DNA of 63,405 nt, counting the filler, from Folioceros fuciformis (Eukaryota), in NCBI GenBank assembly GCA_049999805.1. It is 18 parts of 18 records of this genome, joined end to end, with 100 filler letters (N's around TTAATTAATTAA, not from the genome) between each part and the next. Parts side by side here need not be neighbours in the genome. Positions count along the whole stretch, not along the records: positions 40,631 to 52,425 come from JBNGIO010002680.1; 17 more parts are not named here. One strand, written 5' to 3'. Both the position numbers and the translations under genes were made by a program. The notes below the pieces were generated by a model. The model did not search any database and was not told the origin of the DNA. It saw nothing but the letters and a program-made list of their open reading frames with translations. Below are positions 1 through 63,405 of the stretch, one piece after another. The stretch's first letter is position 1; each line of letters opens with the position of its first letter.

Positions 1-1955
1 CCACTTGTCCCGCTTGCCCAACCAGCTGGCCAGAGGCCCCTAGCTGCCAGGTCGCCCCAGCCAGTGGATCCGCACCCTGATCGGCCCCTGACCGCCTAGC
101 TGCTGCTCAGCAGCTGGTCGCTGCTAAGCCGGCCCCCCTGCTACTCGTCTTGCCAATCCAATTAGGCGCCCACTTGCCATGCTGATGGGCCAGGCTGCCT
201 GCCTGCTTGCTGCCTGGCGGGATCCGCCTGCCAGCCTTTGCCCTACAGCCAGCCGGCCTACTAGGCCCAACTAGGACCCGAGCTTGGATCCTACCTTGGC
301 CTGCTACACCTGCGGATCCAACGCCGCTTGCTTGGCCTGGATCCGGTGCCACCGCCTGCCTCCAGCCATTGCCAACACGGCTAGCCGACCAGCCGGGCTG
401 CCAGCCTGGCTACCGAATCGGGCAGCCAACTCGCTGCGTCCCGATCTACCCCTTTAGTCGGCAGGCGACTGCCTGGCTAGCGCTCCACCTGCTAGCCTTA
501 CCTGCCAGCAGCACGGCGTGTAACAGCCCAAGGCCCGCCTACCCATTCTGATTTCCACCCCTACCAGGCTACCTGTCTGTTGGCGACACCGATCCACCAG
601 CCCCCCCGGCTAGCCCGTCTACCAAACCCGGATCGCCTGCAGCTCGGTCACACCCCTTGTAGTGGCCCCAGCTAGCCGATCAGCCATAACGCTGCCTGGC
701 TCCAGCCGTGGCTAGCCGTGTCACCAGCCACCAACTTCCCTGGCTCGCTCTTGGCTAGATCCGATGCCCACTCGACCTAGTTCCGACTCCGAGCTGCTAC
801 AACCAACCCGACTGATCACTTCACGAGATCTCGGCTACTTGACTAGCTTTAGGACCCGACCCCAGCTGCCAATGCTTGCTGCTGCGTGAGAGCTGGCCAA
901 GCCGTTGCCTGGATTCGCCTCAGCCCGTACACCAGTCAGCAGGTTGCCTCCCCGGATCCACCTAGCGAGTCGGCTTGCTAGATCCGGCCTGTAAGGCCGC
1001 ATCCAGCCCGCCACCAGCCAGCAGCTGCGGCCAGCCGCCCCGACAGCCAGCTTTCCTTCTAGCCTGCCGCCGGCCTGAGCCTCCCTTGCTGGCCAGCACG
1101 GCCTGGATTAGCCCAAGGCTCGTATGGCTTCGATCCAGAGCTGTCTCAGGCTGTCTAGCCTTGCCACTCTAGCTACAGCCAGGCCGGCCCTTGTCTGGCT
1201 AAAACCAAACCCACCAGGCCTGCTAAGGCTTGGCTGCCTTCCCCGGCCAGGCGGCTACCTGGCTACCCGACCTACCACCCAGGCCACACACCGTCCTCCT
1301 GGCCAATTTGCTCAGGCCGCCCACCTGCTCGGCCTGCCTGTGTTGGGCTGGACCAGCCCCAGCCAGTCCGGCCAGCCTGCCTAGCTTTGGGATCTGGCCC
1401 TGTCCGGCCTGCCGGTTCCGTCTATTAGCCTGCAGATCCTCCCCGGCCAAGATTCCCCTCAGCCAGCCAACCAGCTCCTGCTGTTGGCCGGGCTGGGCTG
1501 TCTGGCGATCCGGCGAGTATCTGCCTGGGTCCGGCCACAGGCTGTCCGCGCCGCTGGGGCGCCTGCCTACTCTCTAGATCTGGCCAGGCATCCGCCCACG
1601 AGGCCGCTTGCTGTAGCCCCTAGCCAGCCCCCTCGTGATCCTGACCAGCCAGCCATGGCCGCCTGGATCCCGACGCCGTGCTTGCTAGGTCACCCACCCA
1701 CCTGCTACCGGGTTGCCTGCCTGCAGCCATGCTAGGCTACCTCCCCGTAGCCGAATGTCCGTGCTGCTGGCCCAGCCATTGCAAGCGCTCCTCCGCAACC
1801 CCTCCTCTCCGTAGCCGGGCCGCTGCTGGCCCGGCCCTCCTCTAGCTGGTTGGGTTCCAGCAACCCCGCCTAGCTGCCTACCTTGCCCCCTCCAGCGCTC
1901 CGGCGGCCTACTCGGCTGATTGCCTCGCAGCTCCGGCCCGGACCCCGGCCTGGGT
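1..1955 (-). repeat. GC-rich low-complexity array, probably the interior of an expanded gypsy LTR
   Basis: Whole contig is built of shuffled GCCAGCC/GCTGGCC/GCTAGCC/GGATCC words. Same texture at 11053-12145, 27073-27300, 30050-30369 and, as the complement, at 61150-63090, where it follows an LTR 5' end. Confidence 0.65.
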
Positions 1956-2055
1956 NNNNNNNNNNNNNNNNNNNNNNNNNNNNNNNNNNNNNNNNNNNNT
2001 TAATTAATTAANNNNNNNNNNNNNNNNNNNNNNNNNNNNNNNNNNNNNNNNNNNN
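1956..2055. other. Artificial contig-joining linker (first of 17)
   Basis: 44 N + TTAATTAATTAA (stops in all six frames) + 44 N. Identical linkers start at 1956, 3493, 8345, 10953, 12803, 14949, 16915, 21546, 22930, 26973, 30370, 33564, 40531, 52426, 55505, 57016 and 58861. Confidence 0.99.
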
Positions 2056-2472
2056 TGGCAAGGCCAAAGTCTATTGTGGTAGCCATTAACCAAGTCTTAG
2101 AGCTTGTGAAAGAAGCTAAACTGCTTATAGGTCTAAAAGGGAAGGATCATTATCGAAGAAAACTCTAAAGAGGACTTCAACTAGGGTGTGCATGACCAGA
2201 GGAGTTATGTCAGATTAACAACTAAGGCAACAATAAGCATAAGGAGGACACTTATTTTTTCTCCTTCTTTTGCTTCTTCCTCCTCCCACCAGCCCCTCCC
2301 TCTTCTTGTTTGTACACAAGTTGGCTGGTTCTTCATAGGAGAAATCACTCTAGCCTAACATTTTAGACTTTTCTCCATGCTCAAGCATTGTAACTCATGC
2401 ACCCAGTGTGTCCCATGTTTTAGACTTTTCTCCATGGTCAAGCATGGTGGCCCATGTTTTGGACTTTTTACC

Positions 2473-2710
2473 GGGTTAATAAAGTCCAATGTGCTTCGAC
2501 TAATGTGTTTAGTGTAAGATTCGTGTTTAGTTCAGTACCATTAGTTTAGATTAGCTTAAGCTAATCAATTGGAAGCTTCTTGCGCAACTTCCGATGCGCT
2601 CCTTGCGCAGTTTCCGATGCGCTCGTTGCGCAGCTTTCAATGCGCTTCTTGCGTAGCTTCCGATACGCTTCTTGCGCAGCTTCCGATGTGCTTCTTGTGA
2701 AGCTTCCTAG
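2473..2710 (+). mobile_element. Copia LTR (family C) U3 fragment with six 23-bp repeats
   Basis: GGGTTAATAAAGTCCAATGTG...TTTAGATTAGCTTAAGCTAATC matches the LTR start at 25274-25370, which follows a copia RNase H and PPT. Unit GCTTCTTGCGCAGCTTCCGATGC x6 at 2576-2710. Confidence 0.75.
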
Positions 2711-2773
2711 GTCCTAAGATTGGAAGCTTCCTATGACTTTAGTGGTAGTTAGACCCTTGCTCAATGCCAGGAT

Positions 2774-3220
2774 CTAGGACTTTAGTGGTAGTGAAGACTC
2801 TTTCTCCTTACTAGCTTGGAGGACCTAGGACTCTAGTGATAGTGAAGACTCTTTCTCCTTACTAGCTTGGACGCTGATATTTTAGCTACTATTGGTAGCT
2901 TGGACGCTGATATTTTAGCTACTATTGGTAGCTTGGACGCTGATATTTTAGCTACTATTGGTAGCCATTAGGGTTAGGGGTAGCCCTATTGTCTAATCAA
3001 GATTTATCTCCCTCATTATTGGATGGATGGATTTTCATATTGGTTTTTTTATATTATCTTTTTAAAATAAATAGACCTAACCTTCTTGATGCATCGAAGA
3101 TGTGCATTGATGTGCATGAGGTTCTTGAGCATAGGAAACAACTTAGCTATGAGGTTCTTGAGCTTAGGAAAAACTTAGCCATGAGGTTCTTGAGCTTAGG
3201 AAACACCTTAGCATGAGGTT
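2774..3220. repeat. Cluster of short tandem repeats (about 51 bp x2, 33 bp x3, about 32 bp x3)
   Basis: CTAGGACTTTAGTGGTAGTGAAGACTCTTTCTCCTTACTAGCTTGGA x2; AGCTTGGACGCTGATATTTTAGCTACTATTGGT x3; ATGAGGTTCTTGAGCTTAGGAAAAACTTAGC x3. Confidence 0.85.
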
Positions 3221-6200
3221 TTTTTTGAAGAGTTGAGGATCTTTCAAAATAAAATTATAAGTACAGAGGGCCCGTACGTCCTATCAGAACCCTACGACGG
3301 AATAGACCGTGACGTGGACCCCATTTAGCGACCACAGAGGGTGCATGCGTGCCCGGGATCACTCCAGAATCCCTAGGCTTCAGGTGTTAAGTCGGCAAAA
3401 TTACCTGGGCATGATTTTCTGCATACACAAGAGCTCTGCCTCCGAACTGGGAATCGATTAAAGTCTCTACAATCTGAAATCGCCGTACCACANNNNNNNN
3501 NNNNNNNNNNNNNNNNNNNNNNNNNNNNNNNNNNNNTTAATTAATTAANNNNNNNNNNNNNNNNNNNNNNNNNNNNNNNNNNNNNNNNNNNNTCATTCCG
3601 AGTCCGTAGCGTCCTTCTCGGCCGGCGCGTTTCCTTTCTTCTGTTTGAGACCAGTTGTTCGGGAAGGTATGCCAGTTCGTGGAAGAAGAAGATTCTATTG
3701 GAGTCCAGACCAGACCAGTCCAGTCCAGTCTATTGGAGCTGTCTCTCCCTGTTCCTGAAATTGCGGTGTGGCGGTAGAGGAGAAGGAGAATTTCCACGGC
3801 CCGCCCAGGCCCCGGCCCCGTCAAGCTGTCGAATTCCAACGTCTTTCTGTGATTTTTCTTGGCGGCTGCTACAGTTGGTGCGGGCACCCAGCCTAGCGCT
3901 GCGTTCTGTCAGTGGGCAGTGGGGTTGCGGCCCTCGGGAGCGCAAGGCTTGTCGGTCTGAGGTTATCCAACAGGGGCCTCTGGAGGCCACCAACGAGGCA
4001 GCTTCCTAACTGTCCGTAGCAGGCGTCGATTTTTTCTCCCGCCTGAGCCGGAGTTTAGCTAGCTATTCTAAGTTGATGTAGAGAGAGATGTGCCGCACAA
4101 TGCTGCATATGTATGATATGTGTGGGGTGGCTTTGGGGCTCTCCTCGCTTTTTTCTTGCGTTGGGTCAATCGTTTACGCCATTGACAAGGATACCCGGCC
4201 GCTCGCGCGTTGCGCACCTCTGATTTTTAGGAGGCGGAACGGGTGCTTTCCCACGGATGCTTTCCCGCATGTGAGGGCTTTGTTGGCGTCTCCTGCATTA
4301 TGTTTCCATACCTTGTAAGCGTGGGCGGCCACAGCCTCCCATAATAATTTTGGCAAGTCCACGTTGCCCTGGATCACCTTGCCCTGCCATGCTGCTCATT
4401 CGAGGGGTTGAATGGAATAATGTCATTAACATTATCCAATTTCATGAGAAGTGGCCAGCCCTTTTTCTAATTCGCGTATAGCTCCAAGGTGGGCCGAGCC
4501 AAGCTTTCTAATTCGCGTACAGCTCCAAGGTGGGCCGAGCTTCCAACAACAATGATCACAATGCTGGAGCATTGATGGTTGACTTCATCTATGTAGAATC
4601 AGCCAACCGGGTGGGTGCATGGGATACAATTCTTGTTACAATGCTTGCGCACGGAGAAAAGTCTAAAATGTTAGGCTAAATTGACTTCTTCTATGTAGAA
4701 CCAACAAAGGCTTCCCAATTCTCCCACTACCTTTCACCCCGCGAGCTCAAGGACAAGGACAGCTCCCTTCAAATTGTCTCTCAAACAGGTCGCAAGCAAA
4801 AACAGATAGCCCAGCTTGGTGAAGCAGACAGCGGCTCCTTTCCCTCACCACAGCGACAAACAGTGGGCACAAGGAGGCGGCAAGCTCCCAAGATGCGAGA
4901 GCAGCATGGGTCAAATTCCCTTCCGCATTGAATTTAGCGGAGCTGTATGTAGAGCAGAAGACAGCGGGCGGGAGGAGAACAGCGCCATGGGGCAGGGAAT
5001 TGCAGGAAGGCACAAGCAAAGGCGAGGGCCTAAACATATGGAAGGCAAGTGTTTACTCCAAAATTGTAGAAGAAGGTTCCGTTGATGAAGTCAGCAATGA
5101 GGAGGAGTTGGGTGTAGTAAGGGTTTAGGGTAAAAGTAAATCTTAAGTACATATTCACATTTAAGTACCCCCTTCATGAAAATAAACAAGTTTAATCCTC
5201 AACCATGCTCTAATTGTATTCGAGTCTCAAAAGTTCTAGCTTTGTAGGGTGGGTAGTAGTAAAAAGATGGAACCACTTGGAACGCAATGCAGTAGTAAGA
5301 GCATGATAGAATAGGTGGAATAAGATAGGCCTTTAAGGTTGAGAGACTAAGTTTGGCATGGTAGGAAAAACAAAGAAGGAGATAGAACCACCACACTTAC
5401 ACGAGAGGAAGAAGAAGAGCATGGACATCCTAATAATAAGAAGGGGAGCTTTGGAATGAAAAATTGTGGAGCCTAAGCTTGCACTCTTAGCCGTCGTTGC
5501 TTAAAAGGGGAATTCGTAGAAAGATTGTTTATGAGGCATGCTAAAAGCACACACTAGGTGGTAAACTCAATGTATGAGGGTGAGAATGAGATAATATAGG
5601 TATTATATCTCTAGACAAACTTTAGACATCATATAGGGTGGCCTTTGAAAGTAACCTCAATGTATGTGTTATGAGGTCTGTGTATGTTTATGTACATATT
5701 AAATATTGTACCATACATACATACTCATATCCGGAGAGACCCACATGCATTTGCCATTCAGTATATTTAAACTCTTCCAAGGTTTAGTACTTTGGGTTGG
5801 ATGGACATAAACCTAAACAACCGACATGCTCTAAATTGACTATTTGAAAGCAAACTCATGACAACTAATATACCAACCATTTTTAAGGATTGCACACACA
5901 AATTGTACATACGGGAAAAGAAAGATGATGATGATATACATATTAAATATTGCACTTATATATACATACAATCCACAAAGAGACCCAGGTACTCTCAGTT
6001 ACTGGGCACTAAGCTTTTACAGGGCAATAAGCTTGCTGACATGTCCAACCAACATATTGGCAAGCCGACATGTGCCATAGCATGTCCAACCACCATATGG
6101 GCAAGGATATCCAACTTGCTGACATGTTCAATCACCACATGTAAGTCTTTTTTGACTAGATTAAGGTGACATATAGGTACCTACATACTACGGTACGTTC

Positions 6201-6538
6201 ATAAAATTAGCGTACAGTACATAGGAAGTCGCTGGACGCATGGCTGTTACGGCCTTGCGCGAATTTGGGGACGTGTTTCACTCCAGTACTACTACTGGTG
6301 TGAAACACTTTGTCCTGAAGTTCCAGGTACTGGAGTCCGGTACCCAGGAGTTCAGAACGAACGCACACGAGTAGTGTCTGACATGTGAGATTTGAAGTTC
6401 TCGGGTGGTGCTGTGTACACGGGTAGTGTTGGCTGACATTCTGGAGTGGAGCGAAAGCTAACAATACTACCAAAACTGCTCCTTCTACCTTGCTGCGCCC
6501 CCCAATCGGCCCGGTATCGCAGATTGTGCAAGGGCACA

Positions 6539-8344
6539 CTACCGGGTACAAGACTCCTCAATACCAAGTGCATTCAATCTCTGACCTTTGGGAGCCCACA
6601 CCGTCTTAGCCGTTATGATCACTGAACCGCCATCCTTCCGAAGGGTGTGCCACAATCGTGAACTCCCATCCGGGCTAATGGTTGCCGTCCGAGATGCTGG
6701 TTGTCCGGAGAACTCTACTGAACTTTTACTAGCCAACGAGGTGTCCTCTGGACTGGTGAGGGAAACCACTATGTCTTGCTGATGACATTCCCTTCGATAC
6801 TCCATCGTTATGCTCCTTAGTTCGGAAGCGTCTAGCACCTCAGATGGAACGCTCTGCATCAAGTTTCGCACTGTCTTAGGGGGAAGCCTGCCACCTCGTG
6901 TGTTAAGCACACAACAGGGAATAAGGTTGCGGAAACGAACCTCGAGTATCCACGGGATGTACTTGACATTGTTAACGTGTTGGTTCAAGTCCAGATCATT
7001 TCGGTGAGGCTGCGCGTGTCGTTGAGCACGGTCCAGAACATGGTGTATTGTAAACACATCAGCCCGGAATCCCCGTATGCAAAACCGGAGTCCTGAGTTC
7101 TCGCAACCAAAGGGTAAAATAGGATGGAAACGATTATCTCACCTTCAGGCCAGGTTGCACGTAGGTCGCCGACTCATCCAGCTCCCGGATCTTTTGGAAA
7201 ACTTCAGTCGAGATGGCATGCTTGTCGTTAAAAAATGGAGTGATTTCCTCTCTCACTTTGCTGGGCATTCTTGCCATTCTCCGGGTCTGCATGTTCATGA
7301 GCACCCACTGACTGCCACAGCCATTGTCCAGACAAGGGACTCCAAGTAAGGTCCAGACAAGCATCTTAAGTAAAGTCAAGGGCCATTCACTAGCACAATA
7401 GCCATCGACAGAAAACCCCCGCTATTACCTAGTTCCTCGGGCAATAACTCGGTGTGTATCAAGATCACGAGCTATCCAGTCCCTCCGCATGCCATGTGAT
7501 GCCTGACCATGTGACGCTACCCATGAATCTATCTCTATCATATTGCCCCTGAAGGAAACACGATCAAACCCAGAAAACACGAAACCTCAAGAATCGGTCA
7601 AGAAACCCCAACATAGGGTGCGCCAACACTGGAAAGGACAGCTGTAGAGGTGGACACAATGGGAGTGGTGATCATAAGCATGTGGAACAAAGCTGCAAAG
7701 AGAGAATCTGTACCATGCAGGATATTGGTCAACTTCCACGTGCATGCGCCTCACCACCCAGATCAATCCACACTCAAACATAGCCTTCGTTGTGCCAAAA
7801 CCTTCTGCCCCAATCCCTGAGTATAGGACATGGTTCAGTGCAACCTCCTGTCAAGGACCAACATCACAAACACGGTCAGACGACGTGATGGTATCAGAAT
7901 CTGAAGATACCAGTGCCAATAATCGCGGGATTTGTCACCTGGAAAAGATTTGTGACGGTTTCAATGGAAGCGGCTTTGTCGGCTCCGACTTCGGAGTAAC
8001 GAATCACAAACGCCTGTCTGTAAATTCTCTTATTCTGTATGAGGCAACCCTTCCTGAGGGCTTCTTTCGGCCTAACCTCTGTCACGTTCGGCTCCAGAAT
8101 GAAACTCGAGAGAGCTATCCTCAACGCGCTTAGAACATCAGCAGAGGGAAGCCTGACAACTTCGCTGGAAGGAGCGATGTCAGGTGAGCTCACACCTTGA
8201 GCTTCCGGCAATTTGCTACTGACGACATTACTCCCGCTAGATCCTTTCATGCACAAAATCTTTCCAACTCCTGCTCCAAGGGGCGAAAGATTTCGGCAGT
8301 CCCCGAACATTTTCGATCCCACTGTGCCCCAATCTCCAAGACCT
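6539..8344 (-). CDS. FAT: Plant acyl-ACP thioesterase (FatA/FatB family), 5' end truncated by the contig edge
   Basis: GT-AG exons: 8344(open)-7939, 7847-7714, 7548-7429, 7311-7143, 7009-6941, 6853-6539. Exons 2-6 sum to 807 nt and stay in frame. Motifs: FVIRYSEVGADK, NLFQEVALNH, LIWVVRRMHVEVDQYPAWG, GMRRDW, catalytic DLDLNQHVNNVKY and EYRREC. Confidence 0.95.
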
Positions 8345-8444
8345 NNNNNNNNNNNNNNNNNNNNNNNNNNNNNNNNNNNNNNNNNNNNTTAATTAATTAA
8401 NNNNNNNNNNNNNNNNNNNNNNNNNNNNNNNNNNNNNNNNNNNN

Positions 8445-8756
8445 CCCTTCCTCCTGTTGGTCGCGCCCATAGACCCTCCTGATCAACTCCAAGTTCCATT
8501 CCTGGGGTTTGCCTCTGATCCCTTCCTCGTGTACAGGCTCTATCAGCCTCAGGGCGTACTCCCTGACCAGCTGGGGTGCTGCATGGTTCCACTTCTGAGT
8601 CATAAAGTTCAGACCCAGCTCTGCCACCAACTTTCCTGCCCTGACCCTCCAGTGCTCCATATTGGGCCACAGGAGTAGGTCGATTCGGGGGACAAGAGGC
8701 CCCCCCTCCTGCCTAGAGGCTGCTGCTCCAGGGATCAGTTCAAGCCGCGACCTCAT
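8445..8756 (-). other. Partial ORF of unknown function, probably retrotransposon-associated
   Basis: Open frame running into the gap with protein-like composition (LLLWPNMEHWRVRAGKLVAELGLNFMTQKW...). No recognised motif; context is entirely TE-derived. Confidence 0.3.
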
Positions 8757-8878
8757 CCTGCCTGTCCTCCTCCCCTCATGCTCGGGCTCGGAACTCTTCT
8801 GTCCTGGTCATGCTCTAGCTCTTTGGGAGTGAGCTACCTGAATGCATTCAGCATGTTACAAGGATCCAGGTAGGGTTC

Positions 8879-9110
8879 TTGCACGAGTACTTGGGGATAC
8901 CTTTTCAAGAAATGGATGAGAATGGGGAAATTGGCAAGTATGTGTGCCTTCGGTTTACACGTAAAGCAATAGGTTTTCGACTATTGGATCTAAACTTGGC
9001 CGGCAGAATCGTGGTAATCAACCATATTCTTTCTACATCCTTCCTTGGTCATCTTTGGAATAGGCTAGAAGGATGTTGGAAGGATGTGGAGGTAGTTAAG
9101 GCTGAGTTCG
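8879..9110 (+). mobile_element. L1-like LINE fragment (post-RT thumb region)
   Basis: EYLGIPF and LNLAGRIVVINHILS resemble the YLG and LS.AGR..LIN.VL motifs of L1/Tx1 ORF2. Confidence 0.6.
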
Positions 9111-9379
9111 CAATTCCACCGAAGCATGTTAGATCCATCTTCACGTGGAGGTCGTAAAGGCATGAGGGAACGAGTTCGTCAAGGCGTCAAGAAAGAAGTT
9201 CATCAAGGTGTGAAGGAAGGAGTTCATGAAGGCGTGAAGGAAGGAATTCGTATCAAGGCGTGAAGAAAGGAGTTCGTGAAGTCTCCCCCCCAATTCACCT
9301 AACACCCTAACAACTGACCAAAAGCCTGAATGTGACGAAGCACGGCTTGTAGAGAGGGCTTGGATGCTTATGAGAAGAG

Positions 9380-10080
9380 TAAGGTTGCTACGTGAAGTTC
9401 AAGATCCGCAATTGAGACCCATCTGGAGCCCGAATTCCTTGCTTAACAACTCGGATAAAGAAGTCCGCAACAATTAAAAACGAAAAGGGTTCCAATGGGC
9501 ATCCCTATCGAACGGGCTTGGTGATGCCAAACCTGTCCGTAAATGAGTCATTAACACAAACTTTAGCACCAACCTCTTCACAAAAGATCACCACCCACCT
9601 ACAAAACTTGTTACCCAATCCAAAGCTGCAGAGACTCCTCCAAAGGAAATGCCACTCCACTGAGTCATAAGCCTTGTAAAAATCCAAGGATTTAAAAATA
9701 GGTGCTTTGTTCTTAATTTGAGCTTGATATTGGCTTCCCGCAAAAGAAAGAGGTTATCAAGGATGCACCTGTTTTGTATGAAGCCTCATTGTTCCAGTTC
9801 TATCCACTCATAAGAAACGACTTGATTCTATTAGCCAGCACCGAAGCCAATACCTTGTACGTTGTAGTTAGTAGGGTGATAAGCCTAAGCCAATACCTTG
9901 TACATTGTAGTTAGTAGGGTGATAGGCCGCCAATTGGAGATGGACAAACTCACGCCCTACTTGGGAATCAAAGAAATGACACCCAAATTAAACCATGACC
10001 CCATACTACCTTCTTCCCATATCTCCTCCACAACTTCCATAAAAAGGGGGCCCATGAATTCCCAACCCAGAGAAGGAACA
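9380..10080 (-). mobile_element. L1-like LINE reverse transcriptase fragment, degraded
   Basis: NWRPITLLTT.YKVLA (locally duplicated at about 9846 and 9888), LDFYKAYDSVEW.FL and VR*GCPL.P (RQGCPL with a stop). Stops and frameshifts present. Confidence 0.88.
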
Positions 10081-10517
10081 GGTGTAAGCATGCTTTAGTG
10101 CTCACTTCAATGGGAAACGGGTGAAACACGTGTATTTTGTCCTATGTAGATTCAAGAAAATTTAATGATTTATTTATGACTTGAATAAGGCTGAATATTT
10201 TATAGCTGATAGGCGATAGGTAGTTAATGGTTCTCTTAAATTAGATTAATCAAGAAATGAGTACAATATGGTAAATTATATAAAGTAATGTTCAGGTGAG
10301 ATGTCCACGAACACATGGCCCCTTTGTTGAGCAATTGACGAAACTATAGGAGGTCTCTTTTTAAGTGTGTGCGCCATGCCTGGGAAAAGGCATGTGTGCT
10401 GGGCGGGAGGAAACTTGAATCGACGGCGATCACTGGTGACCTAGTTGTTGGGTAGGACGCGCAGCTCTGGCAAGCATGCTTTGATGCAAAGCGTGTTGGG
10501 AAAAGGCTCTGGCAAGC

Positions 10518-10952
10518 TGTGAACCTCCAAAGTTTGGGGTAGTAGTTTGTTTTGGTTGAAAAAGGGTTAATAGTGGTATGGTTTGGTTTTCTTTTTCAAC
10601 TTATTTTCCCTAATTTTTCTTGATTTTCTGGTCATTTTTCCTATTTTTTTTTGTGCTAATTACGTTAATTGACCAGGAAATAGTTGGTTTGGTTATAAGA
10701 GTGGGTATAGGTTTGGTCCCAGACCTGGGAAGGTTTAGGTTCGGTACCAGGCCATAGGGTTGGGTGATTAGTTTAATATTAATTAAAGATATATAATATT
10801 AAATGATTAAATAATATTAAAATAATATTAAATAATATAATAATGGTTTGAACATAGGAACGGGTATCTGGGTATGTCAGTGTCAGGGGTCAGGGTATGA
10901 CGATAGGCTGGCTGATTGCCTGGCTGGCATGAACGGCCATGGAGGCCATGCC
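10518..10952 (+). mobile_element. LTR 5' end (family D)
   Basis: Begins TGTGAACCTCCAAAGTTTGGGG. The first 51 bp recur as an exact reverse complement at 15049-15099, abutting a gypsy RNase H. Grades into the GC-rich array at the contig end. Confidence 0.6.
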
Positions 10953-11052
10953 NNNNNNNNNNNNNNNNNNNNNNNNNNNNNNNNNNNNNNNNNNNNTTAA
11001 TTAATTAANNNNNNNNNNNNNNNNNNNNNNNNNNNNNNNNNNNNNNNNNNNN

Positions 11053-12145
11053 CAGCCCGCCCCAGCCCGGATTCGATCCCGGCCTACCCTGCCCAGAGCG
11101 CCCTGCCGACAGCCCGCCTCCAGCGTCCCGCTAGGCCGACAGCCCGCCTCCAGCGTCCCGCCAGGCCGACATCGCCCGCCTGGCCGGCACTAGGCTGCCT
11201 GTCTGCAGTCCGGCCGGGCTGCCTGCCTGCAGCCGGATGAAGCTGCCTGTTTCCAGGCGTGACCAACCACAACCAGCCTAGGCGCCCAGCCGGGCCTCCT
11301 GCACTCTGGCTGGCCGATTTGCCCAGGCAGGTCGGCAGTCCGATCAGCCAACCTGTTCGCCCTGATCCGACTGGCCGACAGCCTGCTTGGGATCTTGCAG
11401 CCAGGCTGCTGTCTAGCTTCTTGATCTCGCCCCGGCCATCTAGAGCCCCTAGCCAGCTGTCCTGATGGACGCGATCCAGGATAGCCAGCCATGACTGTCT
11501 GAACCCTGCGTCGCCTGGTTGCTGTTATCAGGCTGCCCCTTGTGCCTGTGGCCAGCCTGCTTGCCACCGGCGCCGGCTGGGCTGCTTGGCTAAGCTCCTC
11601 AGCCGGCCATCACCAGCCAGCAGCCCCTCTACCATCCTTCTCGCATACCTGGCCCCCCTCCTGGCCAGCACGATCAGGATCAACCAGAGGCCCGTCTGGC
11701 TACGATCCAGCGCCGCCTTAGGCTGTCCGGCCCAGCTGCGACCAGCCGCCATGGCCAGGCCACCTGCCCAGCCAGCCTAAATCTGGCTGGCCGCCAGGCT
11801 GCTTGGGCCCTGTAGCCATGCTGCTGCTTGGCTTCCGGATCCGGATCCGGCCCAACCTGCTGCGTCTTGATCTGCCCCTGTAGCCGGCCAGCGGCCGCCT
11901 GACCTGAGCCTCACCTGCCAGCCTTACCAGCCGGCCTCCAACGCCGCCTCTGGGCTGCCTAGTTCAGATCTGCCTCTGCCGATCGATCCGGCTGCTAGCC
12001 GACATGGATCACCAGACCCCGCCTAGCCTGGATTCCTACAGCCTCTAGGCTGTTGGGTCGCCGGCCACCATCTGCTTGGACCAGTTGCTAGGCAGTGCCG
12101 GATCCGCCTGTCCTCCCGGACCCGGACATGTACCCCGCTGCTGGG
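11053..12145 (-). repeat. GC-rich low-complexity array joined to a truncated gypsy RT
   Basis: Same vocabulary as 1-1955. Includes a 33-bp duplication at 11105-11170. Confidence 0.65.
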
Positions 12146-12802
12146 CCACGAATCGGCGGTAGTATCCCACCATCCCAAGGAATCCACGCAGCTCCTTCAG
12201 TGTGGCTGGGGCCCTCAAGGCAGCAATCACCTTCATCTTGTCCGGGTCCACTTCAATGCCCCTTGCTGAAATTCTGTGACCTAGCAAGATCCCTTCAGCC
12301 ATGCCAAAATAGCATTTCTCTGGATGCAAACAAAGTTGCGTCTCACGGCACCTGGCCAAGCACAGCCTTAGGTGCTCCAGATGCTGCTCCACCCCTCCAG
12401 ACACACAAAAATCATCTATGAACACCTCTAGGAACTTGTGGAGGAAATCCTTGAAGATCTTGTACATGCTGCGCATAAAGGACCCCGGTGCTCCTGTCAG
12501 CCCAAAAGCACTCCTCTTGTAGGCAAATGTCCCCCAATCAGTTGTGAAGGCTGTCAATGGCCAGTCACTCTCCCTGAGGGATAGCTGATTGTAACCAGAA
12601 TAGCCATCCAAAAAGGAGTAAATCATGCGGCCAGCCACCAAATCCAGAATGTTGTCGATGAATGGCAAGGGGAAATGATCCTTCTTGGTGGCTTTGTTCA
12701 GCCTTCTCCAGTCCTGGCACACTCAGATCTTCCCTTGCTGTTTCTTGGGCACCACCACGATTGGGGCCACCCAATCTGAGTTCACAATTGGAAAAATCAC
12801 AT
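12146..12802 (-). mobile_element. Ty3/gypsy reverse transcriptase fragment
   Basis: KKDHFPLPFID, LDGYSGYNQ, FGLTGAPGSF, EVFIDDF, LRGFLGMVGYYRRF. Nearly identical to 20590-21240. Confidence 0.95.
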
Positions 12803-12902
12803 NNNNNNNNNNNNNNNNNNNNNNNNNNNNNNNNNNNNNNNNNNNNTTAATTAATTAANNNNNNNNNNNNNNNNNNNNNNNNNNNNNNNNNNNNNNNNNN
12901 NN

Positions 12903-14815
12903 CAGGAGGTGGATTAGGAGGATCGAATACTGGATCGGCAGGTTCTTCACCTTCATTGTCTTTAGTTTCTTTTATTTCCCCCCTCGAGTAGCAGCCGGAG
13001 AATCCGGAGCTGCTTGAGATGAAGGAGCCTCTGGAACAAAAGCATCCGGAAAGGACCAAGAATGAAGGTCAAAAGAAACAGATAGATCGTCTAGGGGACG
13101 AGGAGTAGAAGTATGAGAACTGTCATCCTCGTCAGCATCCACAACAGGGCCACGAGACAGCACAGATCCTTCATCAAAAGTAACCGTGCAAGCATACACC
13201 GGAGTATGAGATTGAGTATCAACTAACTTATACGCCTTGCGGTCCTCCCCATAGCCAACAAACACAAGTTTCCCTGCTCGAGAAGAGAGCTTATCTCTTA
13301 AAGGAGAAGGAACATAGGCATAGGCTGGAGAGCCGAAAACCCGAAGGTGAGAGATAAGAAGCTTATAGCGAAACCAGCATTCAAAGGGAGTACGACTAGC
13401 AACAACCCTCGTAAGCAGCCGGTTCTTAATATAAGAGGCTGTGGAGATAGCCTCAGCCCAAAAGGACTTCGGCAGACCGGACTGGGCAAGCATGGCCCTA
13501 GCCATGGCCATAAGGTCACCGTTGGCCTTCTCCGCAACACCATTCTGAGCAGAAGTGTAAGGGACTGTAAACTGGCAAGTAATCCCTCTATCTTCACAGA
13601 ATGCTTGGAAGAGACCACTGTTGAGTTCCCCCGCATTGTCGGAACGAATGCACCCAGCTTGCACCCTGTGTGCAACTCGGCCATCGAGACAAAGGGCTGG
13701 AACACAGCAAAGGAGTCACTCTTGAGACGGAGCGGATACACAAAGGTATAACGAGAGTAATCATCAACAATTGTCATAAAATGGCGGGCTCCGCCTAGAG
13801 AGAGTACAGGAAGAGGTCCACACAAATCCACATGAACTAGTTCCAAGGGCTGAGAAGCTCTGTGGGCAGGAAGACTAGAGTATGGAGCACTACGCTGCTT
13901 AGCCAACACGCAGGCTTCACAAAATGGGGAAGTCTTCGCCAAAGCTGGAAGCTTGTAACGGTAGAGATCCTGCATGGACATGGCAAGAAGCTTGGCAGAG
14001 TTAAGATGCCCAAGCCGACAGTGCCATAAAAAGGCTTGCCCGGAGGACGAGTGCCTTGTAGTTGCTGCAGCCTTAGTCGAATCCACCACAGAAACACTGG
14101 AGGAAGACACAAGGGTGCCAGAAAATATATATAGATCGCTCTGGAGACAACCTCTGGCAACCACCTTGTGTGGCTGAGAGGTACGAAAGAGTAGACAATT
14201 GGCTTTGACAAATTCCAATTTAAAAATACCATCTTGCATAAGATGCCAAATGGAGATAAGATTCTTGGCCATTTGTGGAACATAGAGAACATCCTTCAGA
14301 ATAAGGATAGAACCATCGTCTAATTTGAAAGTCACCGTCCCTAAGCTATGCATGAATGGCAAGACCGCAGTCATCTCCTAAGAGTACATACCGTGGAGGT
14401 TCAGAAGACACCTCATAGGTAGTAAACATTCGCTTGGAACTGCAAATATGAGCAGTAGCTGCAGAGTCAAGGAGCCACGTCTTGTGTGCCGATACGACAA
14501 GACACACTGTTAGAGCAATCTCTGAATTAAGCTGATTCTTGGCCTTGGGCGTAGCTACCATGTTGGCAGACTTGGGCGCTCGCTTGGCCTCACCAGCTTG
14601 CTTCTTTCTACACTCCCTCTCCCAATGGCCAGGAATTTAACACCAATTACAAACACCTTGGCGCTTCTGGGGTTTGGAGGTAGAGGCAGCAGAAGCAGAT
14701 TTGGGATGACTGTTAGAAGGAATCCGCTTTGACATATTGTCTCTCTTCTTTGTCTGATGTTGATTCCGCCCTCGGGATGCAAACATCACACGTTCACCAC
14801 CATGCTTAGATGTTC
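12903..14815 (-). mobile_element. Ty1/copia gag-pol fragment (zinc knuckle, protease, GAG-pre-integrase, integrase), frameshifted
   Basis: CNWCKIPGHWEREC, WLLDSAATAHIC, LWHCRLGH, LELVHVDLCGP, IRSDNAGE, QNGVAE, HLRVFGS. Spread over ORFs 14346-14561, 13298-14374 and 12972-13664. Confidence 0.95.
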
Positions 14816-14948
14816 TGTGGAGGCAAAACCCCGGGCACTAATTGCCGACGGGTTCCACCTTTAGTGGCCACACTTATCCCACTGTCGTTGAGACATTGGG
14901 TTTCGTTCCCACGAAGGAGCGATGGGGTTCCTTGCTGCTGTGGATGGA
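14816..14948 (-). mobile_element. LTR 3' end (family B) adjoining copia gag
   Basis: Reverse complement of ...CCCGGGGTTTTGCCTCCACA, the same terminus as at 30946, 54147 and 59299. Confidence 0.8.
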
Positions 14949-15048
14949 NNNNNNNNNNNNNNNNNNNNNNNNNNNNNNNNNNNNNNNNNNNNTTAATTAA
15001 TTAANNNNNNNNNNNNNNNNNNNNNNNNNNNNNNNNNNNNNNNNNNNN

Positions 15049-15099
15049 AACCCTTTTTCAACCAAAACAAACTACTACCCCAAACTTTGGAGGTTCACA
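15049..15099 (-). mobile_element. LTR terminus (family D) inserted into gypsy RNase H
   Basis: Exact reverse complement of 10518-10568. Gypsy DHFALKHLVNK resumes at 15101. Confidence 0.65.
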
Positions 15100-16914
15100 G
15101 GATCATTTCGCACTAAAGCATTTGGTGAACAAGGTAGATCTGTCAGGGAGGATAGCCAGGTGGGTTTTGCTATTACAAGAGTTCACCTTTACAGTGGAGA
15201 CCCGCGAGGGGCACAAGCACGTCAACGCCGATTACCTCTCGCGACTGCAGTCGGAGGAGGTAAGCCATGATCAGGAGGATGAGTTTCCGGATGAAGCTCT
15301 GTTCACAGCAGAAATCGAGGGTGAAGCGGCTGTGCCCAATCGTAAGCGCCAGCGGAAAGGAGGCGCAGCAGGAAATGAGAAGGGGAGGTTCGGCCCACCT
15401 ATTTGGGAGTAGCGGAATTCCTGGAATTGGGGGTCATTCCTACCAATATATCAAGACAGCGGAGGCAAGCTTGGGTGCACTACACTCGACCTTTCACCCG
15501 CAGCGGAGGGGAGCTGTATCGAATAGGGCCGGACGGACGCCAAGGTCTATGGATAACAAGAGAAAGGATTGAGCAAGTGCTAAGGGGCCTGCACGATGGG
15601 GAGGCAGGTGACCATTTCGCAGTGCATATTACTTGCAGGAAGATCCTCGAGGCAGGATACTGGTGGCCCACGATGTACAGAGATACAGCACAGTACGTAA
15701 AAAAATGTGATGCCTGCCAGCGGGTGGGGAAGCCTACCCCGACGACGCAATGGCCGTTGGTGCCAATTTTGGCTTTGGCCCCCTTCGAGATGTGCGGAAT
15801 CGATTTTGTGGGACCGATCCAGCCAAAGACTCGAGTTCGGCAGAATCAGTACATTTTGGTTGCGACGGATTACTGCACAAGGATGGTGGAAGCACAACCT
15901 CTGCAAGTGGACACTGCGATGTGGTCGCGAAATTTCTGTTCGAGCAAGTGATTGCTCGGTATGGCTCCCCGCTAAAGTTGGTAAGTGACTGGGGTACCCA
16001 CTTTGTGAATGAGGTAATCACCCATATGGCGGACCATTTCAATGTGCAGCACAGGCGAACTACCCCCTACAATCCGAAGGCGAATGGGCTGACAGAGAAA
16101 GCGAATGGTCTTTTGTGTCAAATACTGAACAAGATGACAGTGGAGTATTCTTATGACTGGGATCTCAAGCTCCATTCGGCGCTGTGGGCGTACCGGACTG
16201 TAGAGAGAGTCACCTCCCATAAAACTCCTTACTATCTTACTTATGGCCATCACCCGGTGATGCCTGTGGAGTTTGAAGTGTTAACCCCGCGTGTTCAAAA
16301 CAGGGATCGGATGACAGTGGAGGAGAGTCAGCTGGAGCGCCTGGTTAGTTTCATTAAACACACTGAAGACATGGAAAAGCTTTGGAAACAATGCAGGAAA
16401 TGCAGACTAGGAGGAAGGAGTGGCATGATCGCAGGATGAAGCAACAGGAGTGGGTAGTGCCTGGTGATTTGGCTCTGCTGTATGACAACAGGTATATGCA
16501 CTTTCTAGGGAAATTACATTTGAGGTGGATGGGACCATATAGGGTCGCTGAGGTTTTGGACAATGGCTCCATTCAGCTGCAAAATATGGATGGACAGCTG
16601 CTACCAACCAGGGTGAATGGGTGGCGTGTGAAGAAGTATTATGTGCAGGTTGGCGAGGGCACCAACAGATGAGAAGGGGAGTATGTGAACGAAAAAAACT
16701 TTCGGAACCCCCATTTTGAGCGACGGAATGAGCAGGTTGTGATTTTTTTTTGTGAAGGGACAGGCGAATCGGCTTAGTAGGTAAATAAGACCAGGGTGTT
16801 TATGCCCAAAGTCCCTCTTGGGCTTCGGGGTTTGGGGTGTACTAGAGACCGGGACAAGGAGGGGGAATGAGCGAGTGCCTCCTTGGCCCTCGGGTCATTG
16901 AGAACATTAAGGAC
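15100..16914 (+). mobile_element. Ty3/gypsy (Athila-like, no chromodomain) pol 3' part, PPT and start of 3' LTR
   Basis: GRIARWVLLLQEF, integrase HHCC (H..EAGDH...GYWWPTM...CDACQ), GIDFVGP, VSDWGTHF, ANGLTE, WMGPYRV, VNGWRVKKYY, with frameshifts. PPT GAGAAGGGGAG at 16671-16681; LTR starts TGTGAAC at 16684. Confidence 0.95.
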
Positions 16915-17014
16915 NNNNNNNNNNNNNNNNNNNNNNNNNNNNNNNNNNNNNNNNNNNNTTAATTAATTAANNNNNNNNNNNNNNNNNNNNNNNNNNNNNN
17001 NNNNNNNNNNNNNN

Positions 17015-17550
17015 TTTTATCATTGGATTTATATAGACTTGGTATCTAATATACCTAAGTTTTTCATATGTTTAGTTTGTAATTCCCGACCGAGGGATTT
17101 TGTAAGTAAATCAGCTGAATTATCCTGAGTTTATATGTAATGGATATCTATGGTTTTATTTCCCAACATTTCTCTAATGTAGTGATACTCGACATCTATG
17201 TGTTTAGTTTTGGAATGGAAAACAAGATTTCTAGCTAATGCCATGGCTCCTTGGTTGTCATTGTATAAGGTTGTAGGTTTGTCTTGTGTGTGATTAAGTT
17301 CACTTAAGGCTAACCTACTCCATACAATATCTTTGGTAACTGAGGTTAGTACTCTATACTTTGACTCAGTGCTTGACAAGGCTATGGTGGTTTGTTTCTT
17401 ACTTAACCATGAAATAGGAGCCTTGCATAACATAAGTATATAGCCAGATACTGATCGTCTTATGTCAGGGTCTCCAACATAGTCGGCATCAGCATATGTT
17501 GTTAATACTGGATTATTCATACTTGGTGTATGTTGATAAACTAACCTTGT
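17015..17550 (-). mobile_element. Ty1/copia RNase H fragment
   Basis: YADADYVGD...RRSVSGY, ISWLSKKQ, ALSSTESKY, DNQGA, KTKHIDVEYHYIRE, ADLLTKSL. Contains a stop and is interrupted at 17551 by a gypsy LTR. Confidence 0.93.
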
Positions 17551-18621
17551 TGTGGAGTGATTTCTTGCACCCAAGAACCACCAAAGGACCACACATCCCC
17601 TTATTATCGTTGCAGAATTATGATTTGCTCCCAAGGGAGTGAACTAGTGTCAAGGTTTTCTACAATCTTCCCACACTGCCCTAATCTAACCCTATCTATC
17701 AGTCGGCTCCTAGCCCTAGCCTCACTACAAAAAAAAAATTCAGAATCCTTAGCCATGTCTTCAATGCCAACCACAGCTCCAGCTGAATGAGAACTCCAGC
17801 ATCATCTTCAGCTCCCACCTACAGCTCCAAGTATCAGCCGCCTCAGCAACTGAGAGGAGGTCCCAACCCTAGCCTTGGCCTCCACTCTCAGCTCTAAATG
17901 CTAGCCACCTCAGTAGCTGATTGAGAACTTTAGCACCTAATCTCCTCACCTCAACACTTCAAATCTCTACTCCAGCACTTCAGCTTTTCAACCCTTCATC
18001 CCGTCATCCCTTCACCCTCACGGTTCACTCCTAGATTTTGGAACACAACAACCCCTCACTTGCAGTCCTTGAGGCGGGGATGTGCAGACCCAGGCTGCAT
18101 AGCCTCCTTGGCTCACAGCCTTGCAATCCGTCGCCTTGGAAACCCCTTAGGGACGTCAAGGTACCCCAACCACCCAACCAGCATGCAAGAAAGGTCAACC
18201 CTTGCGGATCTGGCCACCCAGATCTTAGCAATTTTGGGAGCCGCTACGTTTCCCTAGTGGCATGGGGAATCAAGGCCAAGGTGTATCTGCACACTGGATT
18301 AACCCTCTAACCCAACAGCCTGCACACAAGGTCAAGGGAGCTCTCACCAAAAAAAACCTCCCCCTCAATAACAGGCCTGGCCTCTTATAATCCCTTGGCC
18401 CGGAACCCCTGTCACTGCCTAACCAGGTCAACACACCTTAGACAAAACCCTCCACTCGTCAAAACCCTAAACCTAAGGCCGACCTAATCCTAACCCTAAC
18501 TCTGATCTAACTCTAATCTAACAGAATCTTCTAACCTTTCCTCTACAACATTCACTCACAGATCCAAAAAAAAGGAGAACCCATTATTTCCCAGGGGTCT
18601 GTTCAACATGTGGAGTCCACA
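17551..18621 (-). mobile_element. Complete 3' LTR (family A, 1071 bp) of the adjacent gypsy element
   Basis: TGTGGA...TCCACA inverted termini. PPT lies directly upstream on minus (18622-18634, GAGAAGGGGAGTA). Terminal sequences recur at 27584, 53378, 60888 and 63091. Confidence 0.9.
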
Positions 18622-21545
18622 TACTCCCCTTCTCATTTGTTGGCGTCCTCGCCAACTACTGATAATACTTCTTCACACGCCAGCCATTAACCCTGGTTGG
18701 CAAGTTAGGACCATTGAGGTGCTGCAGTTGAATGGAACTATTCTCATACACCTGCAGCACCCTGTAAGGTCCCATCCATCTCAAATGAAGCTTACCTGGA
18801 AAGTGCATGTACCTATTGTCATATAGCAAGGCTAAATCTCCAGGCACAACATACTCTTGTTTACGCAACCTCTAGTCATGCCACTTCTTCCTCCTCTCTT
18901 GGACATCAAGGAAAACAGCCATCGCCCATCCCTTGTCCTCATCATGCTGCAAAAAAACTAGTCAATCTCTCCAACTGGCTCTCCTCCACAGGCAATCGGT
19001 TGCTCTCCTGTATTCTCAAGGTGGGTACCTCAAATTTGATGGGCATGACCGGTGAGTGTCCATAGGTGAGGTAATAAGGGGTCTGCTGGGTAGTAACCTT
19101 CTCAGCAGTCCTATACTCCCACAAGGCTGAATGGAGTTTCCTATCCCAGTCATGAGCATAGGTGACGGTGAGTTTGCTGAGAATCTTGCACAACAGCCCG
19201 TTAGCCTTCTCTGTGAGTCCATTGGCCTTAGGGTTGTAGGGAGTGGTCTTCCTATGACTGATATTGAAGTATTCAGTCATGTGCTTGACCACTTCATTGA
19301 TGAAGTGAGTCCCCCTATCACTCACCAGCTCCAACGGGCACCCATACCTTGTGATGATTTGCTCAAACAAAAATCGGGCCACCACATTTGTTGTGTCCAT
19401 GGGCAAAGCTTGGGCCTCCACCATGCGTGTGCAGTAGTCAATTGCCACCAGGATGTATTGGTTCTACCTTCCCTTGGACTTGGGCTGAATTGGTCCTACA
19501 AAATCAATCCCCCACTTCTCAAATGGTGCTAGGGCTAGGATGGGGACCAATGGCCATTGTGTGGTCCTAGTAGGCTTACCCACCCTTTGGCATGCATCAC
19601 ACCTCTTGATGAATTCTCCAGCATCAGCATGCATTGTTGGCCACCAATACCCTGCTGCCAGAATTTTTTTGCAGGTCACATGGGCTGCATAATGGCCTCC
19701 AGCCTCTCCCTCATGAAGGGAGCTGATAACTTGCTCCACTTGGCCAGGTTTGACCCACACCCTCTCCACGCCATCAGCCCCTGTGCGATACAGCCTGCCC
19801 TTGTACTTAACCACTAGCCTTGTGAAGTACAAGAATTGCCGCTGCTGCTGCAGTGTGAGATCAACTAGAAATTCCCCCGTGCCTAAAACATCAGACACCT
19901 CTTGGTGGGAAGGCTTACGGAACCCTCTTCTCCCCTTCTCATTTGGTGCTGCACCTTCACCTCTTGGCAACCTAACATTTGGTTTGGCCCTCTCCTTCTC
20001 CACTAGGTCTGCTGAAAATGCCTCATCCGGAAAATCATCTTCTTGGTCCTGAACCACCTTCTTCGTTTTCAACCTGGATAGAAAATCAGCACTCACATGC
20101 CTACTCCCTTCCCTTGTTTCCACGGTGAATGTGAACTTCTGCAAGAGCAAGATCCAGCGAGCTATGCGGCCCGATAGGTCTGCCTTGTTGACCAGGTGCT
20201 TGAGAGCAAAATGATCAACATGGAAGACAAACTCATAGGAGAGGAGGTAGTGGCGGAATTTACGACAAGAGTAGACCATGCCAAGTGCCTCCCTCTCGGT
20301 TGTGGTGTACTTGCGTTCAGCCTCTGTAAGTTGACGTCCAGCATAGTAGATTGGGTAGTCCCTCCCCTTCTCATCCCGCTGGCTAAGGACTGTCCCAATG
20401 GCAAAGGCTGAAACATCCACGTACACATGGAATTTCTTGTCCCAATCAGGCCCCTTGAGTGTTGGTGCTGTCACAAGAGTGGTCCTCAAGTCTTGAAACG
20501 CAGCCTCCCTCGCCGCTGTCCACTCCCAAGATTGCTCCTTCCTCAATAGGCCCGTCAAAGGGGCAGCTCGTCTAGCAAAATTTGGCACGAACCGGTAGTA
20601 GTATCCCACCATCCCAAGGAATCCACGCAGCTCCTTGAGTGTGGCTGGGGCCCTCAAGGCAGCAATCACCTTGTCCGGGTCCACTTCAATGCCCCGTGCT
20701 GAAATTGTGTGACCTAGCAAGATCCCTTCAGTCATGCCAAAATAGCATTTCTCCGGATGCAAACAAAGCTGCGTCTCACGGCACCTGGCCAAGCACAGCC
20801 TTAGGTGCTCCAGATGTTGCTCCACCCCTCCAGACACACAAAAATCATCTATGAACACCTCTAGGAACTTGAGGAGGAAATCCTTGAAGATCTTGTACAT
20901 GCTGCGCATAAAGGACCCCGGTGCTCCGGTCAGCCCAAAAGCACTCCTCTTGTAGGCGAATGTCCCACAATCAGTTGTGAAGGCTGTCAATGGCCAGTCA
21001 CTCTCCCTGAGGGACAGCTGATTGTAACCAGAATAGCCATCCAAAAGGAGTAAATCATGCGGCCAGCCACCAAATCCAAAATGTTGTCAATGAATGGCAA
21101 GGGGAAATGATCCTTCTTGGTGGCTTTGTTCATGAAGCCTTCTCTAGTCCTGGCACACCCGGATCTTCCCCGGCTGTTTCTTGGGCACCACCACGATTGG
21201 GGCCACCCAATCTGAGTTCACAATCGGAAAAATCACATATGCCTTCAAGTACTGCTCCAGCTGTTCCTTTACCTTCATGGAGTATTTTGGATTCAACTTG
21301 TACTGTGGAATTCGAACAGGAATAGCGCCTGGCTCCAAGTCGATCTTGTGCTCCCCCCACTCTTTGGGAATTCCCTCCATTTCTGTCACCTCAAAGGCAA
21401 ACACATCGATGAACTCAACCAGGAGTTGCTTCATTCCCTCCTCCAATTTGGCATCCAGCTGTTTGGAAAACTTCGGCACCTTGCCTGGCAACACCTCCAC
21501 ATCCTTAATTTCATCAGCCTGCACCCATTCACGCTGCACGGGTGC
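18622..21545 (-). mobile_element. Ty3/gypsy (Athila-like) pol: RT, RNase H, integrase, with stops and frameshifts
   Basis: ORFs 21144-21539, 19464-21044, 18942-19448 and 18656-18868: WVAPIVVVPKK, VFIDDF, DVSAFAIG, YTTTEREAL, GIDFVGP, SDRGTHF, WMGPYRV, VNGWRVKKYY. Order RT-RH-INT. Confidence 0.97.
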
Positions 21546-21645
21546 NNNNNNNNNNNNNNNNNNNNNNNNNNNNNNNNNNNNNNNNNNNNTTAATTAATTA
21601 ANNNNNNNNNNNNNNNNNNNNNNNNNNNNNNNNNNNNNNNNNNNN

Positions 21646-22929
21646 GTCTCCTCTGAGTCATCGTCTGACTCATCTAGTGAGTCAGGAATAAAGGCTCCCA
21701 CTGAGTCCTGAGACTCCACACCTTCTACGAATATGACATCCCTGGAATGAGTTACTCTGCGGGTATGTCTGTCAATCACCTTGTATCCTTTGATGCCCTC
21801 GGTGAATCCAATAAATATGCAGGGTGTAGACTTGGGTTCAAACTTCTTCCGAAGGTCCTTGTGTATATGAACATATACTGGTGAGCCAAAAACCCGCATG
21901 TTGGAGATATCTGGCTTTACTCCAGTCCACACCTCATAAGGTGTCTTGTCCTTGACAGCAGCATGCTCAATACGATTTTGTATGTACATAGCATAGGCTA
22001 CGGCTTCTGCCCAGTAGCATTTAGGAAGTTTTGCATAGCTTAGCATGCTGGAGGCTGACGTTTCGAGTGCCTTGTTTTTATTCTCGGCCACTCCATTTTG
22101 CTGAGGCGTCCGTATAGTGGTAAGCTGCCTAGCAATGCCATGGGCTTGGCAAAAAGCTTGAAACTCTCCAGATACGTATTCTCCCCCATTATCTGAGCGT
22201 AGTGCCTTCAACTTCTGCTCAGTTTGATTTTCTGACCATATTTTGTACTCCATGAAGCAGGGCAGGGTATCTGACTTGTGCTTGAGTAGATAAACCACAG
22301 TGAATCTGGAATAATCATCAACGAAGGACAAGAAATAGAGCTTGCCGCCAAGAGATGTGGGAAGAGGCCCACAGACATCACTGTGAACAAGTCCAAGTAC
22401 CCTCGTAGCTCGTTCAGCCTGCTCAGTTGGAAATGCAGACCTTTGATGCTTGCCTATGACACAAGAATTGCAGACTCCAAAATCAGATAAGGTATCCAAC
22501 TTCAATCCTTTGACCAACTGTTTTTGATGCATTCTTACTAACTTCTGGAAATTCAAGTGTCCAAGTCTTAAATGCCACAAATAGGTCAGGGAAGGCTGCG
22601 ACATGTGAGCTGAGTGCGTAGCTGCATTGGCATGAACTTTCTTAACATCAAGATGGTACAACTCGTCTGCTCTCAGTCCTCCTGTGGCCATCAGCCTTCC
22701 ATCGGGTGTCTCCACTACACACTTGCTGTCACCAAAACAGATGTAGCAGCCAGATTCATCAATTTTCCGTACCGAAACCAGGTTCTTGGCTAGGCCTGGG
22801 ATGTACAAGACATCTGGAATTTCCAGATGCTGATCAGGTTCAAGGTCGAGCTGAATTGTACCTTGTCCTTCAATTTTGTGTATGGAATCATCACCCAAGC
22901 ATACAAACCTTTCTCCTTGCACAGGTTGC
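21646..22929 (-). mobile_element. Ty1/copia pol fragment (GAG-pre-integrase + integrase), uninterrupted ORF
   Basis: Open for over 420 codons: LWHLRLGH, C..C.IGKH, VHSDVCGP, LRSDNGGEY, TPQQNGVAE, MRVFGS, SRDVIF. Confidence 0.97.
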
Positions 22930-24637
22930 NNNNNNNNNNNNNNNNNNNNNNNNNNNNNNNNNNNNNNNNNNNNTTAATTAATTAANNNNNNNNNNNNNNN
23001 NNNNNNNNNNNNNNNNNNNNNNNNNNNNNGTGGAGACCCGTAGAACCCATCACCAGTACCTAACCCTGACCCAGAGTTAGAAGCACCTGACATTTCTCGT
23101 GAATTTGACTTCAACGTGTAAGCCGACGATATGTTGTGACACAACGCCGAGTGTACGAGGTAAGTACAAAGCACGAGATTAATATAATAAATATGTTACC
23201 ACTTGTATTTTAGGATCCAACCGTCATAATTCCTCCCTTGCTACAAGTGATCTAGGGAGAGGAGGAGGGCTTGGTGACTTCAGCACTCTCGGAACTTAGG
23301 TCAAGCCCTTGAAATTCTTGAATTTGGGTTGCCAAGTTAAGAAGGTCTTCGTTGGCGTTGGCCACCGATTGCCAGAGAGCCAGAAGTCTATCCCGCCGAG
23401 CCGGAGGAGCAGTGGATCCAAGAGGGTCACCACACGAAGCATAAACTTCCGCCAGAGAGCGCTTGGGAGGAACAACTCGAATGGCCAATCCGCAATGTGG
23501 AGGTGGCAAAGAGTCCGATTCGATTTTCACAAGAGCTGGTCCAACAGGCGTGGAGATCAATTGTTGAGAGGCTGTATTATGTGTAGAAAGGCCACCAGCA
23601 AAGTTCCTGAAAACCAGAATTCTTAGAAAAGTAAGGATTAGTTAGATCCGGGGAAGGATAGGTCAGGTCCGGGCCCGAACCGGCGTTAAGTTTGCCGGTT
23701 CGGTTATGAACCGGTGCACACCCGGTCACGGGCACCGGTTCATAATGAACCGGTCCGTAACGACTGGGCGGGGGCACAGGTTCGGATCCCCGCACCGTTC
23801 CGCGCACTGCGAGGGCATCCTCACGCGCTGCGGCGATGTGGGAGGCCTCTCCCTGAACCTGCACCTCCTACAAAGAATTGTGGTTGGGAAAGGATTGTGC
23901 TCCCCCTGCTGCCAGATCCGCTTGGCGAGCTCCTACCTGAAGAGCAAACAATCTGGGATTCCTGTGTGTGCAATTTGGACTGAAGCAAGGGCAATTATGG
24001 GCAATCTAAGGCCTAGAAGCAGCAATCTCAAGCGAATTTGAGAGAGGTACAGACGCCTGGATTCCATGTAGTCAGCCATGGGCAGAGAGCCAAATTGCGA
24101 TCTGATCAGAAGAAGATAGGGCCTGCAATTCCCTCGGAGGATTCAGAATTCCGAAGATTGGACATCGTCCGGATGCCTGATCCCTTGCAATTCTATTAGG
24201 TTGAGGCCCAGTTTGCCTCTGAGATCGTGAGCCTGGACGTTGAGATCTCGTGTGAGTTCTTGCCATGGTGATCTGATTGGAGAGATTGAGAAGAATTGCC
24301 CCCGCGACAATTGTCTCGCGTCGCGCATGTGAACGAAGCGCAAAGAGGGAGAGGCCACGAGCCTCTCCGCGAAAATTAAAGTCATTTTTACGGCGTTTGC
24401 CCCTTCATATGTTTATACCAAACCAGATGTGTAATGTGTTGAGGTATGAGTCGGGTAAGTAACCATCTCCACATCAAAACTCTGAGGTTAAGTGTCTAGG
24501 GGTAGGATTAGTACTGAGGTGGGGGATCGATCAATGGTATTATTTTCTTGGATTTTTATATCAGAACATTCTATTCTGAAAGTAGAATGTATAGAGAAGC
24601 TTGCTACTCTAATCTAAACCTGTTAATTTAATTAGAA

Positions 24638-24772
24638 GATTTAATTAGAAGCAACTTTCTATTAAACATCCTAAGAGATCCAGAGATCTCCCCATCTTAC
24701 GCAGATTTAATTAGAAGCAATTTTCTATTAAACATCCTAAGAGCTCCAGAGATCTCCCCATCTTACGCAGAT
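24638..24772. repeat. 66-bp direct duplication
   Basis: GATTTAATTAGAAGCAA...CCCCATCTTACGCA at 24638 and 24704. Confidence 0.9.
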
Positions 24773-24840
24773 CTCCCCAGAGATCTTGCGCAAACTCAAC
24801 AGCATTTTTCTAGCCATGATCAGTAACCATGTGAGCCGTA

Positions 24841-24852
24841 GCTCTGATACCA
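24841..24852 (-). promoter_or_regulatory. Primer-binding site complementary to initiator tRNA-Met
   Basis: TGGTATCAGAGC on minus, the canonical PBS of plant LTR retroelements and caulimovirids. Confidence 0.8.
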
Positions 24853-24971
24853 AGTTAGAATTGCTAATGCGGAAGCAGATGCATCGAAGATGATCTATTA
24901 GCAACTAAATAGGTGGATACAAAGGTAGGCCTTAAATAGCGGTTTACCCTGCCCCTCCTGGCGGGTTGAGC

Positions 24972-38947: not shown

Positions 38948-39699
38948 GGTGCCATACAAATTAGACTTCAATCAATAATAATAAAACCTACCTATTAAGT
39001 ATCCATAACTTTTGTTCGGGATTGAAAAGATCCTAGCTAATCTTAATATTTCTAGTATTGAAACGAAGAGCCTAAGCTTAAATTAATCAAGATTGAAGAA
39101 TCAAGATGAAGAGTGCATAATAATATCACGTTATCATTCCTTGTGACGTGTTGGTCTAAGATCACATTTTGAACCTCTTGAAGTTAAAAAGGCTTTGTAA
39201 CATCAATTATTCCATAAATTCTCCATAGACAAAGTGCTTTAATAGATTCCATTTGTGGAGCCTTAGGCTACATTAAAAATGTAGTGAATAGTTGTCTAGA
39301 AACAAGTGTTCTAAGGTGGTGCTTTCTATGTACTTGGACAAGAGCAAGACATTAGTTGGTCTTATAAAATGATTATTTAAATTTTATAAAAATTATTTTA
39401 GCATGTCAAATATGTCGTCAATCTTCGTACCTTGTACTGCAAGATATTTAGAGTATCCTTTAGAAAAAAATAATAATTCTACCATAAGAAGTCTTAGTAT
39501 TTAATGTTAAAGGGAGTATATTGTTTGTCTGTAGTCATAAATAATATGAAATTTTGAGAACCTATGAAGATTCAAGACTAATGATCCATGCATTAGACCT
39601 AGTTTTGGACACAATGGAGAGTGGAATGCTACCCTATTGCTTGCTAGAACACGAGCAGTAGTTTGGTGTCTTACACATTTCTCTCCCAAATGCGGATTT

Positions 39700-40272
39700 G
39701 CTATTGTTTGGAGAATGCTAACCCTTGCAAGATGAAGGCAATGTTTTGGGTCTATTGTCCTATTATACAAGCTTTCCATTCCAAATGCTAGCCCCTACAA
39801 GAAGAAGACATGTTGGGGGTCTACCATATTATTATAGAAACTTTCAATCGCAAATGCTAGCCCCTATAAGGAGAAGACATATGTTGTGGGTCTACTATCC
39901 TATTATAGAAGCTTTCAATTGGAATTGCATTTGTATACGGATCAACCAAGTCTATTCAACCATTCTCAACATACTTGTGGCAGTTGTGCCTACAAGCAAT
40001 TGAGACTACTAGAAGTCTGAGTAAGCTCTAAGCACAAGAAAGATATTAGAAGTCTGAGTAAGCTCTAAGCACAAGAAAGATATTAGAAGTCTGAGTAAGC
40101 TCTAAGCACAAGAAAGAGATTGACAAAAATCTGATGCATATGGCAATGTGTGCTCTTTCCCTAATCACATGATCAAGTTTAGCATGATATTGTCGCCATA
40201 CTTGTTCCCAAACTCTTTCCCTAATCATGTGATCAAGTTTAGCATGATATTGTTACCGTACATGTTCCCAAA
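39700..40272. repeat. Short tandem duplications (about 75 bp x3, 37 bp x3, 60 bp x2)
   Basis: AATGCTAGCCCCTACAAGAAGAAG... x3; TAGAAGTCTGAGTAAGCTCTAAGCACAAGAAAGATAT x3; CTCTTTCCCTAATCACATGATCAAGTTTAGCATG... x2. Confidence 0.85.
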
Positions 40273-40630
40273 GAACGTTCTCCTGCCCTTCACGAATTAA
40301 ACCCACTTCTCTAATTCGTCTTACAAATTCAAGTTGTTCCATATCATATGTCTTGACATAATGTACATGTTTAGTTCCACCATACCCGTGAGGCATTAGG
40401 ATGGACAATGTTATGTCACCAAATATTGATCAACATTTAGATCAATAGAGTAGTCTTTAGAGTAGCCAGGCATCCGGCTAAGGTACAATATGAAAGTAAC
40501 ATTAATAGCAAGTCCAATACAAACTTGGTGNNNNNNNNNNNNNNNNNNNNNNNNNNNNNNNNNNNNNNNNNNNNTTAATTAATTAANNNNNNNNNNNNNN
40601 NNNNNNNNNNNNNNNNNNNNNNNNNNNNNN

Positions 40631-40975
40631 GACTGATCATTTTTCTACCATCAAGATTGATCATGTTTTTATTGTCACGACTGATCATTTTTCTACCATC
40701 AAGATTGATCATTTTTCTACCATTAAGACTGATCATTTTTCTACCACCAAGACTGATCATTTTTCTACCATCAAGACTAATTATTTTTCTACTATCAAGA
40801 CTAACTTCAATGCCTTTCGCGGTCACTCTCACTCTTACTATCTGATTATTCTCTCACTCTAACTATCTAACTATTCTCTCACTCTAACTATCTAACTATT
40901 CTCTCACTCTAACTATCTAACTATTCTCTCACTCTAACTATCGAACTATTCTCTCACTCTAACTATCTAACTATT
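40631..40975. repeat. Two adjacent minisatellites: 24 bp x7 and 25 bp x5
   Basis: GACTGATCATTTTTCTACCATCAA at 40631-40803; CTATTCTCTCACTCTAACTATCTAA at about 40845-40975. Confidence 0.93.
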
Positions 40976-41490
40976 TCAATGGTTTGTCATGAGGTATCTT
41001 CGTGAATATTCTCTTTTTATGCCCAGTTTGATTATTTCCTCTTTGACAAACCTACCAAACCTGTCCTTTGCACCAGAGGGGACACAACAATGTAGGAGCA
41101 GGTTGTGGATGGCTGGCTGATAGCGCTTGCGACAATAGGATTGGGGATGAGGGACAAAAATGGAACTGTGGCTTGGAACTGTGGCTTGCTGGCCGGTGGC
41201 ATATGAGATGACATGGTTGAGGGTGAAGGATGAAAATGGAGCCCGAAATGGCTTGGATGCCAGACGACTTGAGGGTAGAAAGCCTAAACACCACATGGCG
41301 CCCGGTAACCATGGATGGGGCATGCCCGCAAAAGGCAAGCATAGGTGCCAAAAGGTTTGCTTGCAATGTGCACAAATATCCGGTTTGGTCTTGACCCAAA
41401 AGCTTGCCTACGCGCCAAAGGGGATGCGAGAGTGTAACCTTTGTTTGTAAAAAAACCTAGAGAGAAAACCCGTCCCCTTTGGCATGCCAT

Positions 41491-41872
41491 ACTTGTTTAA
41501 GTGGCTCTTCCCAAAATGGTTTGGAGGACAAACATTCTCCTAAATGTATCTATAAACTACCCTAAACAAAAGATATTGTAGTCTCAGATGAGGAGAGCTT
41601 GTGATGCCATCAACAGTGAGTAAATAGATGATTCTAGAATAATTATTGTAAACGAAGTGTCCTGACGACATACTTTGATTAGGTTTTACTCGTAAATTAA
41701 GCATCTAGAACAAATGGCCCTCACACCAGCTACATGATGCTTAAGGCAGCACAAACAAGGTTAGTGCACACTTGTGCATCCCTGAATTCGTCCACGCATG
41801 GAAACAAAACACGCATGTCACGTTTCACCTCTTTCCCGGGTCTACTACCGTTGGAGGAGTTATTGACGCCAC
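41491..41872 (+). repeat. About 380-bp dispersed duplicate (module Y) of 44514-44895
   Basis: ACTTG.TTAAGTGGCTCTTCC...CGTTTCACCTCTTTCCCGG...TTGGAGGAGTT is colinear in both copies. Confidence 0.9.
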
Positions 41873-42379
41873 CTCTCTATGGCATGCCAAAGAGGACAAA
41901 GATTGTCTGCCCTCTTTTGTTGCATAAAAGCCACAATAATTGACCACTTTGGTGCCCAAACATAAATTACCCTTCTCGCCAAAGAGGACATCTGCACTGG
42001 CACGAAAAAACTAGAGCATTCTCGCAATCATACGATTCTTGTTTCCCCTTCTCTGATGGAAAGCACTCCACACACCCATGATATGAACTCCCTTGTTTTT
42101 AATTTGAAAATTGTGATTCCTCCAACTCCTCATCCCTTATGGCTTTACATGGCCCGCCTCTACGGAAGGCAAATTGGGATGGAGGGGATAGTGCCTCACC
42201 CTCGCCCATGCCTCTAGCCCCTTTCACACTCCAGGCACTCCATGACTAGTGCGTACAGCCCTTGCAGCTATAAGGGCACCTACACGGGCTGAAGGGTTGT
42301 AGGGGCGCCTCTCAAGCAGCTCGACACCGATTGCCCTTTGGCTTGGGGTGTATTAAATCCCGCAGGTCGGGTTCAATTC

Positions 42380-43087
42380 TGTTATTGCAGTATTGGATGC
42401 TCAAAAATGGCAGCAACCTCTTCAACTTTACAGTGCAATGCAACAAGAAGGCTAATTATTACCGTACCCGATTCTGTCACATTTGTGTCCCTCCTTCAAA
42501 CATATGTGAGTGTTGGCACACCAACCTTGGAGAAGGCATAGCAACTACATGCTCAAATAAGAGAACGAGGATATGAAGATGATACTTTTGTGGGCAGTAG
42601 TTTGATGAACATGTATATGAAGTGTGGCAACTTGGAGGATGCTTAGCCAATTGTTGATGGAGTTGGCCAAAAAGTAGTGAAAACATGGACTACCATGATT
42701 GTCAAATACTTTAGTAGGGTATGGGGCACAAAGCCCTTAGTCTTCACTCTTCCATACAAGGAGAAGGCATAGCTAGTCATCATTCTATCATATTTGTGTG
42801 CCTCCTCTCGACATGTGCAGACTTGGGCGTTGGAGAAGGGGAAGCATTTACATAAGAATATCAAAGCACGGGGTCTAGAAGGTGATGAGTTTGTTGCTAA
42901 CAATTCGGTGAACATGTATGCAAAGTGTGGCAGCTTGGAACCCGCTTTGACACTGTTTGATGGACTCGAGCAACACAAACATGTGGCAACTTGGAATGGT
43001 GTGACAACAAGGTCTTCCCAGAATGGTTTGGGCCAAGAAGCTCTCCATCTACATCATGCAATTTTAGCCGCTCCTCCACAGCTGTAG
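42380..43087 (+). pseudogene. PLS-type PPR pseudogene fragment
   Basis: DSVTFVSLL, QLHAQIRERGYEDDTFVG, LMNMYMKCGNLEDA and ALEKGKHLHKNIKARGLEGDEFVANNSVNMYAKCGSLEPALTLFD...VATWN...QNGLGQEAL. Frameshifts and stops present. Confidence 0.85.
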
Positions 43088-44119
43088 GGACGCCTCCCAC
43101 GCGCCTCTCTAGCCCACATCTCCCTTCATGCTCCTCAATATGTGCACCTCACACCTCACACTCCACAACTTACATCCTGAGCAGGCCTCGCTTCTTCACC
43201 CTGCTTGTCAAACGGTCCTTGAGTAGGACCTGCTTCTGAGGTAGTGTAGGCGCTTGCACTTGGCTTTCAATTGCGCACACAATAAGTGTCTTTGTACCCG
43301 AAGTGGAATTAGTGGGCAACAAGATGGTTGAGGAATGTTGAAACTTGCTTGGAGAGCCAAAATGGAGTGGCCGGCTTGGTAAATGGCCGCTTTGGTTGGC
43401 GTTCCAAAGCGGCCACTCCGCATAGCATATTGTCGAAGATACTCCGTGAAAAATGATCAAAATTTGAAGAGAGAGGGTATAGCCGCTTTGGCATGCCTTA
43501 GTAAGTTGCTCAAGATAGTGATGCATATGATTTTGACTTAGTTAGTTATGGAGCCAAAGATCTCCACGAGAATGAAGGGAGTAGACATGTGACCAAAAAA
43601 GCTAAATGCAAGCTATCTCATTACTTGAATTGGATTCCAATTCATTTCTTGTCAACATCAGCCTAGAGAGGAAAGTAGCTCGCTCAATAGGCAATACATG
43701 CATGAAACCGTAGTGTAGGGGTAATAAACTTGAGAGATAACCCACAACAAAATCACGCACTCAATAGAAAAGAACACATTTTCTACATATAGCTATAACT
43801 AGAGAAGTTGTCAGCTGGTAGTGCATCTTGTATCATCACAAGACTTAAGAATAGGTCTATGAGTTGATCATCCTTCAACTTCGAAGGGCTAAGTGCTAGA
43901 CACAAGCATCCAACTTCGAAGGGCTCAATACTAGACCCAGGCATCCAAGAGGTGAGAAACTCAAGAGAGAGCCCACAGTTTACCCCACTCATGTCAAATA
44001 GCGTCACGCACTCAACAACTTGTGACTATAAGTGGAACCCATCAAACAAAGGATTCTCACACAACATTTAGAAGCCATGCATTGGCTTAATGCAACTCCA
44101 CGGCATCGCTGGATCCCTG

Positions 44120-44507
44120 GCAGTATGGTGAGGCAATTAATCGTCACTGAACACACTCTTCTGATCTTTCAAATAGTTTTCAATTTCTTGTCGAGGACAA
44201 GAAAATAGGTTTCTATACCTAGCCTGTACAACGCATGCCAGTATTGTAGGTGCATTTGGACAATCCGTTTGCAATAAAGGAAGCTATTCTTAGCTTCCAG
44301 ACAAAATTTTTGTTTCGGCTCCATGACCAAATCATATTCTGCATGCAGAGGAGTTTGCAAATGTTCTTGGGAAGTGGGACATATTATCTGTCTCTACCTC
44401 AATAATAAGCTTCTGGCCACATTCAACAACTTCTGTGGCTGGCAACTTAGTCATCTATAGACTACAGAGGTTGGAGACTCGAAAGCTTGATCATTTTTCT
44501 ACCATCA
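44120..44507 (+). repeat. About 390-bp dispersed duplicate (module X) of 51805-52195
   Basis: TCGTCACTGAAC...TTCTTGTCGAGGACAAG...GGTGCATTTGGACAA...TTAGTCATCTATAGACT...AAGCTTGATCATTTTTCTAC is colinear in both copies. Confidence 0.9.
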
Positions 44508-44878
44508 CAAACGACTTGCTTAAGTGGCTCTTCCAAGGATGGTTTGGGGCACAAACATTCTCCTAAATGTATCTGTAAACTACCTTAAGAAAAAGATATT
44601 GTAGTCTTAGATGAGGTAAGCTTGCGGTGCCATCGACAATGATCGAATGGATGATTCTAGAATAATTGCTGCAAACGAAGTGTCTTGACAACATACTCTG
44701 ATTAGGTTTTACTTGTAAACTGAGCGACTAGAACAAACGGCCCCCACACCAGCTACATGATGCAAAAGGCAACACAAACAAGGTCAGCGCACACCTGTGC
44801 ATCCTTGAATTCGTAGATGCAAGGAAACAAAACACACATGTTACGTTTCACCTCTTTCCCGGCTCTACTACCATTGGA

Positions 44879-45220
44879 GGAGTTGCTGATGCCGCTTCTC
44901 TTGCCAATATCATGTCTTGCATATGGTGGAGTTGCTGACGCCGCTTCTCTTGCCAATATCATGTCTTGCATATGGTGGAGTTGTTGACGCCGCTTCTCTT
45001 GCCAATATCATGTCTTGCATATGGTGGAGTTGCTGACGCCGCCTCCCCTACCAATATGGTGTCCTGTATAAGCTGGAGTTGTTGATACCGCCTCTCCTAT
45101 CAATATTGTGTCCTATATATGCTAGAGTTGCTGACGCCCCCTTTCTTGCCAATATTATGCTCCACATATGTTGAAGTTGCTGATGCCGCCTATCTTGCCA
45201 ATATAGTATCCTGTAAACTC
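44879..45220. repeat. 49-bp minisatellite x7
   Basis: GGAGTTGCTGACGCCGCTTCTCTTGCCAATATCATGTCTTGCATATGGT, with a period of 49 from 44879. Confidence 0.93.
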
Positions 45221-45822
45221 GCCAAAGCTCGCTGAAAACTTACATTTGAAACACTCTTCTAGCTTGAGTTTGTTTGGTGAGTATGTGAACATGGTATTCA
45301 AGTGAACTGCAATTCGGTTTAAGGCTAGTTGAACATGTATGGAGTTACAAGTATGATTAGGTTTTAGAATCTTAACATACTTCAAATTTGTTAGCTACAA
45401 TACTTATCAAGCGGTGGTGATGGTGCGTAGGGCGATGGTGAGCATAGGGCGGTGGTGATGGTGCGTACGGCGATGGTGAGCGTAGGGCAGTTGTGATGGA
45501 GAGTAGGGCGGTGGTGATGAACGTGGAGCGTAGGCTGGTGGTATGGCATAGGTGTGTGCGCAACTTAGCTATGCCATTATACGGCTATGGGCCTAGGGTT
45601 TCTAAGAGGTGCTCTTTGGGGAAGAGTTTGGATGATGAAAAGTGATGTGGGGCAAGGCCATGTTCATTAGGGATTGGGTATGTGTTTGTGTCCACGTAAG
45701 GAAGGCGGTGGAGTAGGCTCACTGTACATACATAAATAGGTTCAAACATTCAATACTAGTATATACATAGGTAATTACAGGTACCAAAAAATGGTATACT
45801 GATATGGTGGACCAAGCAAGTA

Positions 45823-46320
45823 AGGTTTAGGGTTTAGCGGCAGGGCAAAACGGAATGAGTTTGGTATTTAGTAAAATGGCATAGCAAAATGAGATTAGGG
45901 TTTAGTGGCATGGCAGAGCAACAAGGTTTACAGTTTACAAGCATGGCAGCAGCATAATGGATTTAGGGCATGGCGGGGGAGAATGGATGTAGGGTTTAGG
46001 GGCATTGCGAAGAAAAATAGGTTTAGGGTTTAACGACATGATGGAGCAAAATAGGTTTAGGGTTTAGCCGCATGGCAGAGTGGAGTGGGTTTAGGGTGTA
46101 GCGACATGGTGGAGAAAAATGGATTAGGGTTTTATCAGCACTATGGAGCAAAAATGGGTTTAGAGTTTAGTGATATGGCAGAGTTGAATAGGTTTAGGGT
46201 TTAGTGACACGATGGAGAAAAGTGGGTTTCGGGTTTTATAAACATTATGGAGCAAAATGGGTCTAGGGTTGAGCGGCTTAGAGTGGAGCTTATGGAGAGC
46301 ATTATAGGGTTATGGGTTAC
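45823..46320 (+). repeat. About 34-bp minisatellite containing the plant telomere motif (about 14 copies)
   Basis: Consensus approximately GGTTTAGGGTTTAGCGGCATGGCAGAGCAAAATG; each unit carries about two TTTAGGG-like heptamers. Confidence 0.85.
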
Positions 46321-49300
46321 AATGAGGAGTACAATTGTTTGGTTTTGATCACTTTACAAGACTTTCTACATGCCTCTATCACATGGCGCGTGACACCCAG
46401 CCTTTACTTGTCAAGGACACCCCTTGCCAGTGTGTTCTCAATTTTGCACCAGGGTCAAGGGGGTGAAGTGTCATATTAGTCACAAGCATAAGAACTTCGA
46501 TAGAACCACTTGGGTGGCACAAGTGCGACTTGCTTCTTCCTCCGAACCAGCTGCCAATCCTCTTTTAACAGATCCTCTGGGGTCGTCCCCGAAGGCTTGG
46601 TTGTGGCTTCAAGGGCAATTTGATCACTTGTTGGCTCTTTTCCATGCTCGTTTTCCATGTCCTCGCCTCTTCCGACATCTCCCTAGGCGCGTACATGATG
46701 ATATTTGCCTTGCTTATTGTCTTCCCTTGGATCGCCTTGCTTGGGACCCAAGGGATGAGGGTGCTTGGATTTTGTTCCTTTTCCTTCCTAGATGGTGCCT
46801 TCAGTGCTCTAGGGGTGGTCCATCAAGTCATAGGGAGGAGGTGGCCTCTCGACTTCGCCGCTTTCGATCCGGAGATTGGCAAGCTCTTCAAAAGGAGGAT
46901 TTACTAGCAGCAAAATCTCGATTGGAGTTAGCTAAGGTTGACAAGGTGTGCCATGACCCATTTAAAGCGCGTCTCAAGTGGTGTCTCATGTTGGGCAGGG
47001 ATGGTGAATATGCTCGGGCTGCTAGAGCATTGCGCCCAGAGTTAGCTGCATCTGCAACTGAGGACACCATTGCTGCACTGTTTTTAGGCATGCACTCTCT
47101 TCTGCGCCGCGACTTTCTGTAGGGGGTTTGTCTGGCACAGTTTACGACCATTTTCGAGATTATTTTTCAACTGGGGATCCCTCAAATGGTTTTTCGGAGC
47201 TTTATACACTAGCAGCTGTTGTGGCCAAGGGCGAAGTTCCCAATCGAATCTCTCAAGTTTTGGCGGCTAGTAGGCTACTTGCATTGGAAAAGCCCACCTC
47301 AGGAGTGCGCTCGATTGCTGTGGGGGAGGTATTTTTGCGCCTTATCAGCCGAAGTATCGCAATTCAACTTAGGGAGTACTTCCAAGCGCATCTTGCACCC
47401 CACCAATTTGGGATTGCTACCCAGGTGGGTGTGAATCTGCCGCTCTCGGCATCCAGGCGGCCCTTGAGTTACATCCTCACTGGGTAGCTTTGCAGGTTGA
47501 TCTTGAGAATGCTTTCAACACCGTCTCTAGGGTCGCCATCTTCTTGGAGCTCAAGAGTGCAGGAGGTCAATTGGCAAGTCTTATCCTTTTTGTTCTCTCC
47601 TTCTATGGCTCGCCATCCAAGCTCTACTACCAACACGGCCCGACTTTTGAGGGGGTCTCAATTTTTGACTTAGCAATAGGCACAAGGCAAGGGGATCCAC
47701 TAGGGGTGCTCTTTTTGCAATGGTGCATTTTCGTGCGTTGTCCTTTATTGCCTTAGCATTTCGGGAATGCCTTTTCCCTTTCGTGGCTGATGACACTCAT
47801 ATTCTTGGGCAAGGAGTCATAGTCAAAGCAGCATTTGATTTCTTCTCATCAGAGCTCTCCAAGGTGGGGTTGCGGGTCAAGCTATCTAAATGCAGGGTTT
47901 GGTCCCCTTTAAGCATCACTCCCCCCCTTCAATATTTGGGGGGGGGACATCACCCCCTTGCAGGGACTTCGAGTCTTGAGTGCACACCCAAGACGCACAG
48001 GAGGTCCCACAGTGCCGCCTGTGGGACCTCCTGATTTTGTTCATAGGTTTGTGGATGAAGCATTGGATGAAGATTTGGCTCATATCATGGACCTCTCACA
48101 AATCGATGATCCTTAGATTGTGTTTGGTATCCTTTCTTCTTGTTTTGCACGACGACTGGGTTACCTCTCTACAATTGTTGCGCCTTCTCCATTTTTCTTA
48201 TCAAGTCTCAAGAAGTTTGATAATCAAGTTATGCAGGCTCTTGGGAACATCATAGGTCTGGCACCTTTGAGTATGATGTCGGTGATTTGGCTCAGAAGCA
48301 GGCTTCTTTGCTAGTCGCCTTTGGAGGGGTTGGTCTTTTGGTCATGCAGGCCTCTGCCCCAGTTGCCTTTCTCGGCAGCTGGGCCCTCTCAGCTCCAATT
48401 TTGGCCTCTCGTTTGTTGCTTACAAGATTCCCTTGTTCTTGAAAGTTTTATTTCAGGTGTTGAGGAGGGCGTTTTCCCTTTACAGGTATCTCTTAGGCAA
48501 GCGAGGGATTCTCTACCTTCGAAGGCTCGTGAGGCTCTACCTCCTTTCACCTCCTTTTCTAGGGAAGGGTTGAAGGGTCTCCAAGCCTCCCTCCTAGAAA
48601 AGCAATATGGTCAAGCACTAAGAGCCCTTCTTTCAGACTCATCCATCCCCAGGTCTTCTCGAGCTTGTATTCGATCTTGTTCAGGTAAAGGAGCGGGCTC
48701 TTGGTTTTTAGCTCGACCTTGCATCCAAGCGTTTTGAATCGCACCAGCAACTTTTGCCACCGCAATGAGATTTCGCTTAGGTTTGGCCCACCCCTTGGCT
48801 TTTTCTCTCTCTACATGCAATTGTGGGGTTGCCATTGTCGATATAGGATCCTATTTGGCACGTTGTCCCGTTGGGGGGCACCGCATTGCCACTCATGATG
48901 TAGTTCGAGATGTCATGTTCTCAACGGCTAAGGAGTGTGGGTTTCTTCCGTATAGAGAGCGTCCATATGCTTTGCGCAATGGGGTTTCACTTAGAGCCGA
49001 CCTTTTCTTCACTAGGGGAGAACAAGTTTGTGTTGATGTAGTTGTTACAAATCCCACTAGGAATTCAATTTGTGAGCACGTCATCATCAACTCCCCTGGT
49101 TGGGCAGCAGAGGGTTGTGCAAGTGCTAAAGTCCATAAGTATTCTCCCTTGCAAGACGGTGATACTTTCATCCCCCTTTCTCTTGAGACTCATGGAGCTA
49201 TGGGCAAGGACTTTTCAAGGTTTATCAAGGAGTGCACCAAGGTTCATTAGCGCAATAGGAATGGTGTTCTCCCTCTTTCCTTTGTGGTGGCCTTCTTTCG

Positions 49301-49454
49301 ACAACGTGTATCCATTGCTTTGCAATAAGCATTGGCCAATGCAGTTTTTAGAACAGTAACAAGCGCAAGTCAAGCGGATTCTTCGGCACCGGTGGTAGGT
49401 AGGCCTCTTGTTATTCCACATCATGACATTTTGGGAGCAGTATGTAGTTTTTAA
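46320..49454 (+). mobile_element. Non-LTR retrotransposon with restriction-like endonuclease, CRE-clade-like, decayed
   Basis: N-terminal CCHH remnant (PVCSQFCTRVKGVKCHISHKH). RT motifs LLALEKPTSGVRSIAVGEVFLRL, QFG, VDLENAFN, GTRQGDPLG, ADDTHI. C-terminal CNCG...LARC...G.RIATHDVVRD, RADL...VDVVV, KVHKY, FIPLSLETHG, RVSIALQ. Many stops and frameshifts; frame ends TAA at 49454. Confidence 0.88.
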
Positions 49455-49976
49455 AAATGATATTCGCAGGGGAGAGTACATCTTTTTGCCTTTGGCCCTA
49501 ATGAGGTTATTCCTCCAATCTTTGAAGTAGATGAGAGTTTCCATCTCTTTTTCAATCATAAAAAATACCGATAATTATAACCACAACCACAATATAATAT
49601 AATATGAAGTTTAAGAACTATGTATATACCTTGAAAGTGATTTTAAATTTGGAGTTCCTTGAAGACAAAGTTCCTTCTTTTCTGAATGTACACTTGGCGC
49701 TGCACAAAGTCAAGACTCGTGTTTTGAAAGACCTACACCTTATGGTGTGCAAGAGGGCCAAGAGGCTAACCTTGAAGATCTTCCTAAAACACTGAAACCT
49801 ACTCTTGCCCGGTTTGTGCATAATGTAATCTACAGCATACATTACTGATGACGTGTTGCTTACGTGACTATGACGCAAGGACTGGCTACTAGGGCAAGGG
49901 TGGTGGTACAGGGTTGTGGCGTTCTGGGATGTGCAGTGTGCGGTGTGTGTTTTGGAGGCGACGAGTGGCCAAGGAG

Positions 49977-51215
49977 ATGGATATAGCTGGAGCCTCGAAT
50001 GAGAGGGACGGTGTGTGGAAGGGAGGAGGAAGCACGGGCTACGGAGTGAATGGGGAGAAGCCGGGGGAGCGGCTGCCCGGGGATGTCTTGGATAGGATTC
50101 AGGCATGCCTGCCCATTACAGACTTCTTCCGCTCCCGCCTGGTTTGCAAGAGTTGGCATTCGAATTTGCTGTCGCATGCATTCCGGAAGATGCATGCCGA
50201 GCTGGCGGCGAAGGAGAAATGGGTGCTCACTCTGGCACGCTGCGATCATGGGAGGGACATCCACAACTTTCCTTGCGCTTACAACCCAGTGTCGAATAAG
50301 TGGGTGAGGCTCCCCTTGACGTGCTTCTGCCCTAATGGTGCGTCAGGGAATTTCCTTGCAAGCGGAGGCATGGTGTGCTTTCAGGAAGGCACTGAATCGA
50401 GCCGCAATGTCATCGTGTGCGACCCGTGTCTGGGTAGTCGCAATGCTGTGCCTGTGCCCAGCTTCATGGCAGACTCCGAGCTGCAGCTGGTAGGTTTCGT
50501 GAGGGACCGGGGCAGCAAGGAGTTCAAGGTTTTCGGGATCTGCTTCACCAGCCCGGAGCAGCCGGCGCCCACTGTAGTGTACGACTCCAGGAAGGGGGCG
50601 TGGGCCGTGACGGGGACAGCGTTCGTGAGCATGACTCGCCAGATCGAGAGGAGTGTGGTGTGGGGAGGTTGTCTCTATGTGGTGGGACGTGGTAGTAGAG
50701 GTTGGGGAGGCCGGTCTTACGAGGTGTTGAAGTGCAAGGTGGAGGACGGCGTTTGGCGCCGGGTGCCGGCCTCTTTTGTCATCGATGGTTGGACCTCGAG
50801 GGTGCAGCCTGGCCTGGACCTGGTCGTCCACAACAACAGATTGTTCCTTATAGGAAAGGTGGATGGCGAGAATGCGGAGGAAGACGCGTTCGACTACTTC
50901 CCTGTCATGTCGGGGTGTATCCTGTGGGAAGTGGTGGAAACTGAGCCGTATCTGAGAGTTGGCTCTGTCCGCCGAGCTCCCTCCTACTTAACGGAAGATT
51001 GGGCCGGTGCATTCTCTGGCCGTGACTGCTTGCTCTACATCCAGGTGTCCGACACCAGCCCCGTGGTTGCGGTGTGTGACGTATCGACAGCACCATATTC
51101 CTGGTGGCTGCTCCCTCCGTCGCCGGCAGCCGAGCAGCAATATCATGGGGGTGTCTCATTCGTCACCATGCCTGTCGAACCTGAGCTTGATGCTTTCGTG
51201 GGCAGCCAGAGTTGA
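49977..51215 (+). CDS. Intronless F-box protein (F-box/kelch-like beta-propeller type), 412 aa
   Basis: F-box LPGDVLDRIQACLPITDFFRSRLVCKSW, followed by AYNPVSNKW, ASGGMVCF, IVCDP, VYDSRKGAW, GCLY, LVVHNNRLFLIG. An upstream in-frame ATG exists at 49929. Confidence 0.92.
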   Translation: MDIAGASNERDGVWKGGGSTGYGVNGEKPGERLPGDVLDRIQACLPITDFFRSRLVCKSWHSNLLSHAFRKMHAELAAKEKWVLTLARCDHGRDIHNFPCAYNPVSNKWVRLPLTCFCPNGASGNFLASGGMVCFQEGTESSRNVIVCDPCLGSRNAVPVPSFMADSELQLVGFVRDRGSKEFKVFGICFTSPEQPAPTVVYDSRKGAWAVTGTAFVSMTRQIERSVVWGGCLYVVGRGSRGWGGRSYEVLKCKVEDGVWRRVPASFVIDGWTSRVQPGLDLVVHNNRLFLIGKVDGENAEEDAFDYFPVMSGCILWEVVETEPYLRVGSVRRAPSYLTEDWAGAFSGRDCLLYIQVSDTSPVVAVCDVSTAPYSWWLLPPSPAAEQQYHGGVSFVTMPVEPELDAFVGSQS

Positions 51216-51569
51216 TGGAATGGTTTCCCGTGGCATTGGCTGGGACGCCTTTGTCCTTGGGACCCAATGGTGGGAGGTAGCATAGCGTGGCATACAGTTA
51301 CGAGCAGAACACACTGCAGTTATCGGCGAAGATGAAGCTGTCGACGGATGCCGACCTCGATTTCCATGGCGACAAGATGATGAAATGGGTCCTCACTGTA
51401 CATACACCTCAGGCATGGAATCTGAGTTGACATAGTTGCTCTCAGCTTTCAGACCCAACTTTCCTTTCCTTGCTGACGAACAGGTCACTGGTCGGAATGG
51501 TTTGAACAAGCGAGGGTTCTCCACTGTGGACGATGCAGGGATGAGTCTTGTGTGCAAGGAAACAGAGTT

Positions 51570-51630
51570 ACTTGAGGAACGAGGACTTGAGGAACGAGGA
51601 CTTGAGGAACGAGGACTTGAGGAACGAGGT
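51570..51630. repeat. 15-bp tandem repeat x4
   Basis: ACTTGAGGAACGAGG x4. Confidence 0.9.
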
Positions 51631-52219
51631 CCTGAGTATGGAACTAGCATGTACAAACCATGCCGACTGTGTGTGCTTTGGCTGCACATGAAGTTCTTCG
51701 GAAACCGACAGATGTGCACGAGGACCCTGTTCTCAGGATTCGTGCCGGAATTGGAGCATGCAGACAGGTTGCAGCGGACAGGGGGCACTTCACCTTTCCA
51801 TGGGCGGTACGGTGATGCAAGTAGTCGTCACTGAACGCACACTTCCTCTCTTTCAGACAGTTTTTGTTTTCTTGTCGAGGACAAGGAAATAGGTTTGAAC
51901 ACCTAGGCTGTACGTCGCCTGCCAGTACTGAAGGTGCATTTGGACAAATCCTATGCAATAAAGGGAGCTGTTCTCACCTTCAAGATCAATTTTTTTTTTG
52001 GTTCTGTGACTAAATCATATTCCGCACGCATAGGAGTTTGCCGATGTCCTGGGCAAGTGGGGCATATCACTTATCTGTACCTCGGTAATAAACCTCTGGC
52101 CACATCCGACAACTTCTGTGGCCTTAGTCATCTATAGACTGCAGAGGTTGGTCGGCAACTTAGTCCCGGAAGCTTGATCATTTTTCTACATCATAGGTTA
52201 GAGATTTTTCTACATCATA

Positions 52220-52425
52220 GGTTGGAGATACGGAAGTTTGAGTTGGAGACATGGAAGTTTGAGTTGGAGACATGGAAGTTTGAGTTGGAGACATGGAAGT
52301 TTGAGTTGGAGACATGGAAGTTTGAGTTGGAGACATGGAAGTTTGAGTTGGAGACATGGAAGTTTGAGTTGGAGACATGGAAGTTTGAGTTGGAGACATG
52401 GAAGTTTGAGTTGGAGACATGGAAG
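52220..52425. repeat. 21-bp perfect minisatellite, at least 9 copies, running into the gap
   Basis: GGAAGTTTGAGTTGGAGACAT repeated. Confidence 0.97.
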
Positions 52426-52525
52426 NNNNNNNNNNNNNNNNNNNNNNNNNNNNNNNNNNNNNNNNNNNNTTAATTAATTAANNNNNNNNNNNNNNNNNNN
52501 NNNNNNNNNNNNNNNNNNNNNNNNN

Positions 52526-53378
52526 AGAGAGAGATGAGGGTGAGGGTACAAGAGGAGAGGCCTGCCATTGAAGGGGGGGCGGTCTATGGTGTGAGGTCCC
52601 CGGATTTTGTGGGTAGAACTCCTGGCTTAGGGCGCTGAGCCGGTTGAGGTCAACCCGAAGTCTTGATTCCCCTTGCCACTAGGGGAACGTGGGGATCCCG
52701 GGGCTGTCAAGATCCGTGTGGCCGGATCCGCAAGGGCTACATGAATCGCAGGTTGGCTGAAGTGAAGGAACAGGACCGTGAGTTGAAGGGCTATCCAGTC
52801 CTAGATCCACACTATGCTTGAAGGCTGCAAGAAGTGAAGCCATTGTGCTCTAATTTCCAGGGGGGGAAGAGCTGAAGAAAAGAGAGGAAGAGTTGGAGTG
52901 GAATGCATAGAAGTGAAGAGTGAGCTCTTGAAGAGTAGGAGTGTGTGTTAAAGTGGAAATCTTGGAGGACTGAAGTAAGGAGGAAGTGACTGAAGTAGAA
53001 ATCTTGGAGGACTGAAGTAGGGAGAAAGTGACTGAAGTAGAAATCTTGGAGGACTGAAGTAAGGAGGAAGTGACTGAAGTGGAAATCTTGGAGGACTGAA
53101 GTAAGGAGGAAGTGGCTGAGGTGGGAATCAAGAAGAGCTGGAGGATTGAAGAACAGGAGTGTGAGTTGGGTGAGCTGACTTAGGGGGTAGGCTAGGCTTC
53201 TAGCCCTTTTGTTGTGAGTGTATGGACAGACCTATAGACCGGCTGATAGGTAGAAGTGTGATAGGTAGTGTTCCTTGGCACTAATTCACTCCCTTGGGAG
53301 CGAACCATAGGACTGCAACGACAATAGGGGGATGTGTGGCCCCTTGGGTGGTTCTTGGGTGCAAGAAATCACTCCACA
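52526..53378 (+). mobile_element. LTR family A 3' portion with an internal 42-bp repeat x4
   Basis: Ends GGTGCAAGAAATCACTCCACA (reverse complement of 17551 onward). Repeat AAGTGGAAATCTTGGAGGACTGAAGTAAGGAGGAAGTGACTG at about 52951-53120. Confidence 0.85.
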
Positions 53379-54146
53379 AGGTTGACCTTCAAGAGCTGGC
53401 CAAATGTGACGGCGATCTGCTGATCCATGATGGCCCCAGCCAAGTTGAATGGCCCTCCTATCTTCCCTTTGTTCTTTTGGACAATCTCGACTGTGGATTT
53501 AATCACCACTACTACCTCCCTAGGTGACTCAGTTGTAGTCACGGGCCCTGCCACCTCTATTGCCTTAGCCAGCTCTTCCTGGATCATGTCCATGACCTCC
53601 CCCCGTACATCTGGTGGAAATTCCAAGTTCCCCTCTTTCCTATCCTTTGCTGGAGCTACTTCCTCTCCAGCCCTTCGTGTTTCCCTCTCGGAGTTCTTCC
53701 TTCCACGGCCTCCGTCCTCATGGCCTAACCCTTCCAAGTTTGGAGTGCTTCCCTCTTCCTCCTCCAATCCTACATTGGATTCAGCTTCCTTCCTCCTCTT
53801 CTTGGCACTCCGTTGCTTTCCTCTCCTCCTTCCATTACAGGTGCACACCACCATGGCTGTAACCTCCCCATAGTAACCACCTTTTGTGGTGTCTAGGTCT
53901 TATAAGCCCCTAAGCACCTTGGCCTCAACCTCCTCCCAAACGGCCATGAGAGCGTCCTCCACATGCATGGCTATTGCAACTCCTTGGGTGGCTGCTTGCT
54001 ACACCCCTGTCACAGGTGGTTGGGCAATCTGTACATTCTTCTGAGGATTTTGGCAAAGCACACTACTTGCCACATGACCTTGCTATCTGCAATCTTGACA
54101 CAACCTGTCATAATCCCCATTCCCCTGCCTAGTTGCTAATGGGCAA
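53379..54146 (-). mobile_element. Probable gypsy gag C-terminal fragment between two LTR insertions
   Basis: Zinc-knuckle remnant CQDCR*QGHVASSVLC, then a charged linker and FNLAGAIMDQQIAVTFGQLL, which resembles the gag-protease junction region. Confidence 0.6.
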
Positions 54147-55504
54147 TGTGGTGGCAAAACCCTGGGCACTGTTTGCCAATAGGTTAAACCTTTAGCGGCC
54201 ATTATTGTTGAGACATTGGGTTTTGTTCCCAAAAAGGAGCGATGGGGTTCCTAGCTACTATGGATGGAGAGTCGGACTCAATTGACTCGATGACGGATTC
54301 GAGGGCTCCCCTCCAGCTCCGATCAAGCGTGGGACAGTCCTTGTTGTCCAGCGGTAACTGCACCTCTCTCGGTGCCCACAAACTCACTCCATTCACTACA
54401 ACGACACTAACCTCTCATATCTGCAACTTTCCTCACTCACTTCACTCACTCCAACACTAGCAACTAGCAATCAGCAACGTCACCACTGCCTCCTACACAT
54501 CCCTACTGACTCCCCCTACCCGGCAAGAGTCACTAGACTAACCCCAAAGAAAAGCATGCCGCCACCCACGATCCTACCAGACACCATGCAAGCACAATCG
54601 GCACTCACTCCAGCCTTGCGAGGAAACAAGAATGACAAATCATGGAAACACAACACGGAGAGCACAATTAAGAATTAAAAGGGACCCCACCCTTAACCCT
54701 GGCCACCACTTCTCAAAGCTTTACCAGACGCTGCACACATGCATAGCCGGCACACACAGTACTGTATCCAAGCAGGGACAGCCTAAGAGTGCTCGCAAAG
54801 TGACAACCTGCCTCTACAGGCCTATAAGATCAGGGTCTCTCTCTCTTTGACTTCACCTCTCTCTATCTTGACAAATATTATTTTACTAGGACCACTAGCC
54901 TAGCCGGCTGTCACCAGCCACTTATTTAGACTTTCCTAGCACATCCTGCCGCCAATGAGCTGGCCCTACAACCTGCTGACCCTACCACCATAAGTATCTA
55001 CCACCTCTTAAACTATCCTTAGACTTTGAAGGATGCCTGATCTTCAAAGATCTGTGGACGCCACCTCTTCCTTGTTGGATGGTCGCTGCTAAGCCTTCCT
55101 CTGCAACTGTTCCCCCTTGGTGGCTGAGCCTGCTTCGAAGAGAGGAGTATCAGCAGTAGGAAAGATAGGGAAGAGGTGGGAAGGAGTAGGATCAGCAGCC
55201 GAAACTTGGCCTGAAGACAGTAGGTTATTCAGTAGAATCAGCTTCCAATCGAAGTGGTTCCTCGGCCATGGAAGACTAACCTCGGGGTACTGGAATAGGC
55301 TCCGAACTAGGAGGAAAAGAAAGCAGGTGAAATAGAGTTGAGTTGGAATTTCTAGAATTAAATCCAAAAAAATAGTTCTGAAAATAGAAAGGGGGAAATT
55401 AGGAAAATAAAAAGAAAGAAATACGGGAATACATACACAATATATGTATTAAATATGTATGAAACTGTATAAAATACAAGAGGTGGGGGGTGTCCGCATA
55501 CGGT
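54147..55504 (-). mobile_element. LTR family B (at least 1.35 kb)
   Basis: Starts TGTGGTGGCAAAACCCTGGG. Colinear with 55605-57015 and the other B copies. Confidence 0.82.
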
Positions 55505-55604
55505 NNNNNNNNNNNNNNNNNNNNNNNNNNNNNNNNNNNNNNNNNNNNTTAATTAATTAANNNNNNNNNNNNNNNNNNNNNNNNNNNNNNNNNNNNNNNN
55601 NNNN

Positions 55605-57015
55605 GAGGGTCGGACTTGATCAACTCGATGATGGATTCGAGGGCTCCCCTCTAGCTCCGATCAGGCGTAGGACAGGCCTCGCTGTCCGGCGGTCAGCTGC
55701 ACCTCTCTCGGTGCCCACAAACTCACTCCAGTCACTACAACGACTCTAACCTCTCATATCTGCGACTTCCTTCACTCACTCTCTCGCTCCAGCACCAACA
55801 CCAACAACTACCAGCAACCAGCAACGACACCACTACCTTGTACACTTCCCTACGGACTCCTCCTACCCGGCAAGAGTCACTAGACTAACCCCAAACAAAA
55901 GGAAGAAGGGAACACACTCCCCTCTTGGGTATCTCCTCCCCACAACCTTACCAGACGCCATGAGACATGGCCGGCCTACAGCACTTGACCAAGCAAGGAA
56001 CAAGAGTGCACAGGTCGGGAGGAAGACACACCCTTTACAATCAAGAGCTAGGGGCAAGCCCCTTCACCCTGGTCATTACACCTTGTGATCCTACCAGACA
56101 CTATACAACCGGCAACACGCTGCCCGCGATCCTACCAGACACTGTACAGCCGGCAACACGCTGCCTGCGATCCTACCAGACACTGTACAGCCGGCAACAC
56201 ACGGCTTGCGATCCTCCCAGACGTTGCACAGCCGGCAACACACTACAGGTCCTAGACCAAGCAGGGACAGACCACAAGAGCTTATGAAGAGAGGACCTCC
56301 AAGAGCTCACAAAGAGATAGACTGACTCCCAAAAGTGAATGACTCCTTCTTCCTACAGGCTCACCTGATCTTATAGGAGCCTCTCTCTCTCTCTGACTTC
56401 ACCTCTCTCTAACTTGAGAAATATTATTTTAATAGCCTATCCGGCTGTCACCAGCCACTTATTTAGACTTCTAGCACAACCTGCCACCAATGAGCTCCTG
56501 GCCCTACCACCACAAGGATCTACCACCTCTTAGACCATCCTGAGACTTCAGAGGATGTCTGATCTTCAAAGGTCTGCGGACGCCGCCTCTTCCTTGCTGG
56601 ATGGTCGCCTGCTAAGTCTTCCCCTGCAACTGTTCACCCTTGGTGGCTGAGCCAGCCTCTAGGGGAGGAGCATGAGCAATGGGAAAGATAGGGAAGAGGT
56701 GGGAAGGAGTGGGATCAGCAGCCGGGACCTGGCTTGAAAACGGTAGCTTATTCAGCGGGATCAGCTCCCAGCCGAAATGGTTCCTCGGCCATGGAGGACT
56801 GACCCTAGGGTGCTGGGGAAGGCCCTGAACTAAGGGGAAAAGAAAGCAGGTGAAACGGAGTTGAAATGGAATTTGTGGAATTAAATCCAGAAAAATAGGG
56901 AAGAAAATAGGAAAGGGGAAATTAGGAAAATAAAAAGAAAAGGAATACGGGGGTACCTATACGGTATACGTATCAGTACGTATTAAATACGTATCTAAAC
57001 CGTATAAAATACAAG
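55605..57015 (-). mobile_element. LTR family B interior with a 41-bp repeat x4
   Basis: Homologous to about 54270-55480. GATCCTACCAGACACTGTACAGCCGGCAACACGCTGCCTGC x4 at about 56087-56245. Confidence 0.82.
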
Positions 57016-58960
57016 NNNNNNNNNNNNNNNNNNNNNNNNNNNNNNNNNNNNNNNNNNNNTTAATTAATTAANNNNNNNNNNNNNNNNNNNNNNNNNNNNN
57101 NNNNNNNNNNNNNNNCTTGTTGTAGATTGTTGATTTTCGAAGATTAGGAGTATGAAATGTAATAGGTTTGCTTTACTATGCCACTTTGTATGTAGCATTG
57201 CAATGCATTGCTATTATTCATATATTGTAATGAAGGATTTGGATTCAAAAGCATGGTTATATTTCATTCTATGAATGCTGATGAGAAAGAGTGTAATCCA
57301 ATGTTAGTTAGCATAACATTTTATGAATTGAACATTATGAAAGAGAGTTAAGACAGAAGCCTAGAATCCATATTTGTAGGTTGTGGGAACATTTGTTCAC
57401 CTCGACATGCGGTGCTAAGGGTGCAGATATGAGGGCAAGTTCTTTTGTTGACGTTGTCCATCCCGATGCCAGCAGCCCCAATTGAACATAACATAGTGAA
57501 AGAAGGATTCTGGTCAAATAAGGTACAATGGAAGGACAATAGGTCTAAGAGGGTAACGTATGTCTTGTGCTCAAGATTCCTTGTTGAGCTGCGCTCTTTT
57601 AGTCAATTGCCTCCTTCAAGGGCTCCGCTCCTGACAGTTGGTCTCATGAAGCAATTCGCAGTTTAAAGGTGGCTATCTAGATTGACTATTCTTCCACCTC
57701 TCTGGATTTATACTTATACGGAGATTCAAACCCAGCATGGCCTCGGGATGCAGGGCAACTTTTCACATCTCAAAACATACACCTTCAGCTTTTAGTAGGC
57801 TCTCTCAGAGATTGACAAAAGGTTAAAGAAGACTAGAGTAGGAGGCCATTGATGATACCATCTCGAAACTCCAACAATAGTATGGGGGAAGGCTATGTGT
57901 AGCAAAACCTTTGGATCCTTGTTGTGAGACCTTCGGGCACATATTCACGATTCTAGTGAACGGAACGTCTCATAGAGTAAGAGGCTATCATTGCTTCCCT
58001 AATACTTGAAAGATGTCTTGGCTTGGCAAGATGTCTAGCCACGTGATAGTGATTCAACAGCTAATAGTGTTAATAGAATCAAGAGTGCACGGTCCCTTTG
58101 TGTCATTCGTCGAGTCCGTTGCGATCGTATCAGCACTAGTTGATGGCCTACGAGAGTTAGTGAGTACCAAGGGACATGATGTAGTCCTCGCAGTTCCGTA
58201 GGCATTTCGGATCAGCAGTCATCCTTCTCGGCTGGACAAGGACGACAAAGGCCTGACGTTTGGTGCCGTGCAGCGCTCAAGGCATTCGGTGTCCTCGTCA
58301 ATTGCTGTGGAAGGAACTCGGTAAGCAAAGCGAACCATACCCGAACCTTGTTTCTTTGAAAACAGAGCAGTGGACTCGGCATGAAAATCCCGTGTTGCAT
58401 CTTAGCATCCCACATCCACCAGAGCATAGAGATAGGGACTGGGAAGGCCAAGGTGTCCAAGTCTCTACTTCTATGTCACCCCTTAACGGAGAGGAAACTA
58501 GCTAGCACCTTCCCAATCCAAGGTGTCCCATCCTCTACTTTTGTGTGTCACCCCTTAACGGAGAGAAACTAGCGTGCACCATGCTGGAACCGAAGAAAGA
58601 GGGAACAAGGCGAACACCAAGCATGCAAGCGGGCGGATCATTGTTTGTTAATAGGAAGACTTGGGTCAGGCAAAGGGAGTTATTGCGGATCGCATGGGAT
58701 CGGGAGTAAGAGAGGAGACAGGTGCACCTCGAGTTGATGTGGTTGGTCGGACGAGGATACCATCACCTCAATTTGAGTGCTGCAGTCACTTGGGATCCAT
58801 TCATTAGTCTCTTACCATGAAGGGCCATGAAGAGGACAAGCAGACTCATCAGTAGTACAANNNNNNNNNNNNNNNNNNNNNNNNNNNNNNNNNNNNNNNN
58901 NNNNTTAATTAATTAANNNNNNNNNNNNNNNNNNNNNNNNNNNNNNNNNNNNNNNNNNNN

Positions 58961-59299
58961 TGGTGTTGGTGCTGGAGTGAGAGAGTGAGTGAAGTGTGTG
59001 AGGGAAGTCGCAGATCTGAGAGGTTAGAGTCGTTGTAGTGACTGGAGTGAGTTTGTGGGCACTGAGAGAGGTGCAGCTGACCGCCGGACAGCGAGGCTTG
59101 TCCTACGCCTGATCGGAGCTGGAGGGGAGCCCTCGAATCCATCATCGAGTCGATCAAGTCCGACCCTCCATCCACAGCAGCAAGGAACCCCATCGCTCCT
59201 TCGTGGGAACGAAACCCAATGTCTCAACGACAGTGGGATAAGTGTGGCCACTAAAGGTGGAACCCGTCGGCAATCAGTGCCCGGGGTTTTGCCTCCACA
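58961..59299 (+). mobile_element. LTR family B 3' end
   Basis: Near-identical to 30610-30946; ends GCCTCCACA. Confidence 0.85.
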
Positions 59300-60593
59300 C
59301 ATGCCAATGCCTTGCAATCGAACATGCAACCTTCTGAAGTGGTGCGAGTAGGCCGAAACAGCGCAAGCAGATCCTGTCATCGCGTCGATTTCAGAACACA
59401 CATCTGCGAGAACCTGCTCGTCGACACCTGCTCAGCCCTGCCAGCCCTCCTTTGCAAGCACAGCTTGGAAATCAGAGTTCAGCGAAGCCCCACCTTGCAA
59501 TTAGCACAGCTTGGAAGAACAGATTAGACAGCCCTGCCATCCTCAGGCCTTGTCGGAATCAAGGTCTGCCAGCTGCCTTGCACACGGGACACCTCAGCGT
59601 GCACGAGAGAGCGGACGCAGGAGTTTGCTTACCGGCCATGGCCCTAAACTTGCCGCCGCCTGCGCCTGTGGTGCATCTATCGACCTGCCTGTGACTCGGA
59701 GAACCCGAAGTCAAACACAGCAGCCCCGACCTTGCCTTCACAGAGGAGGAGAAAGGAAGCTGCCCTGGAGTACTGGCGCAAGCGGCTCGTTGCAGCCAAG
59801 CACAAGTCCTCGCAAATCTACGGCGAGATCCTTAGCTTGGAGCGTGTGACAAGCTTGAAGCCATCCTCCTCGAGAGAGGCCTCTCTGCAGACCCGCCAAA
59901 CGACACCCGAGATGGCGATGCCAATTGCATGAGCTCCAGCATCGACCGGATGAGCTCCCTCAACCCTTAGCGCCTTTGCCGATGCGTCTTTTGCATGCCC
60001 ACAGCCTGAACCTGCAGTTAGGTTGCTGTTTTCTCGGAGTGGAGGTTGCCATACCTTCGTTGCCTAGATTCCATGGCTGGCTCCCCAGGCTCCGGTGGCA
60101 TCTCTAGCCACAGCCCGGCAGGGGTTCTAATCGGTGGGCCAGCAGCGGCCTCCTCAGGCACACCTGCTGCATCCACGATCTCTAGAGTGCCTGCAGCATC
60201 AACTCTCGGCACCACATCTTCAAACCTTGCGAATACCACTTCGACCACAATTACGGCAACTACCTCTTGTAGAACGAAAAAGTTAGGTAATCGCTCTAGG
60301 AAAGTCTAACTTGGTTTCTTTTTGTTCAGAATAGTTCGAAGGGAGGCATGTGGAAGGTAGGTTTCTAGGCACGTGAGCGGCTGGTGAAGGATTTTATGGA
60401 GTTTTTTAGTTCTATTTTGATAGGTTAGAATAAGAAGATACCTACATAGTAGAATGTCTACCTACATACGTAGAGAGAGTACCTACGTGGGGAAAAAGAA
60501 AGATACCTGCGTAGGTAGGGAAGGTACTTACATGGTAGACACCCCACCTACGGCAATAGGGTAGGCTATCTACCTACGACAATGGGTGGCAAT

Positions 60594-60765
60594 GGTAGGG
60601 AACCTACCTACGAGAAGAGGGGTAGGGAACCTACCTACGAGAAGAGGGGTAGGGAACCTACCTACGAGAAGAGGGGTAGGGAACCTACCTACGAAAAGAG
60701 AAGAGAAGAGGGGTAGGGAACCTACCTACGAAAAGAGAAGAGAAGAGGGGTAGGGAACCTACTTG
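60594..60765. repeat. 27/37-bp tandem repeat x6, each unit with a hairpin
   Basis: GGTAGGGAACCTACCTACGAGAAGAGG; stem GGTAGG/CCTACC with a GAA loop. Confidence 0.92.
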
Positions 60766-60887
60766 GAAATCGGTACTGGGGCCGTCCAAGTGAAGGAATG
60801 GTGCCTACCTACTGACTGGATGTGTTGCAGGCTTGGTAGGTACGTGATTGGGAGGGTTGACTATTGTAGGGGAACGACATATGTAGC

Positions 60888-63090
60888 TGTGGAGTCCACA
60901 TGACAAACAGATTCCATCGAAAATGGTAGTGTTTCTTTTTTTGGGGATTTATGATTGAATTTCCTGGAGAAGTGGTTAGGAGATTAGGCTAGATTAGAGG
61001 TTAGATTAGTGGTTTAGGGAATAGGGTCTAAGTAGGACGTGTGGTAAGAGGTCATGGGTCTAGGTTCCTCTAGGTGTGCAGATGAAAGGGAACCCTAGAA
61101 CTGGTCATGGGGATGGAGGTGTCGGGACGCTGCCCTGGTGCATCGAGTGGATAGGGATCACGAGAGTAGGTGGTCGGATTAGCAGACTGGCAAGATGCGG
61201 GGCGGTGGCTTGGATCTGGCTGGATTTGGAAGGCAGGAGCCAGCTTGCGACCTTTGAGAAAGCAACGGCAGTAGGCTCGCGGACCGGCTGCAGGTGGACC
61301 TAGCCATGATGGCTCGACTAGCCGGCGAGCGAGTCTGAGGTGAATTAAGGGGTTGGCTGGTTGGAATCCAGGCAACGGCCTAGGTAGCTGGCGTAGCCAG
61401 GCAGTCGCCCGGCTTGTTGGCAGCGGGATGGACCAGGATGGTAGGCAGCCAGCAGCGGCAGTGGGGCTGGCTGGCTGGCCGACTCCGGAGCCGGGCTGGC
61501 TATGGCTGGTCCAACCCGGCGCGGCCAAGCCAAGCAGGCTGGTTGCTGGCGGATCCGGGGAGGCCTGGCTGATCGGGTAGCCAGGCCGGTGGTAGCGAAT
61601 CAGGGCCGAATCCAGGCCAAGCGTGGATCCGGGCTGGGAAGGCTGGCAGAAAGGCTGGCTGGCGGACCAGTTGCAGCGGGATCCAGCAAGACAGTCAAGA
61701 CGGCCGACTGGCCGAGGGAAAGATTGCTAGCGACAAGGAGGCCGGCCAGTCAGCACGTAGGCAGCGGCCAGGGCCGGATGGGCTGGCAAGCGGATCCGGC
61801 CGGCAGCTGACAAGTAGTCTGGCTGGGGCGGAAGCCAGGTTGGACGGGACCTGGCTAGATCCGGAGGAGGGCTGGGTTAGCAGCGTCCCGGCTGCTGAGG
61901 GCGAGCAGGCACCTAGCAGCGCGGACACCCGGAGGTGGGCGCCTGGTTGGATCACCAGGTAGCCGCCTGGCGGTTGGCAGGATCCGGCCGGGCTGGGCTG
62001 AAGCAGGTTGGCAGAGCAGTTTGGTCTGGTTGCTCGACCAGCCGGGCTGGCCGGCTGGTCACGGCTAGAGGCAGGTGCTAGGTAGCCAAGCTTGCGGGCT
62101 GCCTGCAAGTAGGGGAGCAGCCAGGCCAGGCAGGCGGCCTGGCCGGAGGTGGCCGACCAGCGGAGGCCGGCAGCTGAGAAGCCTGGACCAGTAGGCGGCC
62201 AGCTAGAGCGGGATCTAGGCCAGGCCCGGCTGCTGGAGATCAGGTAGGCTGGCTGGCGATGGCAGCTGCAAGCAGGCATCAGGTAGCCAGCGTGCCGGCT
62301 GATGGTAGCTACAGGCAGGCATCAGGCAGCCAGCGTGCCGGCTGATGGCAGGTGACCCTGTAGGTAGACAACCGGCAGTGGCTGGCGGGGCCGGTGGCTA
62401 GAGGATTCAATAGGTTGCGGGCTGATCCAGGCCAGGTAGGTTGGCAAGTCGGATCCCAGCCGCTACATGGGACGTGCATCCTAGCAGTTGGCTGGATCGC
62501 GGCCAGGCCAACCAGGTAGGGAGTAAGGAGCTCCAGCCAGTCAGGCGGGCAGCCCGGTCCGGCTGCAGGCAGGTGGGGGCTAGCTGGCGGACCGGCTACA
62601 AGCAGATCCCGCTAGCCAGCAGGAGGGCGCCTGGCCGGATCGCCAGGCAGCTGGCGGCTGGCAGCAGTGGGCTAGCTACTGAGGTCCAAGCAGGTAGACC
62701 CGACCAGCAGCAGGTGGCTTAGCAAGCGAGCTGCCTAACCAGGTTCAGGAGGAGCAGGCCGCCCTGTGGGCTGGTTGCCTAGCCAAATCCAGGTAAGGCT
62801 GGCCAGTAGGCGAGCCTAGGCACGCGAGCAGGTTGGTATGGGGGGCTTGCCAGATTCGGCTGGCTTCCCAGCCAGATCTAGCCAGCAGCAGGCTGGCCCG
62901 GCGGCTGACACAGCCGCTGAGGAAGGTAGGCGGCCAGTAGCGTAGGCAGCGGCCGGGCTGGATCGCCAGGCAGGCCGCGTTGGCGGTAGGATGGCTGGAA
63001 CCGCAAGTGTAGCAGCCTGGGAGCCGGATTCAGGCTGAGACCGACAGGATTCAGCGGGATTTAGGGCAGGCGGATCGAAGCAGGAGCCAT
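60888..63090 (+). mobile_element. LTR family A-like 5' end continuing into an about 1.9-kb GC-rich array
   Basis: TGTGGAGTCCACATG...GGTTAGGAGATTAGGCTAGATTAGAG matches the reverse complement of 18500-18621 and 27470-27584. Confidence 0.75.
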
Positions 63091-63405
63091 TGTGGAGTGG
63101 AACTTGCACTCAAGAAACACCAAGGGCCACACTTCCCCCTTATTATCGTCGTAGTACTAGGATTCGCTTCCAAGGGAGTGAACTAGTGTCAAGGTCCCCC
63201 ACAATCTCGCCCACACTGCCCAGATCTAATCCTATCTATCAGCCGGCTCCTAGACCTAACCACCCTACAGCAAAAAGACCAGAACCTTGTCTTCAACACC
63301 AACCACAACCCTGGTTGAATGAGGACTCAGCATCATCTTCACCTCCCACTTCGAGCTCCGGGTTTCAGCCGCCTCAATAGCTGGGAGGAGGCCCTAGCCC
63401 TGGCC
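63091..63405 (-). mobile_element. LTR family A 3' end nested in the preceding array
   Basis: TGTGGAGTGGAACTTGCAC...CCAAGGGAGTGAACTAGTGTCAAGG is colinear with 17551-17880. Confidence 0.88.

Follow-up and report, generated by a model that had tools for sequence, protein, structure and literature searches.

The locus at 45413-49568 (+ strand) in DNA of Folioceros fuciformis is probably a dead full-length copy of an abundant, dispersed family of LINEs with a restriction-like endonuclease (RLE), in which telomere-motif repeats lie within the ~960-bp 5' UTR. The interval of ~4.16 kb corresponds to the whole repeated unit, as judged from contigs of four public runs, and is carried on an unplaced 11.8-kb contig (40631-52425). 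The window, meaning the whole analysed stretch of 63,405 nucleotides, consists of parts linked by N44-TTAATTAATTAA-N44; neither blastn nor tblastn found a second copy of the element inside it. The analysis demonstrates the element's homology, the order of its domains, its lesions, its presence in multiple copies, where it ends on the 3' side and how diverse its 3' flanks are, and an RLE-type LINE family is abundant in this plant-like genome.

Coding region and its decay

The element contains a single decayed ORF of ~1020 codons (46370-49433, + strand), broken by six frame changes (near 47080, 47421, 47702, 47938, 48257 and 48421) and five in-frame stops (46391, 48114, 48735, 49251 and 49326). 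Relatives match 46430-49433 by tblastn in six successive frame segments, for example over residues 23-1069 of the 1096 residues of P0006. Joined with an X at each break, the ORF pieces reach 551.6 bits against an RT-RLE profile of 709 positions, of which they cover 3-707; the profile was built from 11 full-length relatives in which RVT_1 is present and an AP-endonuclease absent. This score, together with the ordered motifs, confirms the claim of an earlier note on this DNA that a real, decayed RLE-type non-LTR retrotransposon occupies the locus.

A Cys/His zinc-finger remnant with non-canonical spacing lies near the N-terminus (46409-46489, + strand) and aligns to the CCHH finger region of P0006, while Pfam returns Zn_SUZ12 alone (E 0.046). 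The earlier note had allowed for two such remnants; one stands, and a second finger is not seen at the locus. The reverse transcriptase core (47083-47940, + strand) carries NAFN at 47502, RQGDPLG at 47685 and FVADD at 47780, and is identified by the alignment of relatives, by the profile and by RVT_1 matches that are weak on the fragments of this copy (E 0.06-0.19) and clear in the relatives. Motif and profile alignment place a CCHC knuckle and a PD-(D/E)xK restriction-like endonuclease at 48816-49200 (+ strand), with C-x-C at 48816, RAD at 48993, VDV at 49035 and K-x-x-KY at 49128. All C-terminal motifs (C..C..H..C, RHD/N, E, R/KPD, D/E) are present and in order, with the knuckle histidine replaced by tyrosine. 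Motifs and profile therefore agree with the earlier description of an RT, a C-terminal Cys/His knuckle and a PD-(D/E)xK-type endonuclease in one decayed frame.

An AP-type endonuclease (Exo_endo_phos) was matched neither in the pieces of this copy nor in the 16 relatives scanned, and the first 240 residues of the ORF product align with the N-termini of P0006 and P0064, which are not of the APE type. The element thus combines the three features that define the RLE-LINE group, a LINE-type RT, a C-terminal CCHC plus PD-(D/E)xK module and the absence of an APE. Its knuckle/RLE spacing, C-X1-C-X9-Y-X3-C-X8-THD-X19-E-X11-RAD-X11-D, fits most of the REL pattern given in the excerpted text of PMC12857005, differing in the knuckle H>Y, in X8 instead of X9-10 before THD and in X11 instead of X12-14 after RAD. 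A strict REL regular expression matched 4 of 29 sequences and misses most of them because loop lengths vary; profile alignment was used instead.

The lesions are not fixed in the family, since contigs of other copies show the opposite state at five frame-breaking indels (47419, 47702, 47938, 48257 and 48422). This alternative state, and the position of some indels in homopolymers (GGGG at 47702 and a run of eight G at 47938), would also be expected if the apparent frameshifts were assembly errors in a truly intact copy. Such an error is, however, very improbable: the five in-frame stops are substitutions rather than indels, the knuckle H is changed to Y and the RPIA proline to S, and at the indel sites, where contigs cannot isolate a single copy, the greater part of the depth carries the state seen in the window. 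The extra C at 47419, for instance, occurs in 236 of 1072. Why the majority of the depth shares the indel state of this decayed copy cannot be explained with certainty.

Relatives and affinity to other RLE elements

A phmmer search with 48432-49250 returned 1590 proteins at E<=0.001 (best 2.9e-44). A word-index protein search with a 170-aa RLE piece gave no match and is superseded by the full HMMER scan; a search of the ESM Atlas with P0006 returned RVT_1 clusters of hypothetical proteins only. Invariant columns among the relatives are C-C-H-C, H, E, D, D and K.

R2 (9nl3_A, 9dou_A and 8gh6_A) resembles the element in having a single ORF with an N-terminal zinc finger, RT, CCHC and a PD-(D/E)xK nuclease. 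The profile of the relatives hits R2 proteins over the RT with E-values of 3.7e-37 and 6.3e-37, compared with 4e-17 for L1 ORF2p, and the RLE motifs C..C..H..C, RH, E, PD, DVTV and K..KY align, although the match over the RLE stretch itself is weak (14.8 bits, i-E 0.057). Unlike R2, the element has no 28S rDNA context and its 3' flanks are dispersed, and the Pfam Myb domain was not found in this copy or in the relatives scanned. By analogy with R2, members of the family, each with one ORF in the order zinc finger, RT, CCHC knuckle and PD-(D/E)xK nuclease, would be copied by target-primed reverse transcription, the nuclease nicking DNA and the RT extending from the nick.

In the RT-RLE tree, which holds no CRE, NeSL, R4 or Hero references, the element falls into a 9-row clade with proteins of Closterium and Klebsormidium (SH-aLRT 95). 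No LINE clade name is attached to any of 91 rows of relatives or to the listed family members. The grouping with Closterium and Klebsormidium recurs in a 142-row FastTree. In the first tree alone, a 16-row group that includes a clade embedded in (CCCTAA)n is the sister of the 9-row clade (SH-aLRT 90, unstarred); the 142-row FastTree lacks this relation and places the telomere-embedded clade more basally. For the CRE-like affinity proposed in the earlier note, this sister relation is at most indirect support. Truly embedded in (CCCTAA)n are five of the 79 metagenomic relatives, and in each of them the sense strand is the C-rich one. Other metagenomic relatives are flanked by microsatellites.

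Copy structure and the 5' region

Other copies were studied through contigs of four public runs (X1-X4), whose depth is not a copy number. In X1, depth is 12-26 over single-copy flanks, 423, 404 and 525 over the 5' bins (45359-46540), 746-1330 over 46541-48510 and 4385-4581 over 48511-49692, and is down to 17.8 in the next bin, which starts at 49693. In X2, the bins of the 5' module (344, 265 and 453) have about the same depth as the beginning of the ORF (500 and 413 in the next two). The plateau in both runs is the expectation for full-length copies of a 5'-truncating LINE, and 5' truncation, if frequent in the family, would explain why 3' ends greatly exceed 5' ends in depth. At the 5' boundary, zero-difference single-copy contigs stop at 45442 (X1 record 6 and X2 record 14); by k=31 overlap the repeat starts at ~45413, with summed X1 depth rising from 26 to 423.

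The repeated unit begins with a 38-bp tandem repeat of 2.8 copies (45413-45519, + strand; TRF), which lies within the high-depth plateau. The non-tandem part that follows (45520-45823, + strand) is likewise multi-copy, because 5-13 distinct contigs cover each of the sites 45535, 45567, 45680 and 45736, at an all-depth of 104-590 in X1; the commonest form elsewhere has an additional ~36-bp repeat at 45586-45621 (depth 435). Next comes a 34-bp minisatellite (45824-46290, + strand; TRF and unit scan), whose unit joins a double telomere-type motif, GGTTTAGGGTTTAG, to a spacer of ~20 bp. The array has 12 units at 45824-46273, spaced 33-36 bp apart except at two wider intervals, 61 and 68, and every unit shows GGTTTAGGGTTTAG on the + strand with 0-3 mismatches. 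The reverse complement of the unit contains the plant telobox AAACCCTAA, and seven of the 10 exact TTTAGGG occurrences in the 63-kb window fall within the array. Since about 80-100 bp separate the end of the array from the ATG at 46370, the earlier report of a TTTAGGG-containing array some 100 bp from the ORF start, on the same strand, is accurate.

Adjacency to a minisatellite is by itself unremarkable, as 34 arrays of period >=10 occupy 5663 of 61705 window bases (~9%); what goes beyond chance is the 14-base double telomere unit that each repeat contains. An upstream minisatellite was found in six of the 25 relatives whose upstream sequence exceeds 300 bp and a downstream one in 11 of 27, and 5' minisatellites were rejected as a family trait. 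High depth is no general property of minisatellites, because a neighbouring 49-bp array (44875-45204) is single-copy at a depth of 18-26, while the telomere-motif array is as deep as the remainder of the 5' plateau (X1 404-525, X2 265-453).

No contig bridging the array and the ORF, or crossing the 5' boundary, was present among the 32 listed of more than 9500 pieces, and depth is not copy number, so the 5' module could be an independent repeat that happens to be about as abundant. In that case a repeat or satellite made up of the 38-bp array, the spacer and the telomere-motif array would abut an element whose own 5' end lies near 46300. Minisatellites are frequent enough in the window for one to fall within 100 bp by chance about 1 time in 5, relatives mostly do without 5' arrays, and in X4, a run that looks bisulfite-like, the array bins (932 and 521) exceed the ORF bins (90-260), as would be expected if the array also had copies of its own elsewhere. 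Nevertheless, a separate module is unlikely. The 5' bins of X1 and X2 form a flat plateau that runs into the start of the ORF and stops abruptly exactly where the unique contigs end; at 46352, between array and ATG, X1 depth is 594, intermediate between its neighbours; and an unrelated repeat would have to equal that abundance by coincidence. Most likely, therefore, the telomere-motif minisatellite is a variable tandem repeat in the ~960-bp 5' UTR of the family, neither a telomere nor an insertion target, and the array is presumably a physical part of other full-length copies as well. Of the two origins that the earlier note had offered for the array, the 5' region of the family fits the depth profile.

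In mouse L1, the LINE 5' UTR is made of tandem monomers. The present 5' region is similar in that tandem repeats precede the ORF and vary in number between copies; it differs in that its unit carries a telomere-type, telobox-containing motif and that a promoter role of the repeats is putative.

Insertion context and telomere association

The 3' UTR (49434-49568, + strand) ends ...CATAAAAAATAC, as defined by the sequence and by contig ends at 49568, and the sequence after this position shows no poly(A), microsatellite or telomere repeat. Insertion is dispersed, because 13 contigs in X1 and 15 in X2 exit the element at 49568 into unlike flanks, whose consensus agreement (0.44 and 0.43) is roughly that of unrelated sequences. 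The tabulation of flanks and target-site duplications called for earlier, carried out via contigs, thus yielded mutually unrelated 3' flanks, which speaks against site specificity; for this copy no target-site duplication was found, the best candidate being a 9-mer with one mismatch at unrelated positions. An rRNA, snRNA or tRNA target context is absent, since Rfam at gathering thresholds gave 0 matches over the whole window.

This copy is interstitial, with a PPR-like fragment on one side and, beyond unique 3' flanking sequence, an intact F-box/Kelch ORF on the other; the gene-like stretches to its left and right speak against a position at a chromosome end. The Pfam PPR match of the fragment is sub-threshold (E 0.0073), and a single homologue was found for the F-box/Kelch ORF (42% identity). 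Run X3, guessed to be RNA, has a depth of 35-219 on the F-box ORF and 0-8.65 on the element.

MoTeR elements have telomere-like 5' repeats. The CRE group, with MoTeR, FoTeR and Cnl1, consists of site-specific or telomere-associated elements according to the excerpted texts of PMC12857005 and PMC10088271, and the former describes the same RT plus REL-endonuclease architecture as seen here. FoTeR also resembles the element in that tandem repeats are concentrated in its 5' region (excerpt of PMC12857005), the RAD motif is shared with MoTeR and FoTeR, and one tree sets the element beside telomere-embedded sequences. A family targeting telomere repeats or telomere-like minisatellites in the style of MoTeR, FoTeR, Cnl1 or TRAS, with the array as its insertion site, would accord with that sister relation (SH-aLRT 90) to a group with five (CCCTAA)n-embedded elements, with the 14-base double telomere unit, which is not a chance feature, and with the frequent site specificity of RLE elements (PMC4640811, in the part consulted).

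Even so, such targeting is hardly credible here. A target array is expected at both ends, as in the five embedded relatives, whereas telomere repeats are found at neither junction: the 3' flank is unique, the 13 and 15 other 3' flanks are unrelated, and the upstream array consists of 34-bp units broken by 20-bp spacers and is nowhere a pure (TTTAGGG)n. Its polarity is also wrong. CCCTAA stands on the sense strand in 5/5 embedded relatives, FoTeR flanks are TAACCC, and FoTeR and MoTeR have the C-rich strand in sense (excerpt of PMC12857005), whereas here the sense strand is the G-rich one, with TTTAGGG. Site-specific insertion into spliced-leader genes or telomere repeats, a feature of the CRE clade, is not observed, and unlike MoTeR, FoTeR and Cnl1 this copy lies between genes and the family has diverse 3' flanks. 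The family is not telomere-specific, and two proposals of the earlier note, association with telomere repeats and the array as target site, find no support in view of a 3' junction in unique DNA, the diverse 3' flanks of other copies, the gene-like surroundings and the opposite array polarity.

Teloboxes are normally single promoter motifs; here a candidate telobox, AAACCCTAA, is found on the minus strand of each unit of a 12-unit array within a retrotransposon. Plant interstitial telomere-like repeats and teloboxes are bound by TRB proteins (excerpts of PMC11287191 and bioRxiv 10.1101/2020.11.28.402172). A more speculative idea, which we regard as quite doubtful, is that a streptophyte RLE-LINE lineage, kin of the telomere-embedded elements, has kept or captured telomere-type repeats as a functional 12-unit telobox array in its 5' UTR. 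If so, the array would be a putative internal promoter or enhancer read by TRB-type factors, or a Polycomb-recruiting silencer that tames the family, and the repeat would serve a plant retrotransposon as a regulatory module. The array might then also be left over from ancestors that targeted telomeres, and be comparable to the 5' repeats of MoTeR.

Surveys of plant LINEs describe L1 and RTE elements. Among the titles and abstract starts of matches listed in the literature searches, no paper on an RLE-type LINE in a land plant was found, and 'restriction-like endonuclease' is absent from the 10 listed among 3,928 matching papers; nor did the listed matches include a paper placing a plant element in CRE, NeSL, R4 or Hero. 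Metagenomic relatives within (CCCTAA)n, and others with microsatellite flanks, are now documented, and a 5' UTR with a telobox array is a curiosity that lends itself to testing. That the element groups with sequences of Closterium and Klebsormidium, both streptophyte algae, speaks for a lineage of 'early-branching' LINEs that is old and has been passed on vertically within the streptophytes; this helps to annotate transposable elements in the genomes of non-seed plants.

The contig carrying the element and its neighbours

Altogether 18 small contigs make up the window, with spacers of the form N44-TTAATTAATTAA-N44 between them (for example, 40531-40630 and 52426-52525), so that neighbourhood past each contig end has no meaning. 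It looks like a plant genome, judging from an acyl-ACP thioesterase exon (Pfam E 1.3e-16), a tubulin exon and pieces with Pfam retrotransposon domains, read here as typical of Ty1-copia- and Ty3-gypsy-type LTR elements. The element (45413-49568) lies between gene-like sequences on an 11.8-kb contig (40631-52425), over the whole of which the contigs of four public sequencing runs were compared (X1, X2 and X4 from one sample, X3 from another study). Directly downstream is an intact, single-exon F-box/Kelch ORF (49977-51215), which has a contig depth of 35-219 in X3 and encodes a protein with only one database homologue (42% identity). On the other side, a PLS-type PPR-like fragment (42773-43087, within 42600-43090) has a Pfam PPR match of only E 0.0073. 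Its core of ~34 bp (42907-42940) is extremely multi-copy, with a summed depth of ~3300 in X1 and ~3100 in X3, and 45-60 contigs branch at each side, which points to a PPR gene family of very large size.

A decayed reading frame of an RLE-type LINE

Full-length relatives match the element from 46430 to 49433 in six frame segments (tblastn). The ORF probably starts with the ATG at 46370, although the eighth codon after it is a stop; in total, the frame carries six frame changes and five in-frame stops. When its pieces are read through with X, they score 551.6 bits over nearly the whole span of a 709-position RT-RLE profile. The RT motifs NAFN, RQGDPLG and FVADD are present, followed by the C-terminal series C-x-C, (H>Y), C, THD, E, RAD, VDV and K-x-x-KY, which fits the published REL-endonuclease pattern quoted in the FoTeR paper (PMC12857005). 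These matches and motifs bear out the earlier note's description of one decayed frame with a finger remnant, RT, knuckle and PD-(D/E)xK endonuclease. The N-terminal Cys/His finger is represented by one remnant with shortened spacing, and the possible second finger was not seen in the ORF. A near-perfect 36-bp palindrome is located within the ORF at 47998-48033; one contig each in X1 and X2 jumps 43 bp (47978 to 48022), thus the palindrome region is missing from some copies.

Searched with HMMER in full against 1.84 billion representatives, the C-terminal 272 residues matched 1590 proteins at E<=0.001 (best 2.9e-44). RVT_1 was the sole Pfam domain at E<=0.001 in 14 of 16 scanned relatives, while P0001 and P0004 had no Pfam match. 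When 11 full-length relatives are aligned, their catalytic columns are invariant. Only a few relatives have a named source, namely Klebsormidium nitens, Closterium, Cymbomonas, Symbiodinium, Diplonema, Porphyridium, Pyropia and a tardigrade, and none of them carries a LINE-clade name. The family profile matches the RT of solved R2 proteins (E 3.7e-37 and 6.3e-37) better than L1 ORF2p (4e-17), and the R2 RLE weakly (i-E 0.057) with its motifs in register. By these sequence criteria the element is therefore an RLE-type LINE, and its classification stays at that level, above CRE, NeSL, R4 and Hero.

Copy structure and the telomere-motif array

Summed contig depth, a crude measure that does not equal copy number, is 12-26 in X1 and ~4-17 in X2 over the single-copy flanks. 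It rises to 423, 404 and 525 (X2: 344, 265 and 453) over the 5' module upstream of the ORF (45359-46540), to 930 and 746 (500 and 413) at the start of the ORF (46541-47328), to 1012-1330 (590-805) over 47329-48510 and to 4385-4581 (~2400-3100) at the 3' end (48511-49692), and is 17.8 (11.2) from 49693. Error-free unique contigs end at 45442 in X1 and X2 alike, and at 49568, 13 and 15 contigs exit the element into mutually unlike flanks (agreement 0.44 and 0.43). This is the profile of a LINE that is often 5'-truncated, with a full-length plateau, an abrupt 5' end near 45413 and a 3' end that is fixed at 49568, and the insertion sites of the family are dispersed. Some other copies show the alternative state at five of the element's frame-breaking indels. 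Copies that are intact, or less broken than this one, probably exist. The last ~1.06 kb (48511-49568) has 3-4x the depth of the RT region, and the sharp step near 48511 suggests that truncation is favoured there or that a non-autonomous derivative has the 3' end in common.

The TTTAGGG-type minisatellite that the earlier note had placed upstream on the element's strand is real: it consists of 12 sense-strand units of ~34 bp (45824-46290), each made up of a double telomere-type motif of 14 bases and a ~20-bp spacer. Chance does not remotely account for such a double unit within a 34-bp repeat. Minisatellites are pervasive in the window (34 arrays, 9% of its length), and adjacency of element and array by itself therefore says little. 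The depth plateau takes in the telomere-motif array as well as a 38-bp array (45413-45519) and a non-tandem spacer (45520-45823), for which the contigs show 5-13 different variants per site. Minisatellites do not in general show high depth here, given that a nearby 49-bp array (44875-45204) is single-copy. In X4 the array is deeper than the ORF, which weakens the case for one unit; differences in this run are mostly C>T (137) and G>A (256), as in a bisulfite-type library, and its depths therefore cannot be set against those of X1 and X2. No displayed contig bridges the boundary between array and ORF, a further weak point, and the array is judged fairly likely to be internal to the element. Of the two origins proposed before, the depth plateau favours the family's 5' region, and the unlike 3' flanks of the 13 and 15 contigs speak against a target site. 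On another contig, with no retrotransposon nearby, tandem repeats of 31, 49 and 143 bp form a complex (25596-26939) with a single TAAACCC heptamer in each unit, no more than chance would give among 34 arrays.

Telomere-embedded relatives and the proposed mechanism

Relatives were sought in metagenome contigs, where 79 loci turned up; five of them (L004, L013, L014, L015 and L030) lie embedded in (CCCTAA)n, which adjoins both of their ends. The C-rich strand is always sense in these five, as is reported of FoTeR and MoTeR (PMC12857005), and they form one well-supported clade (99). Locus L014 also contains large ~200-bp tandem repeats inside its 5' coding region. Other relatives have microsatellites beside them: (AAT)n on both sides of L058, (TGTAG)n on both sides of L030 and (GA)n at L021. 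At the 3' ends of L058, L030, L021, L012, L022, L042, L059 and L069, a microsatellite forms the end or flank; the repeats of these eight loci are (AAT)n, (TGTAG)n, (GA)n, (GTTT)n, (TTAG)n, (ATA)n, (TG)n and (TA)n, which suggests several microsatellite-targeting lineages within the superfamily.

In a 53-row IQ-TREE, the element belongs to a 9-row clade (95) with Closterium, Klebsormidium and the relative proteins P0006, P0033, P0064, P0040 and P0083, sister (SH-aLRT 90, unstarred) to a 16-row group (95) that holds the telomere-embedded clade. A 142-row FastTree recovered the streptophyte clade again, with the telomere clade more basal. The element thus has the same clade of its own in both trees but different neighbours; the root depends on a single, very long APE-LINE outgroup. 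Kinship with telomere-targeting elements is plausible. Yet the element's 3' junction has no telomere repeat, the array is opposite in polarity to the (CCCTAA)n-embedded relatives and never takes the form of pure telomere repeat. Together with the diverse 3' flanks and gene-like neighbours, this makes the family unlike telomere-targeting elements, and the telomere association put forward in the earlier note is not supported.

The domain set and copy structure are documented directly, and the steps of the mechanism are modelled on R2 biology as described in PMC10499050 and PMC13580325. The nuclease would nick the target DNA, the RT would prime at the nick, and incomplete reverse transcription would leave 5'-truncated copies. 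The 5' repeats may serve as an internal promoter. In mouse L1, tandem monomers work in this way. Each array unit contains a telobox, a motif to which plant TRB proteins bind, and these proteins recruit PRC2 or activate genes; a promoter or TRB role for the telobox array is speculation. The element is genuine but dead, one copy within an abundant and dispersed family of RLE-type LINEs from a streptophyte lineage, and the telomere-motif VNTR most likely sits in its 5' UTR.
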